Assembly (NCBI GenBank): GCA_021799085.1
Contig: JAJZBD010000004.1
Coordinates: 7,973-71,972, forward strand
DNA length: 64,000 nt
From: Nanobdellota archaeon
Lineage (GTDB): Archaea > Nanobdellota > Nanobdellia > Parvarchaeales > Parvarchaeaceae
Direction of reading: 5' to 3'
Below, one piece after another: positions 1 through 64,000 of the stretch (positions within the stretch are counted from its first letter, which is position 1; every line of letters begins with the position of its first letter). Both the position numbers and the translations under genes were made by a program. Under the pieces are notes generated by a model that searched no databases, was not told the origin of the DNA, and saw only the letters and a program-made list of their open reading frames with translations.

Positions 1-8230: not shown

Positions 8231-9958
8231 TCAATTCACCGAAAAAGGCGGCTTCCAGTTTAGAAGGCCGGCCCTTCTTTTAGATTCATCATATATGTAT
8301 GCTGCATCCTTATCGGCAACAAACAAACCGATTTCAAGCGCCCTCTTTATGTCGGATTGTGTAAAACGCTTTACGTTGACAAGCATCTCATATATCTCAG
8401 CCTGCTCTCCGGAAAGACTTGCTTTGTGTTTTTCAGTTGATGAAATCGTAGAAAGTGATTTTGAAATGCCGGAAAAATCGTCCTTAAACGCTCTGTAGAT
8501 GTCCATAAAAGCGTAGTCCTTCTGCGGTTTCTTCTCTTTTTTCTTCTTTTCTTCTTCATCCGCTTCTTTAACGTATTTGTCAAGATCTGCTTGTATAACG
8601 CTGAGAGAACGAAAAATGGCCTGATCAACGGCCGCAAATACTGTTTTTTGAATATTTGCAATGTGCGCCTTCTTGTAAAGGTAAAATTCCTCAGGTGTAA
8701 AGCAATATGGAAACATGTTGAAATATATTGTTCCTTCATAAGGGGGCTGGAGAGCTTCTTTGCTTGGCTTTTCCTTAAAGTCCATCCTCAATTTTATTGC
8801 CATTATTACCAGCGGCCCATATTTTTTAATTCTATCATAAATGAAGGATCTTTTATTCTCTTCATACCCTCGTGATATAAGATTACCGGCTATGCTTTTA
8901 GGCTCGACCTTTATAGGTATTTCCGGGCCTTTGTTTTTAAATAATCTGATGTACTCGGCATTGTACTCCTTTGCATATATTGGCTTGCTTCCAATAGCTG
9001 TCACAGAAAAGCTTTCATTCTCAAATATGTCAGGCTTGCTTGCACCCTCTATGTATCTACTTGCATTTGTAGCTGTTTTGAGGCCCATCTTTGCAAGCAG
9101 CGAAAGATAAGTTGAGCACCAATCAACATATAGGTTAAACGAACCCATCTGGCTCTTAAGGTACTGCAGAAGCATGCTTTTCCTGTTTTTAAGGTCATTG
9201 CCATTTATTTCCTTCCATTTTTCATATTCAATGTACCTGTTCTTCAGTATGTTTTTATACTGCTCGTTCCTGTCAATATTCTGTACATCCTTTAGACTTT
9301 TGACTTGGTAGAAAACCGACATTATATCAATAAATCCCGGACCACCCTGGCTTTGCGTCGGAGACCTTGAAAGCGCAGAAAGGCTTGCTCCCCCCTTTCT
9401 TGAATCAACATTGTCCAAAAACACTCTTTTTAATGCGAGTTCTGCTGCTTCCGCTTTGTCCTTGTCCGTATCTTTTAACTCGTCATACAAATACAGGTTC
9501 CTTTCAAGTTCCTTAAGCTCGTATATTATGGCTATAAGGGATTTCAAAACCGTGTTTATGTTTCCAAGAAGCTGCATTACCCTGTCTTCAAGATTCTTCC
9601 TTTTCTCAAAAACCATGTTCATCAAACTAGATAATGAAGAGGGATCCACTGATTCTGCCGTTCTCATAGACCTATAACCCAATGCTCCAAACATCTGCAT
9701 AACAGAGTAGTACTCTGGTTGGAAATGGTATCTTTTGTATATGTCCTTTGTAAACTTGTAACCTTCAGGATTACCAACGAACCCAGGGTTCGGTATCTCT
9801 TCACCAGAGGCATACCTAAAATCAACCTCTCCCCTATAGTGAGAATCGCTGCTAGAAGCCCTTGCTTCCAGCTCATTTATCCATTTTTGTACATAGTTAA
9901 CGTCTGTTTTTGAGTCATTAAACCTCTTTGCTATCTCGCTTATCTCCCGTATGTTCAT
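8231..9958 (-). CDS. Large soluble helical/coiled-coil protein of unknown function (575 aa)
   Basis: Long clean ORF, heptad-like segments, no TM helix or Walker A; first gene of the micro-pilin run. Confidence 0.85.
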   Translation of the reverse strand: MNIREISEIAKRFNDSKTDVNYVQKWINELEARASSSDSHYRGEVDFRYASGEEIPNPGFVGNPEGYKFTKDIYKRYHFQPEYYSVMQMFGALGYRSMRTAESVDPSSLSSLMNMVFEKRKNLEDRVMQLLGNINTVLKSLIAIIYELKELERNLYLYDELKDTDKDKAEAAELALKRVFLDNVDSRKGGASLSALSRSPTQSQGGPGFIDIMSVFYQVKSLKDVQNIDRNEQYKNILKNRYIEYEKWKEINGNDLKNRKSMLLQYLKSQMGSFNLYVDWCSTYLSLLAKMGLKTATNASRYIEGASKPDIFENESFSVTAIGSKPIYAKEYNAEYIRLFKNKGPEIPIKVEPKSIAGNLISRGYEENKRSFIYDRIKKYGPLVIMAIKLRMDFKEKPSKEALQPPYEGTIYFNMFPYCFTPEEFYLYKKAHIANIQKTVFAAVDQAIFRSLSVIQADLDKYVKEADEEEKKKKEKKPQKDYAFMDIYRAFKDDFSGISKSLSTISSTEKHKASLSGEQAEIYEMLVNVKRFTQSDIKRALEIGLFVADKDAAYIYDESKRRAGLLNWKPPFSVN

Positions 9959-10114
9959 AAATCTTATTAGATACTGCTAATTTAAATAATGTTATATATA
10001 AAAATTGCGCGTTATGAAGAAAACATGTCATTTTATACCAAAAAACTGACAAATTGAAAAAATTAGCAAAGACTTATAAATAATCAGAGCCATAATCACA
10101 TAAATGGAGGTACT

Positions 10115-11200
10115 ATGCACCAAACAGAGAACATAAATCCGATAGAAGCAACTTTAAACAAGCTTTTTTCGACAATAGACGCACTTTCGTCTAAAATAGA
10201 CGAGCTTAATGAGAGAGTAGATTACATGGGCTCATTTATAGGTCTTGAAATCGGCGAAGGCGAAAACGCAGAGTCGGTTGAACCGCCAGGACAGCTTGCA
10301 GGTTTGTCCTTTGATGTCTTAAACAAGGTCCTCCCCTCTAAGGATGCAAACTCGATAAGGGCATATTTTTTAAGAGTCTTGAGCCTTTTCAGAAGATACA
10401 TAAAATCAATCGTAATATTTGGCAGCTCAAAGACAAAAACCGGCATGACAAGCACTTCCGACATAGATGTAGCATTTATAGTAGACGATACAGATATACA
10501 AAAATTCACGCTTGAACAGCTAAGAGACAGGTTATTCGCAAAGATGGCTGAAATAGCAAGAGATTTTTCAGATAAAATACATGCACAAGCATACCCTCTT
10601 TCTGAATTCTGGGGTTCAATAATAAAACCAAATCCGGTTATACTTACCTTGTTAAGAGATGGCGTAGCGGTCTATGACACCGGCTTCTTTGTTCCAATAC
10701 AGATGTTGTATAAAACAGGAAATATAATACCCACTATAGAATCAATAAACGCCAACGTAGAAAATGCAGAAGGGCTCATAATGCTTGCGGAAAATGTATT
10801 GACTACAAAGCTAAGCCTAGATCTTTACAATTCTGTAGTTGCAGCTGGTCAGGCTTTATTGATGGAATATGGGTATCTGCCCCCAGTACCAAAACAGGTT
10901 GCTAAGGAATTGGAAGATATAGCGGTAGCAAAGGAAAAAGTGCTTACGCATGAAGATGTAGAAAAGGTCGATGGTGTAGTGAAGTGGTTTAAGAATATAG
11001 ACCACGGAGAAGTCAAGGAAATCACCGGCGAAGAATTCGACAAAAAGCTGAAAGACAGTAAATACATTGTAGAGAAAATAACCTCTATAATAGAAAAACT
11101 TAGGGAAAAGAAGGGAGAAACAAAACCTGTAATAGACAAAGATTTATTAAAGCAAACTGATAAGGAAATAAAGGACAAATATCTACAAAAGGAGGAGTGA
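10115..11200 (+). CDS. Pol beta-type nucleotidyltransferase (MNT) fused to a HEPN-like helical domain
   Basis: IVIFGS...SDIDVAFIVDD NTase motif; C-terminal LYNSVVAAGQALL helix bundle. Confidence 0.7.
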   Translation: MHQTENINPIEATLNKLFSTIDALSSKIDELNERVDYMGSFIGLEIGEGENAESVEPPGQLAGLSFDVLNKVLPSKDANSIRAYFLRVLSLFRRYIKSIVIFGSSKTKTGMTSTSDIDVAFIVDDTDIQKFTLEQLRDRLFAKMAEIARDFSDKIHAQAYPLSEFWGSIIKPNPVILTLLRDGVAVYDTGFFVPIQMLYKTGNIIPTIESINANVENAEGLIMLAENVLTTKLSLDLYNSVVAAGQALLMEYGYLPPVPKQVAKELEDIAVAKEKVLTHEDVEKVDGVVKWFKNIDHGEVKEITGEEFDKKLKDSKYIVEKITSIIEKLREKKGETKPVIDKDLLKQTDKEIKDKYLQKEE

Positions 11201-11201
11201 T

Positions 11202-11453
11202 ATGGCAAAACTTTTATCATACAGAAGGGGAAGAAAGACGCAAAAAGTTAACCAAGCAATAGCAAGCATAGACAAAGTGAACAGCAGAGAAGAAGCAAAA
11301 AAATTCATAGGAAAAAAGGTTGAGATTGCGTTCTCCAAGTCATCAATAAAGGGTGTAATAGTGAAAGCACATGGCGGAAGGGGAAAGGTCGTAATAAGAT
11401 TCAGAAGGGGACTTCCCGGCCAAGCGATGAACCAGGAGATAAAGCTTTCTTAG
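11202..11453 (+). CDS. rpl35ae: 50S ribosomal protein L35Ae
   Basis: SYRRGRKTQKVNQ, IGKKV, GVIVKAHGGRGKV...F...LPGQA; GGAGG SD upstream. Confidence 0.9.
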   Translation: MAKLLSYRRGRKTQKVNQAIASIDKVNSREEAKKFIGKKVEIAFSKSSIKGVIVKAHGGRGKVVIRFRRGLPGQAMNQEIKLS

Positions 11454-11454
11454 T

Positions 11455-12525
11455 TTATCTCAAACGCACCGTATCTAAAAGATCTTGGAAGCTACCAGTT
11501 ATCCTAAAGCCCTTCGGAGATAACACTGTTTTGTCTTTGAACTTAGACATGGGCAATTCGGGTTGCTTTAGAAAGGAAGATATTTCACTTGTGGTGTAGT
11601 AAGAGAAAACATCTAATTCCCTTGAAACCGCTGTAAGGTAGTCTGACAATTTTACAAGGGAACCTGCTGACATGTTTATTTTGTTTTCTTTTATGGCGGA
11701 AAGCATAACATTTACATGTCTTTTGCTGTATAGGGAGCCAAGCCATAACTCCCCTATCTTGTGCATTTTAGAGCCACAGTATCTACATTTCACTGTGGCA
11801 TTGATCTGCCTGGCAGGGCACTTGCTGCATTGGTATGCATAACCAATGCTTTCTTTCATCTTAGAAGTCGTTGACCTAAAGTAGATTCTTATGAAGTTGC
11901 CTTCAAAATTGAAAAGCAGGGGAAGAAGAGAAATAGAGTGCTTTGCAGCGGTTTCAAAAACCTTCTTTATAAGTATCCGTATACCAAGTTCATTGCTGTA
12001 TGCAGTCTTAAGCGAAACTGAGTTATATTTCCGTTGGCATGCCTTCTGTGCACTGCCCATAAGCGCTGCTGTATCTGTTGCGCTCACGGCCAGTATGCCT
12101 CCTTTCTTAAGCAGTTCCAATGCGGAATCAAGATAAAAAACTGGAGAGCCAAATGGATCTATGTCTATATAATCGTATTTTTTACTGGCTTTAAATGATG
12201 CCGCATCTGAGCTCGTTACAACCTTGTCAATTCCAGAAAGTTTCTTCTTGTTTATTTCTAAGTTCCGTTCTATGATTTCCTTGGACTTTATGTCATTGAA
12301 GTTAAATGAAGAAAACTTTCCCGTTTCAATACATAACCTTAAACCTCGAATGCCGCTGCCTGAAAAAAGTTCCAAACCCGCGGAATTTTCATGCATTAAA
12401 GAGGAAACCAGGAGAACGTTAAGGTCCCTATCGAACTTCCTTTTAGGGTTAAAAAATACTTCTGCTTTTTTAAGCTGTTTATCTTCCGCAAAAAACCCAA
12501 CTTTGCCCTCTTTAAAAAAATCCAT
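11455..12525 (-). CDS. trm1: tRNA (guanine26-N2)-dimethyltransferase
   Basis: FFNPKRKFDRD, GSGIRGLR, YIDIDPFGSP, SATDTAAL and CxxC pairs. Confidence 0.92.
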   Translation of the reverse strand: MDFFKEGKVGFFAEDKQLKKAEVFFNPKRKFDRDLNVLLVSSLMHENSAGLELFSGSGIRGLRLCIETGKFSSFNFNDIKSKEIIERNLEINKKKLSGIDKVVTSSDAASFKASKKYDYIDIDPFGSPVFYLDSALELLKKGGILAVSATDTAALMGSAQKACQRKYNSVSLKTAYSNELGIRILIKKVFETAAKHSISLLPLLFNFEGNFIRIYFRSTTSKMKESIGYAYQCSKCPARQINATVKCRYCGSKMHKIGELWLGSLYSKRHVNVMLSAIKENKINMSAGSLVKLSDYLTAVSRELDVFSYYTTSEISSFLKQPELPMSKFKDKTVLSPKGFRITGSFQDLLDTVRLR

Positions 12526-12575
12526 ACTAATAACAAGGTATGCAAATGTTTAATAAGGTTTTTAGTTATACCGCA

Positions 12576-13499
12576 TTAATCATCTATCTTAAACCTTTCC
12601 TTAAGATTTAGGACCCTGTAAAGCTCTTTGTACCTGTTTCTTATCGTGACTTCGGTTATACCTGCAGCCTTCGCAGCATCTCTCTGTGTCTTCTTTTCTT
12701 TGTTTATCAGAGTTGCAACATAAAGCACTGCCGCTGCTATGCCCATTGGGCCCTTTCCGCTTGTAAGCCCTTTATCTTCTGCTTCTTTAAGCAGTTTTAC
12801 TGCGTCCGAAACAGTTTTGTTCGAAACTCCTAATTCAGAAGCAAATTTGTAGATGTAATCGCTTGGCGATGTTGGGAGTATTTTTATCCCAAGTTCTCTG
12901 CAAAGCAGTCTATAGGCCTTTCCAACCTCTTTTCTTTCGACTTCAAATGTATCCGAAATTTCATCCAATGTTATAGGCCTATTGTGTTTCCTTGCAGCAG
13001 CGTAAAGTGCCCCTGCAATTACGCTTTCCATTGACCTGCCCCTCACCAATCTTCTTGTTATGGCTTCTCTGTACATCTTTGCCGCTTCTTCCTGTATTAT
13101 ATTTGAAACGTGTAAACGATTGCTTGCGTGCCTTAATTCTGTAAGTGCAAACTTTAAATTCCTTTCATATGCAGTTGAGATTCTTGGCTGCCACTTCCTT
13201 AATTTATAGAAAGTTCTTCTGTTTGCATTAGAAAGTTTTATGGACTCGCTTGCCTTTCCTATCACAGTACTTGTACCTTTATCATATTTTGCATAACTTA
13301 ATGGAGAACCCATTCTCCCTTTTCCTTCATCTCTTTCGTCTTCAAAAGAACGCCATTCCCTGCCGTAATCTATCGTATCACTCTCTATTACATATCCACA
13401 GTTCTGACAGACTAACTCGCCGGTAGTCTTATCATAGATAACTGCATCGCTTCCACAGGAAGGACATTTAATATTATACTTGCTTGTAACCACTTTCAT
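12576..13499 (-). CDS. tfb: Transcription initiation factor IIB
   Basis: Zn ribbon CPSCG/CQNCG, GREWRSF, two cyclin repeats, TEVTIRNRYKEL. Confidence 0.97.
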   Translation of the reverse strand: MKVVTSKYNIKCPSCGSDAVIYDKTTGELVCQNCGYVIESDTIDYGREWRSFEDERDEGKGRMGSPLSYAKYDKGTSTVIGKASESIKLSNANRRTFYKLRKWQPRISTAYERNLKFALTELRHASNRLHVSNIIQEEAAKMYREAITRRLVRGRSMESVIAGALYAAARKHNRPITLDEISDTFEVERKEVGKAYRLLCRELGIKILPTSPSDYIYKFASELGVSNKTVSDAVKLLKEAEDKGLTSGKGPMGIAAAVLYVATLINKEKKTQRDAAKAAGITEVTIRNRYKELYRVLNLKERFKIDD

Positions 13500-13519
13500 A
13501 AGATTTATATAGTATGATA

Positions 13520-13813
13520 CTAACTAGTATTTAAAGCTTTCGTTTTGCAGTAATTTGCCAATAAAATTTGTTTATTATCACTTCTGGGAATATTCTTTGG
13601 AACCTTTATTTTGAAGACGTATGCTATAATACTTGTGATCCCTGCGATCAGTAAGCCTATGCCCACCCCTTTAAAATATAATTTGTCCGTAAGATATGAA
13701 AATAAGATAAATACCGCGCTTAAAACTAATTCAAAAATGATAAGCACGATATCGAGCCATTTCAAAAGCCTAATTCTCCATTCTGGCCAGACAACATTCT
13801 TCCAGTTTAGCAT
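13520..13813 (-). CDS. Small two-TM membrane protein
   Basis: Two hydrophobic segments; co-oriented with tfb. Confidence 0.6.
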   Translation of the reverse strand: MLNWKNVVWPEWRIRLLKWLDIVLIIFELVLSAVFILFSYLTDKLYFKGVGIGLLIAGITSIIAYVFKIKVPKNIPRSDNKQILLANYCKTKALNTS

Positions 13814-13919
13814 AATTTTATATTAATTATATACTAAATTTCTGTCTTATTAAGATTTTTGAATTGGGCAAACCACTTATACAGGAATTCTAAAAATACA
13901 ACATAAAAGACCTTGTAGA

Positions 13920-14615
13920 TCAAGGAACAGTTATGCATGTAGACGAATAATCGCCTGAATTATTTGGGTAAATCTCTATAATATAACGATTCGGCGCACT
14001 TGACTGCAGAGTAACAGTTCCGGAAGCGTATCCTATATCCGTGGGAGAAGTTGAACCCATAACACTGGTTATATATTTCTCTCCCGCAGAAAAAACGGTT
14101 AGATTAAAAGATGAGCTTTTCAAGCCACCAGAATAATTATAAAAACGCAGATTATAAAAAAGAGTGCTTGAAGAGAGAGAGTAGGATTGCTGGATATATG
14201 CTACTGAAAAATCAAGACCGATTATAGCACTGCCATTTTCGCCTCTTACGAATGCATCAAAAGTTCCTCCCGATAAAGGAAGCATCCCCGATACATTTTC
14301 TGCAGGTTTTGACACACCTAATTCAGTAGTGGTCTGCAGCTTTATTATGTCACCGCAAAAGAAGGAATACTGTGGCTGAAGCAAAGAAATAGTAATGGGG
14401 AAGGTCTGCATGGACCCAGGGCCCTGTGAAGCGACGTAATTAACTTCATTTGCAAGATTGTTTGCAGTAGTGGTTATCTGACTGGCTGAGGAACTTAAAG
14501 CAAATGAACCATAAAAAAGCATAACATATATTACAAACGCGGCGATAATGCTTATACCGATGCCTATTATTATTACGTATTCTGTTGAATACTGACCTTT
14601 TTTAATATCTGACAT
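13920..14615 (-). CDS. Type IV pilin-like protein with class III signal peptide (231 aa)
   Basis: KKG|QYSTEY followed by a hydrophobic helix. Confidence 0.8.
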   Translation of the reverse strand: MSDIKKGQYSTEYVIIIGIGISIIAAFVIYVMLFYGSFALSSSASQITTTANNLANEVNYVASQGPGSMQTFPITISLLQPQYSFFCGDIIKLQTTTELGVSKPAENVSGMLPLSGGTFDAFVRGENGSAIIGLDFSVAYIQQSYSLSSSTLFYNLRFYNYSGGLKSSSFNLTVFSAGEKYITSVMGSTSPTDIGYASGTVTLQSSAPNRYIIEIYPNNSGDYSSTCITVP

Positions 14616-14652
14616 AAATATTAATATTGGTCATTTAAGTATTAAATATTGA

Positions 14653-15801
14653 ATGGTATCCAACAATAAAATAAAAATAGCAATATTTATTCCCTGGATA
14701 AAAAGTAAGGGAGGAGTTGAAAGAGCTATTCTTAGGATTGCAGGGGACAAAAATTATGAGACGGATATTTTCACTTTTTTTTATGACTCTGAAAATACAT
14801 TTGACGATTTCAAAAAATACAATATTAAGGTTATCGGAGATTCAAAACCCAATGGATTTATTGGAAGAGGAATTGGCCTTTTCAAATCAATCATTTCAAC
14901 GAAAATACCAAATTTGAAGGAGTATGATATATTTCTGATTTCAACGGCAGGAATTGCAGAGCTTATAACTTTCCGGAACAAGCACAAAAACACTGTAGCA
15001 CTTTGCCATACCCCACTGAGAGTTGCACATACAATGTATGACTATTACAAAAAAGAAAGCATTAAAAACCGAATACTTCTGCCTTTTGCAGTCGCTGTCT
15101 ACAAACTGCTTGAAAAATCGGCTTGGAAAAGAATAGAATATGCAATGGTATTCAGCAATGAAGTAAAGGAAAGGCTAATAAATTACGGTTTAATTGATGA
15201 AGAAAGGATATTTAATCTTGGGCCCCAAGCAAACTATCCAAAGATAAACAAAAGGGCAAAAACTGAAAAGATAATCTTCTATCCAAGTAGATTCATAAAG
15301 TACAAAAGACAAGAACTTGCTATAAGATCCTTTAACCTGTCGGAAATGCCTGATAGAGGCTTTAAACTTGTTTTGGGCGGGTTTGTTGAAGACAGAGAAT
15401 ACTTTGAAAGCTTAAAGAAATTCGAAGGAAAGAATATAACAATAATTGAAAACCTATCTGAGAAGGAACTCTCCAACCTCTACAAAAAATGCTACGTCAC
15501 TTTATTTCTAGCGATAAATGAGGATACGGGCTTTACACCTTTGGAATCACTTTCATATGGAAAGCCGGTTATATCAGTAAATGAGGGCGGACCTAAGGAG
15601 TTTATAAAAAACGAACAAAACGGCTTGCTTGTAAATGCAGATGAAAGAAGTATAGCCGATGCACTAAACATGGTACTGGATAAAAAGATGTATGCAAAAT
15701 TGAGGAAAGGGGCGGAAAACTCAACAAGATACGATGAAAAAAGATTTATGAAAAACCTGGAAAACGCAGTATCCTTAATTCTGGAAAAAGCTTATAAATA
15801 A
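14653..15801 (+). CDS. GT-B glycosyltransferase (GT4)
   Basis: GGVER N-terminal motif; EDTGFTPLESLSYGKPVI and GGPKE C-terminal motif. Confidence 0.9.
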   Translation: MVSNNKIKIAIFIPWIKSKGGVERAILRIAGDKNYETDIFTFFYDSENTFDDFKKYNIKVIGDSKPNGFIGRGIGLFKSIISTKIPNLKEYDIFLISTAGIAELITFRNKHKNTVALCHTPLRVAHTMYDYYKKESIKNRILLPFAVAVYKLLEKSAWKRIEYAMVFSNEVKERLINYGLIDEERIFNLGPQANYPKINKRAKTEKIIFYPSRFIKYKRQELAIRSFNLSEMPDRGFKLVLGGFVEDREYFESLKKFEGKNITIIENLSEKELSNLYKKCYVTLFLAINEDTGFTPLESLSYGKPVISVNEGGPKEFIKNEQNGLLVNADERSIADALNMVLDKKMYAKLRKGAENSTRYDEKRFMKNLENAVSLILEKAYK

Positions 15802-15819
15802 TACAAAGTAATACTTTAT

Positions 15820-16641
15820 ATGAAGAAAAGGATAACAATAACTATAAATGAGAAAACGCTTGAGAAGATAGACAAAACCATAGATGGAATAAACATACCA
15901 AATAGATCAATAGCAATAGAACAGTTAATAAAAGAGCATTTTGAACCAAATAGAAACAAGATAGCTTTGGTTTTAGCAGGAGGTTCCGGCACTAGATTAA
16001 GACCGCTTACATATGAAATACCAAAACCGATGATGCCTGTCAATGGAAGGCCAATACTGGAACATATAATAGAGCAGCTTAAAAAAGCAGAGTTTATAGA
16101 CATAATAATATCAATAGGCTACTTGGGCAGCAAGATCAAAGAGTACTTCGGAGATGGCAGCAAATTCGGTGTAAGGATAAGATATTCGGAGGAAACCACC
16201 CCTATGGGCACAGGCGGTGCAATAAAAAAGAACCAGAACATTTTCCATGATGATTTCATTGTTCTGAACGGCGATAACCTGTTTGATTTTGATCTAAATA
16301 AAATATATGAATTTCACAAGAAAGAGAAAGCAATGGCAACTATTGCATTGGTTCCGCAGGACGACGTTTCTCAATTTGGAGTAGTTGAAATGGAGGGAAA
16401 CAAAATAGTGAAATTTATAGAAAAGCCAAAAACAGAGCAGGTATCCCACCTTGTAAATGCAGGAATATACGTCATCAACCCTGCATTTCTAAGTTTTATT
16501 CCGCAAGGTGAATCGAACATATCGAAAATATTCGAGCAGGTAGCCGAGAAAAAGATAATTGATGGTTTTATTTATGCGGGAAAATGGTTACCATGCGACA
16601 GCATGGACCTGTATGACAAAGCAATTAAAAATTGGCCTTAA
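15820..16641 (+). CDS. Sugar-1-phosphate nucleotidyltransferase with N-terminal ribbon-helix-helix domain
   Basis: LAGGSGTRLRPLT...PKPM, VLNGD, FIEKP; N-terminal KRITITINEKTLEKID...RSIAIEQLI. Confidence 0.85.
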   Translation: MKKRITITINEKTLEKIDKTIDGINIPNRSIAIEQLIKEHFEPNRNKIALVLAGGSGTRLRPLTYEIPKPMMPVNGRPILEHIIEQLKKAEFIDIIISIGYLGSKIKEYFGDGSKFGVRIRYSEETTPMGTGGAIKKNQNIFHDDFIVLNGDNLFDFDLNKIYEFHKKEKAMATIALVPQDDVSQFGVVEMEGNKIVKFIEKPKTEQVSHLVNAGIYVINPAFLSFIPQGESNISKIFEQVAEKKIIDGFIYAGKWLPCDSMDLYDKAIKNWP

Positions 16642-18353
16642 ATCCCTTTGATTTTCCTTGTTTCGGATAGTGCTTCTTTATAATCATCTGTAAGTTCATC
16701 AGAGATATCGTCAAACTTCATCACGTCTGGCATGCTTATGTCAGTATAAAGAACATCCCCCTCCATTATGTTTCTGCCATAAACTGCATCATCTATGCTG
16801 ATTGCTACCTTCTCTCCTTTTACTGCTTTGTTAAGCTTCATTTTATCCGATTCTATGTCTAAAATCCTGCCTATTCTTTCTCCTTTTGAATTTATAACGG
16901 GGTAATTCGGCCGTATCTCACCAGCCAATACTTCGACTCCAAACACGCATGGGCTTGAACGGCGGAATATATTTCCCTTTATAAAAACAAACTTGGATGG
17001 AAGCTTCAGCCTTTCAAGTTTTTTCTCTAGATTCATGTTATTTAATTCCTTCTTAAATTCATTGTAACTATCAAACAAAGTGTATATTGAATTTGCGCTT
17101 ATTATTTTTACACTGTATTCTTCGGCTATGCTTTCTGTCTGTCTTGATATAGGAACGTTAAAGCACATCAGTGCACCGCCATTTATGCTTGCAGTCGTTA
17201 TATCGATCTTTGATGGCTCGCCTATCTTTGTTTTCCCCACTTCTATTCCAAATGAGCTTGCTATATTTTTTATGGCATCTATACTTCCTAGAGAATCCGC
17301 ACATACTACTAATCCCTTGGTTTCATCGTTGTTTTGTCCAACATTTTCTGCGTTTATGTCCTCTATTATTTTCTTCTTTTCCTCTTCTGATGAAAAAGCA
17401 ATTATCGAAGTTCCTATCATTGCATTGGGTTCACGCAGGATAAGCCTTATGGGGGCGGTTGCTTCAATAGATGAAAGGCTTTCATATTTACCAAAATTCT
17501 CTCGGCTTTCTTCTAAGGGGATAAGGCGCATAATCCCTTTTATCTTGTTTTCAGCCGGGCCGTCTGGGGTTTGCACTATAACTGAATCCCCGACCGATAT
17601 TTTTCCGGAATAAACAATCGCATCATATACTTTTCCAAGCCCTTTTATGTTCTTTTCTTCCAGTATTGCTGCACTATTTGATTCCTGCTTTTCAAGTTCC
17701 AAGTATCTTTGGCTTAAGCCTATTATCATTACTATCAGATCCTTTATCCCTATTCCATTGACAGACGACAAGGGTACAACCGCTATTTCCTTTGTAAACT
17801 CCTTGACCCTGTCGTATCTCTCTGCCTGAAAACCGTAGTTTGAAAAGTCAGAGATAATATTGTATACTTTTTCATCAAGTTTCTGTGCATACTCCTGATT
17901 CTGTTTCGATATAAAATCAATGAAGGAACTGTTCTCAATCTTGTAGAATCCCCTTATTGTATCGATCTTAGTAAGAGCTATTAAAAAAGGCGTTTTATAG
18001 GACTTCAATATCTCAATTGATTCTATTGTTTGATTTTGTATGCCTTCTGTTATGTCCACGGTTAATATTGCTATGTCAGCAATCGATGCTCCCCTTTTCC
18101 TTAAGGTGACAAAAGCTTCATGGCCGGGGGAGTCAATGAATATTATGCTCGGAACCTTTATGTTTATATTGAACTTCGAAAGAAGATCGCTTGCTATCCC
18201 TTTTATTCTGTCTGTTGGCACTTCGGTTGAACCGATATTTTGGGTAAGTCCGCCTGTTTCCTTATATGCGTTCATTGTGTCTCTTATAGCGTCCATTATA
18301 CTGGTTTTGCCTGCATCTACATGTCCTAAAAATGCGCATATCGGAGATCTCAT
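16638..18353 (-). CDS. infB: Translation initiation factor aIF5B (IF-2)
   Basis: GHVDAGKT, GLTQNIG, DSPGHEAF, TKID. Confidence 0.95.
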   Translation of the reverse strand: MRSPICAFLGHVDAGKTSIMDAIRDTMNAYKETGGLTQNIGSTEVPTDRIKGIASDLLSKFNINIKVPSIIFIDSPGHEAFVTLRKRGASIADIAILTVDITEGIQNQTIESIEILKSYKTPFLIALTKIDTIRGFYKIENSSFIDFISKQNQEYAQKLDEKVYNIISDFSNYGFQAERYDRVKEFTKEIAVVPLSSVNGIGIKDLIVMIIGLSQRYLELEKQESNSAAILEEKNIKGLGKVYDAIVYSGKISVGDSVIVQTPDGPAENKIKGIMRLIPLEESRENFGKYESLSSIEATAPIRLILREPNAMIGTSIIAFSSEEEKKKIIEDINAENVGQNNDETKGLVVCADSLGSIDAIKNIASSFGIEVGKTKIGEPSKIDITTASINGGALMCFNVPISRQTESIAEEYSVKIISANSIYTLFDSYNEFKKELNNMNLEKKLERLKLPSKFVFIKGNIFRRSSPCVFGVEVLAGEIRPNYPVINSKGERIGRILDIESDKMKLNKAVKGEKVAISIDDAVYGRNIMEGDVLYTDISMPDVMKFDDISDELTDDYKEALSETRKIKGI

Positions 18354-18415
18354 ATCTTTCCACCTTCAAATGTACTTTAATGAAGTTGATAGCTAATAAA
18401 TTTACCTATTTGAAC

Positions 18416-19255
18416 CTACTTGTAATGAGAATCTGATTTATTATAATCTTTTTTTACTTTTCCATGGATTTCATACTCTTGAACTTTTAGGAGCTTAACC
18501 CTGGGATTTATCTTCTGTGGCGAACCGCCTGTCATAAATAAACCAAACAAAGTCCCTGAATAACCGGGATCAACGTAGCTAACATTTATCTTTGAACCAT
18601 AATCTGTACTATAAACTATTGCGGCATGTTTTGCATCTGAATAATCCAATCTGCCATCAGAGATGTATTTAATTGGCGTGTTTTTATCAACAACGTAATC
18701 AATTGGAATATTTAAAAACAGCTCATCATCCCTAATGCCATTCGCTGGAGTAACCGCCTTATTAGCCAGAGGATGGCGCATCTCTCCCCCGCGCAAATAA
18801 AAACTCCTTGCAGGTTTATTATTCCCTTTTATAACAACTAATTGTATTATAGAATCCCCCTTTCTAACGTTAATATTGAAAGGACCGTTTTCAAGAGAGC
18901 ATCTTATATTTTCAGGTTTTGGTAATGGACCCCTAGCATAATTTCCGTCAGTTGGAAAAATGTTTATCAAAGCACGAGAAAAGGAGCTTCTTGGTATTAT
19001 GTAAAAACTATAATTTTTATTTGCGCCGGTTCTTACACGTTCTAGGGTTTCTATGTAATACTTTGTTTTTGGCATTAAATGGTATATTCCTTCAGAATCT
19101 GCATTAAGTTCATTTCCAAATTCATCGTATACTCTACCTAATCTTAAATCAATAGATGCGGGCTTTACTTGCTCTTTTTCTACCTTTGGATAAAACTCCA
19201 AAGTGCCTTTTTTAAGAAGATGCTCCAGTTTTGAATCAGACAATACTTTTCCCAT
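18416..19255 (-). CDS. dcd: dCTP deaminase/dUTPase-fold protein, apparent tandem duplication (start moved to MGKVLSD)
   Basis: LSD...QVKPASIDLRL and PRSS..R in the first half; VDPGYSG in the second half. Confidence 0.65.
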   Translation of the reverse strand: MGKVLSDSKLEHLLKKGTLEFYPKVEKEQVKPASIDLRLGRVYDEFGNELNADSEGIYHLMPKTKYYIETLERVRTGANKNYSFYIIPRSSFSRALINIFPTDGNYARGPLPKPENIRCSLENGPFNINVRKGDSIIQLVVIKGNNKPARSFYLRGGEMRHPLANKAVTPANGIRDDELFLNIPIDYVVDKNTPIKYISDGRLDYSDAKHAAIVYSTDYGSKINVSYVDPGYSGTLFGLFMTGGSPQKINPRVKLLKVQEYEIHGKVKKDYNKSDSHYK

Positions 19256-19368
19256 GAATGAATATGGGCCCAATCATATAAATACTTTACTATCTATAAG
19301 TAGTATTAATATATGTATTTTGTATTAGATGGAATAATGTTTATATTCAATAAAAAAATATAGAATAT

Positions 19369-20016
19369 ATGGAAGAGATGTTGATATTACTTAAACCAGA
19401 CGGAATGGTAAGAAGATACGCGGGTGCAAGAGCATTAAAAAGTATAGTAGAACTCGGAGTTAACATAAATTTTTTCCAGGTATTGAAGCCCAAAAAGGAA
19501 TTCCTTGCAGACAGACATTATGCAGAACACAAGGGAAAGTTCTTCTATGATAATTTAGTGAATTTCATGTCGGCCACCGAACTAGCGGTAATAATCGCAA
19601 GCGGCGATAACGTAGTTGAAAAGGTAAGAACTTTGTTGGGAAAGACAATGTGCGAAAAGGCCGATCCGTTATCTATAAGAGGAAGGTACGGAACAACTAA
19701 AGGTATCAATTTAGTGCATGCTTCCGACAGCAGCGAAACTGCTGAAAGGGAGGTCAAACTCTGGAGAGAGATTATAAACGTTGAAGAAAAAGATTACAAA
19801 AAAGACATTATGGCCTACATAAGAACATATGAGAACTTTCCAATGATAGACTCTGTAAGATACAGAGAGATAAGCAAGGATTTAAGCGAGGGAAAGATTT
19901 CAAAAGAAGAGGCTGAAAAGACAATAAACGAGCTTCTAACAAAGGAAACAGACTTCGAGGAGGAAACAGTAAATAAATTGCCGGCTTTGATAACAGAAAA
20001 TGTACTTCTTGGCTGA
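19369..20016 (+). CDS. ndk: Nucleoside diphosphate kinase with about 80-aa C-terminal extension
   Basis: LLKPDG, HYAEHKGKFF, SIRGRYG, NLVHASDS catalytic His. Confidence 0.92.
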   Translation: MEEMLILLKPDGMVRRYAGARALKSIVELGVNINFFQVLKPKKEFLADRHYAEHKGKFFYDNLVNFMSATELAVIIASGDNVVEKVRTLLGKTMCEKADPLSIRGRYGTTKGINLVHASDSSETAEREVKLWREIINVEEKDYKKDIMAYIRTYENFPMIDSVRYREISKDLSEGKISKEEAEKTINELLTKETDFEEETVNKLPALITENVLLG

Positions 20017-20078
20017 TCAGGTTCATAAATTAAAAAAGAAAGTATTAATATAAGTTTATTTCATCTAGCTTTTATATT

Positions 20079-21017
20079 ATGGCGGATGAAAGAATCGGCA
20101 AAGCCGTAATTCTAGCTGCCGGAAATGGCAGTCATCTTCGCCCATTTAGCAACTACGTTCCAAAGCCATTCCTTCCTTACGCAGACAAGCCCATAATGTA
20201 TCACCACATTAAAAGCCTGGCAGAAGCGGGTATAAAAGAAATTGTAGTCATAACCAGAAGGGACGAGGATAATAATGGATCGTTTAAGCTACAAAACCAA
20301 TACTTGAAAAATCTAAGCAAAGACCCTGAATTAAAGGGCATAAACATAGAAATCGCATACCAAACAGAGGATCCTGCAACAAAAAAGCCAAAGGGCACTG
20401 CCGATGCAATACTTGCTGCGGAAGACCAATTAAAAGGGCAGAATTACATAGTTATACTAGGGGATTTAATTATTGAAAGTGCAAACGGAAATAATTACCT
20501 AAAGGATATAATAAGTCGTTTCAATGGCAGGCCGATGTTTTCTGCAGATAGTGTTAAAAGGGATGATGCCAAAAAAGGAGGATTTGTAAGAGGCAAGAAA
20601 CTTGATGATATGCTGATAGAAATGGAAGAAGCGATAGAAAAACCTGACGATTACATTTTAGACACGGCAAAAAGCGTTGATGGCAATTATAATGTAATGT
20701 GGGGAGGAGTGTATGTATTGAATAAAGACAGCATTAAATACTTAAAAGAAGTTGGGAAAGGAAAAGACAATGAGTTAAATATAACCGACGCCATGTCCTT
20801 ACAGTGCAAAAAAGAAAATAAAAAGGCGTATGGTTTGCTTATAGACTCTAAAATTTACAAATGCAGAGACTTTGGTAGAATAGAACATTGGATAGATAAC
20901 AATCTTGAAAAACAGAACTTGGAGAAATTTAAGAGCTCGCTTAAATTTTACAGCAAAGAATTTAGAGATCTTGTATATAACTATGTACAGGAAAATTATA
21001 ACATAGATTTACTTTAA
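20079..21017 (+). CDS. Sugar-phosphate nucleotidyltransferase (GalU/RmlA-like)
   Basis: LAAGNGSHLRP...PKPFL, PKGTADAIL, LGD, IEKP, ELNITDAM. Confidence 0.85.
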   Translation: MADERIGKAVILAAGNGSHLRPFSNYVPKPFLPYADKPIMYHHIKSLAEAGIKEIVVITRRDEDNNGSFKLQNQYLKNLSKDPELKGINIEIAYQTEDPATKKPKGTADAILAAEDQLKGQNYIVILGDLIIESANGNNYLKDIISRFNGRPMFSADSVKRDDAKKGGFVRGKKLDDMLIEMEEAIEKPDDYILDTAKSVDGNYNVMWGGVYVLNKDSIKYLKEVGKGKDNELNITDAMSLQCKKENKKAYGLLIDSKIYKCRDFGRIEHWIDNNLEKQNLEKFKSSLKFYSKEFRDLVYNYVQENYNIDLL

Positions 21018-21989
21018 AGCGCTCCTAAACATTTCAGCATATTTCTCAGGAAATAATTGGTTTGTATTAAATCCTGCGAATTCTATTGCCGCAAATGTGA
21101 TCACTCTAGGGTATATCTCCACATGGAAATGAAAGTTATTGTCTGACTTTATCTCATGGAACAGCAAATTGTAGGAAAGCTTGCCGAATAGGATGTCATT
21201 CGTCTTTATGACCTTTGAAAGAAGATCCACAAAATCAGATTTCTCCCGATCTGACAAAAGACCTACATAATTTACATGTCTCTTTGGCATGATAACCGAC
21301 TCTGAGCTCATCTTTGATCCAAAGGGCGCAAAGGCGATAAAACTCTCATTTTCAGCTAGCAACCTTTCTCTTTCGTAGTTAATAGCATACTCATACAAAC
21401 ACTCTTTGTTTTTATCGTAAAATTCCTCTATCTTTGCTTGCTCTTCTCTTATGGTTTTAGGGATTTCCTCAAATGCCATTATCTGGCTATGAGCATGAGA
21501 TAAGCTGGCACCGCTTCTTGGGCCTTCATTCTTAAAAGCATACACGTATTTTATCCTGTCTTTCGAGTACAGCACCTCTTCCCTTTCTATTATTGCATCT
21601 AGCCAACGCATATAATCTTCTTTCTCCAATTGTGAAAACCTTACATTGTGCAAAGGGGTTTCAAATACAACCTCGCAGTAGCCGAAAGCAGGTTCTTCCC
21701 TTAGAAAGTTGTTTTCAGGAGCAAAATCAAATTGCGGGGAAAGCATCGGAAACTTGTTTTCTATAACTTTTAATTTCCAAGAATGCTCATCGCCCCCTAC
21801 AAGTTTTATCGTCTTGTTAAGGCTTTCCTTCCCATATTCAAACGGGCACCTGGAAACATCGGATTCCCATTTGTCTTCTGAAAGATTATAAAAATCTGCA
21901 GGTTTATTGTTTCGTACACTTGAGAATATAACTTTTGTCCCTGTCCTATAGTCAACTCTTATCTCATCTCCTCTGTCTGTATTTGACAT
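21009..21989 (-). CDS. galT: Galactose-1-phosphate uridylyltransferase
   Basis: CPFEYG, NKFP, FKNEG..SGASLSHAHSQ (HxHxQ). Confidence 0.88.
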   Translation of the reverse strand: MSNTDRGDEIRVDYRTGTKVIFSSVRNNKPADFYNLSEDKWESDVSRCPFEYGKESLNKTIKLVGGDEHSWKLKVIENKFPMLSPQFDFAPENNFLREEPAFGYCEVVFETPLHNVRFSQLEKEDYMRWLDAIIEREEVLYSKDRIKYVYAFKNEGPRSGASLSHAHSQIMAFEEIPKTIREEQAKIEEFYDKNKECLYEYAINYERERLLAENESFIAFAPFGSKMSSESVIMPKRHVNYVGLLSDREKSDFVDLLSKVIKTNDILFGKLSYNLLFHEIKSDNNFHFHVEIYPRVITFAAIEFAGFNTNQLFPEKYAEMFRSALK

Positions 21990-22020
21990 AATATAAGTAG
22001 TTATTAAGAGATTATAAAAT

Positions 22021-23049
22021 TTATATTACAGTAGTTTTACCTACAACCCTCAAAAACCTTATCGGAAGGTCCTTGTTTATTAGTATCATTTTATCATTTT
22101 CGTCAAAGCAGAAATTCTTATCTGCAATGAAATGGGCGGTTAGCTTGTTGTTTTCACGCTTTACACTGCTTAAAGTTACAACAATGTTCTGCCAATTCAA
22201 TATTAAATTAAGCTTCACATCATCTTTTATTTCCTGCTTGTACAAGGGACTTACATCGACTGTAAGTTCACCCTCTTTTATGTCCCTGAAACTTCCTTTT
22301 TTTCTTATCTCAACGCCTCTTGGCAAATCCCAAGGCCAAACACCTTTTATTGCAACTCCCACTCTGTCGCCCGCTTCTGCAGACTGCACATCTTCCTGAT
22401 TTATCTGAATAGAATTTATCGAAATTTCTTTTGTAAATGGCGTTGGTGCAATTATGCCTTCTGAGTGTATCCCTATCTTTCCAGTTGGCATGGTCCCTAC
22501 TGCGACTGACATACCCTTTGACTCAAAAGCGTGATCTATCAGTATTTTGAAAGGCTTTTGTATGTTGTCTGAATCATAGGAAAAACCCGAAACCTTTGCC
22601 CTTATATCTGCCATGCTTTGATCATTGTTTATATCAACAACCATTATCTCAAAGTTTTCCATCGAAGTTCCTTTTATTATTGTAGACAACTGCTTTTCCA
22701 GCTTTTCTATGTCAGAAGCGGTGGATATATCTGCTTTTGTTATGCAGATTAAACCTTGCTTTATGCCTATTGAACTTGCCATTATTATCTGTTCACCCAC
22801 TTGGAGGTTAACGCCGTTTTCAGGCGAAACGCAGAATATTATCGCATCTGATAATGTAAGAACTGAAGCCAATGTAGTTGGATTGTCCATATCTCCGGGA
22901 GTATCTATCAAAGTGACATTCTTCCCACCATACTTAAAGAAAAAGAAAGAAACATCTTCCTCTGCGCCTTTCCTTTGTTGCAGCTTGTTTACAAGGGTTG
23001 ACTTTCCAGACCTATACGGACCTATAACGCTTACTGTTAACGAATTCAT
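22021..23049 (-). CDS. SelB-like / EF-Tu-like translational GTPase (342 aa)
   Basis: GPYRSGKS, DTPG, TKAD; domain II IDHAFESKG...AGDRVGVAIKG. Confidence 0.8.
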   Translation of the reverse strand: MNSLTVSVIGPYRSGKSTLVNKLQQRKGAEEDVSFFFFKYGGKNVTLIDTPGDMDNPTTLASVLTLSDAIIFCVSPENGVNLQVGEQIIMASSIGIKQGLICITKADISTASDIEKLEKQLSTIIKGTSMENFEIMVVDINNDQSMADIRAKVSGFSYDSDNIQKPFKILIDHAFESKGMSVAVGTMPTGKIGIHSEGIIAPTPFTKEISINSIQINQEDVQSAEAGDRVGVAIKGVWPWDLPRGVEIRKKGSFRDIKEGELTVDVSPLYKQEIKDDVKLNLILNWQNIVVTLSSVKRENNKLTAHFIADKNFCFDENDKMILINKDLPIRFLRVVGKTTVI

Positions 23050-23133
23050 ATCTTTTGTATAAAGAATGGTAAATTTAAATAAGTTTCTATTAATATTAAA
23101 TTATGCAATACAAAGCAGGATATAAATCCTTCA

Positions 23134-24663
23134 TTAAGACAGACTGCCGATTGTTACTAAAGGCATATTCCCATTCGGAGGATAAGTTCTTGTATCTAAC
23201 CAAGTTACATTGACTTCGCTTCCACTAACCGGGCCGCAACCCCCGCCATTCCTAAAAAGTATTGCCTTTAAGGGTATGCTTTCGGGATTTACATTTAATT
23301 CTGGAGTGTAATTAAGCAAGTAACTCATTTTTGCTCCAGTATTTATAAGAGAAAAAACATCTGTGCCGCCGATTAATGCAGTACTATTATAAAAATCTTG
23401 GGCAGCTTGACTAACATTCCCGTACTGATAATATTCCCAGGAAGTTGGAGAATTTTGCCATTGAGCCCATCCAGCGCTTGATCCATACTTAGGAGTAATG
23501 TTATACCACCCCAATATTGTCCATCCACAATAACGGGCCGGATTTGAGATATAATTGCCGTTCCAATCAAGAACATCAGGCAAAGAGAAATTTTCCTTAT
23601 TATAATAAAATTCAACCCCCACTCCATTTGGACTGTAATCTATTGTAAACCCATTATGTACTTGAACATATTTAGCCGTATCAGAGTAATTGGTAGTCCA
23701 CCCTGCAGGATAAGAACTGCCTTTAAAATTTTGGTAGTAATTAAAAACTGCATTGCCATTGTCATATTCTCCATAGGTTGAACACTGAGCAGTATCGCTT
23801 GGATTTGAACAGGTTAGCTGCGGTGCTTCGCCAGTATTAACGGAATTCAGAACGTTCGTGGAGGTTGAAAAGAAGTCCATTTCCACTGTTTCTGTAGTAA
23901 AGCTGCCTAACCGTAACCAGTAAACTACTGTTTGAGTGTTATTTGTTCCATTCTCCCTCCAAGAGGGTATTATTGTGCCATTTGGGTAGGTAAATTCTAT
24001 ATTTGAGAGATTGGAAGCAGCGTATGACTTGTAATTGTCCATGTTTATAACTGCCATCTGCTGGAATGGCGAAGGCGTTGCAGTTGAGGAGGTTATTGTT
24101 AATGGAAGATACTTCACTATAGGTTGCGAAGAGGAAGTTCCTGCAATAGTACCTGTTGAATTTGTTACTATGCTACCTGCGGGAGTTGAATAGCCGTACT
24201 GAAGTTTAGCTGACAAGGAGTATTTTATGCCTGCAGAATTACATGCGACTGTAGGGATTAGAATTGTTGCTGTTTTTCCAGGATAAACTGTTATGGGGGT
24301 TAGATTATACTCTTTTGTTAAAGCTGTTGTGCCTGTGTTTGAAGTTATGTATATTTTAGATATTATTGCCGAAGTTGCTGTATCTGGTAGCCCACCTCCT
24401 ATTATTGCTACATAAAGACCTGCCGGGTTGCATATTGTTGATGAAATTGTGAATGGTGAAAAACCACTGCTTGTAGTCGTTAAACTGGAACTTGGATTGA
24501 AAATGCCCATGCTGTATAATATTACAGCTACTATTACTATTATTAAGATGGCCCAGCCGTAGGTCATCATATACTCTAGAGCTGACTGTGAACGCTTGGT
24601 TTTACTTAAAAACGATAATTTAGAGCTATACTCTAAATATTTGAAAAATCGTTTAAATGACAT
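23134..24663 (-). CDS. Pilin-like surface protein: class III signal, DUF2341-like module and Trp/Tyr-rich beta domain
   Basis: KRS|QSALEYMMTYGWAILII; PSPFQQ...NIEFTYPNGTIIPSWRE...VYWLRL; GEAPQL...YGEYDNG. Confidence 0.75.
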   Translation of the reverse strand: MSFKRFFKYLEYSSKLSFLSKTKRSQSALEYMMTYGWAILIIVIVAVILYSMGIFNPSSSLTTTSSGFSPFTISSTICNPAGLYVAIIGGGLPDTATSAIISKIYITSNTGTTALTKEYNLTPITVYPGKTATILIPTVACNSAGIKYSLSAKLQYGYSTPAGSIVTNSTGTIAGTSSSQPIVKYLPLTITSSTATPSPFQQMAVINMDNYKSYAASNLSNIEFTYPNGTIIPSWRENGTNNTQTVVYWLRLGSFTTETVEMDFFSTSTNVLNSVNTGEAPQLTCSNPSDTAQCSTYGEYDNGNAVFNYYQNFKGSSYPAGWTTNYSDTAKYVQVHNGFTIDYSPNGVGVEFYYNKENFSLPDVLDWNGNYISNPARYCGWTILGWYNITPKYGSSAGWAQWQNSPTSWEYYQYGNVSQAAQDFYNSTALIGGTDVFSLINTGAKMSYLLNYTPELNVNPESIPLKAILFRNGGGCGPVSGSEVNVTWLDTRTYPPNGNMPLVTIGSLS

Positions 24664-24747
24664 ACATAGTCTATAAAAAATAAGAATATAAATATTTGCT
24701 AATTACCAGTTAAATTATACTTTTTTTATGAAGATAGCTAATCCTCT

Positions 24748-25662
24748 TTACAATCCAAATTTATCAAAATCATCAGGAAAGGAGTATCTAAAACTGCATT
24801 TCATTTTTGAGTAGATTGCTGCTGCACTTTTAACCATAGAATCGTCATTTTCATACCTTTGACTTGTATGCACGAAATAAACTTCCTTTGCACCTGAACT
24901 CTTTGCAAGTAGCATTGCTTCCTTTATGTTTAAGTGGAAGAAATCGTAGGATTTTTGGAATTCTTCTCCGAATGTGCTTTCTATTATCAACGTGTCAACA
25001 CCTTTTATAAAGGGGATTATTTTGCGGCTATATCTTAGATCAGTAACATATGCTAACGATTTTCCCTTCTTTAAGTAAGTAAGTTCTTTGTATTTTAGTT
25101 TAATGCCGTTATAAACGACATCTTTTCCTTCCTTAAGCTTGCTTAAAAACTTGCCGGGCTTTATCCCTTTCTCGGCAAGCTTCCCAACTAAGATATTACG
25201 TACATCTTTCTCCTTTATTTTGTAAGCAAGACATCTGACAGAATGCTCTACGTTTATAGCTGAAATACTGTAACAATCTCTTTCAAGTATTGCCTTTTCT
25301 TTCAATGCATTCACTGACTTTGTTTTTATGTCCAGCTGATTATAGAATTTGTATGTCATTAATATGTTTTTTATTCCCTGATCTGTGCCACTAGGGCCAA
25401 ATATCTGCAATTTCTTATTGCTTTTCATCATGTTAAGGCTTTGTATTATACCTCCTAATCCAAGAGAATGATCACCATGCCAATGCGTTATAAAAATGTA
25501 ATCTACAGAGGGGCTTAACCCTGCTTTCCGTATTTGCCGTTGAGTGCCTTCCCCGCAGTCAAATAGTATTCTTTCCCCATTAATCATAAGATAAACAGAC
25601 GGGTGATTTCTCTTTGCAGTAGGAAATGCCGAACTTGTGCCAAGAAATGTGCCCTCAATCAT
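24748..25662 (-). CDS. rnz: Ribonuclease Z (start moved to MIEG)
   Basis: FLGTSSAFPT, FDCGEGTQRQ, THWHGDH, DTL..ESTF, HTSQRY. Confidence 0.93.
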   Translation of the reverse strand: MIEGTFLGTSSAFPTAKRNHPSVYLMINGERILFDCGEGTQRQIRKAGLSPSVDYIFITHWHGDHSLGLGGIIQSLNMMKSNKKLQIFGPSGTDQGIKNILMTYKFYNQLDIKTKSVNALKEKAILERDCYSISAINVEHSVRCLAYKIKEKDVRNILVGKLAEKGIKPGKFLSKLKEGKDVVYNGIKLKYKELTYLKKGKSLAYVTDLRYSRKIIPFIKGVDTLIIESTFGEEFQKSYDFFHLNIKEAMLLAKSSGAKEVYFVHTSQRYENDDSMVKSAAAIYSKMKCSFRYSFPDDFDKFGL

Positions 25663-26404
25663 AAAACAGCCTGCCAAAGTTTTTGTAAACCGCTTCTTTT
25701 ATCTCATCTGCTCCCATCTTTTTTATACTAGATATGTAATTTAATAGTTTAGGTATATTCAAAGGCGTATTTATTTTATCATCTGGACTTAATGCTGGCG
25801 AATCCGTTTCTGTAAACATATTGTCAATATCCACATTCTTTATTATGTTCTCTTTCTTGAATTTCATAAACCCTGTTGAGATACTTATGTTTATTCCCAA
25901 ATCCTGCGCTCTGCCAAGATTTCTAAGGTTACCCTCAAAATTATGTATTATTGCTTTTACATTGAAACTTGAAACTACATCAAAAACATCTTCTATGGCT
26001 TTTCTGCTGTGGATTATGCAAACCTTTTTATTTTTTTCTGCCAGCTCTAGTATCTTGTAAAAGAATTCCTTCTCCTGCTCCATCTGATATATATCCTTGC
26101 CTTTATAATCCAAACCAACTTCCGATACTGCGAAAAATTTATCTATGCTGCTTGAAAAGAAATCAAGCTCTGCTTGTGTAGCTTGATAAGAATTATAAGC
26201 TATTTCGTTTGGGTGTAGGCCTATGCAGGGAAGCAGAAACTTGTATTTTTGGCCATCTTTAAGTATTCTTTCGCTGTCCTTTTTGTTCTCGCCTGCGTTC
26301 AGTATTAAATAAGAATCTGATATGCCGTCCAAAAATTTACCTCTTACATTTTCCAATGACTTGTCAGATATATGGGCATGCACATCTATGAATTTCGCTT
26401 CCAT
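25655..26404 (-). CDS. tatD: TatD family deoxyribonuclease (start moved to MEAKF)
   Basis: DVHAH, GLHP, SEVGLDY, IHSR, IHNF, TETDSP. Confidence 0.9.
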   Translation of the reverse strand: MEAKFIDVHAHISDKSLENVRGKFLDGISDSYLILNAGENKKDSERILKDGQKYKFLLPCIGLHPNEIAYNSYQATQAELDFFSSSIDKFFAVSEVGLDYKGKDIYQMEQEKEFFYKILELAEKNKKVCIIHSRKAIEDVFDVVSSFNVKAIIHNFEGNLRNLGRAQDLGINISISTGFMKFKKENIIKNVDIDNMFTETDSPALSPDDKINTPLNIPKLLNYISSIKKMGADEIKEAVYKNFGRLFYD

Positions 26405-26458
26405 ACAAAAACTATGAAACTGCAAGATTAATTCTTTAATTGGCAATAAAAACAATGA

Positions 26459-27079
26459 TTACTGCTTAGTTTCCCGTATCTCCTTCAATGCCTTCTCATC
26501 CTTTGAATAGAAATAAGGTGCAAGGTCTAAATCTGATGGTGTTTTCTCTGCCTTTGACATGTAAACCTCATGCAAATTTTTATTAACTTCCTTGCAGTAA
26601 TCATCCCAATTTACACCTAAGGATTCAACATATTCCCTTTCAATTTTAGTTGCAATCTCATGTGCATATGCATATTCATATGCATCGTCTATTAACCATT
26701 TCTCTGTAACTTCATGATGTCTGTCAATGCTTTCCACAGTATCAACAGTCTTCCCATCAACATCTATATTCTTTGGAAAATGTTCATCCAGATATACCTT
26801 TTTGCCGTCTACTGAATAACCGCCAGTGTACTTTATGTCGTACCTTGTATCTATCTTTATGTCGTCTGCTTTTTTTATTTCCTTTATCTGGCCTATCTTT
26901 TTTTGATTAAAAAATACATCGTTGTTTTCTGCATTAATCTTGTCTCCTACTTTAAAGTCCATCTCGCTTTCAAACTTTATGTATGTCGGTACTTTGTAAT
27001 TTATTGCAACTATTAAAAAGTTGTTGTCTGGGGCCTTTGAACCCGATTTAAGGTGCTCTATAACTTCATATTCTTCCAT
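26459..27079 (-). CDS. Uncharacterised protein with HExxE...AH putative metal site (206 aa; start moved to MEEYE)
   Basis: HHEVTE...YAYAHEIAT..E; the longer track ORF runs antisense across a tRNA. Confidence 0.7.
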   Translation of the reverse strand: MEEYEVIEHLKSGSKAPDNNFLIVAINYKVPTYIKFESEMDFKVGDKINAENNDVFFNQKKIGQIKEIKKADDIKIDTRYDIKYTGGYSVDGKKVYLDEHFPKNIDVDGKTVDTVESIDRHHEVTEKWLIDDAYEYAYAHEIATKIEREYVESLGVNWDDYCKEVNKNLHEVYMSKAEKTPSDLDLAPYFYSKDEKALKEIRETKQ

Positions 27080-27157
27080 GCTTAACAATAGATTAAACGT
27101 TAAGCATAAAATATATAAGTTTACTTTAATGTAATAAACTATCAATGCTTGGATTAA

Positions 27158-27229
27158 GCCTCCGTAGCTCAGCGGTAGAGCGTCTGCCTTGTAAGCAGAA
27201 GGTCGCGGGGCCAGCACCCGTCGGAGGCT
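27158..27229 (+). tRNA. tRNA-Thr(TGT) with non-canonical T loop
   Basis: GCCTCCG/CGGAGGC acceptor, GCTC/GAGC D stem, TCTGC-CTTGTAA-GCAGA anticodon arm, GCGGG-GCCAGCA-CCCGT T arm, U73. Confidence 0.85.
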
Positions 27230-27240
27230 TATTTGGTGAT

Positions 27241-27966
27241 ATGAAAATAAAGGGTATAATATTTGATTTCGACAATACATTAATAAACTCTTCAAAAACA
27301 ATAGACGATGCCAACAAATCCGTTTTAAACAAGATGCAGGAAGACTTCGAAATGATGGATTTGAAAACCTTTGACCGAATACTTAAAAAAGTCCAAAGAA
27401 AGTTCGACAGTCTAGATCCTATGAAAAGATACAAAAGGCTTTTTTATGAACTTTTTGCAGAAGAAAGTGGCTTGAGCATTGATACCGAAAAGATAGATGT
27501 ATATGCTGAGATTTTTGAGAGCCACCTTATAAATAGAATGGAATTTACAGAGGGGGCTGAAGAAACTATAGACCGGCTTAAAAATATGGGATTGAAAGTA
27601 GGTCTGCTAACAGGAGCAGGGTTCTATCCTGGCCTAAAAAAAAGAACACTAGAGAAATTTGACCGTAATGGAAAGTTTGATGTAAAAATCATTGCAGGTG
27701 ATAACATACAGGAAAGCAAGCACAATCCAGAAGCATTTAAAAAAACGGCTGCAATGCTGAAGCTTAAAACAGATGAGATAATATTCATAGGAGACACTCC
27801 TGATATAGACATTGACAACGCAAAAGAAGCAGGCATGAAAACGGTGCTTTTTGACAGATACAACGAAGAAAAGCGAAAAATCTCTAAGAATAAGCCAGAT
27901 TTTGTAATAGAGGATATGCGGGATATTTACAAAATATTGGATGGTTTAAATCAAGTATTAGACTGA
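27241..27966 (+). CDS. HAD-superfamily hydrolase (start moved to MKIKG)
   Basis: FDFDNTL motif I, LLTG, K..PE, IGDT...DI..AK. Confidence 0.9.
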   Translation: MKIKGIIFDFDNTLINSSKTIDDANKSVLNKMQEDFEMMDLKTFDRILKKVQRKFDSLDPMKRYKRLFYELFAEESGLSIDTEKIDVYAEIFESHLINRMEFTEGAEETIDRLKNMGLKVGLLTGAGFYPGLKKRTLEKFDRNGKFDVKIIAGDNIQESKHNPEAFKKTAAMLKLKTDEIIFIGDTPDIDIDNAKEAGMKTVLFDRYNEEKRKISKNKPDFVIEDMRDIYKILDGLNQVLD

Positions 27967-28883
27967 GATATCTTCTCTTTTATCTTGTCTATAACATTCT
28001 GAACGTTTTCCTGTCCACCAAGAGAGGCAAGTGCAGTTGTAGAAAGACCTGCCATACCACCTAACATGCTTCCTGCGCTTTGCATAAACTGCATTGGGAG
28101 CACTATCTTGGAAGAGCTTGACTCTCCCACTTGCTTAAGAGCCTGAAGGTATAGGTACATTATTGAACGGTCATCAAGTGCTTTGCTGCCTTCTCCTATT
28201 GCTTCCATTACTATCTTCTGTGCCTCTGCTTTAAACCTCTGCGCCTGTAACAAATTAGCGGCTATTTCCGGTTGCTGCATGGCCTGTATAACTTCATTAG
28301 ATGGCGAAACCGATCTTAATTGCACGGAAGGAACATCTATGCCCCACTTCCAAGTCATGTGTCTTATTGCGTCTGCAAGTATGTCATTTAATCTGTCAAG
28401 GCTTCCGAAAACCTGCCTCATAGTCAAGGATGCTATTGCATTCCTGACTGCAGATTGAACTAAATTGGATAAACCCTGCCCATAGTTATCTATCTGTAAT
28501 GTTGCCTTCTCAGGATCCACAATCTGATAATATATAGTGCCGTCAAGTGAAATTTTAAGGTCATCGGCTGTGAATATATCTGAAGAAGTTATATCCATCA
28601 TCTTTACCCTAACATCGACCTTCTTGTATTCCTCTTCAAAAAATGGCACAACTATAGCCCAGCCTGGGCCGGCTATACGGTTGAACTTGCCAAGTCTGAA
28701 TATTATGCCTCTTTCGAACTGGCTATATTTCTTTACAAAAGTTATAAAGAATATCACTGCAAGCAATACTATGAATATTATAATGAATGCATAAAACAAA
28801 CTTGGTATGAAAATGCTTAGAAGGAAAAGAGCAACTAAAGCTATTATTCCTACTACGAAAACCCAAAATTCTCCTGGACTCAT
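27951..28883 (-). CDS. SPFH/band 7 (stomatin-like) membrane protein
   Basis: N-terminal TM hairpin, FRLGKF...GPG...VPF, VDVR, AVRNAIA. Confidence 0.9.
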   Translation of the reverse strand: MSPGEFWVFVVGIIALVALFLLSIFIPSLFYAFIIIFIVLLAVIFFITFVKKYSQFERGIIFRLGKFNRIAGPGWAIVVPFFEEEYKKVDVRVKMMDITSSDIFTADDLKISLDGTIYYQIVDPEKATLQIDNYGQGLSNLVQSAVRNAIASLTMRQVFGSLDRLNDILADAIRHMTWKWGIDVPSVQLRSVSPSNEVIQAMQQPEIAANLLQAQRFKAEAQKIVMEAIGEGSKALDDRSIMYLYLQALKQVGESSSSKIVLPMQFMQSAGSMLGGMAGLSTTALASLGGQENVQNVIDKIKEKISQSNT

Positions 28884-28923
28884 AGTATTTATAAGAAGAT
28901 TTTTAATTTATAACCATTCCTTT

Positions 28924-29640
28924 TCAGAATACCACAAGATCAAGGGTCATTCTACCATCTATTTCAGCGTATTTCATTATTCCCCTGTTACTTATTTCGG
29001 TAGAACTTCCTATGTATTGATTGAATTTCGGCACTATTAGTGCCTTCTTCAATTTAGACCCTGGATACCTGTCCCTTGGAAGTTTTATCTTAAGCATGAA
29101 AAAGCAGTCTTCTTTATATGAAACCCCATTTGAATCTTTGAAGGTAAAGGAGGGATGTATGTGGCTGATGCAGAGGGTGTCAGCTTCTTTTGCTGCTTCC
29201 AAAGATGGAAGAGCGTGGCCATGCATAAACGCCATCTTATTGTATATGAATTCGTTTTTAACTGATATGTTGCTGAATCTGCTGGTTATCTTTTCTATCC
29301 CACCATCATGGTTACCTTTTGTAAGTATTATTTCATCGAAATTGTCTGACAGCCTTGAAAAAAACTTTATCAGTGCGCCACCTTCCTTCGGCTTTATCTC
29401 TGTGTATTCCTTCCTTATGTCCCCCAACAAGATAAGCTTTCTAGAATCCAGCTTTATTATCTGATCTGTGATTTCATCAGTTTTTTCCCAGATGTTGTAT
29501 CCGCTGCTGTTTATGTCATCTTCAAAGCCGATATGCACATCGCCAACAACCGCATATTCCCCTACAAAAACTGCCCTTGAACCCTTCTTAAACCTTATAT
29601 TAAAATCTTCTATGTCCATTATAGCCTTCAAAACTATCAA
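28924..29640 (-). CDS. Calcineurin-like metallophosphoesterase
   Basis: GDVHIG, LGD, GNHDG, HGH, HIHP. Confidence 0.85.
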   Translation of the reverse strand: MIVLKAIMDIEDFNIRFKKGSRAVFVGEYAVVGDVHIGFEDDINSSGYNIWEKTDEITDQIIKLDSRKLILLGDIRKEYTEIKPKEGGALIKFFSRLSDNFDEIILTKGNHDGGIEKITSRFSNISVKNEFIYNKMAFMHGHALPSLEAAKEADTLCISHIHPSFTFKDSNGVSYKEDCFFMLKIKLPRDRYPGSKLKKALIVPKFNQYIGSSTEISNRGIMKYAEIDGRMTLDLVVF

Positions 29641-29740
29641 TACCCTATTGCTCTAATATTCTATATAAAAATAAGCCTTTAAGCATATTTAATACGTCTC
29701 TGCAGTTATGACCTGCATAGCCATGTAACGATCATAACCG

Positions 29741-31093
29741 CTATGCAAATATTACACCAATGAACAAAGCCAATGTAAGTATTATTAGTATAGCCTCTTT
29801 TACCCTCTGCTCTTTTTTAACAGGTAATTGTTTTTTATCCTTTGTTATCCTGTCAATGACGTGCATTTCCGATAGTATATTAAAATAATAAAAGGTAGAG
29901 ACCAAAAGGGCAAAAAATGCAAGTATGACAAGTGCAAAGTATCCGCTGCTGAATAAAGCATAAAAGATAAGGAGCTTTCCAAAGAACCCTATGGTAGGTG
30001 GAAAACCAGCGAGAGATAGTATCCCTATAAAGAAAGCCACTGCGCCTATTCTTGAGACCTGTGACATTGAACTGCTTTCCTTCTTGTAAATTACTTTTCT
30101 GCTCTCAAACATATCATATGCAAGAAATACTATTGCATCTGCAACAGCAAATGCAAATATGTAAAACACTGCTGCATTTATCCCTTTTGTAGTAAGAACT
30201 GCTATGCTTATGAATGCAAAGCCTGCTTGTGAAATGCTTGAATAAGCAAGTATCCTCTTTATCCTATCCTGAACGGATGCAAGAAATGAACTAAGAAAGA
30301 TGGTTATAAGAGCTATTGAAAGGAAAAGTGCAGTCACAAAAAGAGAAGAGACTGGGAGTGCGAAAAAGAATACCCTTATCATTGCCATTAAGCCGGCCGC
30401 CTTGGATACCGACGAAATAAATGCCGTAACTGAGCTCCTTGAAGCTTCGTAGGTATCCGGGGCCCACATATGGAAGGGAACAAGGGTTGATTTAAAGCCC
30501 AGCCCTGCTACTACTATCGCAACACCCGCGATAAACGGTAAATACGAAATAACATGCAAAGAAGAAAATGATAGAGTCCCCGAACCAGCATATACAAGAG
30601 AAATACCGAATATCAAAATTACCATAGATATTACCCCTGTTGAAAGATATTTTACCGCCCCTTCGAGTGCGTTTCCCGACTTGTACATGTAAACAAGAGC
30701 ATATGTTGATATGGAAAGTATTTCAATGGAAATAAACAACGAAAGAAGGTTGCTTGATAAAACCACAAGAGTTGAACCGAGAACTGCAGAAAGATACGAA
30801 ATATCTATTGCAACGCCATGCTCGTTTTTATCCGATATTATAAAAAGATATATAAAAAAGGAGAGAAACAGCATAAAACCGGTTACAAACTGAGAGTACT
30901 GCACTTCTGAAAATAGATTTGTGTTCATGTTTCCGTAGATGATATCAAAAACAAGCGCCATGCCTAGGAAAACGGCCGTTATATAGTGCAAAAAGACCTT
31001 TTTGTTGCTCTTTAAACTACGCCTTAGAAAATCTACAAGTATAAGAAGCAATATTCCGGAAAAAAGAATGTACTGAGGGTTTAGATATTCCAT
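29741..31093 (-). CDS. nuoN: Complex I antiporter-like subunit N
   Basis: ISIEILS, FKSTLVPFHMWAPDTY, SKAAG, LAYSS, GFFGK. Confidence 0.88.
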   Translation of the reverse strand: MEYLNPQYILFSGILLLILVDFLRRSLKSNKKVFLHYITAVFLGMALVFDIIYGNMNTNLFSEVQYSQFVTGFMLFLSFFIYLFIISDKNEHGVAIDISYLSAVLGSTLVVLSSNLLSLFISIEILSISTYALVYMYKSGNALEGAVKYLSTGVISMVILIFGISLVYAGSGTLSFSSLHVISYLPFIAGVAIVVAGLGFKSTLVPFHMWAPDTYEASRSSVTAFISSVSKAAGLMAMIRVFFFALPVSSLFVTALFLSIALITIFLSSFLASVQDRIKRILAYSSISQAGFAFISIAVLTTKGINAAVFYIFAFAVADAIVFLAYDMFESRKVIYKKESSSMSQVSRIGAVAFFIGILSLAGFPPTIGFFGKLLIFYALFSSGYFALVILAFFALLVSTFYYFNILSEMHVIDRITKDKKQLPVKKEQRVKEAILIILTLALFIGVIFA

Positions 31094-31094
31094 T

Positions 31095-32507
31095 TTACAG
31101 GCCCCCCAGCGTGCTTAAAAGTAATGAAGGAAATAGACCTAACAAAAGGATAAAAAAAGACAGGAATACCATAAAAAGCAGCTCTATTTTTGATATGTCC
31201 GTTAAATTTCCAAATGTCTTTTTCAACTGACCAAATAAAGATTGCTTGATTACCCTTAAATAATAATTTGTAGACAGCATTATCCCGAATATCGCAAAAA
31301 GGGATATGCCCGCAACGCCATATGAGCCTATGAATATAAGGAATTCTCCAGGAAAGTTAGATAATCCGGGAACGCCAAGACTTGCAAATATGCCAAAAAT
31401 AAGAAAGAAGGAAAGCAAGGGCATCTTTGACATCAATCCTCCCATTTTTTCAGTTTCATTTGTACCTGTCTTTTGCAGAAGTATATAGGAGATGCCAAAC
31501 AGCATTGTTATTATGAAGCCATGGCTTACCATTAACAAAACCGAACCTGCGACTGCCAAGTTAATACCTGATGAAATACCGATAAAAACCAACGACATGT
31601 AGAACATGCTTGAATAAGAAAGCAGCTTTTTCAGATCCTTCTGTCCAGAAGCAGTAAATGCAATGTAGATTGCAGTGAATACCCCTAAAGCTATTAACGG
31701 CAACCTAAACTCCAAAAGCAAATTTCCAAAAAGTCCAAAGCCGAACAGGATAAATGCAAACCCTCCGAGCTTTGAAAGCATGCTGGATAACAGCATTGTT
31801 CCTGAAGAAGGGGAATAATAATAAGAGTCAAGAAGCCACCCATGAAGCGGAAAAATCGGCATTTTTATCATGACTGTTATTAACAGTAGGAAAAAGGAAA
31901 GATATTCTATATATAAAGGCAAAGCCGAGATTCTAGAAGCAATTACAGAAAAGTTGAAACTACCCGTGTAAAGGAAAAGAAGTATAAAGAATGCAAGAAG
32001 AGTAAGACTTCCAAACTGTGTGAACACCAGAAATTTCATTGCCGCTTTTTTACCCTTTTCACTATTGCCCCATAATCCTGTAATGAAGAAAAGAGAAAGA
32101 ACTGCGACTTCCCAGAAAATAAAGAACACTATCAAGTTAGATGAAACAAAAACGGATATAACTGAAATATATACTAAAAGATAAAAGAGGTAAAAAATGG
32201 TTTTGCTTTGTTTTATTTCCTTGGCTGCGAAAAGAAGTATTGCAAAGGGTACAGTTATTGCCAACAAAAGGAACGGGATAGTTATGAAATTTTCCTGCAG
32301 TGAAAAAGAGAAGCTTATGCTGGAATTTATGTTTACATTAAAGCTTGAAAAGCCGAAAACAAGGCCCAGAGCAAATAATACGGCGTTTGCTGCCATTACT
32401 GAAAGCACTATTATTTCAGGAGAAGGCAGTTTGTCATAGAATCTTTTTAATATTAAAAGCAGCATTCCTATCGCCGGTACCAATAAAAGAAAGATTAAGT
32501 TTATCAT
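31095..32507 (-). CDS. nuoM: Complex I antiporter-like subunit M
   Basis: FWEV, KMPIFPLHGWL, SKLG, SHG, PGEF. Confidence 0.88.
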   Translation of the reverse strand: MINLIFLLLVPAIGMLLLILKRFYDKLPSPEIIVLSVMAANAVLFALGLVFGFSSFNVNINSSISFSFSLQENFITIPFLLLAITVPFAILLFAAKEIKQSKTIFYLFYLLVYISVISVFVSSNLIVFFIFWEVAVLSLFFITGLWGNSEKGKKAAMKFLVFTQFGSLTLLAFFILLFLYTGSFNFSVIASRISALPLYIEYLSFFLLLITVMIKMPIFPLHGWLLDSYYYSPSSGTMLLSSMLSKLGGFAFILFGFGLFGNLLLEFRLPLIALGVFTAIYIAFTASGQKDLKKLLSYSSMFYMSLVFIGISSGINLAVAGSVLLMVSHGFIITMLFGISYILLQKTGTNETEKMGGLMSKMPLLSFFLIFGIFASLGVPGLSNFPGEFLIFIGSYGVAGISLFAIFGIMLSTNYYLRVIKQSLFGQLKKTFGNLTDISKIELLFMVFLSFFILLLGLFPSLLLSTLGGL

Positions 32508-34252
32508 ATGAAAATCACCGCTAAAAGGAGAATTACAGCTAGCCCTATAATTACTGCTGTCAGATACCTAAAAGCATCTCCATTTTCAATCTCTCTTGTC
32601 TTTGAGGATAGGATAAAAGTTGATTCCGCAATCCTCGACATTGCACTTGAAAACATGAAATCAAACCTTCCAACGTAAAAACCAAAGGTTGAAATCGCAT
32701 TTCCAATTGCTATTATGAACTTCTCATATCCATAGCCTGCAATTTTTTCTGATAGACTCTTCATTCTTTCCGTTAATTGCTGTGTTTTCCCAAGATAAAA
32801 GACCTCATATGAAACGAGGATACCTAGCAAAGAAGCCGCGAGTGCTATAAACGAAAAGACATCAAAAGAATACGCAATGCTTATTATTCCTTTAAAGAAG
32901 TAAAGGAAAGCTCCACCAACCGTGGAAATTATTGAGAGAAGTATTATTGGAAAAAAAAGATTGAATTCCTTTTTAAGAGGTTTTTTTGCCTTACTGCCGA
33001 ATATAACAAAAAAGGCTCTAAATGAAAAAATAGCAGTAATAAAGGCAACAAAAACAAAGGCGATGTTTTCAAATACATTAAAGTTATGCGTAAGGGCCGA
33101 ATGTGCAAAAAAGCTCATAAAAGGAGGTATGGCCGAGATTGAAGCAAAACCTATTAATGCAGGGATTGTGAACCATGTTCCCCTTAATTTCTTCTTATTC
33201 AGCTCATATATATCGTAAGTACCGAAAATAATTGCAAGCCCTCCGCTTATGAAGAAAAGCATGGATTTGAAAACTGCATGCGTAAACAGGTAAAAGATTG
33301 CCCCTCCTGCATTTAAGGTCCCTATTGCAAGGAACATGAACGCAAGGCTTTCTATTGTGGAGTATGCGAGTATCTTTTTGAAGTGCCTTTCCTTTAAGCC
33401 AAGCAATGCGGCTGCAAAGGCAGTAATGAACCCTATCACGACTATCAAGTTAAGAAGGCCGGCTGCAGAAATGAGGGGGAGAAGCCTTACAAGGAGGTAT
33501 GCACCTGCTGCAACCATTGTCGCAGAATGAAGAAGGGAACTTACCGGAGTAGGGCCTTCCATCGCATCTATCAACCATGTGTAGAATGGAAACTGCGCTG
33601 CCTTTGAAAGTCCCGCAATTGTAAAGAGAGAACCTGCAATTACCAATGCAGACAAAGGCATTAAATAGAGGGAGTTCAAAATAGAAGATATTGAAAAAGT
33701 CTTAAGCGCAGAGAAGACCACTATTAAAGCCGCAAGAAAGGCAAGATCACCAATTCTTGTTATTAGTAGGGCCTTCTTGCTGGAAACCGCTGGCCCTTCT
33801 CTGTCATACCAAAAGCCTATCAATAGGTAGGAGGTTATACCAACAAATTCCCAAAATATAAAGAACAGAAGCAGACTGTTTGATAACACCAGGCCGAGCA
33901 TAGAGAATATGAAAAATGACATCTCTGCATAAAACCTTGCATGCCTTTCTTTTTTCATGTAAACGCCTGCAAACATTAAAACCATGATTGATATGAATGA
34001 AACCAGCAACGCCATGAAAAGGGTTAGGTTATTTCCTATAAAGGAAAGCGAGAAGGACAAGCTACTGAAGGAAAACCAAGTATAGCTTTCTATTATGTCC
34101 TTATTGAAATAAAGAATAAAGAAGAAAATTGAAAGAAGGAAGGAAATTACTGCAGCCGACAATGAAATCAACCAGCTTATATTTTTTCTTTCTCCCAATA
34201 ATGGAATGACAACTGCAGAAATTAACAATGGAAGAAGTATTAGATACAGCAT
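32504..34252 (-). CDS. nuoL: Complex I antiporter-like subunit L
   Basis: WEFVG..SYLLIGFW, RIGD, KAAQFP..WL.DAMEGPTPVSSLLHSATMV, HAVFK; lateral helix and final TM present. Confidence 0.9.
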   Translation of the reverse strand: MLYLILLPLLISAVVIPLLGERKNISWLISLSAAVISFLLSIFFFILYFNKDIIESYTWFSFSSLSFSLSFIGNNLTLFMALLVSFISIMVLMFAGVYMKKERHARFYAEMSFFIFSMLGLVLSNSLLLFFIFWEFVGITSYLLIGFWYDREGPAVSSKKALLITRIGDLAFLAALIVVFSALKTFSISSILNSLYLMPLSALVIAGSLFTIAGLSKAAQFPFYTWLIDAMEGPTPVSSLLHSATMVAAGAYLLVRLLPLISAAGLLNLIVVIGFITAFAAALLGLKERHFKKILAYSTIESLAFMFLAIGTLNAGGAIFYLFTHAVFKSMLFFISGGLAIIFGTYDIYELNKKKLRGTWFTIPALIGFASISAIPPFMSFFAHSALTHNFNVFENIAFVFVAFITAIFSFRAFFVIFGSKAKKPLKKEFNLFFPIILLSIISTVGGAFLYFFKGIISIAYSFDVFSFIALAASLLGILVSYEVFYLGKTQQLTERMKSLSEKIAGYGYEKFIIAIGNAISTFGFYVGRFDFMFSSAMSRIAESTFILSSKTREIENGDAFRYLTAVIIGLAVILLLAVIFI

Positions 34253-34253
34253 A

Positions 34254-34556
34254 TCAGCCTTTGTACCTCCCTAGTTTTGATATCGAAAGTGAGCCGGTCT
34301 TCCTTGAAAACACTACCATCAATGCGATGAAAACAACTGTTTCAAATACTATCATTATTAGCGTTATAAGGGCATAGCTTATTCCATTTAAAGCTGAATA
34401 AAAATTGGCGGCAGACACAAAATTTATTATGGCCGCATTCACTATTATCTCAGAGGATATGATTATGGATATGCCTTCCCTTCTTGAAAGTATGCCATAA
34501 ATTCCTATGACAAACAGTATACTTGTAAGCAGCAGAAAATAATTCTCAGGTATCAT
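34254..34556 (-). CDS. nuoK: Complex I subunit K
   Basis: LFVIGIYGIL, SEIIVNAA and FETVV (both conserved Glu). Confidence 0.85.
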   Translation of the reverse strand: MIPENYFLLLTSILFVIGIYGILSRREGISIIISSEIIVNAAIINFVSAANFYSALNGISYALITLIMIVFETVVFIALMVVFSRKTGSLSISKLGRYKG

Positions 34557-35029
34557 ACATTTTCACCCCTGCTTATTATGTATATTGTTGAGAATATGCT
34601 TGCTATTGCAGTGAATGCTAGCACAAAAAGAAGGCCTGCGTAATTTTGGAAGAAGTACGCTCCAAAATCCGCATAGTTCAAAGCAGAAGAGTACTGAGTA
34701 GAAGGCATTTTAATCAGTAGAAATGAAGTTACTGCCAGGATTATTATTGGAAGAGAAAAAGCAAGCTTTGAGTTTATCCTTTTAACTGTCCCTTCTGGCA
34801 TTGAGCTTATCCCTATTGCAAGCAAAAGCACTATCCCCCCATTGTATATTATAAGTTCTGCTATTCCAAGAAAAACAGCATTCAGGTAAAGTATCATTGC
34901 TGTTACGGATATAACAAACATAAACATGTAAAGAAGGGAGTGTATAAGATTCTTGGTAGCGACCATAAGGATGGCAGTAGATATAAGCAATCCTGAGATT
35001 ATCAAAAACCCAATGCTTCCCAAATCCAT
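34553..35029 (-). CDS. nuoJ: Complex I subunit J
   Basis: KNLIHSLLY, LIIYNGGIVLL; directly upstream of nuoK. Confidence 0.8.
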   Translation of the reverse strand: MDLGSIGFLIISGLLISTAILMVATKNLIHSLLYMFMFVISVTAMILYLNAVFLGIAELIIYNGGIVLLLAIGISSMPEGTVKRINSKLAFSLPIIILAVTSFLLIKMPSTQYSSALNYADFGAYFFQNYAGLLFVLAFTAIASIFSTIYIISRGENV

Positions 35030-35140
35030 TACAGTAGATAAGAACTTTATAAATAAATAAGTGGTTTTTCAATACTAACAACAAACTAGCTTAAAAACTG
35101 CAAATAATACTTATTTATTTAAACGAAATCATATATTTTT

Positions 35141-36007
35141 ATGATTGGATTCAGCATAAAGAACTACGAGAAGGAGTTTGATACTCAAGAATTGGAAAAA
35201 AAGCATGTATTCTATGATCTTTACATAAAAAGCGACGATCCGCAGGTACTGAGGAACCAAGTATCAGAGTACATGACTGACATGGACTATAAGATATTGC
35301 TCAATGAACTTGCAAAATTCAATGACAATGAACTGGAAGAAACCTTCAGAGGCGGGAATGTAAAGCCGATAAGAGCGCTCATAAAAAGTGCGAAAGATAA
35401 CAAAAAAGGGTCAAAATACCCAATAGCGTGGAAGACCTGCCTCATTCTGGGGATAGTGCTGCTGGCGCTTCTTCTTGTTTCCTACCGCTCAAACATATAC
35501 ACAAATATAACTCATTTCAGCTATTCTCCGTCTGCACTTGTGCTTTATGGGATGATAGCCTTTTTCTTACTATCACTAATATTCTTTGAAATAAAGAAAA
35601 TAGTGCCTATATTTCTGTGGGCAAAGATAATAGGTGTATATGACCCTACAGAGGAATCAGCCAATGTAAGAGTAGTGCTAGCAGGAGACTGCAAATTCAA
35701 GGACAAAGACTCATATTCTAAGCTTGAAGGGGACATGACAGAGATGTACAGCGAACTTTCAAGAAAATACGGCAATAAACTAGATAAAAGACAGCTTGCC
35801 AACAGTGTTTCAAGCAGCCTCTCAATGGGGCCACAAGGTTCAACGAAGCTTAACAACAAATTAAGGGACATTGAAAAGGAGTCTGCAGATTTAGAAAGAA
35901 ACTTCGTTGCTGGCAAAATAAGTGAAGATGAATACAAAAAAATGAAGGCACAGATAGAAGCTAAAAGGCAGCAGCTTGACACTTTATTTGATTTAATTAA
36001 TGGTTAG
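35141..36007 (+). CDS. Two-TM membrane protein with C-terminal coiled coil and SHOCT-like motif
   Basis: Central TM hairpin; LERNFVAGKISEDEYKKMK. Confidence 0.7.
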   Translation: MIGFSIKNYEKEFDTQELEKKHVFYDLYIKSDDPQVLRNQVSEYMTDMDYKILLNELAKFNDNELEETFRGGNVKPIRALIKSAKDNKKGSKYPIAWKTCLILGIVLLALLLVSYRSNIYTNITHFSYSPSALVLYGMIAFFLLSLIFFEIKKIVPIFLWAKIIGVYDPTEESANVRVVLAGDCKFKDKDSYSKLEGDMTEMYSELSRKYGNKLDKRQLANSVSSSLSMGPQGSTKLNNKLRDIEKESADLERNFVAGKISEDEYKKMKAQIEAKRQQLDTLFDLING

Positions 36008-36063
36008 ACAACGAATTAAAAAATTTATCTTGCTATATATCCAATTTTAACCAAAAGAATGGT

Positions 36064-36447
36064 TCATTTTTTATCTCTATTTAGGTCTCTTATAATTTGG
36101 TCGTATTCCTTTTTTGTTATTTCTCCTCTCGCGTATCTCCTCTGCAAGTACCTAACTGCTCTGTAATCGTGATAGCTATTTTTGTTAGAGGGGATGTTGC
36201 TATAGCTGTACCTCCAAGACCTAGAAAAAAGCCAAAAAATAAGTAGTACAAAAATTACGAAGCCAATAAAGCCCCAAATCATGTTATAAAAATAAAATTG
36301 CGGATAATAAAATGGCATATTCACTGAATTTAAGTGACCCGAATAGTATGTCCCAATAAACACAAGAACTATTACAAAGCCAAAAACAATCAATAGCCGG
36401 ATAGATCTCCAAAACTCAATTCTATCTATTATCTTTGAGCTATCCAT
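36064..36447 (-). CDS. Two-TM protein with SHOCT domain
   Basis: YLQRRYARGEITKKEYDQIIRDL. Confidence 0.75.
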   Translation of the reverse strand: MDSSKIIDRIEFWRSIRLLIVFGFVIVLVFIGTYYSGHLNSVNMPFYYPQFYFYNMIWGFIGFVIFVLLIFWLFSRSWRYSYSNIPSNKNSYHDYRAVRYLQRRYARGEITKKEYDQIIRDLNRDKK

Positions 36448-36455
36448 ATTAGATT

Positions 36456-36629
36456 TTACTTCTTAGAAGACAAACTTAGCTCTTTCTTCCTAAGCTCGTT
36501 CTTCAGCTGAGCGACTTTCTTCTTCAAATGTCTGTACTTACCAGCATCAGCTGGCTGGAGCCCCTGCGTCTTCTTTATGTTCATTTTCAGAAGTTCCATT
36601 TCCAAGTCCTTCAGATTCTCTTCCATCAT
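36456..36629 (-). CDS. rpl29: 50S ribosomal protein L29 (57 aa), absent from ORF track, overlapping rps3
   Basis: Hand translation MMEENLKDLEMELLKMNIKKTQGLQPADAGKYRHLKKKVAQLKNELRKKE; conserved position after S3; GGAGGAGTGA SD 6 nt upstream. Confidence 0.8.
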   Translation of the reverse strand: MMEENLKDLEMELLKMNIKKTQGLQPADAGKYRHLKKKVAQLKNELRKKELSLSSKK

Positions 36630-37218
36630 TTATTTTCACTCCTCCAATGTTTTCAGTCGGCACAACTATAGTCACCTTTATGCCTATTGATCCTCTTTTA
36701 AGCACTAGCTGTTTTTTTGCACTTCTTACGCCGAAAAACTCCACCTGCCCAGTCTTTGGCATTACACTACCAGTCGGCCTGAATTTAAAATGTGCAGCTC
36801 TCTCCTTTATGACTCCACCTATCTCTATTTCTACCCCTTTTGCCCCTGCGGCCATTATGCTGTCCATTGCCTTATGAGCAACTACCTTATATTTCATGGG
36901 CCCGTACTTAGCTATCTTAAAGGCTATTGAGTCTGCCACTATGGCAGGATCTAAATTAGGATTCTGTGAGCCTTCAACTTCTATTCTCGGGGATTCCTGG
37001 TTGAAATATTCTCCAAGTTCCTTTGAACTTTCCCTTAGTATTTGATTTGCCCGGGTTATTATTGCTCCTGGCTTGGGTGTTTTTATCACTATTTTCATAC
37101 CCAAAGGAGTTTTCTCTATCCTTATATCACTTATTCCAAATCTATTGAATTTCTTGAATAGATATTCCCTTGCTGTCTCATCATTCACTTTGTTTGCGAT
37201 TATTTTTTTGGGTAACAT
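36547..37218 (-). CDS. rps3: 30S ribosomal protein S3
   Basis: IEKTPLG..IVIKTPKPGAII, NPNLDP..VA..IA, GAKGVEIEIGG, GSIGIKVTI. Confidence 0.92.
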   Translation of the reverse strand: MLPKKIIANKVNDETAREYLFKKFNRFGISDIRIEKTPLGMKIVIKTPKPGAIITRANQILRESSKELGEYFNQESPRIEVEGSQNPNLDPAIVADSIAFKIAKYGPMKYKVVAHKAMDSIMAAGAKGVEIEIGGVIKERAAHFKFRPTGSVMPKTGQVEFFGVRSAKKQLVLKRGSIGIKVTIVVPTENIGGVKINDGRESEGLGNGTSENEHKEDAGAPAS

Positions 37219-37219
37219 G

Positions 37220-37804
37220 TCATTGCTCCGCCTTTAAGTCATTGCTTTCCGTGCTTTTATTACTTTCCTGCTCGGCCGGTTTCTCCTTTTTTTCTTCATT
37301 AGGCTTCTGGCTTTCTTCTTTTGACTCTTCTTTTACAGGTTCTTTAGCGGCAGGACTTTCAACTGTATTTTCTGCATTAGCCTGCTTCTTTTCAGGCATC
37401 TTCCTTTCCTGATCAACTAAAGAATAAATCGTTAAATTTGTACGTTTCCCGTGCCTGTAAACTGTTCCACTCGAAAATCTAGGATAACCCCCTCTACCAA
37501 GAGAGTAACTGCTTATCACTATCTTTGACTCGTCGAACCCCATGTTCTTTGCATTTGCCTTCAACTCTTCAAGCATTGAAACTACCTGCTTGGTCGCTTT
37601 TTGCGGATAACCTGCCGGTACGCCATGCTTGTGGCCTTTGCTTGGATATTTTCTGAAAGGTATGTATGCCTGCTTTGCCAGTACTTTTTTAAGTAAGGCA
37701 TTTGCCTTTGAAATCTGTTTTCCCTTAACTGCTTCCATTATCTCATGCGTGTGCTTTAAGGATATCGGCATCCCCTCTCTTTTTACCTGTACTTTAGTTA
37801 CCAT
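37220..37804 (-). CDS. rpl22: 50S ribosomal protein L22 with acidic low-complexity tail
   Basis: PISLKHT.EI..AVKG, IPFRKY, YPQKA, ANAKNMGF; about 60-aa E/K/S/P tail. Confidence 0.9.
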   Translation of the reverse strand: MVTKVQVKREGMPISLKHTHEIMEAVKGKQISKANALLKKVLAKQAYIPFRKYPSKGHKHGVPAGYPQKATKQVVSMLEELKANAKNMGFDESKIVISSYSLGRGGYPRFSSGTVYRHGKRTNLTIYSLVDQERKMPEKKQANAENTVESPAAKEPVKEESKEESQKPNEEKKEKPAEQESNKSTESNDLKAEQ

Positions 37805-37806
37805 AT

Positions 37807-38193
37807 TTACTTAATAGGAACAAACCCGCTTGAACGCGTAGCTTTCATACCTGGTGAACCATGCTTAACCTGTTTCGTTGTAAGTGCAAACTCTCCCAGA
37901 CGATGAAAAACCATTGAAGGTTTTATCTCTATAGGCACAAACTCCTTGCCGTTGTGTACATGTATTGTAAGACCAACGAAATCTGGAAGTATAAACATCT
38001 CTCTCATGTGCGTTTTAATGGTTTTTGACTTTGCTGCTTTTTTCTTCATGTTTTCTAGAAACGCCTTTTCTTCAGGAGAAAACCCTCTTTTCATGGCCCT
38101 CCTAAAATCAGCATTGGCTATCTTTACTAGTTCCTCATTCGGCATCTTTTTTAGCTCGTCTATGCTCTTTCCTCTGAATTTGTACTCTTCCAT
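37807..38193 (-). CDS. rps19: 30S ribosomal protein S19
   Basis: [47 protein letters not shown]. Confidence 0.96.
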
Positions 38194-38894
38194 TACCTAA
38201 CACCTGTCCTCTTAGGGGCTATTGCCCCCACCTTTGCTCCAGGAGGAGAATTTCTAGCAGAGCTCTTAGACTTGTGCTGTGTGCTTCTTCTCTTTCCTCC
38301 GAATTTGTGTTCGTAAGCATTCATTGCAACGGCAGCGTTCATAGGCCAGTATCTGCTTCTGGCTTTTATAAGATGATACTTATTTCCTGCCTTGTAAAAT
38401 GGTTTTTCTTTTCTTCCTGCATTGGCTATTTTACCGATAATTGCCCTGCAGTCTTGTTTCAATCTAAGAATCTTTCCGCTTGAGAGTGAAATAGCAACTT
38501 CCTCTCCAGTATTCTCCATTATCCTTGCGCTGTTTCCGCCAGCCCTTATAAGTTTTCCGCCATCTCCTGCTTTTAGTTCAACATTGTAAACATTTGTTCC
38601 GGTCGGAATGTCGCCAAGCCTTAAAACCGAGCCTTCCTTTATGCTGTCTGTTTTCATGTATTGTATTATAAGACCTTCATATGCACCAACAAACGCGGGT
38701 AAAAATGACTTTGAACCATTTTCGAATTTTATCTCCATCAATGGCGCAGTTCTGTACGGATCATGAATAAGCTTCGTTATTCTTGCGTTCATTGGCTCGA
38801 ATGAATTCGGAAGCTTTACTTTCCCGATTGCCTTGAAATCGTTGACTCTAAAAACCCTACTCTTTCCCCTTCTTCTTGACCTTGGTACTTTCAT
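38193..38894 (-). CDS. rpl2: 50S ribosomal protein L2
   Basis: [38 protein letters not shown]...VAMNA.EH.FGG. Confidence 0.96.
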
Positions 38895-38998
38895 AATTCT
38901 CGAAATTATACTCTACTTATGTTTTTTACCTTTATATATATTTTTACCTTCAATAAAAACAAAATATAATAAGGGTAACGGCTTTTTATTCTTTAATA

Positions 38999-39652
38999 AT
39001 GAAAAATAATGCATTAAAGCTTTTCGGAAGTGAAATAATTAAGGAAGCGGAAGGATTCGCCAAACTGTGCAGAACCGGCAGAAGGTGGGGAGGAAAAGCT
39101 GTACTTATAATCCTTGATGCATGCCTTGATAGCACAGGTCTGAATTATTTTACAGTGGTTGTGCCAAAAGTCAATTATTTTCGTGAAAAATATGTAGATT
39201 CGGGGGTAGTATCAAAATGCGACGATTTTAAAAAGATAAGCGAAAAGGAACTGCTTTCTATGTTCAAAAACGAAAGAGTATGGAAAGCAATGAAGGAAAT
39301 CTGCGGGTTTATAGCGGAAAGGAATATCAGCGGAGATGAGATTAAAACACTTAAAGACTGGGCAGAAAATGCCGATCCTTTTAAATTTAAAAATGATGAA
39401 GTGGGAAGGATAAATGGTGTGGGAATAAGCACTTTTCAGTATCTAAGAATACAAAGCGGAGTAGACACAATAATGCCTGATAAGATAATAATGAAGTGGA
39501 TAAGCAAGAATTTTAAAGAAGTTAAAACACCCTATGAATGCATATTAGAAGGGAATAGAATAAGCAAAATTCTTAATATCAGTCAGATAGAGCTTTGCTG
39601 GGCGATATGGATAAAGGAAAGTGGTGAATTAAACCGCATAAAGGTGGAATAA
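38999..39652 (+). CDS. Helix-hairpin-helix (HhH-GPD-like) protein, putative DNA glycosylase fold
   Basis: INGVGISTFQYLRIQSGVDTIMPD resembles an HhH hairpin followed by a PD motif. Confidence 0.5.
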   Translation: MKNNALKLFGSEIIKEAEGFAKLCRTGRRWGGKAVLIILDACLDSTGLNYFTVVVPKVNYFREKYVDSGVVSKCDDFKKISEKELLSMFKNERVWKAMKEICGFIAERNISGDEIKTLKDWAENADPFKFKNDEVGRINGVGISTFQYLRIQSGVDTIMPDKIIMKWISKNFKEVKTPYECILEGNRISKILNISQIELCWAIWIKESGELNRIKVE

Positions 39653-39686
39653 AAACATATATAAAACAGCAAAAACTTTTTCTCTT

Positions 39687-39965
39687 ATGGACATAAATAA
39701 AATCAATTTCATAAAAAAATCCTTCATAAACTTTGAAGGAAAAACTGAAAAAATTATGATATACAGAGAGATTGGTGAAAATAATTTTCATTTTGTATTC
39801 AAATGCCCCAAATGCGGAAAAGAAAATGACTTTGAATCAGAATTGAAAATCGAAAAAGTAAAGGAAGCCGGAAAGGCAAAAGAAAAATATGTTTTTAAAT
39901 GCAGCGAATGCGGACAGGTTTACTCAGTAGAAAGGTTAAAGCCGCCACGCACACGCTCAAAATAA
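39687..39965 (+). CDS. Small zinc-ribbon protein
   Basis: CPKCG and CSECG knuckles. Confidence 0.7.
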   Translation: MDINKINFIKKSFINFEGKTEKIMIYREIGENNFHFVFKCPKCGKENDFESELKIEKVKEAGKAKEKYVFKCSECGQVYSVERLKPPRTRSK

Positions 39966-39966
39966 T

Positions 39967-40758
39967 ATGAGCCAATTGACTGATACAATAATTAAGCTCG
40001 CTGACGACTATAAAATAAAAAGCAGCAATGAAAACGGGCAGAATTTTTTGATAGATGAAGAAGTACTAAAGGAAGAGATAGAACAAGCAGAATTAAAGCC
40101 TTCCGATGTGGTTTTGGATATAGGCGCAGGATTTGGAAGCATAGAAACACTGGCAAGTAAAAAATGCAAAGTGATAGCAATAGAAAAAGAGATAAAATGC
40201 TACTCTTACTTGATTGACAAATATGAAATAGACCCGAATGTACAGATAATAAATGCGGATGCCCTAGAGATAATATACCCTAAATTCAACAAGATAATAT
40301 CAAACCCCCCGTATAACATTTCTGACAGGATAATTGACAAGCTTTCATTCTATGATTTTGAATTTGGCGTAATGATACTACCTAACAGCTTAGCAAAACA
40401 GCTTCTGTCAAAAGAAAACATCACCAAATTCTCCGCTACCCAAAACATATTTTTTGAATTTGCAGAAATAAAGGAAGTGAAGAAGGAAGCATTTTATCCA
40501 GTTCCAAGAATCACAAGCAGAATGGTAAAAATCACAAAAAAACAAAATGATATATTGCAGGAGATATTTAGAAGAAAAGAGATGCTGCTGAAAAACGCCT
40601 TTGTGGCCGGTAGGATCGCACTTGATTACAAAACAAAAAGAGAAAGCAAGCAGGCATTTCAAGAACTGCCCGATAAAATTAAATCGCTGGGGAACAAACA
40701 GGTAAAGGAATTGACTTTAAATGAAATAAATGAAGTAATAAAATATATTGATCATTGA
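39967..40758 (+). CDS. ksgA: 16S rRNA m6,2A dimethyltransferase KsgA/Dim1
   Basis: GQNFL.D, LDIGAGFG, IEKE, ADAL, SNPPYNIS, F.PVP.ITS. Confidence 0.9.
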   Translation: MSQLTDTIIKLADDYKIKSSNENGQNFLIDEEVLKEEIEQAELKPSDVVLDIGAGFGSIETLASKKCKVIAIEKEIKCYSYLIDKYEIDPNVQIINADALEIIYPKFNKIISNPPYNISDRIIDKLSFYDFEFGVMILPNSLAKQLLSKENITKFSATQNIFFEFAEIKEVKKEAFYPVPRITSRMVKITKKQNDILQEIFRRKEMLLKNAFVAGRIALDYKTKRESKQAFQELPDKIKSLGNKQVKELTLNEINEVIKYIDH

Positions 40759-43700
40759 GCTTTCTGTTCGGGCATCTTAACGCTAACAACCCTGCTTATG
40801 CCTTCATCATTCATGGTAACGCCATAGATTACATCTGCGTTTATAAGCGTAGTTTCATTGTGTGATATTATTATAAACTGAGAAGATGCTGAGTAAGCTT
40901 TAACCAAGGCCGAGAAATTACCTGCATTTATTGCATCCAAAGCCGCATCAACTTCATCTAAAACATAGAAAACCGCATCGGTGTATTTTGACAGCGCCAT
41001 TATTAATGAAATCGCAAGAACAGAAAGCTCTCCGCCGCTCAACCCCCTTATGTTCCTGACTCTTTTGTTGGGAAGCTCTACGGATATATCCAGCCCTGAT
41101 GAAAACACGTTGTTTGGATCTTCTGGCACAAACTCTGCCTTTCCTTTTGTTATTGAGTTGAAAACCTTCGTAAAAATCGAATTTATGTCTGATAAAGTCT
41201 TCATGAAAGACTCAAGTTTCTTTTGTTCTATTTCTGAGATTACAGATAATATCCTGTTTCTCTCATCGTTCAATTTCTCAAGTTTAACGTTGAATTCCTC
41301 GTACTGCTGCTGGGTCTCCATGAAAGTCTTAAGTGCAAGTTCATTTATCGGGCCGAAGGAATTTATCTTTGAATTAAGGGAATTAATTTCCTTGTTTATC
41401 TTCTCAAGCGTTTCTCCTTCCTCTATCTTCACACCTTCTATCTTGTATTTTTTGTATTCTTCTTCTGCTGTTTCAAATTTTACCCTAGATCCTGCTTCCT
41501 TAACCTTCAAAGCGTTTATTTCCTCTGCGACTTTCTGAGAACTGCTATATATCGCTTCCCTTTGCTTCTGCATGCTATTAAGCTCATTCAAAAGCTCACT
41601 TCTTCTTTTCCTAAGCATGCTTAGGTTATTCGACTTGTTTGAAAGCTCTTTTCTGGCTTTGTCGTAATTCTCCTGAGTATCCTTTATTGCATTTTCAACG
41701 TCTTCTATTTCCTTTTCAAATCTTTCTCTTTCCTTGTTAAGCTGAGAAAACCTTCTTTCTAGATTGGTTATCTCAGACATTAGAACAGCCGAAAGCTTGT
41801 TTCCAGAAGTCGCCACTTTTACCTGTAGATCATTAACTTCCCTTTCAATGGCCTCTATCTCCTTCCTATGGTCTACTATATCTGGTTTGTTCTTATCCAA
41901 TTCCTCTAGCTTTGATTTCAAATTCAAATTCTCATTCTCAAGTGACTGTATGCTTTCAGATATCTCCGATTCAGTGCCGGTAAACTTTGATTTTTCCTGA
42001 ATAATCTTTGCTATTTTACCTTTTGTCTCATCTAAAGTTTTCTGCCTTACTTTTATCTCAGTCATGATCGAATTCAAGGTGGATTCTTTTTCTATCACTT
42101 CCTCGTCATACTTCTCCTTAAGTTTCGAATGCTCGCTTATCTCTGCGTTTATTTCGGCAATCTTTTTATTAACATTAAGTATGTTTGGCATGTCAAAATG
42201 CCCTCCTGAAACCGTCCCAGTTTTTTCAAACACAGTGCCATCTTGTAAAACCATCCTGTACTGGTGCATAAGCTCCTTGGCAGAATCAAAATCTTTTACT
42301 AAAACCGTATCACCAAAAACAAATTTCATTGCCGGTGAAAGATTTTCAGCGAAATTCACAAGGTTTATTATGTAGTCTATTATCCGCTGATCATTCAACT
42401 TTTCAAAGCTATAGCCGCCTTTAACAGTTGTTAAAGGTATAAAGGTATAGAAGCCAAGCTTTTCATTTTTAAGCTTCTCTATGCACTGCCTTGCAGTTTC
42501 CTCGTTTTCAACAATTATGAAATCCCCTCTTCTCCCTATTGATCTTAAAACCGGGGTAGAGTATTCCTCTTTTTTCAGCGAAAAAAGCTCAGATACTAAA
42601 CCGTATATCCCGTTTATATCCTTTTTGAGCCTGCTGACCACCTCCACTGCCCTGTTCTGGGAGGATAAAGAATTCCTTTGATTAAGCAGGTTCTCTCTCA
42701 ACAGATATATTGAATCGGCTTCCCTTTTGGCCTGGACCTTCAACTTGTCAATTTCCGGTTTTAATGAAGAAAAAGACAAGGTCATCCCTTTTATTGTTTT
42801 TTCAAGGTCATTTCTGCTGGATTCTAGGTTAGTTAGCTCCTCTTGAAGCTCTGCAATTTTTGGGTAGTTTGCCAAAGCAATCTTCAGCTCATATATCTTT
42901 TTGTCTATATCATATATCCTTTTTTCAAGCGATTCCTTTGTTTTAAGGTAATTCTGCGTCTTGGATTCACTTTCTACCAAGGAAAGCTTTCTAGAATTCA
43001 AAGCAGCGATCTTTTCCTCAAGTTTCTTCTTTTCTTCCTCTTCCTCTTTTATCTGCTTTTTCAGCTCTTCCTGTGACTTTGAAAGCTCTTCTATTGACAA
43101 AATGATATTATTAAGCTGTTCGTTGTCGTTTTTAAGCACGGCATTCAGTCTTGCAAGCTCTGAATCAAATTCCTTAGCTTTGTTTTCTGCTTCTAGTATC
43201 TCCTTTTCTCCTTCTGCTTCTGCCTTTGTGTTTATGCTCTCGACTTCCTCATTTATCTTTTTTACTTTTTCATTCAATTTTGATATCTCGGCCGAAAGTT
43301 CCTCATTTCCCTTCTCTGCTTCCTTAAGTTTTTCGAGTATTGCCTGTAATTCAGAATCGGCAGCATCTCTTTTAATCGTGGATTGCTTTGAAAGAAGGGA
43401 AGCGTATCTTCCTTTAAGCTCCTGAAATTCAACTGCCCTTGTCTTTTCTTTTTCAAGTTGCGCCATCAACTTCTGTTTTTCATTTAATACCGTTTCTATT
43501 TTTGCTATGTTGTCTTCTACTTTCTTCATCTCGTTCATTGCCTTGCTTTTTTTGTCTTCAAATACACTTATTCCGGATATGTCATTTATCAGGCTTAACC
43601 TATCTTCATTGGAGGTGCCTACAACCTCCAGTATCCTTCCTTGCGGGATTATATTGAACCCATCCTGCCTAAATTTTACCAGCGCAAGAACATTTAGTAC

Positions 43701-44081
43701 CTCCTCTCTTGTAGAGGCTTTTCCGTTTATTCTGTAAATGCTCTTTCCGTTCTTATCGACCTTTCTGCTAATCGATACCTCGTTTTCCTCTATTCCATGA
43801 AACTCCTTCTTTGAATTGTCAAGAATTACATTCACTTTTGCATGCTCGGCCTGTCTTCCGCTCTTTCCTCCATTAAATATGAGATCTGTAAGCAAATCAG
43901 AGCGCATCTCCTTCTTTGATGAACCGCCAAAAACAAAAAGGAGTGCGTCGATTATGTTGCTTTTTCCAGAACCATTAGCACCAGCTATAGCGTTAAAACC
44001 ATTTACAAAATCGAACTTGATGTGCCCTGCGAAGGATTTGAAATTATCGAGTTCTACTTGCTTTATATAAGTCATATTCAA
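40752..44081 (-). CDS. smc: Chromosome segregation ATPase SMC
   Basis: GANGSGKSN, hinge GIYGLVSELF, LSGGE, LDEVDAALD, IIISH. Confidence 0.97.
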   Translation of the reverse strand: MNMTYIKQVELDNFKSFAGHIKFDFVNGFNAIAGANGSGKSNIIDALLFVFGGSSKKEMRSDLLTDLIFNGGKSGRQAEHAKVNVILDNSKKEFHGIEENEVSISRKVDKNGKSIYRINGKASTREEVLNVLALVKFRQDGFNIIPQGRILEVVGTSNEDRLSLINDISGISVFEDKKSKAMNEMKKVEDNIAKIETVLNEKQKLMAQLEKEKTRAVEFQELKGRYASLLSKQSTIKRDAADSELQAILEKLKEAEKGNEELSAEISKLNEKVKKINEEVESINTKAEAEGEKEILEAENKAKEFDSELARLNAVLKNDNEQLNNIILSIEELSKSQEELKKQIKEEEEEKKKLEEKIAALNSRKLSLVESESKTQNYLKTKESLEKRIYDIDKKIYELKIALANYPKIAELQEELTNLESSRNDLEKTIKGMTLSFSSLKPEIDKLKVQAKREADSIYLLRENLLNQRNSLSSQNRAVEVVSRLKKDINGIYGLVSELFSLKKEEYSTPVLRSIGRRGDFIIVENEETARQCIEKLKNEKLGFYTFIPLTTVKGGYSFEKLNDQRIIDYIINLVNFAENLSPAMKFVFGDTVLVKDFDSAKELMHQYRMVLQDGTVFEKTGTVSGGHFDMPNILNVNKKIAEINAEISEHSKLKEKYDEEVIEKESTLNSIMTEIKVRQKTLDETKGKIAKIIQEKSKFTGTESEISESIQSLENENLNLKSKLEELDKNKPDIVDHRKEIEAIEREVNDLQVKVATSGNKLSAVLMSEITNLERRFSQLNKERERFEKEIEDVENAIKDTQENYDKARKELSNKSNNLSMLRKRRSELLNELNSMQKQREAIYSSSQKVAEEINALKVKEAGSRVKFETAEEEYKKYKIEGVKIEEGETLEKINKEINSLNSKINSFGPINELALKTFMETQQQYEEFNVKLEKLNDERNRILSVISEIEQKKLESFMKTLSDINSIFTKVFNSITKGKAEFVPEDPNNVFSSGLDISVELPNKRVRNIRGLSGGELSVLAISLIMALSKYTDAVFYVLDEVDAALDAINAGNFSALVKAYSASSQFIIISHNETTLINADVIYGVTMNDEGISRVVSVKMPEQKAQ

Positions 44082-44136
44082 CTATCTAAAAAAATTTTTA
44101 ATATTAAATGCTAACTATTTCTCTATGCCGGTAAAA

Positions 44137-44940
44137 TCAGTCTACTACGTGTGAGGATACAAGTTTTTTGATCTTTTCTGGCAAGTACTTACCCTTTATG
44201 TGAAGCACTACTTCATTGCTAGGGTGAGTCTCATTTTCATTTTCCGTAAATATAAATATCTCATTTCCATCCACTATAACAAACCTGCCTATATCTAAAT
44301 CCGTTTTGTTGAGCTTTCCAAACTGCTTTATCTCGTTCAACAGTGTTTCATTAACATCCTTTACAGGTGCATAAACATGAACAGTAACGTTGTTTGCTTT
44401 GGCCTTTTTAAGGGCCCTCCCCAGTGCGCTTATTTTCTTTTCCAACGATTGCTCGGTTGTAATCAGTACTATCTCTCCCTTGGCCGCGCCTATGCTTTTC
44501 TTTATCCTGAAATATATGTTGTCTAACCCTTGATAAGAATTCGCAACCTTCCCTTCATCTACGTACTTTATCCCTTTATTGTAAAGGTTTTGAAGGTCGT
44601 TCAGCATTGCACTGTCTTTTAATTTGCTTAGCTTATCTAGCTTTTGATCCAGCGATTCCTTTGCTTTTTCCTCAAGCTTTTCTATCAGTTCCTGTGGGGG
44701 AATTGCCCTATAGCTTATCGGCTTGCTTAGATCCCTTACTATAAAACCGCCATTTTCCAGCGAAACAAGTATATCATAGGCCCTTGATTTTGGTATGTTC
44801 GCTATCTCGCTCAATTTACCAGAGGTTGACTTTCCTTGTGAAAGCAGGGCAAGCCATACTTTTGCCTCATATAAATTCAATCCGAACATCCTCCTTATTT
44901 TAGCTATATAATCTTCACTAAAAGACAATGCCATAATCAA
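44137..44940 (-). CDS. trmB: TrmB-family regulator/chromatin protein (267 aa)
   Basis: FGLNLYEAKVWLALL, IPKSRAYDILVSL..GFI, RFVIVDG.E. Confidence 0.88.
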   Translation of the reverse strand: MIMALSFSEDYIAKIRRMFGLNLYEAKVWLALLSQGKSTSGKLSEIANIPKSRAYDILVSLENGGFIVRDLSKPISYRAIPPQELIEKLEEKAKESLDQKLDKLSKLKDSAMLNDLQNLYNKGIKYVDEGKVANSYQGLDNIYFRIKKSIGAAKGEIVLITTEQSLEKKISALGRALKKAKANNVTVHVYAPVKDVNETLLNEIKQFGKLNKTDLDIGRFVIVDGNEIFIFTENENETHPSNEVVLHIKGKYLPEKIKKLVSSHVVD

Positions 44941-45032
44941 TCACCTACACAATACTTAGCAATAAACAAGTATATAAATCTTTCTTTTTCACCAAAAATA
45001 AAAGTAAAAAAATAAAAAATTTAAAGTAATCC

Positions 45033-45293
45033 TTATACTTTTACCCTAAATACCCACATCGAAAAGGAGAATACAATTATTCCAAGTATCACTTCGAATA
45101 AGGGGTATATATAAGCCGATGGAGGCGTTGTAACGGTCTTATAGAAATATCCGCTAAGAACCGCTGACGAAAGGATAGACGCCAAACCAAGCACTATTAG
45201 GACCAATCCAAATGCGAACAGAATCAATCCTATAGCTGCATCCACCGCTCTTTTCTCCTCGTCGACAAATTTTAAACTGTCTTTTGCTTTCAT
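45033..45293 (-). CDS. Small two-TM membrane protein
   Basis: Two hydrophobic segments. Confidence 0.6.
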   Translation of the reverse strand: MKAKDSLKFVDEEKRAVDAAIGLILFAFGLVLIVLGLASILSSAVLSGYFYKTVTTPPSAYIYPLFEVILGIIVFSFSMWVFRVKV

Positions 45294-45387
45294 AATACGT
45301 TTAAGTTTTTGTCATTTAAAAGCTTTTTTTAATAAAAAATTAGAGAATATCACTTAACAATAAATACTTTAAAAGCGTAATAAGTGT

Positions 45388-45930
45388 ATGGAAGAGGAAA
45401 AATGCATATTCTGCATGATTGCAAGCAAAAAAGTGCCTGCCAAAGAAGTTTACGAAGACCCTATGGTAATTGGGATTTTAGACATTAATCCTGCTTCAAA
45501 GGGCCACATAATAATGATACCAAAAAAGCACTATAACAATATATATGAGATGCCACAGGAGGAGTTTTTACAGTACATGAGCGTCGCAAGGGCCGTTGGC
45601 TATGCAATATTACTGTCACTTGCCCCAAACAACGTTGAAATGCTTTATACAAAAGAGCTTACAAAGGGCAACGTGACTCCACATGCCCTCATACATTTAA
45701 TACCAAGATACAATGATGACACCATAAACCATGTTTGGCAGCCTCAGAAAATGGAGGAAAGCGATTTTATTGCCGTGGAAAACGCCATAAAATCGGCAAT
45801 AGAAAAAGTCAAGTCTGCAGAAGCTCCAAAACCCGCTAAGCAGACAGCTGAGGAGCAGAAAAAACCTGAAAACGCGATTAAAGAGAACAAGCCGCAGATA
45901 AATATCCAAAGGAAAATAGTGGTATTTTAG
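45388..45930 (+). CDS. HIT-family protein with degenerate triad (HALIH)
   Basis: CIFCMI, LDINPASKGH...PKKH, PHALIHLIPR. Confidence 0.85.
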   Translation: MEEEKCIFCMIASKKVPAKEVYEDPMVIGILDINPASKGHIIMIPKKHYNNIYEMPQEEFLQYMSVARAVGYAILLSLAPNNVEMLYTKELTKGNVTPHALIHLIPRYNDDTINHVWQPQKMEESDFIAVENAIKSAIEKVKSAEAPKPAKQTAEEQKKPENAIKENKPQINIQRKIVVF

Positions 45931-46460
45931 TTTCCTTTGTATTCTACGGTTTTATCGTCTTCCTTCTTTATCTCTTCCTGTATTGTTTCCTTTATTTCCT
46001 TGAATTCTTTTTTATCAACGTCAAAATAATCATAGAAAGAAGGGGTGATTTTTATCACCTTTTTGCCGTCTTCTATGTCAGTTGAGACTAATCCTCTGGA
46101 CTGCAACTCCTTTACATGCTGGTATGAGATGCTGCCTCTTCTTTTAACTAAGTCAGCCTGCTTTATTTTCCCATTTAAAACTATCAAACTTAAGGTCATT
46201 AAAACCCCTCTACTCATGTCTGTTCTTAGGTTATCCTGTACCAAATAAAGAAGGTCACTTCTCAATCTCATTCGGTATAAATTACCTTCTGTCAATATGT
46301 AAAATGCACTCTTTCTTTCAGAATATATTTTATTGATATCATTGACTGCTTTTTTTACCATTATTGGGTCGGATTTTGTCCGTTTTACTATCTCTTCTAG
46401 GCTTATGCCATCTCCAAATGAGAATATAAGCGCTTCAACATACTCATTTATTTTTACCAT
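45927..46460 (-). CDS. scpB: SMC-Scp complex subunit ScpB
   Basis: VEALIF, tandem winged helix, TLSLI...KQADLVKRRG, ITPSFYDYF. Confidence 0.88.
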   Translation of the reverse strand: MVKINEYVEALIFSFGDGISLEEIVKRTKSDPIMVKKAVNDINKIYSERKSAFYILTEGNLYRMRLRSDLLYLVQDNLRTDMSRGVLMTLSLIVLNGKIKQADLVKRRGSISYQHVKELQSRGLVSTDIEDGKKVIKITPSFYDYFDVDKKEFKEIKETIQEEIKKEDDKTVEYKGN

Positions 46461-46511
46461 ATCATTGATATAATGGATACAATCGCATTTATTGATTTTA
46501 AAAGTTAATGG

Positions 46512-47174
46512 TCACTTTACCCTGCTCTTTATATATATCTCTTTGAAAGGTTCATTTTGCGTGATTTCCACCTTGTTCATGTTTGATATAAACAGGAGCG
46601 GCAGTAATGTGTAAATTATCTCCTTTCTGTCATTATTTTTTGATACCAACTCGGAGAAAAGAACTATCTCCTTGATGCCAAAGAGCTTTCCCAGTTTTTC
46701 AAGAAGTAACCTTATTCTGTCCTCTATTTTTACTTCCTTAAGCTTTAGTTCGAAGTTTATCTTCTGCTTTGTGCTGTACCGCATAGCTTCCCTTATTGTG
46801 TTTATAAGCTCAGTAAGGGTTATCTTTCTGCTTCTGAAAATTGGAAGTTTTGATGTGACAGCTATGTCAAAAGGCACTGCCTTTATATACCTCTGCTGGC
46901 TTTCCCTTTCCTTTTTCACGTTGAGCTCAAGCATTTCTTCCACAACGGTATCGGATTTCATTTTCAGGAGTATAGCTGCAGTGTAAACAAACTTTCCTCC
47001 AAATCTAAAGTCTATCTGGTTTATTTTTGAAATCAACGCAGCGAACCTGTCGGCTATCTTAATAAGGTCTATGTCCATGGGATCCATGCCTTCGTCCCTT
47101 ATTATTGTGGTTATAAGATGTTCCCACCCGAGCTCGTCATTCAGTATAAGCTTGTATATCTCTTCGTGATCCAT
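46512..47174 (-). CDS. scpA: Kleisin ScpA
   Basis: MDPMDIDLIKIADRF, AAILLKMKSD, TLLPLLFI, QNEPFKEIYI. Confidence 0.88.
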   Translation of the reverse strand: MDHEEIYKLILNDELGWEHLITTIIRDEGMDPMDIDLIKIADRFAALISKINQIDFRFGGKFVYTAAILLKMKSDTVVEEMLELNVKKERESQQRYIKAVPFDIAVTSKLPIFRSRKITLTELINTIREAMRYSTKQKINFELKLKEVKIEDRIRLLLEKLGKLFGIKEIVLFSELVSKNNDRKEIIYTLLPLLFISNMNKVEITQNEPFKEIYIKSRVK

Positions 47175-47175
47175 C

Positions 47176-49461
47176 TCAACCGAAGTAATTAAGCTCCTTC
47201 GCCTTCTCCTTTTTACTGTAAAGTTTCTTTGCCATTTCCTCGTACTTTTTTGCTTCCTCCGGAGTCAAGCTTGGCCTTACAAGATCAAGAGCTTTTTCAA
47301 AGTCTTCTCTGGTTACTTTACTTGCAGAAATGCTGTTTCTCAGTGCATTCATACCTGCTTCTTTTGCAAGCCTTTCTATGTCCGAGCCGACGTAGCCTTC
47401 TGTTTTTTTGACAAGGAATTCAATTAGCTCGTCTTTATTGCCTTCTATCGGCATTTTATTTAAGTATACCTTAAGTATTTCTCTTCTGCCATTCTCATCG
47501 GGTGGCGGGACGAATACTATGTTATCAAATCTCCCTGTCCTCAGTATTGCTGGATCAACTTTATCAACTCTGTTTGTAGCGCCTATAACGATTACATTCT
47601 TAAGTGGCTCTATGCCGTCTAATTCCGTAAGCAATTGGTTCACAACCTGCTCAGTTGCATTGTTACCTTCGTAGTTGGACCGCGATGAAGCTATGCTGTC
47701 CAGCTCGTCTATAAAGATTATAGATGGTGAAACCTGTCTTGCTTTGTCGAATATCTCCCTTATCCTTTTCTCGCTTTCACCTACATATTTATTGTATATT
47801 TCCGGCCCTTTGATTGCAATGAAATTTGATTCCGTTTCATGCGCTACTGCCCTTGCAAGCAGCGTCTTTCCAGTACCGGGTGGACCGTAAAGAAGTATTC
47901 CTTTGGGAGGCGTTATTCCTATCTTTCTAAATGAATCGGGGTGCTTCAAAGGCCACTCTATTGCCTCTTTAAGTTGAGCTTTGACCTGATCCAAACCACC
48001 AACATCCTCCCAGCCTACACTTGGTCTTTCAACTAAAACTTCACGCATTGCGCTTGGCCTTACAAACCGTAATGCCTCTCTGAAATCATCCATTGTTACT
48101 ATCAGTTTTTCAAGAACGGTCTTTGGAATGTTTTCTCCCTCTTTAACATTCAATTCATTTATGTTTCTTCTTATAACATTCATAGCGGCTTCCTTTATGA
48201 GCGATTCTATGTCTGCACCGACAAAACCATGTGTTATCTTTGATATATAACCTAAATCAACACTTTTGTCCAAAGGCATGTTTCTAGTGTGTATATTCAA
48301 GATTTCCAGCCGTCCTTTTTCATTTGGAACGCCGAACATTATCTCCCTGTCAAACCTTCCAGGTCTACGCAATGCAGGGTCTATTGCATTTGGTCTGTTT
48401 GTAGCGGCTATTACTATGACTTTACCTCTGCTCTTCAAACCGTCCATTAATGTAAGGAGCTGTGAAACAACCCTATGCTCTACCTCTCCTATGCTTTCTT
48501 CTCTCTTAGTGGCTATTGCATCTATTTCATCTATGAATATTATTGAAGGTGCATTCTTTTCAGCTTCATCGAAAATTTCTCTTAATTTCTTTTCAGCATC
48601 GCCAACCCACTTGCTCATAACTTCTGGACCATTTATCGTTATGAAGTGAGCATCACTTTCATCTGCTACTGCCCTTGCAAGCAGCGTCTTTCCAGTACCG
48701 GGTGGACCGTAAAGCAAAACACCTCTGGGAGGGGTTATACCTAACCGCATGAATATCTCTGGGTGCTTTAATGGCATCTCAACCATCTCCCTTATCTTTG
48801 AAACTTCATCCGACAATCCGCCGACATCTTCATAGCTGACGTGCTTTACCCTTGATTCTTCAGAAAGCTTGACTGGCTCAGGAGATATGTTTATATCTGT
48901 GTTTTCTGTTATGACCACAAATCCTTTAGGTGAAGTTGACGTTACCAGAAAACGAAGCTCTGAGAAACCGAACTGGAAAGACGGAAAGGCGGTGTTCTCA
49001 AATATGCTCATTATGTCATCGCCAAAAAATGAAGCAAATGAACTCCTTCCGCCGCTGCCCAAGGTTATTATATCTCCCTTTGATATTGCCCTGTCCAAAA
49101 GTAGCCTTCCTATTACATTTTCAGCGCCACGTATCGCTATTGTAGACAGGGGAGAAAGATTGACTACATCGGCTTCGTAAACCTCTGCCTTTCTAACTAT
49201 TACATTTTCCCCTATTGCTGCCTTCGCATTCTTTCTTGTAGTACCATCCATTCTTATTATGTTTAGGCCTAAGTCACCAGGATGCGCTCTATCTACCTTT
49301 GCAACTGTTTTTCTGTTGCCTTCTATTTCAACGAAATCTCCAGGCCTTACTCCAATCTGTTTCATCCATGCAGTTCCTATCCTTACGGAATTCTGCCCTA
49401 TATCATCCTGCTGTGCTTCTGCAACCTTTAGACTTATTTCTATTTTGTCATTATCTTCCAT
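47176..49461 (-). CDS. cdc48: CDC48/VCP AAA+ ATPase
   Basis: N domain plus two AAA modules, each with [17 protein letters not shown] and IIFIDE. Confidence 0.97.
47843..47892. repeat. Copy 1 of a perfect 50-bp intragenic repeat (cdc48 D2 Walker A)
   Basis: gctactgcccttgcaagcagcgtctttccagtaccgggtggaccgtaaag, identical to 48665-48714. Confidence 0.95.
48665..48714. repeat. Copy 2 of the perfect 50-bp repeat (cdc48 D1 Walker A)
   Basis: Identical to 47843-47892. Confidence 0.95.
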
Positions 49462-49465
49462 TTTA

Positions 49466-49951
49466 TTAACCTCCTAATATGAATACTCTTTTCTTCAAGT
49501 ATTCAACATTCCATTTCTTTATGAAATTCTCTGCCTCCTTCTCGTGTGTAGAAGGCACAAAAATAGCGCTTTTTGTTAGCCTTCCCCCTCCTAAAGTCTG
49601 CAATAAACCTTCTTTGCCTCTTCTTCCGAGCAGCGCATAATTAAAAAGCATCTTTCTGCTCTGCTCTAATTTTGTAAGATCGTAAAATATTTCAGTTATC
49701 TCTTTGAAACCAAACTTATTAAAGAACGGCTCATTATCAAAAACGCTAACTGCATCCATGAATTGTGAAAACATCTTTCTCTGCAGCAGATCTATCACAT
49801 CCAAAAATTCTACGTTTTTTCCGAAAACTTTCTCTATTTTTTCTTCGTTGTCCTTGCTGTCCTCTTTTAAAATAACATAAAGTTTGTTATCCATCTTTAT
49901 CGCATCGAAGAGGCATTCAATTACGTCATCGGGAACCGAGCCTATTTCCAT
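49466..49951 (-). CDS. Hypothetical protein, possibly a degenerate MNT-associated domain
   Basis: C-terminal FNYALLGRRG.EG....GG...K..I.VP recalls the C-terminal domain of archaeal MNT proteins; no GS/DxD motif. Confidence 0.55.
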   Translation of the reverse strand: MEIGSVPDDVIECLFDAIKMDNKLYVILKEDSKDNEEKIEKVFGKNVEFLDVIDLLQRKMFSQFMDAVSVFDNEPFFNKFGFKEITEIFYDLTKLEQSRKMLFNYALLGRRGKEGLLQTLGGGRLTKSAIFVPSTHEKEAENFIKKWNVEYLKKRVFILGG

Positions 49952-50114
49952 ATGTTTACGATAAACCGTATGAATGAACTAATATAAATAGCTTTCGCTT
50001 TTATCATGCTTTAAAAAGCTTTCTTTTTCCAATAATCAAATAAAATCAAAAAAAAGTGATTCATATTTAATCAAAAACAGTAAAGCTTAAAAATAGAAAA
50101 AAACGTAAAATGCT

Positions 50115-50348
50115 ATGGTAGTTGCAACAGATGCAGGCGCTTTATATGCAATAGCCGCAGCAATAGCAATAGCAGGTGGTTTGATAGGTACCGGAATGGC
50201 ACAGCAAGGCATAGGTGCAGCTGGTATGGGAATAATCGCTGAAAAGCCGGAGAAATTCGGACAGGTGCTTTTCTTCTTTGTAATCCCGGAAACACTGTGG
50301 ATAATAGGTTTCGTGCTGGGATTGATATTGCTGTTACAGATACTGTGA
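50115..50348 (+). CDS. atpK: A/V-type ATPase proteolipid subunit K (single hairpin)
   Basis: GTGMAQQGIGAAG...IPETLWIIG with ion-binding Glu. Confidence 0.93.
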   Translation: MVVATDAGALYAIAAAIAIAGGLIGTGMAQQGIGAAGMGIIAEKPEKFGQVLFFFVIPETLWIIGFVLGLILLLQIL

Positions 50349-50364
50349 GGCATAGCATCATTAT

Positions 50365-50925
50365 ATGAGTCTGGAGAAAATAGCAGAGCACATAGAGAAA
50401 GAGACAGATACTAAAGTCAAAAAAATGATCATAGAAGCGCAGATTAAAGCAAACCAATCAACAGACGAAACAGATAAAAAAGTAGAGGAGATTCTAAAAG
50501 AAGCAAGAGAAAAAACAAAAGCCATTGTAGCTGAAAAAGAAGAGATTGAAAAAGCGAAGATAAACGTTGAAAAGAACCAGATTATAAAAAAGGCGGTAAG
50601 CAACGCTTTCAAGGAAAGCATGAATAACCTTTATTCCTCAGAGATAAAATTCAGCAAAACTGCGGAATACGAAAAATTAATGAATATTCTAATAAAAGAG
50701 GCTAAAAAAAGAATTGGGGAAGACGCTATTCTTTTTATGAATAAAGAGGACCTACAGACTTTCGGCAAAAAAGAAAAGAACGCTAAGCTAACGAAAAAAA
50801 AGATGTTTGGAGTTTATGCAGAAAGCCCTGATGGCAAGTTCTCCATTGATTTGTCTTTGGATAAAGTTATACAGTCTCTAGAAGAAAAGATTGCAAAAAG
50901 AGTAATCGAAAAGTTGGAGAAATAA
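50365..50925 (+). CDS. atpE: A/V-type ATPase subunit E
   Basis: MSLEKI coiled coil, GVYAES.DG...IDLS; operon position. Confidence 0.85.
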   Translation: MSLEKIAEHIEKETDTKVKKMIIEAQIKANQSTDETDKKVEEILKEAREKTKAIVAEKEEIEKAKINVEKNQIIKKAVSNAFKESMNNLYSSEIKFSKTAEYEKLMNILIKEAKKRIGEDAILFMNKEDLQTFGKKEKNAKLTKKKMFGVYAESPDGKFSIDLSLDKVIQSLEEKIAKRVIEKLEK

Positions 50926-50926
50926 A

Positions 50927-51967
50927 ATGGATTCTACATATGCTGGTGCGTACGGACACGTTAAGGCACTTTACCTTAATCTTTTAAGAAAGGATGAGAT
51001 AGACAGAATAAAGGAAACAAAGAAAGAGGAATTCATGAATGTACTTTCTTCCACCTCTTACAAAAACGAAATCGATCAATTCTATAATCGTTTTAAGGAG
51101 CCGGATATAATAGATATTGTCGTAAACACTCACTTTTTAAATAACTGCAACTCCGCCATAGGAGTTCTTCCAAGCATTGGAAAGCCGTTGATAAGAAGCT
51201 ATCTTTCAAAGATAGACATACAGAACATAAAACTTATTTTGGCCGCAAAGCTTATAGGAAAGAACGTGGAAATGACTGAAAACCTTTTGACTATAGGGCG
51301 GAGCTTTCCATTAGGGTTATCGAGTCCTTTGATAAGCAAGGAAGAGTACAGAAATATAATAGAGCAGAAAGATATAGTTGAAGTAATAAATTACCTTACA
51401 AGATATCCTTACGGGAGAGTATTGCTTCCTTTTTCAGTTTCTGCTGAATTAAGCAGGGATGTTTCTGGAATGTCGTTAGCTTTAGATATAGAATACTACA
51501 ATGACCTACTTAGAAACTTCAAATTCTACAACGGAAATGAGGGCCCTGTCCTTAGATTCATACAAGGATTAATAGATTTAAGGAACATAATAACAGTAAT
51601 TAAAGAGATAGAACTGAAAAAACCTGCAAAAGAACTTTTGATAAAGGGCGGCTCAATAAACGTTGACAAACTAAATGATATGACAAAGAGGAACATAGAA
51701 GACTTCGTAAAGGACTTGCCGTATGATTTAAACGACGCCCTGCAGCTTTACAAGGAAGATGGACTTATAGCAAACTTTGAAGTAGAGCTAAAGAGGATTG
51801 TGCATGATAAGTACCTGCCGATATTCAGGGCCAACTCCCTTTCTGTAGCTTCTACTCTTTCATTCATAATAAGCGCAGAAATAGAAAGAGACGAGATAAG
51901 GCTCAGCTGGTTTAAAAAGTATTACAACATAGAAAAGAAAATAGTTGATATAGGATATGGAATTTAA
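50927..51967 (+). CDS. atpC: A/V-type ATPase subunit C
   Basis: IDIQNIKLIL, LALDIEYY, IDLRNI, EIERDEIR; operon position. Confidence 0.85.
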   Translation: MDSTYAGAYGHVKALYLNLLRKDEIDRIKETKKEEFMNVLSSTSYKNEIDQFYNRFKEPDIIDIVVNTHFLNNCNSAIGVLPSIGKPLIRSYLSKIDIQNIKLILAAKLIGKNVEMTENLLTIGRSFPLGLSSPLISKEEYRNIIEQKDIVEVINYLTRYPYGRVLLPFSVSAELSRDVSGMSLALDIEYYNDLLRNFKFYNGNEGPVLRFIQGLIDLRNIITVIKEIELKKPAKELLIKGGSINVDKLNDMTKRNIEDFVKDLPYDLNDALQLYKEDGLIANFEVELKRIVHDKYLPIFRANSLSVASTLSFIISAEIERDEIRLSWFKKYYNIEKKIVDIGYGI

Positions 51968-52280
51968 AAAAATAGTTTTCATAGGGGACAGGAGAGATGC
52001 CTTGGGATTGAAGCTTGCTGGTATAGACAATTCAATAGATTTAACAGGAAAAGAAGCTCTTAACGAAGTAATTAAATTAATAAAAAGCAAAGAATATAAC
52101 CTTATAATAGCGGAAGAAAGTATAAAGGGATATGCGGACCAAAATGAGCTTAGCACAATAAATTTAAGTATTGATCCGCTAGTATTGCTTATACCTTCAC
52201 AAGAGGTAGAAGAAAACAAGGAATCGCTAGAAAGCCTAGCAAAGAGAGTATTGGGGGTGGACATAACTAAATTAAAATAA
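51957..52280 (+). CDS. atpF: A/V-type ATPase subunit F
   Basis: IGDRRDALGLKLAGI, LVLLIP, LAKRVLGVDI. Confidence 0.9.
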   Translation: MEFKKIVFIGDRRDALGLKLAGIDNSIDLTGKEALNEVIKLIKSKEYNLIIAEESIKGYADQNELSTINLSIDPLVLLIPSQEVEENKESLESLAKRVLGVDITKLK

Positions 52281-52281
52281 A

Positions 52282-54033
52282 ATGGAAGGAAAAGTGATAG
52301 GAATTTCCGGTTCTGTAGTGACTGTTTCGGGTCTTGAGGACCCTAAAATGAACAACATAGTATTCATAGGGGAAAATGAACTTGTTGGTGAAATCGTAAA
52401 GATAGAAGAGAAAAATGCGATAGTACAAGTTTACGAAGATACAAGCGGACTTAAAATAGGAGAAAAGGCAGTTGACAGCAAAGAGCCTTTGTCTGTTGAA
52501 CTTGGCCCTGGATTGATAGGTTCCATATTTGATGGTATACAAAGGCCATTGGATAAGATCCTAAACAAAGAAGGCACGTTTATAAGCAGCGGAGTGAAAG
52601 TTAATTCATTGGACAGAGAAAAGAAATGGCACTTCAAGCCAAAAGTCGAAGAAGGAAAAGCAGTAGAGGCAGGCGAAGAGATTGGAGAAGTCAAGGAAAC
52701 TTCTCTTATAAAGCATAAGGTCCTCGTTCCGGTAAATCAAAAAGGCATAGTAAAGAAAATCGTAGAAGAAGGCGATTACACTGTAGATGAAACCATTGCA
52801 GTATTAGAAAATGATAAAAAAACTGAAGAAATAAAACTTATGACAAAATGGCCTGTCAGAACGGCAAGGCCTGTAAAGGAAAAGCTTTCTCCAACTATTC
52901 CTCTTTTAACAGGGCAGAGAGTCATAGACACGATGTTTCCTGTTGCGATGGGAGGTACTGCAGCAGTACCAGGACCATTTGGATCGGGAAAAACTGTAAT
53001 TCAGCATCAGCTTGCAAAATGGTCAGATGCAGACGTTATAGTATACGTTGGCTGCGGCGAAAGGGGAAACGAGATGACGGAAATACTTACAACCTTTCCA
53101 GAATTAAAGGATCCAAAAAGCGGAAAGCCGTTAATGGACAGAACCATACTTATAGCAAACACTTCAAACATGCCTGTAGCTGCAAGGGAGGCAAGCATTT
53201 ACACAGGAATAACGCTTGCCGAGTATTACAGAGATATGGGTTATAGCGTAGCCGTAATGGCCGACAGTACTTCGAGGTGGGCTGAAGCCTTAAGAGAACT
53301 TTCCGGAAGATTGGAAGAGATGCCTGGAGAAGAAGGTTACCCTGCTTATCTTGGAAGAAGGATAGGTGAATTCTATGAAAGAGCGGGAAGGGCAAGAATA
53401 CTAAGCGGTAAGATAGGCGCGGCGACCATAATAGGAGCAGTCTCTCCACCAGGCGGTGACATCTCAGAACCTGTTTCGCAAAACACTCTCAGAGTTACAA
53501 GAGTATTCTGGGCATTGGATGCATCGCTTGCTAACGCCAGACATTTCCCATCGATAAACTGGCTTAACAGTTATTCCTTGTATACGGATGAATTAGACCA
53601 ATGGTACAGAAAAAACATTGCGGAAGACTGGCCTGAACTAAGGGATAAAGCGATGGCTACACTGCAAAAAGAGGCAGAGATAAATGAAATTGTACAGCTT
53701 GTAGGTTACGATGCTCTTCCAGAATCAGACAAACTGATACTTGACGTTGCAAGAATGCTCAGAGAGGATTACCTTCAGCAGAATGCTTTTGACGAAACAG
53801 ATACGTATGCATCTGTAAGCAAACAGTACAAGATGCTGAAGATTATAAACGAAGTATTTGACGCGGAGAAAGCTGCACTTGAAAGAAATGTTCCAATTGA
53901 AAAACTGCAATCGATACAGATAAAACCAAAGATAGCAAGATTGAGATATACAAAGGAAGAAGAAATTGACGATAAATTAAAGGAAATAGAAAAAGACATA
54001 GAGGCAATAAAAAAGACAAGCACGGAGAAGTAA
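52282..54033 (+). CDS. atpA: A/V-type ATPase catalytic subunit A (no intein)
   Basis: [36 protein letters not shown]. Confidence 0.98.
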
Positions 54034-54034
54034 C

Positions 54035-55414
54035 ATGGAAGAAATAGAATACAAGACGATTGAAAGGGTAACAAATGTTTTGCTCTTTGTTAAGGACGTA
54101 AAGAATGCCGCTTACAATGAGCAGGTTGAAATAGAACTTGAAAATGGCAAAAAAGTAAGCGGTCAGGTTCTTGCGACAAATGAGGATGTTACCATAGTAC
54201 AGGTATTTGGTGAAACCACAGGAATGAACACGCAGACAACAAAGGTTAGGTTCAAGGGGACGACTTTTAAAATGCCAGTAAGCATGGATATGGTTGGTAG
54301 AGTATTCGATGGATTAGGCAGGCCAAGAGATGGAGGTATACCTATATTCAGCGATGAGAAGATGGACATAAATGGCAGCCCAATAAACCCTTATGCAAGA
54401 GAAGAACCTTCAGAGTTTGTACAAACCGGGATATCCTCAATAGACTGCATGAACACGCTAGTGAGGGGCCAGAAACTTCCAATATTTTCAGGTTCAGGTC
54501 TTGCACACAACAAGCTTGCTGCACAGATAGTAAAACAAGCAAAGATACTTGCAGAAAAAGAAAATTTCTACGTTGTTTTCGGTGGGATAGGAATAAACAG
54601 TGAGGATGCAAACTTTTTTATAAATGAATTCCAGAACAGTGGTGCACTTGAAAGATCAGTTATATTCCTAAATCTTGCCGCAGAGCCTTCAATGGAGAGG
54701 GTCATTCTCCCAAGACTTGCGCTTACGGCCGCGGAATATCTAGCATACGAAAAAAATGCACACGTTATTGTTATACTCTCAGATATGACAAATTACGCAG
54801 AAGCACTGCGTGAAATATCTGCAGCTAGGGATGAGGTACCCGGAAGAAGAGGTTACCCAGGATACATGTACACTGACCTTGCGAGTCTTTTTGAAAGGGC
54901 TGGAAAGGTAAAAGGGAAGGAAGGTTCGGTAACGCAGCTGCCGATACTTACAATGCCAAGCGACGACATAACACATCCAATACCGGATTTAACTGGTTAC
55001 ATTACAGAAGGGCAGATAGTACTAAGCAGGGCGTTGGATAAAAGCGGAATTTATCCTGGAGTTGACGTGCTTCTTTCATTGTCAAGGCTTATGAATCAAG
55101 GAATTGGAAAGGATTCAACGAGAGAAGACCATAGAAATGTTTCTGACCAGTTGTATGCAGCATATGCGAAAGGAAAAGAACTTAGAAGCTTAACTGAAAT
55201 AGTCGGTGAAGATGCATTGAGCAAAATTGACAAACAATACCTGCATTTTGCTGAAGAGTTTGAGAACAGATTCATAAAACAAGGGTTCAATGAGGACAGA
55301 AGTATAACTGAAACTTTAGACCTCGGATGGGAGCTTTTGAGCAGCATAGACAAAAGCGAGATGAAAAGAATAAAACCAGAATTCATAGAAAAGTACGGGA
55401 AATGGAAACAATAA
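54035..55414 (+). CDS. atpB: A/V-type ATPase subunit B
   Basis: [45 protein letters not shown]. Confidence 0.98.
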
Positions 55415-56013
55415 GAGTAACTAGAAGGGAACTAATAGAAACTAAAAGAAAGATAAAGACTGCAAATAGGGGTTTGCAGCTGCTGAAGATGAAAAGGTCC
55501 TCTCTTATATTGGAATTTTTTGAGTTGGCAAAACAGGTCCAAAGCATGAAGACAGATCTTAAAAGATTCATGGACAGAAGCCGAGAAAGCCTTGAGATAG
55601 CTGAGGCTTTAAGTGGCAGGATAACAATAGAGAGAGTGGCACAGGAACAAAGCGAAAAGCTTGCCAGCCTTAAGGCAAGAAACGTTATGGGTTTGGTGAT
55701 ACCAAACATAAACGTAAATGAGACTATTGATGTTCTCAGCAAAAGTGACAGCCTGACAATACCTACTCCTGTTTATGATGCAAAAAACATGTACTCTTCA
55801 TTTCTTTCAATGCTTATAGAAATCGCTGAAAAAGAGACTGCAATGAGGAACCTGTTAAATGAGATTTATAAGTTGAACAGACGAACAAATTCAATAGAAA
55901 ACGTGATAATACCGAGATGGGAAGCAAAGATAAAGTACATAAAACAAAGTTTAGATGATATGGAAAGGGATAGGCTAGTATCGATTAAATTCATAAAGAG
56001 GCTGCATAGCTAA
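55402..56013 (+). CDS. atpD: A/V-type ATPase subunit D (start moved to METIRVTR)
   Basis: VTRREL...[27 protein letters not shown]. Confidence 0.92.
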
Positions 56014-56330
56014 TGGAATCGCTTGAAACTCTGCAAAGGATAAGAGAGATAGAAGATTTGTCTGCAAAGAAAATTGAACAAGCGCAGGAAAAGGCAAGCA
56101 ATTTAATAGAAGAGACGCAAAAGCAAAATGAGCAAAAGATAAAAAAAGCAGAGAAGGAAGCGCATGAAACAGTCAATAATGCATTAGAAGAAGTAGAGAA
56201 GGAAACTGAAAAACTCAGAGAAGAAGCGATAAAAGAAGCGAGCCAAAAAGCAGGCGCTATAAAACCCCTTGATGAAAAGGAAATGCAGAGCATATTTGAA
56301 GATGTCTTAAAGGAGGAATTTAAACTATAA
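56013..56330 (+). CDS. atpH: A/V-type ATPase subunit H (G-like peripheral stalk)
   Basis: E/K/A-rich right-handed coiled coil; operon position. Confidence 0.8.
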   Translation: MESLETLQRIREIEDLSAKKIEQAQEKASNLIEETQKQNEQKIKKAEKEAHETVNNALEEVEKETEKLREEAIKEASQKAGAIKPLDEKEMQSIFEDVLKEEFKL

Positions 56331-58261
56331 TGTTTCTGCCAAGTAAAATAGAAAAGATAAGATTGATACTGCCTAAAATTTACTATGATAAGGCCATTAC
56401 TTTACTCGGAGAGCTTGGATTCCTGCAGATAGAGATACTGGAAAGTGAAAGCAAAAAAATCCTAAAAGACTTCAAAGAGATTGAATTTGAAAAAATAAAT
56501 AAGTATGGACAAAAAATAAGAAGCTTAGAAAGCAGCCTGATAAAACAGAAGCCGGTGAACATTGAAATAAAAAACCTTCAGCAGGTTTTCCACGAAGCCG
56601 ACAAGATAAAGATATACGAAGAGGTAAATGAAATAAAAAAGGAAGAAGAAAAAATAAATGCGAGTATTAAAGAAAGCGATTCCATAATGAACATTGTAAA
56701 CATGATGAAAGACTTTAAACACGATTTTAAGATACTGAGCGGTACTAGGGTAGAGTCTTTTCTGATGCTGAAAAGCAAGGATAACAATGCATTTGTTCAA
56801 TTGATAAAAAAAGAAATTGATTGTGAATGCATAGAACTTGAAAACGCTTACATATTCACAATAGAAAAGCACAACAAGGAAAAGCTTGCCAACTTGGCAA
56901 ACAAAGAGGAGATAAGCCTCATAAAGATACCAGAAATAAGCGGTAAAATTGAGGAGATAACAAAATTGCAGCAGGCCAAAATAAAGAAAGACAAGGAAAG
57001 GCTTTTAGAATTAAACAAAAGGCTAGAGAGTCTGTCAAAGAGACATTATGGTATTGTGGCCAATCTTAAAGAATACCTTGATATAGAGGCAAAAAAGATA
57101 TCTGTAATCCCGAAAATAGGCTCAACTGATTACATGACAGTAATCGAAGGGTGGATAGAAAGCAAGAAAATACCGATATTAGATGAAGAGCTTGATAAAC
57201 TAACTAACCAACAGTTCATACTGGAAAAGATAAAGACAGGGGAAGAACCTCCAACAAAGATGGAGAACCCAGTTTCTTTCAAGCTTTATGAGTTCTTCAT
57301 AAAATTTTATTCGATACCAAAAAGCAGCGAGATTGATCCGACGATATTTTTTGGCATAGCTTTTCCAATATTCTTTGGACTGATGGTTGGAGATGCAGGG
57401 TATGGTGCAACTTTTCTAGTACTTAGTTTTTGGCTTGTTCATAGGATAAAGCATCCTCCTAAAAAAAGCCATATACCTAGAAAGTTAGCAAGATTTGTAA
57501 AGACAATAATCAGCAAAAACAGCCTGATGATGATAATGAAGGCGATAATGCCCGGATCTGTAATAGCCGTTGCTCTTGGAGTTATATTCAATGAGTATTT
57601 CGGATTTTCTTTGCCTTACACACCTCTTTTCGACGTTACAAAACGCGTGTCTACTCTGCTGTTAATATCAGGTTGGATAGGAGTAGCAATGGTGTCATTC
57701 GGCTTTGTTCTCGGAGCTCTTAACGCCTTATACAATAAGAAAATAAAGAAAGCTATTGGGAGAGTGGGCTGGCTCTTAGTTGCATGGGGAATTGTAATAG
57801 TAGGTTTGGCTGTTCTTCATAAGGAAAGCATAGGATTCTCTAACTTAGAAGCTGTTGGTAGTTATGCGGCAATAATAATAGGAATTATTTTAGTACTTAG
57901 GTCAGAAGGTACGCAATCTCTAATGGAAATCCCCTCAGTGATAAGCCATATCCTATCATACACTAGGCTTGTTGGTATACTTCTTGCTTCTGTCATTCTT
58001 GCACAGGTAATAAACCTGATATTTGTTTCAAGCTTAAGCAGCTCTATACCGTTTATCATAGGCGGAGTGATAATACTTGTCTTCGGCCAGCTGTTCAACA
58101 TAGTAATTGCATTGTTTGAAGGCGGGATACAGGGAGCAAGGCTTATCTACGTTGAATTCTTTTCTAAATTCTTTGAAGGAAATGGAAATATGTTTAAGCC
58201 ATTCAAGATAGAAAGAAGAAACACAACAAATGTCTACGTTAAAAACACAAAGAAAGAATAG
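56330..58261 (+). CDS. atpI: A/V-type ATPase subunit I (a)
   Basis: EPPTKMENP, EIDPT..F.I.FPIFFGLMVGDAGYG, SHILSYTRL, RLIYVEFFSKFFEG. Confidence 0.95.
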   Translation: MFLPSKIEKIRLILPKIYYDKAITLLGELGFLQIEILESESKKILKDFKEIEFEKINKYGQKIRSLESSLIKQKPVNIEIKNLQQVFHEADKIKIYEEVNEIKKEEEKINASIKESDSIMNIVNMMKDFKHDFKILSGTRVESFLMLKSKDNNAFVQLIKKEIDCECIELENAYIFTIEKHNKEKLANLANKEEISLIKIPEISGKIEEITKLQQAKIKKDKERLLELNKRLESLSKRHYGIVANLKEYLDIEAKKISVIPKIGSTDYMTVIEGWIESKKIPILDEELDKLTNQQFILEKIKTGEEPPTKMENPVSFKLYEFFIKFYSIPKSSEIDPTIFFGIAFPIFFGLMVGDAGYGATFLVLSFWLVHRIKHPPKKSHIPRKLARFVKTIISKNSLMMIMKAIMPGSVIAVALGVIFNEYFGFSLPYTPLFDVTKRVSTLLLISGWIGVAMVSFGFVLGALNALYNKKIKKAIGRVGWLLVAWGIVIVGLAVLHKESIGFSNLEAVGSYAAIIIGIILVLRSEGTQSLMEIPSVISHILSYTRLVGILLASVILAQVINLIFVSSLSSSIPFIIGGVIILVFGQLFNIVIALFEGGIQGARLIYVEFFSKFFEGNGNMFKPFKIERRNTTNVYVKNTKKE

Positions 58262-58372
58262 GGCTATAAACTACATAGAATTTGAGTACAGTTTAAAGAA
58301 TCTTAACATAAAGGGTTTCTAATCATAATTAATTCGTTAATTCACTACAAAAATCAAGTGTTTTTTGATTTG

Positions 58373-58684
58373 TTATAACTTGTTGTGAGCTTCATTATAT
58401 TTAGCGTCTTCTGACAGAATCTTCTTTGCATAATCTAGAACATTTTTATTATATGTGCTACCAACTTCTTTCCCTTCAGATACGTTGATTAAGTACTCTA
58501 GATTGTAAGGCGTTACCTTTCTATTTAATACCAACGCACTTGCAGCTTGATAATCCGGATCAAGATGCATTTTTACATTAGAATACAATAGAGATAGGTA
58601 TATCTTTATTTTATCAGTCCTATTAAGTGGCCCATTATGTGGCGATATTGTTTTTAGATTCTCTTCTACACGGTTATTCTTCAT
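58373..58684 (-). CDS. Hypothetical protein (103 aa)
   Basis: Stand-alone ORF between atpI and tRNA-Gln. Confidence 0.55.
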   Translation of the reverse strand: MKNNRVEENLKTISPHNGPLNRTDKIKIYLSLLYSNVKMHLDPDYQAASALVLNRKVTPYNLEYLINVSEGKEVGSTYNKNVLDYAKKILSEDAKYNEAHNKL

Positions 58685-58735
58685 GATTAGTAAGGAAGCT
58701 GGATGTTTATATAATTAACAAAAAATAAAAGAAGC

Positions 58736-58808
58736 TAGCCCTGACCGGATTTGAACCGGTGTCTAGGGCTCCAAAGGCCCTCGTGCTTGGCCGCTACACT
58801 ACAGGGCT
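58736..58808 (-). tRNA. tRNA-Gln(TTG)
   Basis: Reverse complement: AGCCCTG/CAGGGCT acceptor (A1-U72, as in archaeal Gln tRNAs), AGGGC-CTTTGGA-GCCCT, ACCGG-TTCAAAT-CCGGT. Confidence 0.95.
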
Positions 58809-58871
58809 ATAACATTAGCTTATGAAAGCTTCAAATATAAAACTTAAATATACTAAAACCTAGAGATTTAA

Positions 58872-59909
58872 ATGTTATTAGAGATATTGCTGTCTGCAGT
58901 GGTTGCAGCGATTGCCACATTCGTAAGCGGTAAATTCATAATTCCATTACTTGTGAGAGCTGGGCTAGTGGCACAGGACATAAACAAGGAAAAACGGCCA
59001 ATGCTTCCTTCAAGTGGCGGTTTCCTTTTGATTATAGGGCTGTTCGCCGGTGTAATGTCACTAATAGCAGCTTACAACTATGTCATAAAGGCAGATTTAA
59101 ATCCGGAGGCACTTCTTCTCGGTTTATCATCAATAATAATAATCTCCCTTATAGGATTTGTAGATGATCTATCCGGCGGAAAGATAAGGACTTCAATGGC
59201 CGACATAAAAAGGATGGCCAAGAATTATTCAATTTTCAATGGGGGGATAAGACAATGGCAGAAACCTTTGCTTACATTGATAGGCGCAGTTCCATTGATG
59301 GTCCTATTCTTTGGTAGCACAGTATATTTTCCAGGGATAGGAAACATTGTTATTAATCCTATATTATATATAGTAATTTTAATCCCTTTGGGAGTGGTAT
59401 TTGCATCAAATGCTTACAATATGCTAGAAGGCCTTAATGGCATTGCAATACAGATGGGCTTAGTCTTGTTTGCTGCCTTTTCCATACTTTCTTTTCATGT
59501 ACAGAATTACAATGGCTTTGCGCTTTCTATAATGATGTTTTCTGTCCTGCTTGGCTATTTGTATTACGGGAAATACCCTGCAAAGATAATACCTGGAGAC
59601 AGCCTTACATACCTTATAGGGGGGGCTGTTGCGGCAGTTGCGATAATAGGAGACATGCAGCTGTTTGCAGTGTTTATTATGATACCTTGGATAGTAGAAT
59701 TTGTTTTAAAGGCCAGGAAAAGATTCCACGCGAGTTCATGGGGGATAATTCACAAGGATGGAACATTATCCTCACCTTACGGAAATAAAGTCTACTCACT
59801 AACGCACCTGTTTTTAAGAAAAGAAAAATACAAGGAATGGCAGATAGCACTCATGCTTACTTTGATTGAAGTAATTGTATCTGCAGTAGGCCTTGTTATA
59901 TTCTGGTAA
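58872..59909 (+). CDS. aglH: UDP-GlcNAc:polyprenol-phosphate GlcNAc-1-P transferase (AglH/Alg7/MraY-like)
   Basis: QDINK, GFVDD, NAYNMLEGLNG, YPAKIIPGDS.TY..G; multi-TM. Confidence 0.85.
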   Translation: MLLEILLSAVVAAIATFVSGKFIIPLLVRAGLVAQDINKEKRPMLPSSGGFLLIIGLFAGVMSLIAAYNYVIKADLNPEALLLGLSSIIIISLIGFVDDLSGGKIRTSMADIKRMAKNYSIFNGGIRQWQKPLLTLIGAVPLMVLFFGSTVYFPGIGNIVINPILYIVILIPLGVVFASNAYNMLEGLNGIAIQMGLVLFAAFSILSFHVQNYNGFALSIMMFSVLLGYLYYGKYPAKIIPGDSLTYLIGGAVAAVAIIGDMQLFAVFIMIPWIVEFVLKARKRFHASSWGIIHKDGTLSSPYGNKVYSLTHLFLRKEKYKEWQIALMLTLIEVIVSAVGLVIFW

Positions 59910-59953
59910 GAAATACTGGAAAGGGTTAAATTTAAACAAAATCTAATTAAAAT

Positions 59954-60424
59954 ATGGAAATAATACCGATGGGCAACACCACTGTGCAATATGAAGGCAT
60001 TCTAGATGACCAGAAGTTCTACAATTTCCTTAGGGATCTGCTAGTTTCAGCAGGTTATTCGGTAAAGGAAACAAATTATATCCAGTTTTCTGGAGCAAAT
60101 TACGTCATAAAGTGGGTAGCCATGAAAGTTATAGATGATTATATGGCTTATAGAATCACTGTAAACCTTGATTATAGGAACATACAGGAGACAATGGCCG
60201 TAAAGGACGGCAAGCAGGTAAAGGCAAAAACAGGAACTGTGCAAGTACAGCTGGTCTCAGACATACTTGTAGACTATCTGAATAAATGGACGAAAGGTGT
60301 TTCAAAACTAGTAAGACCCATATACGATAAAATGAATGAGGAGGTCGTTGAGCAGAGAAAGGCGGCATTCGAAAGCGATGTAGAAAGCATAAAATCGGCC
60401 ATACAATCCAACTTCAACCAGTGA
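59954..60424 (+). CDS. Hypothetical protein (156 aa)
   Basis: Clean ORF, translationally coupled to the next gene. Confidence 0.7.
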   Translation: MEIIPMGNTTVQYEGILDDQKFYNFLRDLLVSAGYSVKETNYIQFSGANYVIKWVAMKVIDDYMAYRITVNLDYRNIQETMAVKDGKQVKAKTGTVQVQLVSDILVDYLNKWTKGVSKLVRPIYDKMNEEVVEQRKAAFESDVESIKSAIQSNFNQ

Positions 60425-62190
60425 TCATGCAAAGTTTAACATCATTGGATATATACAAATTACTTGAAGAAGTTGACTACATAAACGGAGGATTCATAAG
60501 AAACATAAAAAGCAGGAGAAATGAATTCTATTTTCTCATTTATAAGGGAAAAGAATACTGGCTTAAAATAGTGCCAGGCAGTTATTTCTGCGTAGTTGAT
60601 GAAAAACCTGAAGACAGCATAGACTTCGGATTTACACAGCTAGTCAAAAATGCGCTTAAGGGTAAAAGATTTTCAATAAAAATGCATAATTCCGACAGGA
60701 TATTGGAAATAGAAACAGATAATAACAAACTGCTTATTGAAATGTTCTCTAAGGGCAATGTCATACTATTGAAGGATGAAAAGATAGAAAGGGCACTTTT
60801 CCAGCGAAAATTTGAAAGCAGAGAGATATCAAGCGGCGGTGAGTATTTTTATCCTCCAGGAAACAAGAAATCATTTAATGACATGTACGGCGGTTTTTAT
60901 TCCACTTTAAAGTCATCTGACAGAGAAAGCGTAGTAAAAAGTCTTGCAATGGATTTTTCGATGGGAGGGTATTATGCCGAGGAGGCCTGTTTCCGCGCAA
61001 AAATTGACAAGTCTAAGAAGCCGCTTGATTTAAGCCAGGATGAGGCTAAAATGTTAAGGGAAAAATTCCTTGAGATAGTTAAAGAAAAGAAGCCAAATAT
61101 AATTGATAAAAAGATCTTTTCTGCAATTGAATTAAAGCACATTGAAGGCCAAAAGGAATACTTTAACAGCATTAACTCCGCAATCATAAGCTTCTTTGAA
61201 AACCCTGCGGAAATAGAACGAAAAAACCCTGTAAAAATAGAGCTTAACAAAGCACAGGACAGGCTTAAAGAATATGAAGAAGATATAGAGTTCATAAATG
61301 GGAATTACGAAAGAATAGAAAACGCAATAAGGATTTTAAAGTCATCTGATAAAAGCATAGAAGAAAGAGAGAAGGAATTGGATAAACTAGGTTTTGTAAT
61401 AAATGGAAAGAACATAATGCCAAAAGAAAGGCAAAAGCTTAACATAGACATAACGCAGACCCTTAATTATAACCTATCTAGTTTATACCAAAAGGCAAAG
61501 AGACTGAAAAAAATAGACACTGAAGCAATAACTTCAAAGACAAAGATGATAAAAAGAATAAAAGTAAAGGCAGAAAACCAGTGGTATTCAAAGTTCAGGC
61601 ATTTCATAACCTCTAATGGCAGATTAACAATAATAGGAAAGGACGTAAACCAAAATGAATCCCTTATAGAAAAGCATGTGGAAAAGAATGACTTGATTGG
61701 CCATGCTGATGTTTTTGGCAGCCCATTCGGGGTTATAAAATCAAATCAAAACAGTAACATAAACAGAAAGGATATGGAAGAAGCTGCTATAATGATAGCA
61801 TCATATTCATCGGCATGGAGAGCTGGTGCAGCAAACCTTGACGTTTATTTTGTAAAACCCGAGCAGGTTACAAAAACTCCGCCGTCTGGTGAATACCTGA
61901 AAAAAGGGGCGTTTTACATAGAGGGTAAAAGAGACTACATAAAAAGTGCGCAGCTAGGCATTTACATTTCTATAGAGATAAAAGAAGAACTAGCAGACTT
62001 GAAAGTTACTCCTTATGAACCTGATAAAACCTTTTTCCTCATAAAACCTGGAAACAAGAAGAGAGATGAGATTATAAGAAAAATAAACAGGACACTTTCG
62101 CAGAAGTACTCTGTGCAGGTAAATGAGGATTACATAGACAGACTTTTACCGCAGGGTAAATCTTCGATAGAAAAGATTAAACTTGCCTGA
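60421..62190 (+). CDS. rqcH: NFACT/RqcH (Rqc2) ribosome quality-control protein
   Basis: SDRILE...LIEMFSKGNVIL, WYSKFRHF..S.G...IGKD...NE, HAD..GSP, YSSAW, KTPPSGEYLKKGAFYI.GKR. Confidence 0.9.
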   Translation: MIMQSLTSLDIYKLLEEVDYINGGFIRNIKSRRNEFYFLIYKGKEYWLKIVPGSYFCVVDEKPEDSIDFGFTQLVKNALKGKRFSIKMHNSDRILEIETDNNKLLIEMFSKGNVILLKDEKIERALFQRKFESREISSGGEYFYPPGNKKSFNDMYGGFYSTLKSSDRESVVKSLAMDFSMGGYYAEEACFRAKIDKSKKPLDLSQDEAKMLREKFLEIVKEKKPNIIDKKIFSAIELKHIEGQKEYFNSINSAIISFFENPAEIERKNPVKIELNKAQDRLKEYEEDIEFINGNYERIENAIRILKSSDKSIEEREKELDKLGFVINGKNIMPKERQKLNIDITQTLNYNLSSLYQKAKRLKKIDTEAITSKTKMIKRIKVKAENQWYSKFRHFITSNGRLTIIGKDVNQNESLIEKHVEKNDLIGHADVFGSPFGVIKSNQNSNINRKDMEEAAIMIASYSSAWRAGAANLDVYFVKPEQVTKTPPSGEYLKKGAFYIEGKRDYIKSAQLGIYISIEIKEELADLKVTPYEPDKTFFLIKPGNKKRDEIIRKINRTLSQKYSVQVNEDYIDRLLPQGKSSIEKIKLA

Positions 62191-62409
62191 TTACTTTGAA
62201 GAATGCTCAATTATGAATTCTTCTATCGCCTTGCTTTTCGCAAGCTTTGTTATAAATCCCGCTATCTTGTTTCTGTTCCTTTTCTGAGCAGTTATTACCT
62301 TGTTCAACGCTTCCTTGTTGTTTTCAAAATTGTCATTGAAAAGGGATTTGTACCTCTTTAGTACCTCTATTGTTGCATTCCTTATTTCCTTCCCTCTTAT
62401 CCTTCCCAT
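62191..62409 (-). CDS. rps17e: 30S ribosomal protein S17e
   Basis: MGRIR...F.DNFENNK......KRNRNKIAGFIT. Confidence 0.93.
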   Translation of the reverse strand: MGRIRGKEIRNATIEVLKRYKSLFNDNFENNKEALNKVITAQKRNRNKIAGFITKLAKSKAIEEFIIEHSSK

Positions 62410-62521
62410 ATTTGATTAAAGATGCTGACACTACTATTTAATATTATCTTTTTTGATAAATGGTTTAGCTTAATTGCAAAATGACAAATCCTTTTATAGT
62501 AATTTAATTATTATATTTCAT

Positions 62522-62593
62522 GCCTAGGTGGCTCAGTGGCAAAGCGTCTCCTTGGTAAGGAGAAGATCGCGAGTCCGATTCTCGCCCTAGGCT
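62522..62593 (+). tRNA. tRNA-Thr(GGT)
   Basis: GCCTAGG/CCTAGGC acceptor, TCTCC-TTGGTAA-GGAGA, GCGAG-TCCGATT-CTCGC, U73. Confidence 0.92.
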
Positions 62594-62601
62594 TTCTTAT
62601 T

Positions 62602-64000
62602 CAGTAGAGCGAAAAGTGCTAAACCATCGACTTTTTACTAAACGCTCATTGTTGTAATCCGAGTATATTTACGCCAAATTCGCAACAAGGACCTAATGAT
62701 AAACGTGATTTTCGATAGAAAAGTGACAGATTAGCCTAAATACGACTAAACAAATTTACAACATCTTACAAGAAAAATCAAGTAACAGCTAATAGAACCT
62801 TTGTACTGTATAGTATAGCATCCAAAACTTTCGCTGATACAACTGGTTTTGTACTTTTTAAGTTCAAAGTGGTTATCACAAGCGAGTTTACCAGCACCCA
62901 AAAATTGTAAAGTATCACAGATAGCATAAAATACAGGAATCGGATTATGTATTTCTTGGATGTAGTCTTGCCTCTGAAGTCCTTCTTTACACGATAACCA
63001 CTCTCGATTTGCCATCTTCGCTCATACATATTAGCTATCGCCAGTGCAAGATTATTATCTCCAGTAATGACATTCATATTAGTGAAAAATCCGTACAGTT
63101 TATCTCCTTCTTTCTTAACTATAAGATTTACTCTTACGTTACCCATCAAGACATCTTTTAGTACCCCTACGGGATCTGGTTTGAGGAATGACGCATCCTT
63201 TAGTAGAGCCCTGTTGCTTTTCTTTGAGGGAATTACAAAGTACAGACCTTCTCTTTTGAGATAATTCAACAATTCAGAATCCAAGAAACCTCTGTCGATT
63301 AAAACTGTATGGATAGATATTTTCTCTCTCGCTGCATTCAACAATTTTATTACTAGATCGTTCTGATCATCTCCGTCTAAGAAAGGCAATGCACACAGCG
63401 TAAATCGCTGCTCGTGGTTTGTAACATCCAAGGTTATGAACTTGAAACACTTATTCGTTCCGTGTTCTGGTTCTTTCCCGACTACGAATTTATCTATTTT
63501 CCTGCCCCAATACTCCCATTTATGGCAGTCAATGGCAATAGTATAACGCCCCCTTCTTGAGATTATTTTAGCTTTTTCGGCGAGATTAAAAGTTATATCA
63601 AATATTTTATTAAAAACTTCAGATATTTCCTCGGTAGAGTATTTATCTAGATAGTAAAATAATGCGGCCCCTGTAGGTACCCGTTCGTCATTTTGTAAAT
63701 ACATTAATACCTTAGAACCATTCTTTGCGAAGTCTTTGGATATAGCGATATGTATCAAAAGATCTAGAAAAGATTCGTCGTTGTATATCGCATTGTATTT
63801 TGTCCCTTTCTCCAGCTGATGTAGTAGGATTTTCTTTACTTCCTTTGCGGCTTCTTCCGTTCTTTCTTTTACATATTTCTTACCGTTTTCTTCGGCAGTA
63901 GTCTTTGTTGAATTCTTATATAAGAAGACACCATAATCCAAAGTTACTCCGACTACATGGGCCATGTCGTCTATAGTTTTCACTACAAATTCGATTAGAT
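62602..64000 (-). mobile_element. ISH3-like (IS4 superfamily) insertion sequence, left end beyond the window
   Basis: DDE transposase plus a CAGTAG... putative terminal repeat start at 62602. Confidence 0.7.
62778..63983 (-). CDS. DDE transposase, ISH3/IS4-like; frame stays open to the window edge, so the true start is probably outside
   Basis: IAIDCH, LIDRGF, YFVIP, YERRWQIESGYRVKK (Y-2-R-3-E-6-K signature). Confidence 0.88.
   Translation of the reverse strand: MKTIDDMAHVVGVTLDYGVFLYKNSTKTTAEENGKKYVKERTEEAAKEVKKILLHQLEKGTKYNAIYNDESFLDLLIHIAISKDFAKNGSKVLMYLQNDERVPTGAALFYYLDKYSTEEISEVFNKIFDITFNLAEKAKIISRRGRYTIAIDCHKWEYWGRKIDKFVVGKEPEHGTNKCFKFITLDVTNHEQRFTLCALPFLDGDDQNDLVIKLLNAAREKISIHTVLIDRGFLDSELLNYLKREGLYFVIPSKKSNRALLKDASFLKPDPVGVLKDVLMGNVRVNLIVKKEGDKLYGFFTNMNVITGDNNLALAIANMYERRWQIESGYRVKKDFRGKTTSKKYIIRFLYFMLSVILYNFWVLVNSLVITTLNLKSTKPVVSAKVLDAILYSTKVLLAVT

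Follow-up and report, generated by a model that had tools for sequence, protein, structure and literature searches.

A putative elongator tRNA-Thr(UGU) with a non-canonical, clade-fixed T-loop in Candidatus Parvarchaeum

The tRNA-Thr(UGU) gene described here carries the T-loop GCCAGCA and is kept letter-for-letter in about 15 archaeal species, which points to a working tRNA, neither an error nor a dead gene. We propose that it encodes a genuine elongator that is expressed, is essential and alone reads ACA codons; its T-loop would have been remodelled in the ancestor of one clade under relaxed constraint and subsequently held by purifying selection. We put the probability that this is correct, i.e. 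that we deal with a bona fide tRNA whose non-canonical loop came under strong purifying selection once fixed, at roughly three in four. Functional statements about this tRNA are based on how well it is conserved and on no alternative gene having been found; its expression, its charging, the geometry of its loop and the cause of the relaxation are inferred.

Across all three domains, the U54·A58 pair, pseudouridine-55 and C56 are treated as nearly invariant features of cytoplasmic tRNAs (PMC7912444). In our full-text literature searches, neither G54/G58 nor A54/U58 was found reported for any cytoplasmic tRNA of archaea, and the main text of the ARMAN tRNA catalogue (PMC3239211) makes no mention of the loop.

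Results

The gene and its T-loop

The window, i.e. the whole stretch of 64,000 nucleotides analysed, comes from a genome of 0.91 Mb in 14 contigs, with about 37% G+C and 93% completeness. Judged from its sequence, this is the genome of a Candidatus Parvarchaeum, the ARMAN-4/5 genus of DPANN archaea and thus a tiny acid-mine archaeon. It is called G000 below; other G-numbers denote genomes compared and L-numbers loci compared. All compared genomes are metagenome bins.

The gene lies at 27158..27229 on the plus strand. It is 72 nt long and intron-free, CCA is not encoded, and its delimitation is based on Rfam, fold and cross-species identity. The Rfam model RF00005 matches exactly 27158-27229 over model positions 1-71, with 58.6 bits against a gathering score of 29 (E 4.2e-10); this score takes rank 31 of 45 among the tRNAs of G000. 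The four paired stems reported in the first-pass annotation are recovered in the minimum-free-energy fold, a clover-leaf of -31.3 kcal/mol with acceptor, D, anticodon and T stems of 7, 4, 5 and 5 bp, in which all 12 pairs of the acceptor and T stems are formed. The arms read GCCTCCG/CGGAGGC (acceptor), GCTC-AGCGGTA-GAGC (D), TCTGC-CTTGTAA-GCAGA (anticodon) and GCGGG-GCCAGCA-CCCGT (T). The remainder consists of TA after the acceptor, G between the D and anticodon arms, the variable loop AGGTC and the discriminator T. ARAGORN called the gene neither in the window nor in G000, nor in ten relatives with the same sequence. Since it calls none of the gene copies, the GCCAGCA loop must be far from the norm; Rfam and custom parsing were used for this tRNA instead.

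The T-loop at 27210..27216 (plus strand) is read directly as G54 C55 C56 A57 G58 C59 A60, and none of its 7 positions varies among 15 distinct clade sequences. The G, C and G at positions 54, 55 and 58 had been pointed out before; A60 is an additional abnormality that had escaped notice. When compared with the canonical elongator loop (U54, U55, C56, R57, A58, Y60), solely C56 and A57 conform. Four of the seven positions (54, 55, 58 and 60) thus depart from the consensus, and five depart from the canonical TTCAATC of relatives. G54, C55 and G58 allow neither a U54·A58 reverse-Hoogsteen pair nor a pseudouridine-55, so the earlier statement that the U54-A58 pair and the Psi55-G18 contact are removed holds. 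With G58, m1A58 is impossible as well. Among the tRNAs of G000, Thr(UGU) is the only one without U54 and A58. The T-loops of Gln-CUG and of one Met-CAU in this genome read TTCAAAT.

The rest of the molecule is ordinary. The 5´ strand of the T-stem (GCGGG, positions 49-53, 27205..27209, plus strand) forms 5 of 5 pairs with 27217-27221, G49·U65 included, and its 3´ strand (CCCGT, positions 61-65, 27217..27221, plus strand) is assigned from fold and pairing. The D-loop AGCGGTA is of the canonical elongator kind; its G18 and G19, the elbow partners of 55 and 56 (27174..27175, plus strand), are read directly and are invariant in the clade. The anticodon TGT (27190..27192, plus strand) stands in the loop CTTGTAA, with U33 and A37; no other UGU anticodon arm in this 93%-complete genome belongs to a tRNA body. 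The discriminator is U73 (27229..27229, plus strand) and, together with G1-C72, C2-G71 and C3-G70, it recurs in Thr(CGU) and Thr(GGU), the two remaining Thr isoacceptors of G000, which share the GCC...GGC acceptor. Anticodon and discriminator are therefore normal for a tRNA-Thr, as had been claimed.

Upstream of the gene, an A/T-rich block (AAAATATATAAG...TTTAATGTAATA) at about -53 to -16 (27105..27142, plus strand) stands out as runs of invariant columns in an otherwise variable intergenic region of 15 sequences. We regard it as a candidate archaeal BRE/TATA promoter, which may perhaps also serve the divergent upstream gene; other tRNA genes have TTTAWA boxes resembling it, located around -25 to -35. 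Between block and gene lies a 5´ leader (27143..27157, plus strand), 15-20 nt long across species and variable at nearly all positions, after which the mature tRNA start at 27158 is invariant.

Conservation across the genus

The GCCAGCA form was found in 15 of 32 species-level genomes of the genus, ARMAN-4 and ARMAN-5 included. In at least 13 other species genomes, the gene is 100% identical over its 72 nt; two more are at 97-99%. G010 (97.2% identity) carries a D-loop U to C change, plus G49 to A, which gives A49-U65; the same D-loop change occurs in G040 and in ARMAN-5 (L090, 98.6% identity). The replacement of G49·U65 by A49-U65, seen in G010 and L075, is a compensatory T-stem change. When 15 distinct sequences were aligned, 70 of 72 columns were invariant in the tRNA; upstream of it, this holds for 36 of 133 columns, and downstream for 24 of 68. 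Across the clade, identity of the flanking genes to those of G000 is only 57-94%, and gene order is kept: a divergent, unannotated gene of 206 aa upstream and a HAD hydrolase that starts at 27241, 12 nt downstream.

Named records were found by an exact 22-mer of the anticodon arm. They show the same T-arm in Ca. Parvarchaeum acidiphilum ARMAN-4 (GG730040.1) and Ca. P. acidophilus ARMAN-5 (GG745550.1), as well as in many bins labelled "Parvarchaeota/Nanoarchaeota". An artefact of assembly, binning or sequencing would thus have to recur identically in independent assemblies, obtained from other sites by other laboratories with other technologies, and always in the same gene neighbourhood. Since the same sequence is present in independent assemblies from several laboratories, among them ARMAN-4 and ARMAN-5, the assembly error that the first-pass annotation had named as its own possible undoing can be dismissed, and we consider the chance of any such artefact negligible.

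Decoding of ACA codons

G000 contains 46 tRNA genes. Its Thr isoacceptors are CGU (window 701-772), GGU (window 62522-62593, with a duplicate at a contig end) and UGU (27158-27229), and all three fall within a 62-kb stretch of the window. The two Thr(GGU) copies (C1:70494-70565, near a contig end, and C13:45-116, 45 nt from one) are identical and probably represent assembly overlap, not a true duplication. The T-loop of tRNA-Thr(CGU) reads TTCGAAA, with A60 instead of the usual pyrimidine.

A scan of G000 (93% complete) for any stem-loop with UGU anticodon and tRNA-like body revealed no other candidate. Similarly, two different queries found no canonical Thr(UGU) in any of the about 15 GCCAGCA-carrying genomes, which are incomplete bins. 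The second gene that had been suggested as worth seeking was thus found in no such genome searched. ACA is the commonest Thr codon, with 39% of Thr codons and 19-20 per 1000 codons overall. Its share is in line with the share of NNA in other four-fold boxes (0.35-0.49), so ACA is not avoided. The tRNA hence appears, as originally expected, as the decoder of frequent ACA codons, and as the sole UGU tRNA found. Near-identity in 15 species with diverged flanks, the finding of no second Thr(UGU) gene and demand for ACA decoding together make it very probably functional; the first-pass annotation had called it probably so.

T-loop forms of tRNA-Thr(UGU)

The clade of 15 species with the GCCAGCA loop (G54/G58) is accompanied by a second derived form. 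G012, G020 and one contig of G009 possess the T-arm GCGAG-ATCATCA-CTCGC, i.e. A54 U55 C56 A57 U58 C59 A60, in which the bases usual at 54 and 58 have changed places (A/U). The body of this tRNA is 89-92% identical to that of the GCCAGCA form, and its T-stem has changed in a compensatory manner from GCGGG/CCCGC to GCGAG/CTCGC. R54, C56, A57, C59 and A60 are common to both derived loops, which means that the loop was rebuilt at four to five positions, not at one pair. The contig that bears the G009 copy measures 2.7 kb, in a bin of 120 contigs, and the copy is at odds with where Cbf5 places that genome; as it may be mis-binned, we rejected it as evidence for polarity and left it out for that purpose. 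In the Cbf5 protein tree, GCCAGCA genomes form one clade (support 95/100) and G012/G020 belong to another.

Elsewhere in the genus, the Thr(UGU) T-loop of G017 is TTCAATC. Six further members (G003, G005, G014, G016, G023 and G042) have Thr(UGU) genes with a 4-nt variable loop and the T-loop TTCAACT or TGCGACT. Acceptor and D-arm of these six genes (L053, L110, L051, L127, L109 and L103, respectively) resemble those of their own Thr(CGU), which suggests isoacceptor remoulding or gene replacement. The genus thus harbors at least three lineages of Thr(UGU) genes. In outgroup families, the Thr(UGU) T-loops are TTCAATC, TTCAACT, TTCAAAT and TTCGAAT. When metagenomes were scanned for Thr(UGU) bodies bearing any NNCANCA loop, there were 0 matches and no intermediate loop states, in a collection that did not yield the known sequence either. 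C54 occurs in two other tRNAs of the genus, tRNA-Ala UGC of G012 (L203, CTCAAAT) and tRNA-Thr CGU of G014 (L107, CTCAACT).

Relaxation at position 55

The occupancy of positions 54, 55 and 58 was compared in the tRNA sets of five genomes. In G000, 54/58 is U/A in all 46 tRNAs except Thr(UGU), and non-U55 occurs in 9, Thr(UGU) included. G017 of the same genus has U/A in all of its 40 tRNAs and non-U55 in 8; G012, likewise of this genus, has U/A in its 41 except for Thr(UGU) and the C54 of Ala(UGC), with non-U55 in 4. Both G024 (39 tRNAs) and G037 (26 tRNAs), which represent outgroup families, show U/A throughout and non-U55 in 0. C55 or G55 is thus found in 10-20% of tRNAs in the three genus genomes surveyed versus 0 of 65 in the two outgroup genomes of the same class. 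In G000, C55 is carried by Asp-GUC, Ile-GAU, Ile-UAU, Ser-GGA, the two copies of Thr-GGU (TCCGATT at window 62522-62593) and Thr-UGU, and G55 by Gly-CCC and Phe-GAA. As each of the three genus genomes has C55 in both Asp-GUC and Thr-GGU, this base is apparently old and used unaltered.

These counts indicate that the constraint on the T-loop is relaxed across the genus, at position 55 only. The relaxed elbow recognition suspected in the first-pass annotation is therefore partly supported: it describes position 55 genus-wide, whereas the loss of the 54/58 pair is confined to Thr(UGU) in G000. C55 is not unique to Parvarchaeum either, as the tRNA-Thr(UGU) T-loop TCCAAAT was seen in contigs of unrelated archaea, Nitrosopumilaceae/Thaumarchaeota (L061-L064, L070, L073, L078-L080, L085 and L093). 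A separate peculiarity is tRNA-Gly CCC of G000 (C3:69025-69095), whose D-loop AGCAGCA is devoid of the GG doublet, whose D-stem is weak and whose T-loop reads TGCGAAT (G55); its elbow may be wired differently.

Modification enzymes and the cbf5 insert

Loss of T-loop modification enzymes had been offered as another possible implication of the odd loop. No true match to Pus10 was found in 40 genomes of the class searched; weak matches in 39 of them correspond to the catalytic core of Cbf5 at the same coordinates. This class-wide negative agrees with the published absence of Pus10 in Nanoarchaeum (PMC7337903). G000 likewise gave no match to TrmY and no true match to a U54 methyltransferase, the PF05958 hit being Trm5, the m1G37 enzyme. 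Trm56, the Cm56 methyltransferase, gave no match in any of the 24 genus genomes searched (G000 and 23 others); of 16 further families in the class, 10 have it. What G000 does contain is a GCD14/TrmI-like methyltransferase (61.5 bits), for which A57 is a possible remaining target in tRNA-Thr(UGU), Cbf5 (329 bits) and a full-length archaeal RNase P RNA (120.7 bits).

Several enzymes are thus indeed unmatched, but their loss is not a sufficient cause. Outgroup G024 lacks Pus10 and outgroup G037 lacks both Pus10 and Trm56, and still their T-loops are fully canonical (26 of 26 in G037). We therefore rejected the absence of Trm56 and Pus10 as a sufficient explanation even for the relaxation at position 55. 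As outgroups without the same enzymes keep canonical loops, the losses can be at most permissive, not causal.

The cbf5 gene itself contains a 12-nt insert, AAGATTGAAGAA, outside the window (contig C2 of G000, 13163-13174, minus strand, equivalent to L153:964-975). The insert, with one in-frame TGA, is present in G000 and 16 other members of the genus (17 of 24 searched). It splits the codon of the catalytic Asp between the first and second letter (G|AT); with AAGATTGAAGAA removed, GTLDPNVTG is restored exactly as in insert-free relatives. Between species, three loop bases alone vary, and the synonymous sites on either side are unchanged. A helix GGGA/UCCC, a 3-nt bulge AAA, a helix CUUU/GAAG and a loop make up the predicted fold of the region. 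The insert thereby shows the codon site and the bulge-helix-bulge/bulge-helix-loop flank of archaeal cbf5 pre-mRNA introns, and crenarchaeal cbf5 introns occupy the same place in the codon (PMC2738675). According to this folding model, it is probably a spliced bulge-helix-loop mini-intron in a protein-coding gene of DPANN archaea, which suggests that Cbf5 is functional after the predicted splicing. We also considered a tie between the odd T-loop and the insert and abandoned it: G005 combines the insert with a canonical loop and G017, devoid of the insert, has C55 in 7 tRNAs, so insert and T-loop states are not correlated.

Discussion

A likely course of events is as follows. A canonical loop of the UUCAAUC type would have turned into R54-Y55-C56-A57-N58-C59-A60 in the ancestor from which one clade of the genus descends; the versions fixed today are GCCAGCA here and AUCAUCA in the sister lineage. 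The features presented to outside partners would have been kept, namely C56 (the Watson-Crick partner of G19), purine-57, G18G19, the 7-nt loop and the closing pair G53-C61. What RNase P, the CCA-adding enzyme and the ribosome touch is the elbow's backbone and its outer platform, G19-C56; the U54·A58 pair lies hidden inside, with G53-C61 on one side and the intercalated G18 on the other. Because G18G19, C56, purine-57, the loop length and G53-C61 persist, a normal L-shape with merely the 54·58 layer replaced is to be expected. In this layer, the buried reverse-Hoogsteen pair would have given way to another non-canonical contact. By analogy, we conjecture either a wider purine-purine pair G54·G58, for which A54·A58 of the eukaryotic initiator sets an example (PMC7912444), or a sheared R54·A60 pair, given that both derived forms have purine-54 and A60, as initiators do (PMC4425011). 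Alternative Watson-Crick registers of the T-arm (G54-C59 with a tetraloop, A54-U58 with a triloop) were rejected, as none suits both forms. The change would have been tolerated through the genus-wide relaxation of T-loop constraint.

A more ambitious extension, to which we assign a low probability, is that R54...C59-A60 represents a distinct, selected T-loop architecture, advantageous for example by making the tRNA immune to a factor that targets canonical T-loops, or by altering how TrmI, aEF1A or the ribosome handles it. If this is true, the near-universal core of the T-loop is replaceable in the translation system of a free cell. Closely related, and in our opinion somewhat less probable still, is adaptive specialisation as the origin of the loop: escape from a host, viral or toxin nuclease or other factor that recognises or cleaves T-loops, loss of A58 as an anti-determinant for TrmI, or tuning of the affinity for aEF1A or the ribosome in favor of the top Thr codon. 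Change in a single tRNA species, subsequently frozen in about 15 species, would fit such a scenario, as would the joint alteration of four to five loop positions and the presence of a TrmI-like enzyme that loses one target site along with A58. T-loop features are also known to separate tRNA classes elsewhere, such as A54/A60 in eukaryotic initiators (PMC4425011). On the other hand, no candidate nuclease or partner was found, other members of the genus thrive with canonical Thr(UGU) loops, and the same conservation is to be expected of an essential single-copy gene after a change that was neutral or compensated.

Two further explanations would make the genomic loop misleading, and we hold each of them for very improbable. 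The transcript could be restored to a canonical-like T-loop by editing or base modification, for instance by deamination of C55 to U and its subsequent pseudouridylation. Such C-to-U editing of archaeal tRNA exists at position 8 in Methanopyrus, and Cbf5, a possible pseudouridine-55 synthase, is present; yet we know of no editing chemistry that converts G54 or G58 into U or A. Moreover, the sister form has U55 with A54/U58, so that the two forms would need different repairs, and several further tRNAs of the genus have C55 or G55 at orthologous positions in one species after another, which suggests that these bases are used as they are. Alternatively, the gene could be a non-translational or decaying tRNA-like element, with ACA read by a split, permuted or imported tRNA that is unassembled or unrecognised. 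The rejection by ARAGORN and the incompleteness of all genomes, which are bins, speak for it, as does the fact that T-loop changes mark the non-ribosomal tRNAs of Staphylococcus cell-wall synthesis. Decay is nevertheless hard to reconcile with 70 of 72 invariant positions and compensatory stem changes next to leaders saturated with changes, or with an anticodon loop, discriminator and acceptor like those of other Thr tRNAs. Nor does it agree with the unavoided ACA codons, the lack of another UGU arm in G000 and the finding of no second gene in about 15 genomes.

We thus favor a remodelled but working elongator. Taken at face value, the tRNA-Thr(UGU) of this clade appears to be a natural, clade-fixed elongator that dispenses with three near-invariant T-loop bases, keeps the G19-C56 platform and is evidently indispensable. 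It presents a natural experiment on the role of the T-loop core in folding, RNase P processing, CCA addition, binding of elongation factor and transit through the ribosome. There is also a practical aspect: standard tRNA finders can miss essential tRNAs of DPANN archaea, and such misses can pass for missing decoders. Finally, the genus-wide relaxation at position 55 and the cbf5 mini-intron offer leads on the biology of pseudouridine-55 in reduced archaea.

Comparison with known systems

Canonical archaeal tRNA-Thr(UGU), as found in G024, G027 and G017, has the same 72 nt, clover-leaf, G1-C72/C2-G71/U73, D-arm with G18G19, 5-nt variable loop, C56 and A57, and positions 7-48 are 98% identical to those of G027. 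In the tRNA described here, G replaces U54, C replaces U55, G replaces A58, and CA takes the place of UC/CU at 59-60.

The eukaryotic initiator is the textbook exception to T-loop invariance and, along with bilaterian mitochondrial tRNAs, the closest parallel to the present loop. Its tRNA-Met pairs two purines in Hoogsteen fashion, A54·A58, carries A60, and is L-shaped and ribosome-competent (PMC7912444, PMC4425011). Purine-54 and A60 are found here as well, and the sister form AUCAUCA additionally shares A54-U55-C56-R57 along with A60. Unlike the initiator, our tRNA is an elongator for Thr with G1-C72 instead of A1-U72, G58 or U58 instead of (m1)A, and C55; its anticodon stem UCUGC/GCAGA lacks the three G-C pairs. 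Of the initiator-type features it has A60 only, with A54 in the sister form, so the resemblance is structural, a lead drawn by analogy and not class membership.

Bilaterian mitochondrial tRNAs, such as human mt tRNA-Ala, evolve under relaxed constraint and function without canonical U54/A58, and introduction of these bases is even harmful (PMC7033119). They share with our case the loss of canonical U54/A58 from a functional tRNA in a reduced genome. However, loop sizes (7 nt), G18G19, C56 and G+C-rich stems are intact here, which does not correspond to a degenerate tRNA of mitochondrial type; one of about 46 tRNAs is affected, and instead of an organelle we have a cell that possesses a full archaeal RNase P RNA.

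In Staphylococcus, non-proteinogenic tRNA-Gly species have an altered T-psi-C sequence and serve as extra isoacceptors that are kept off the ribosome. They too are an example of a natural non-consensus T-loop, but the tRNA-Thr(UGU) of Parvarchaeum is, as far as the genomes searched reveal, the sole decoder of a major codon.
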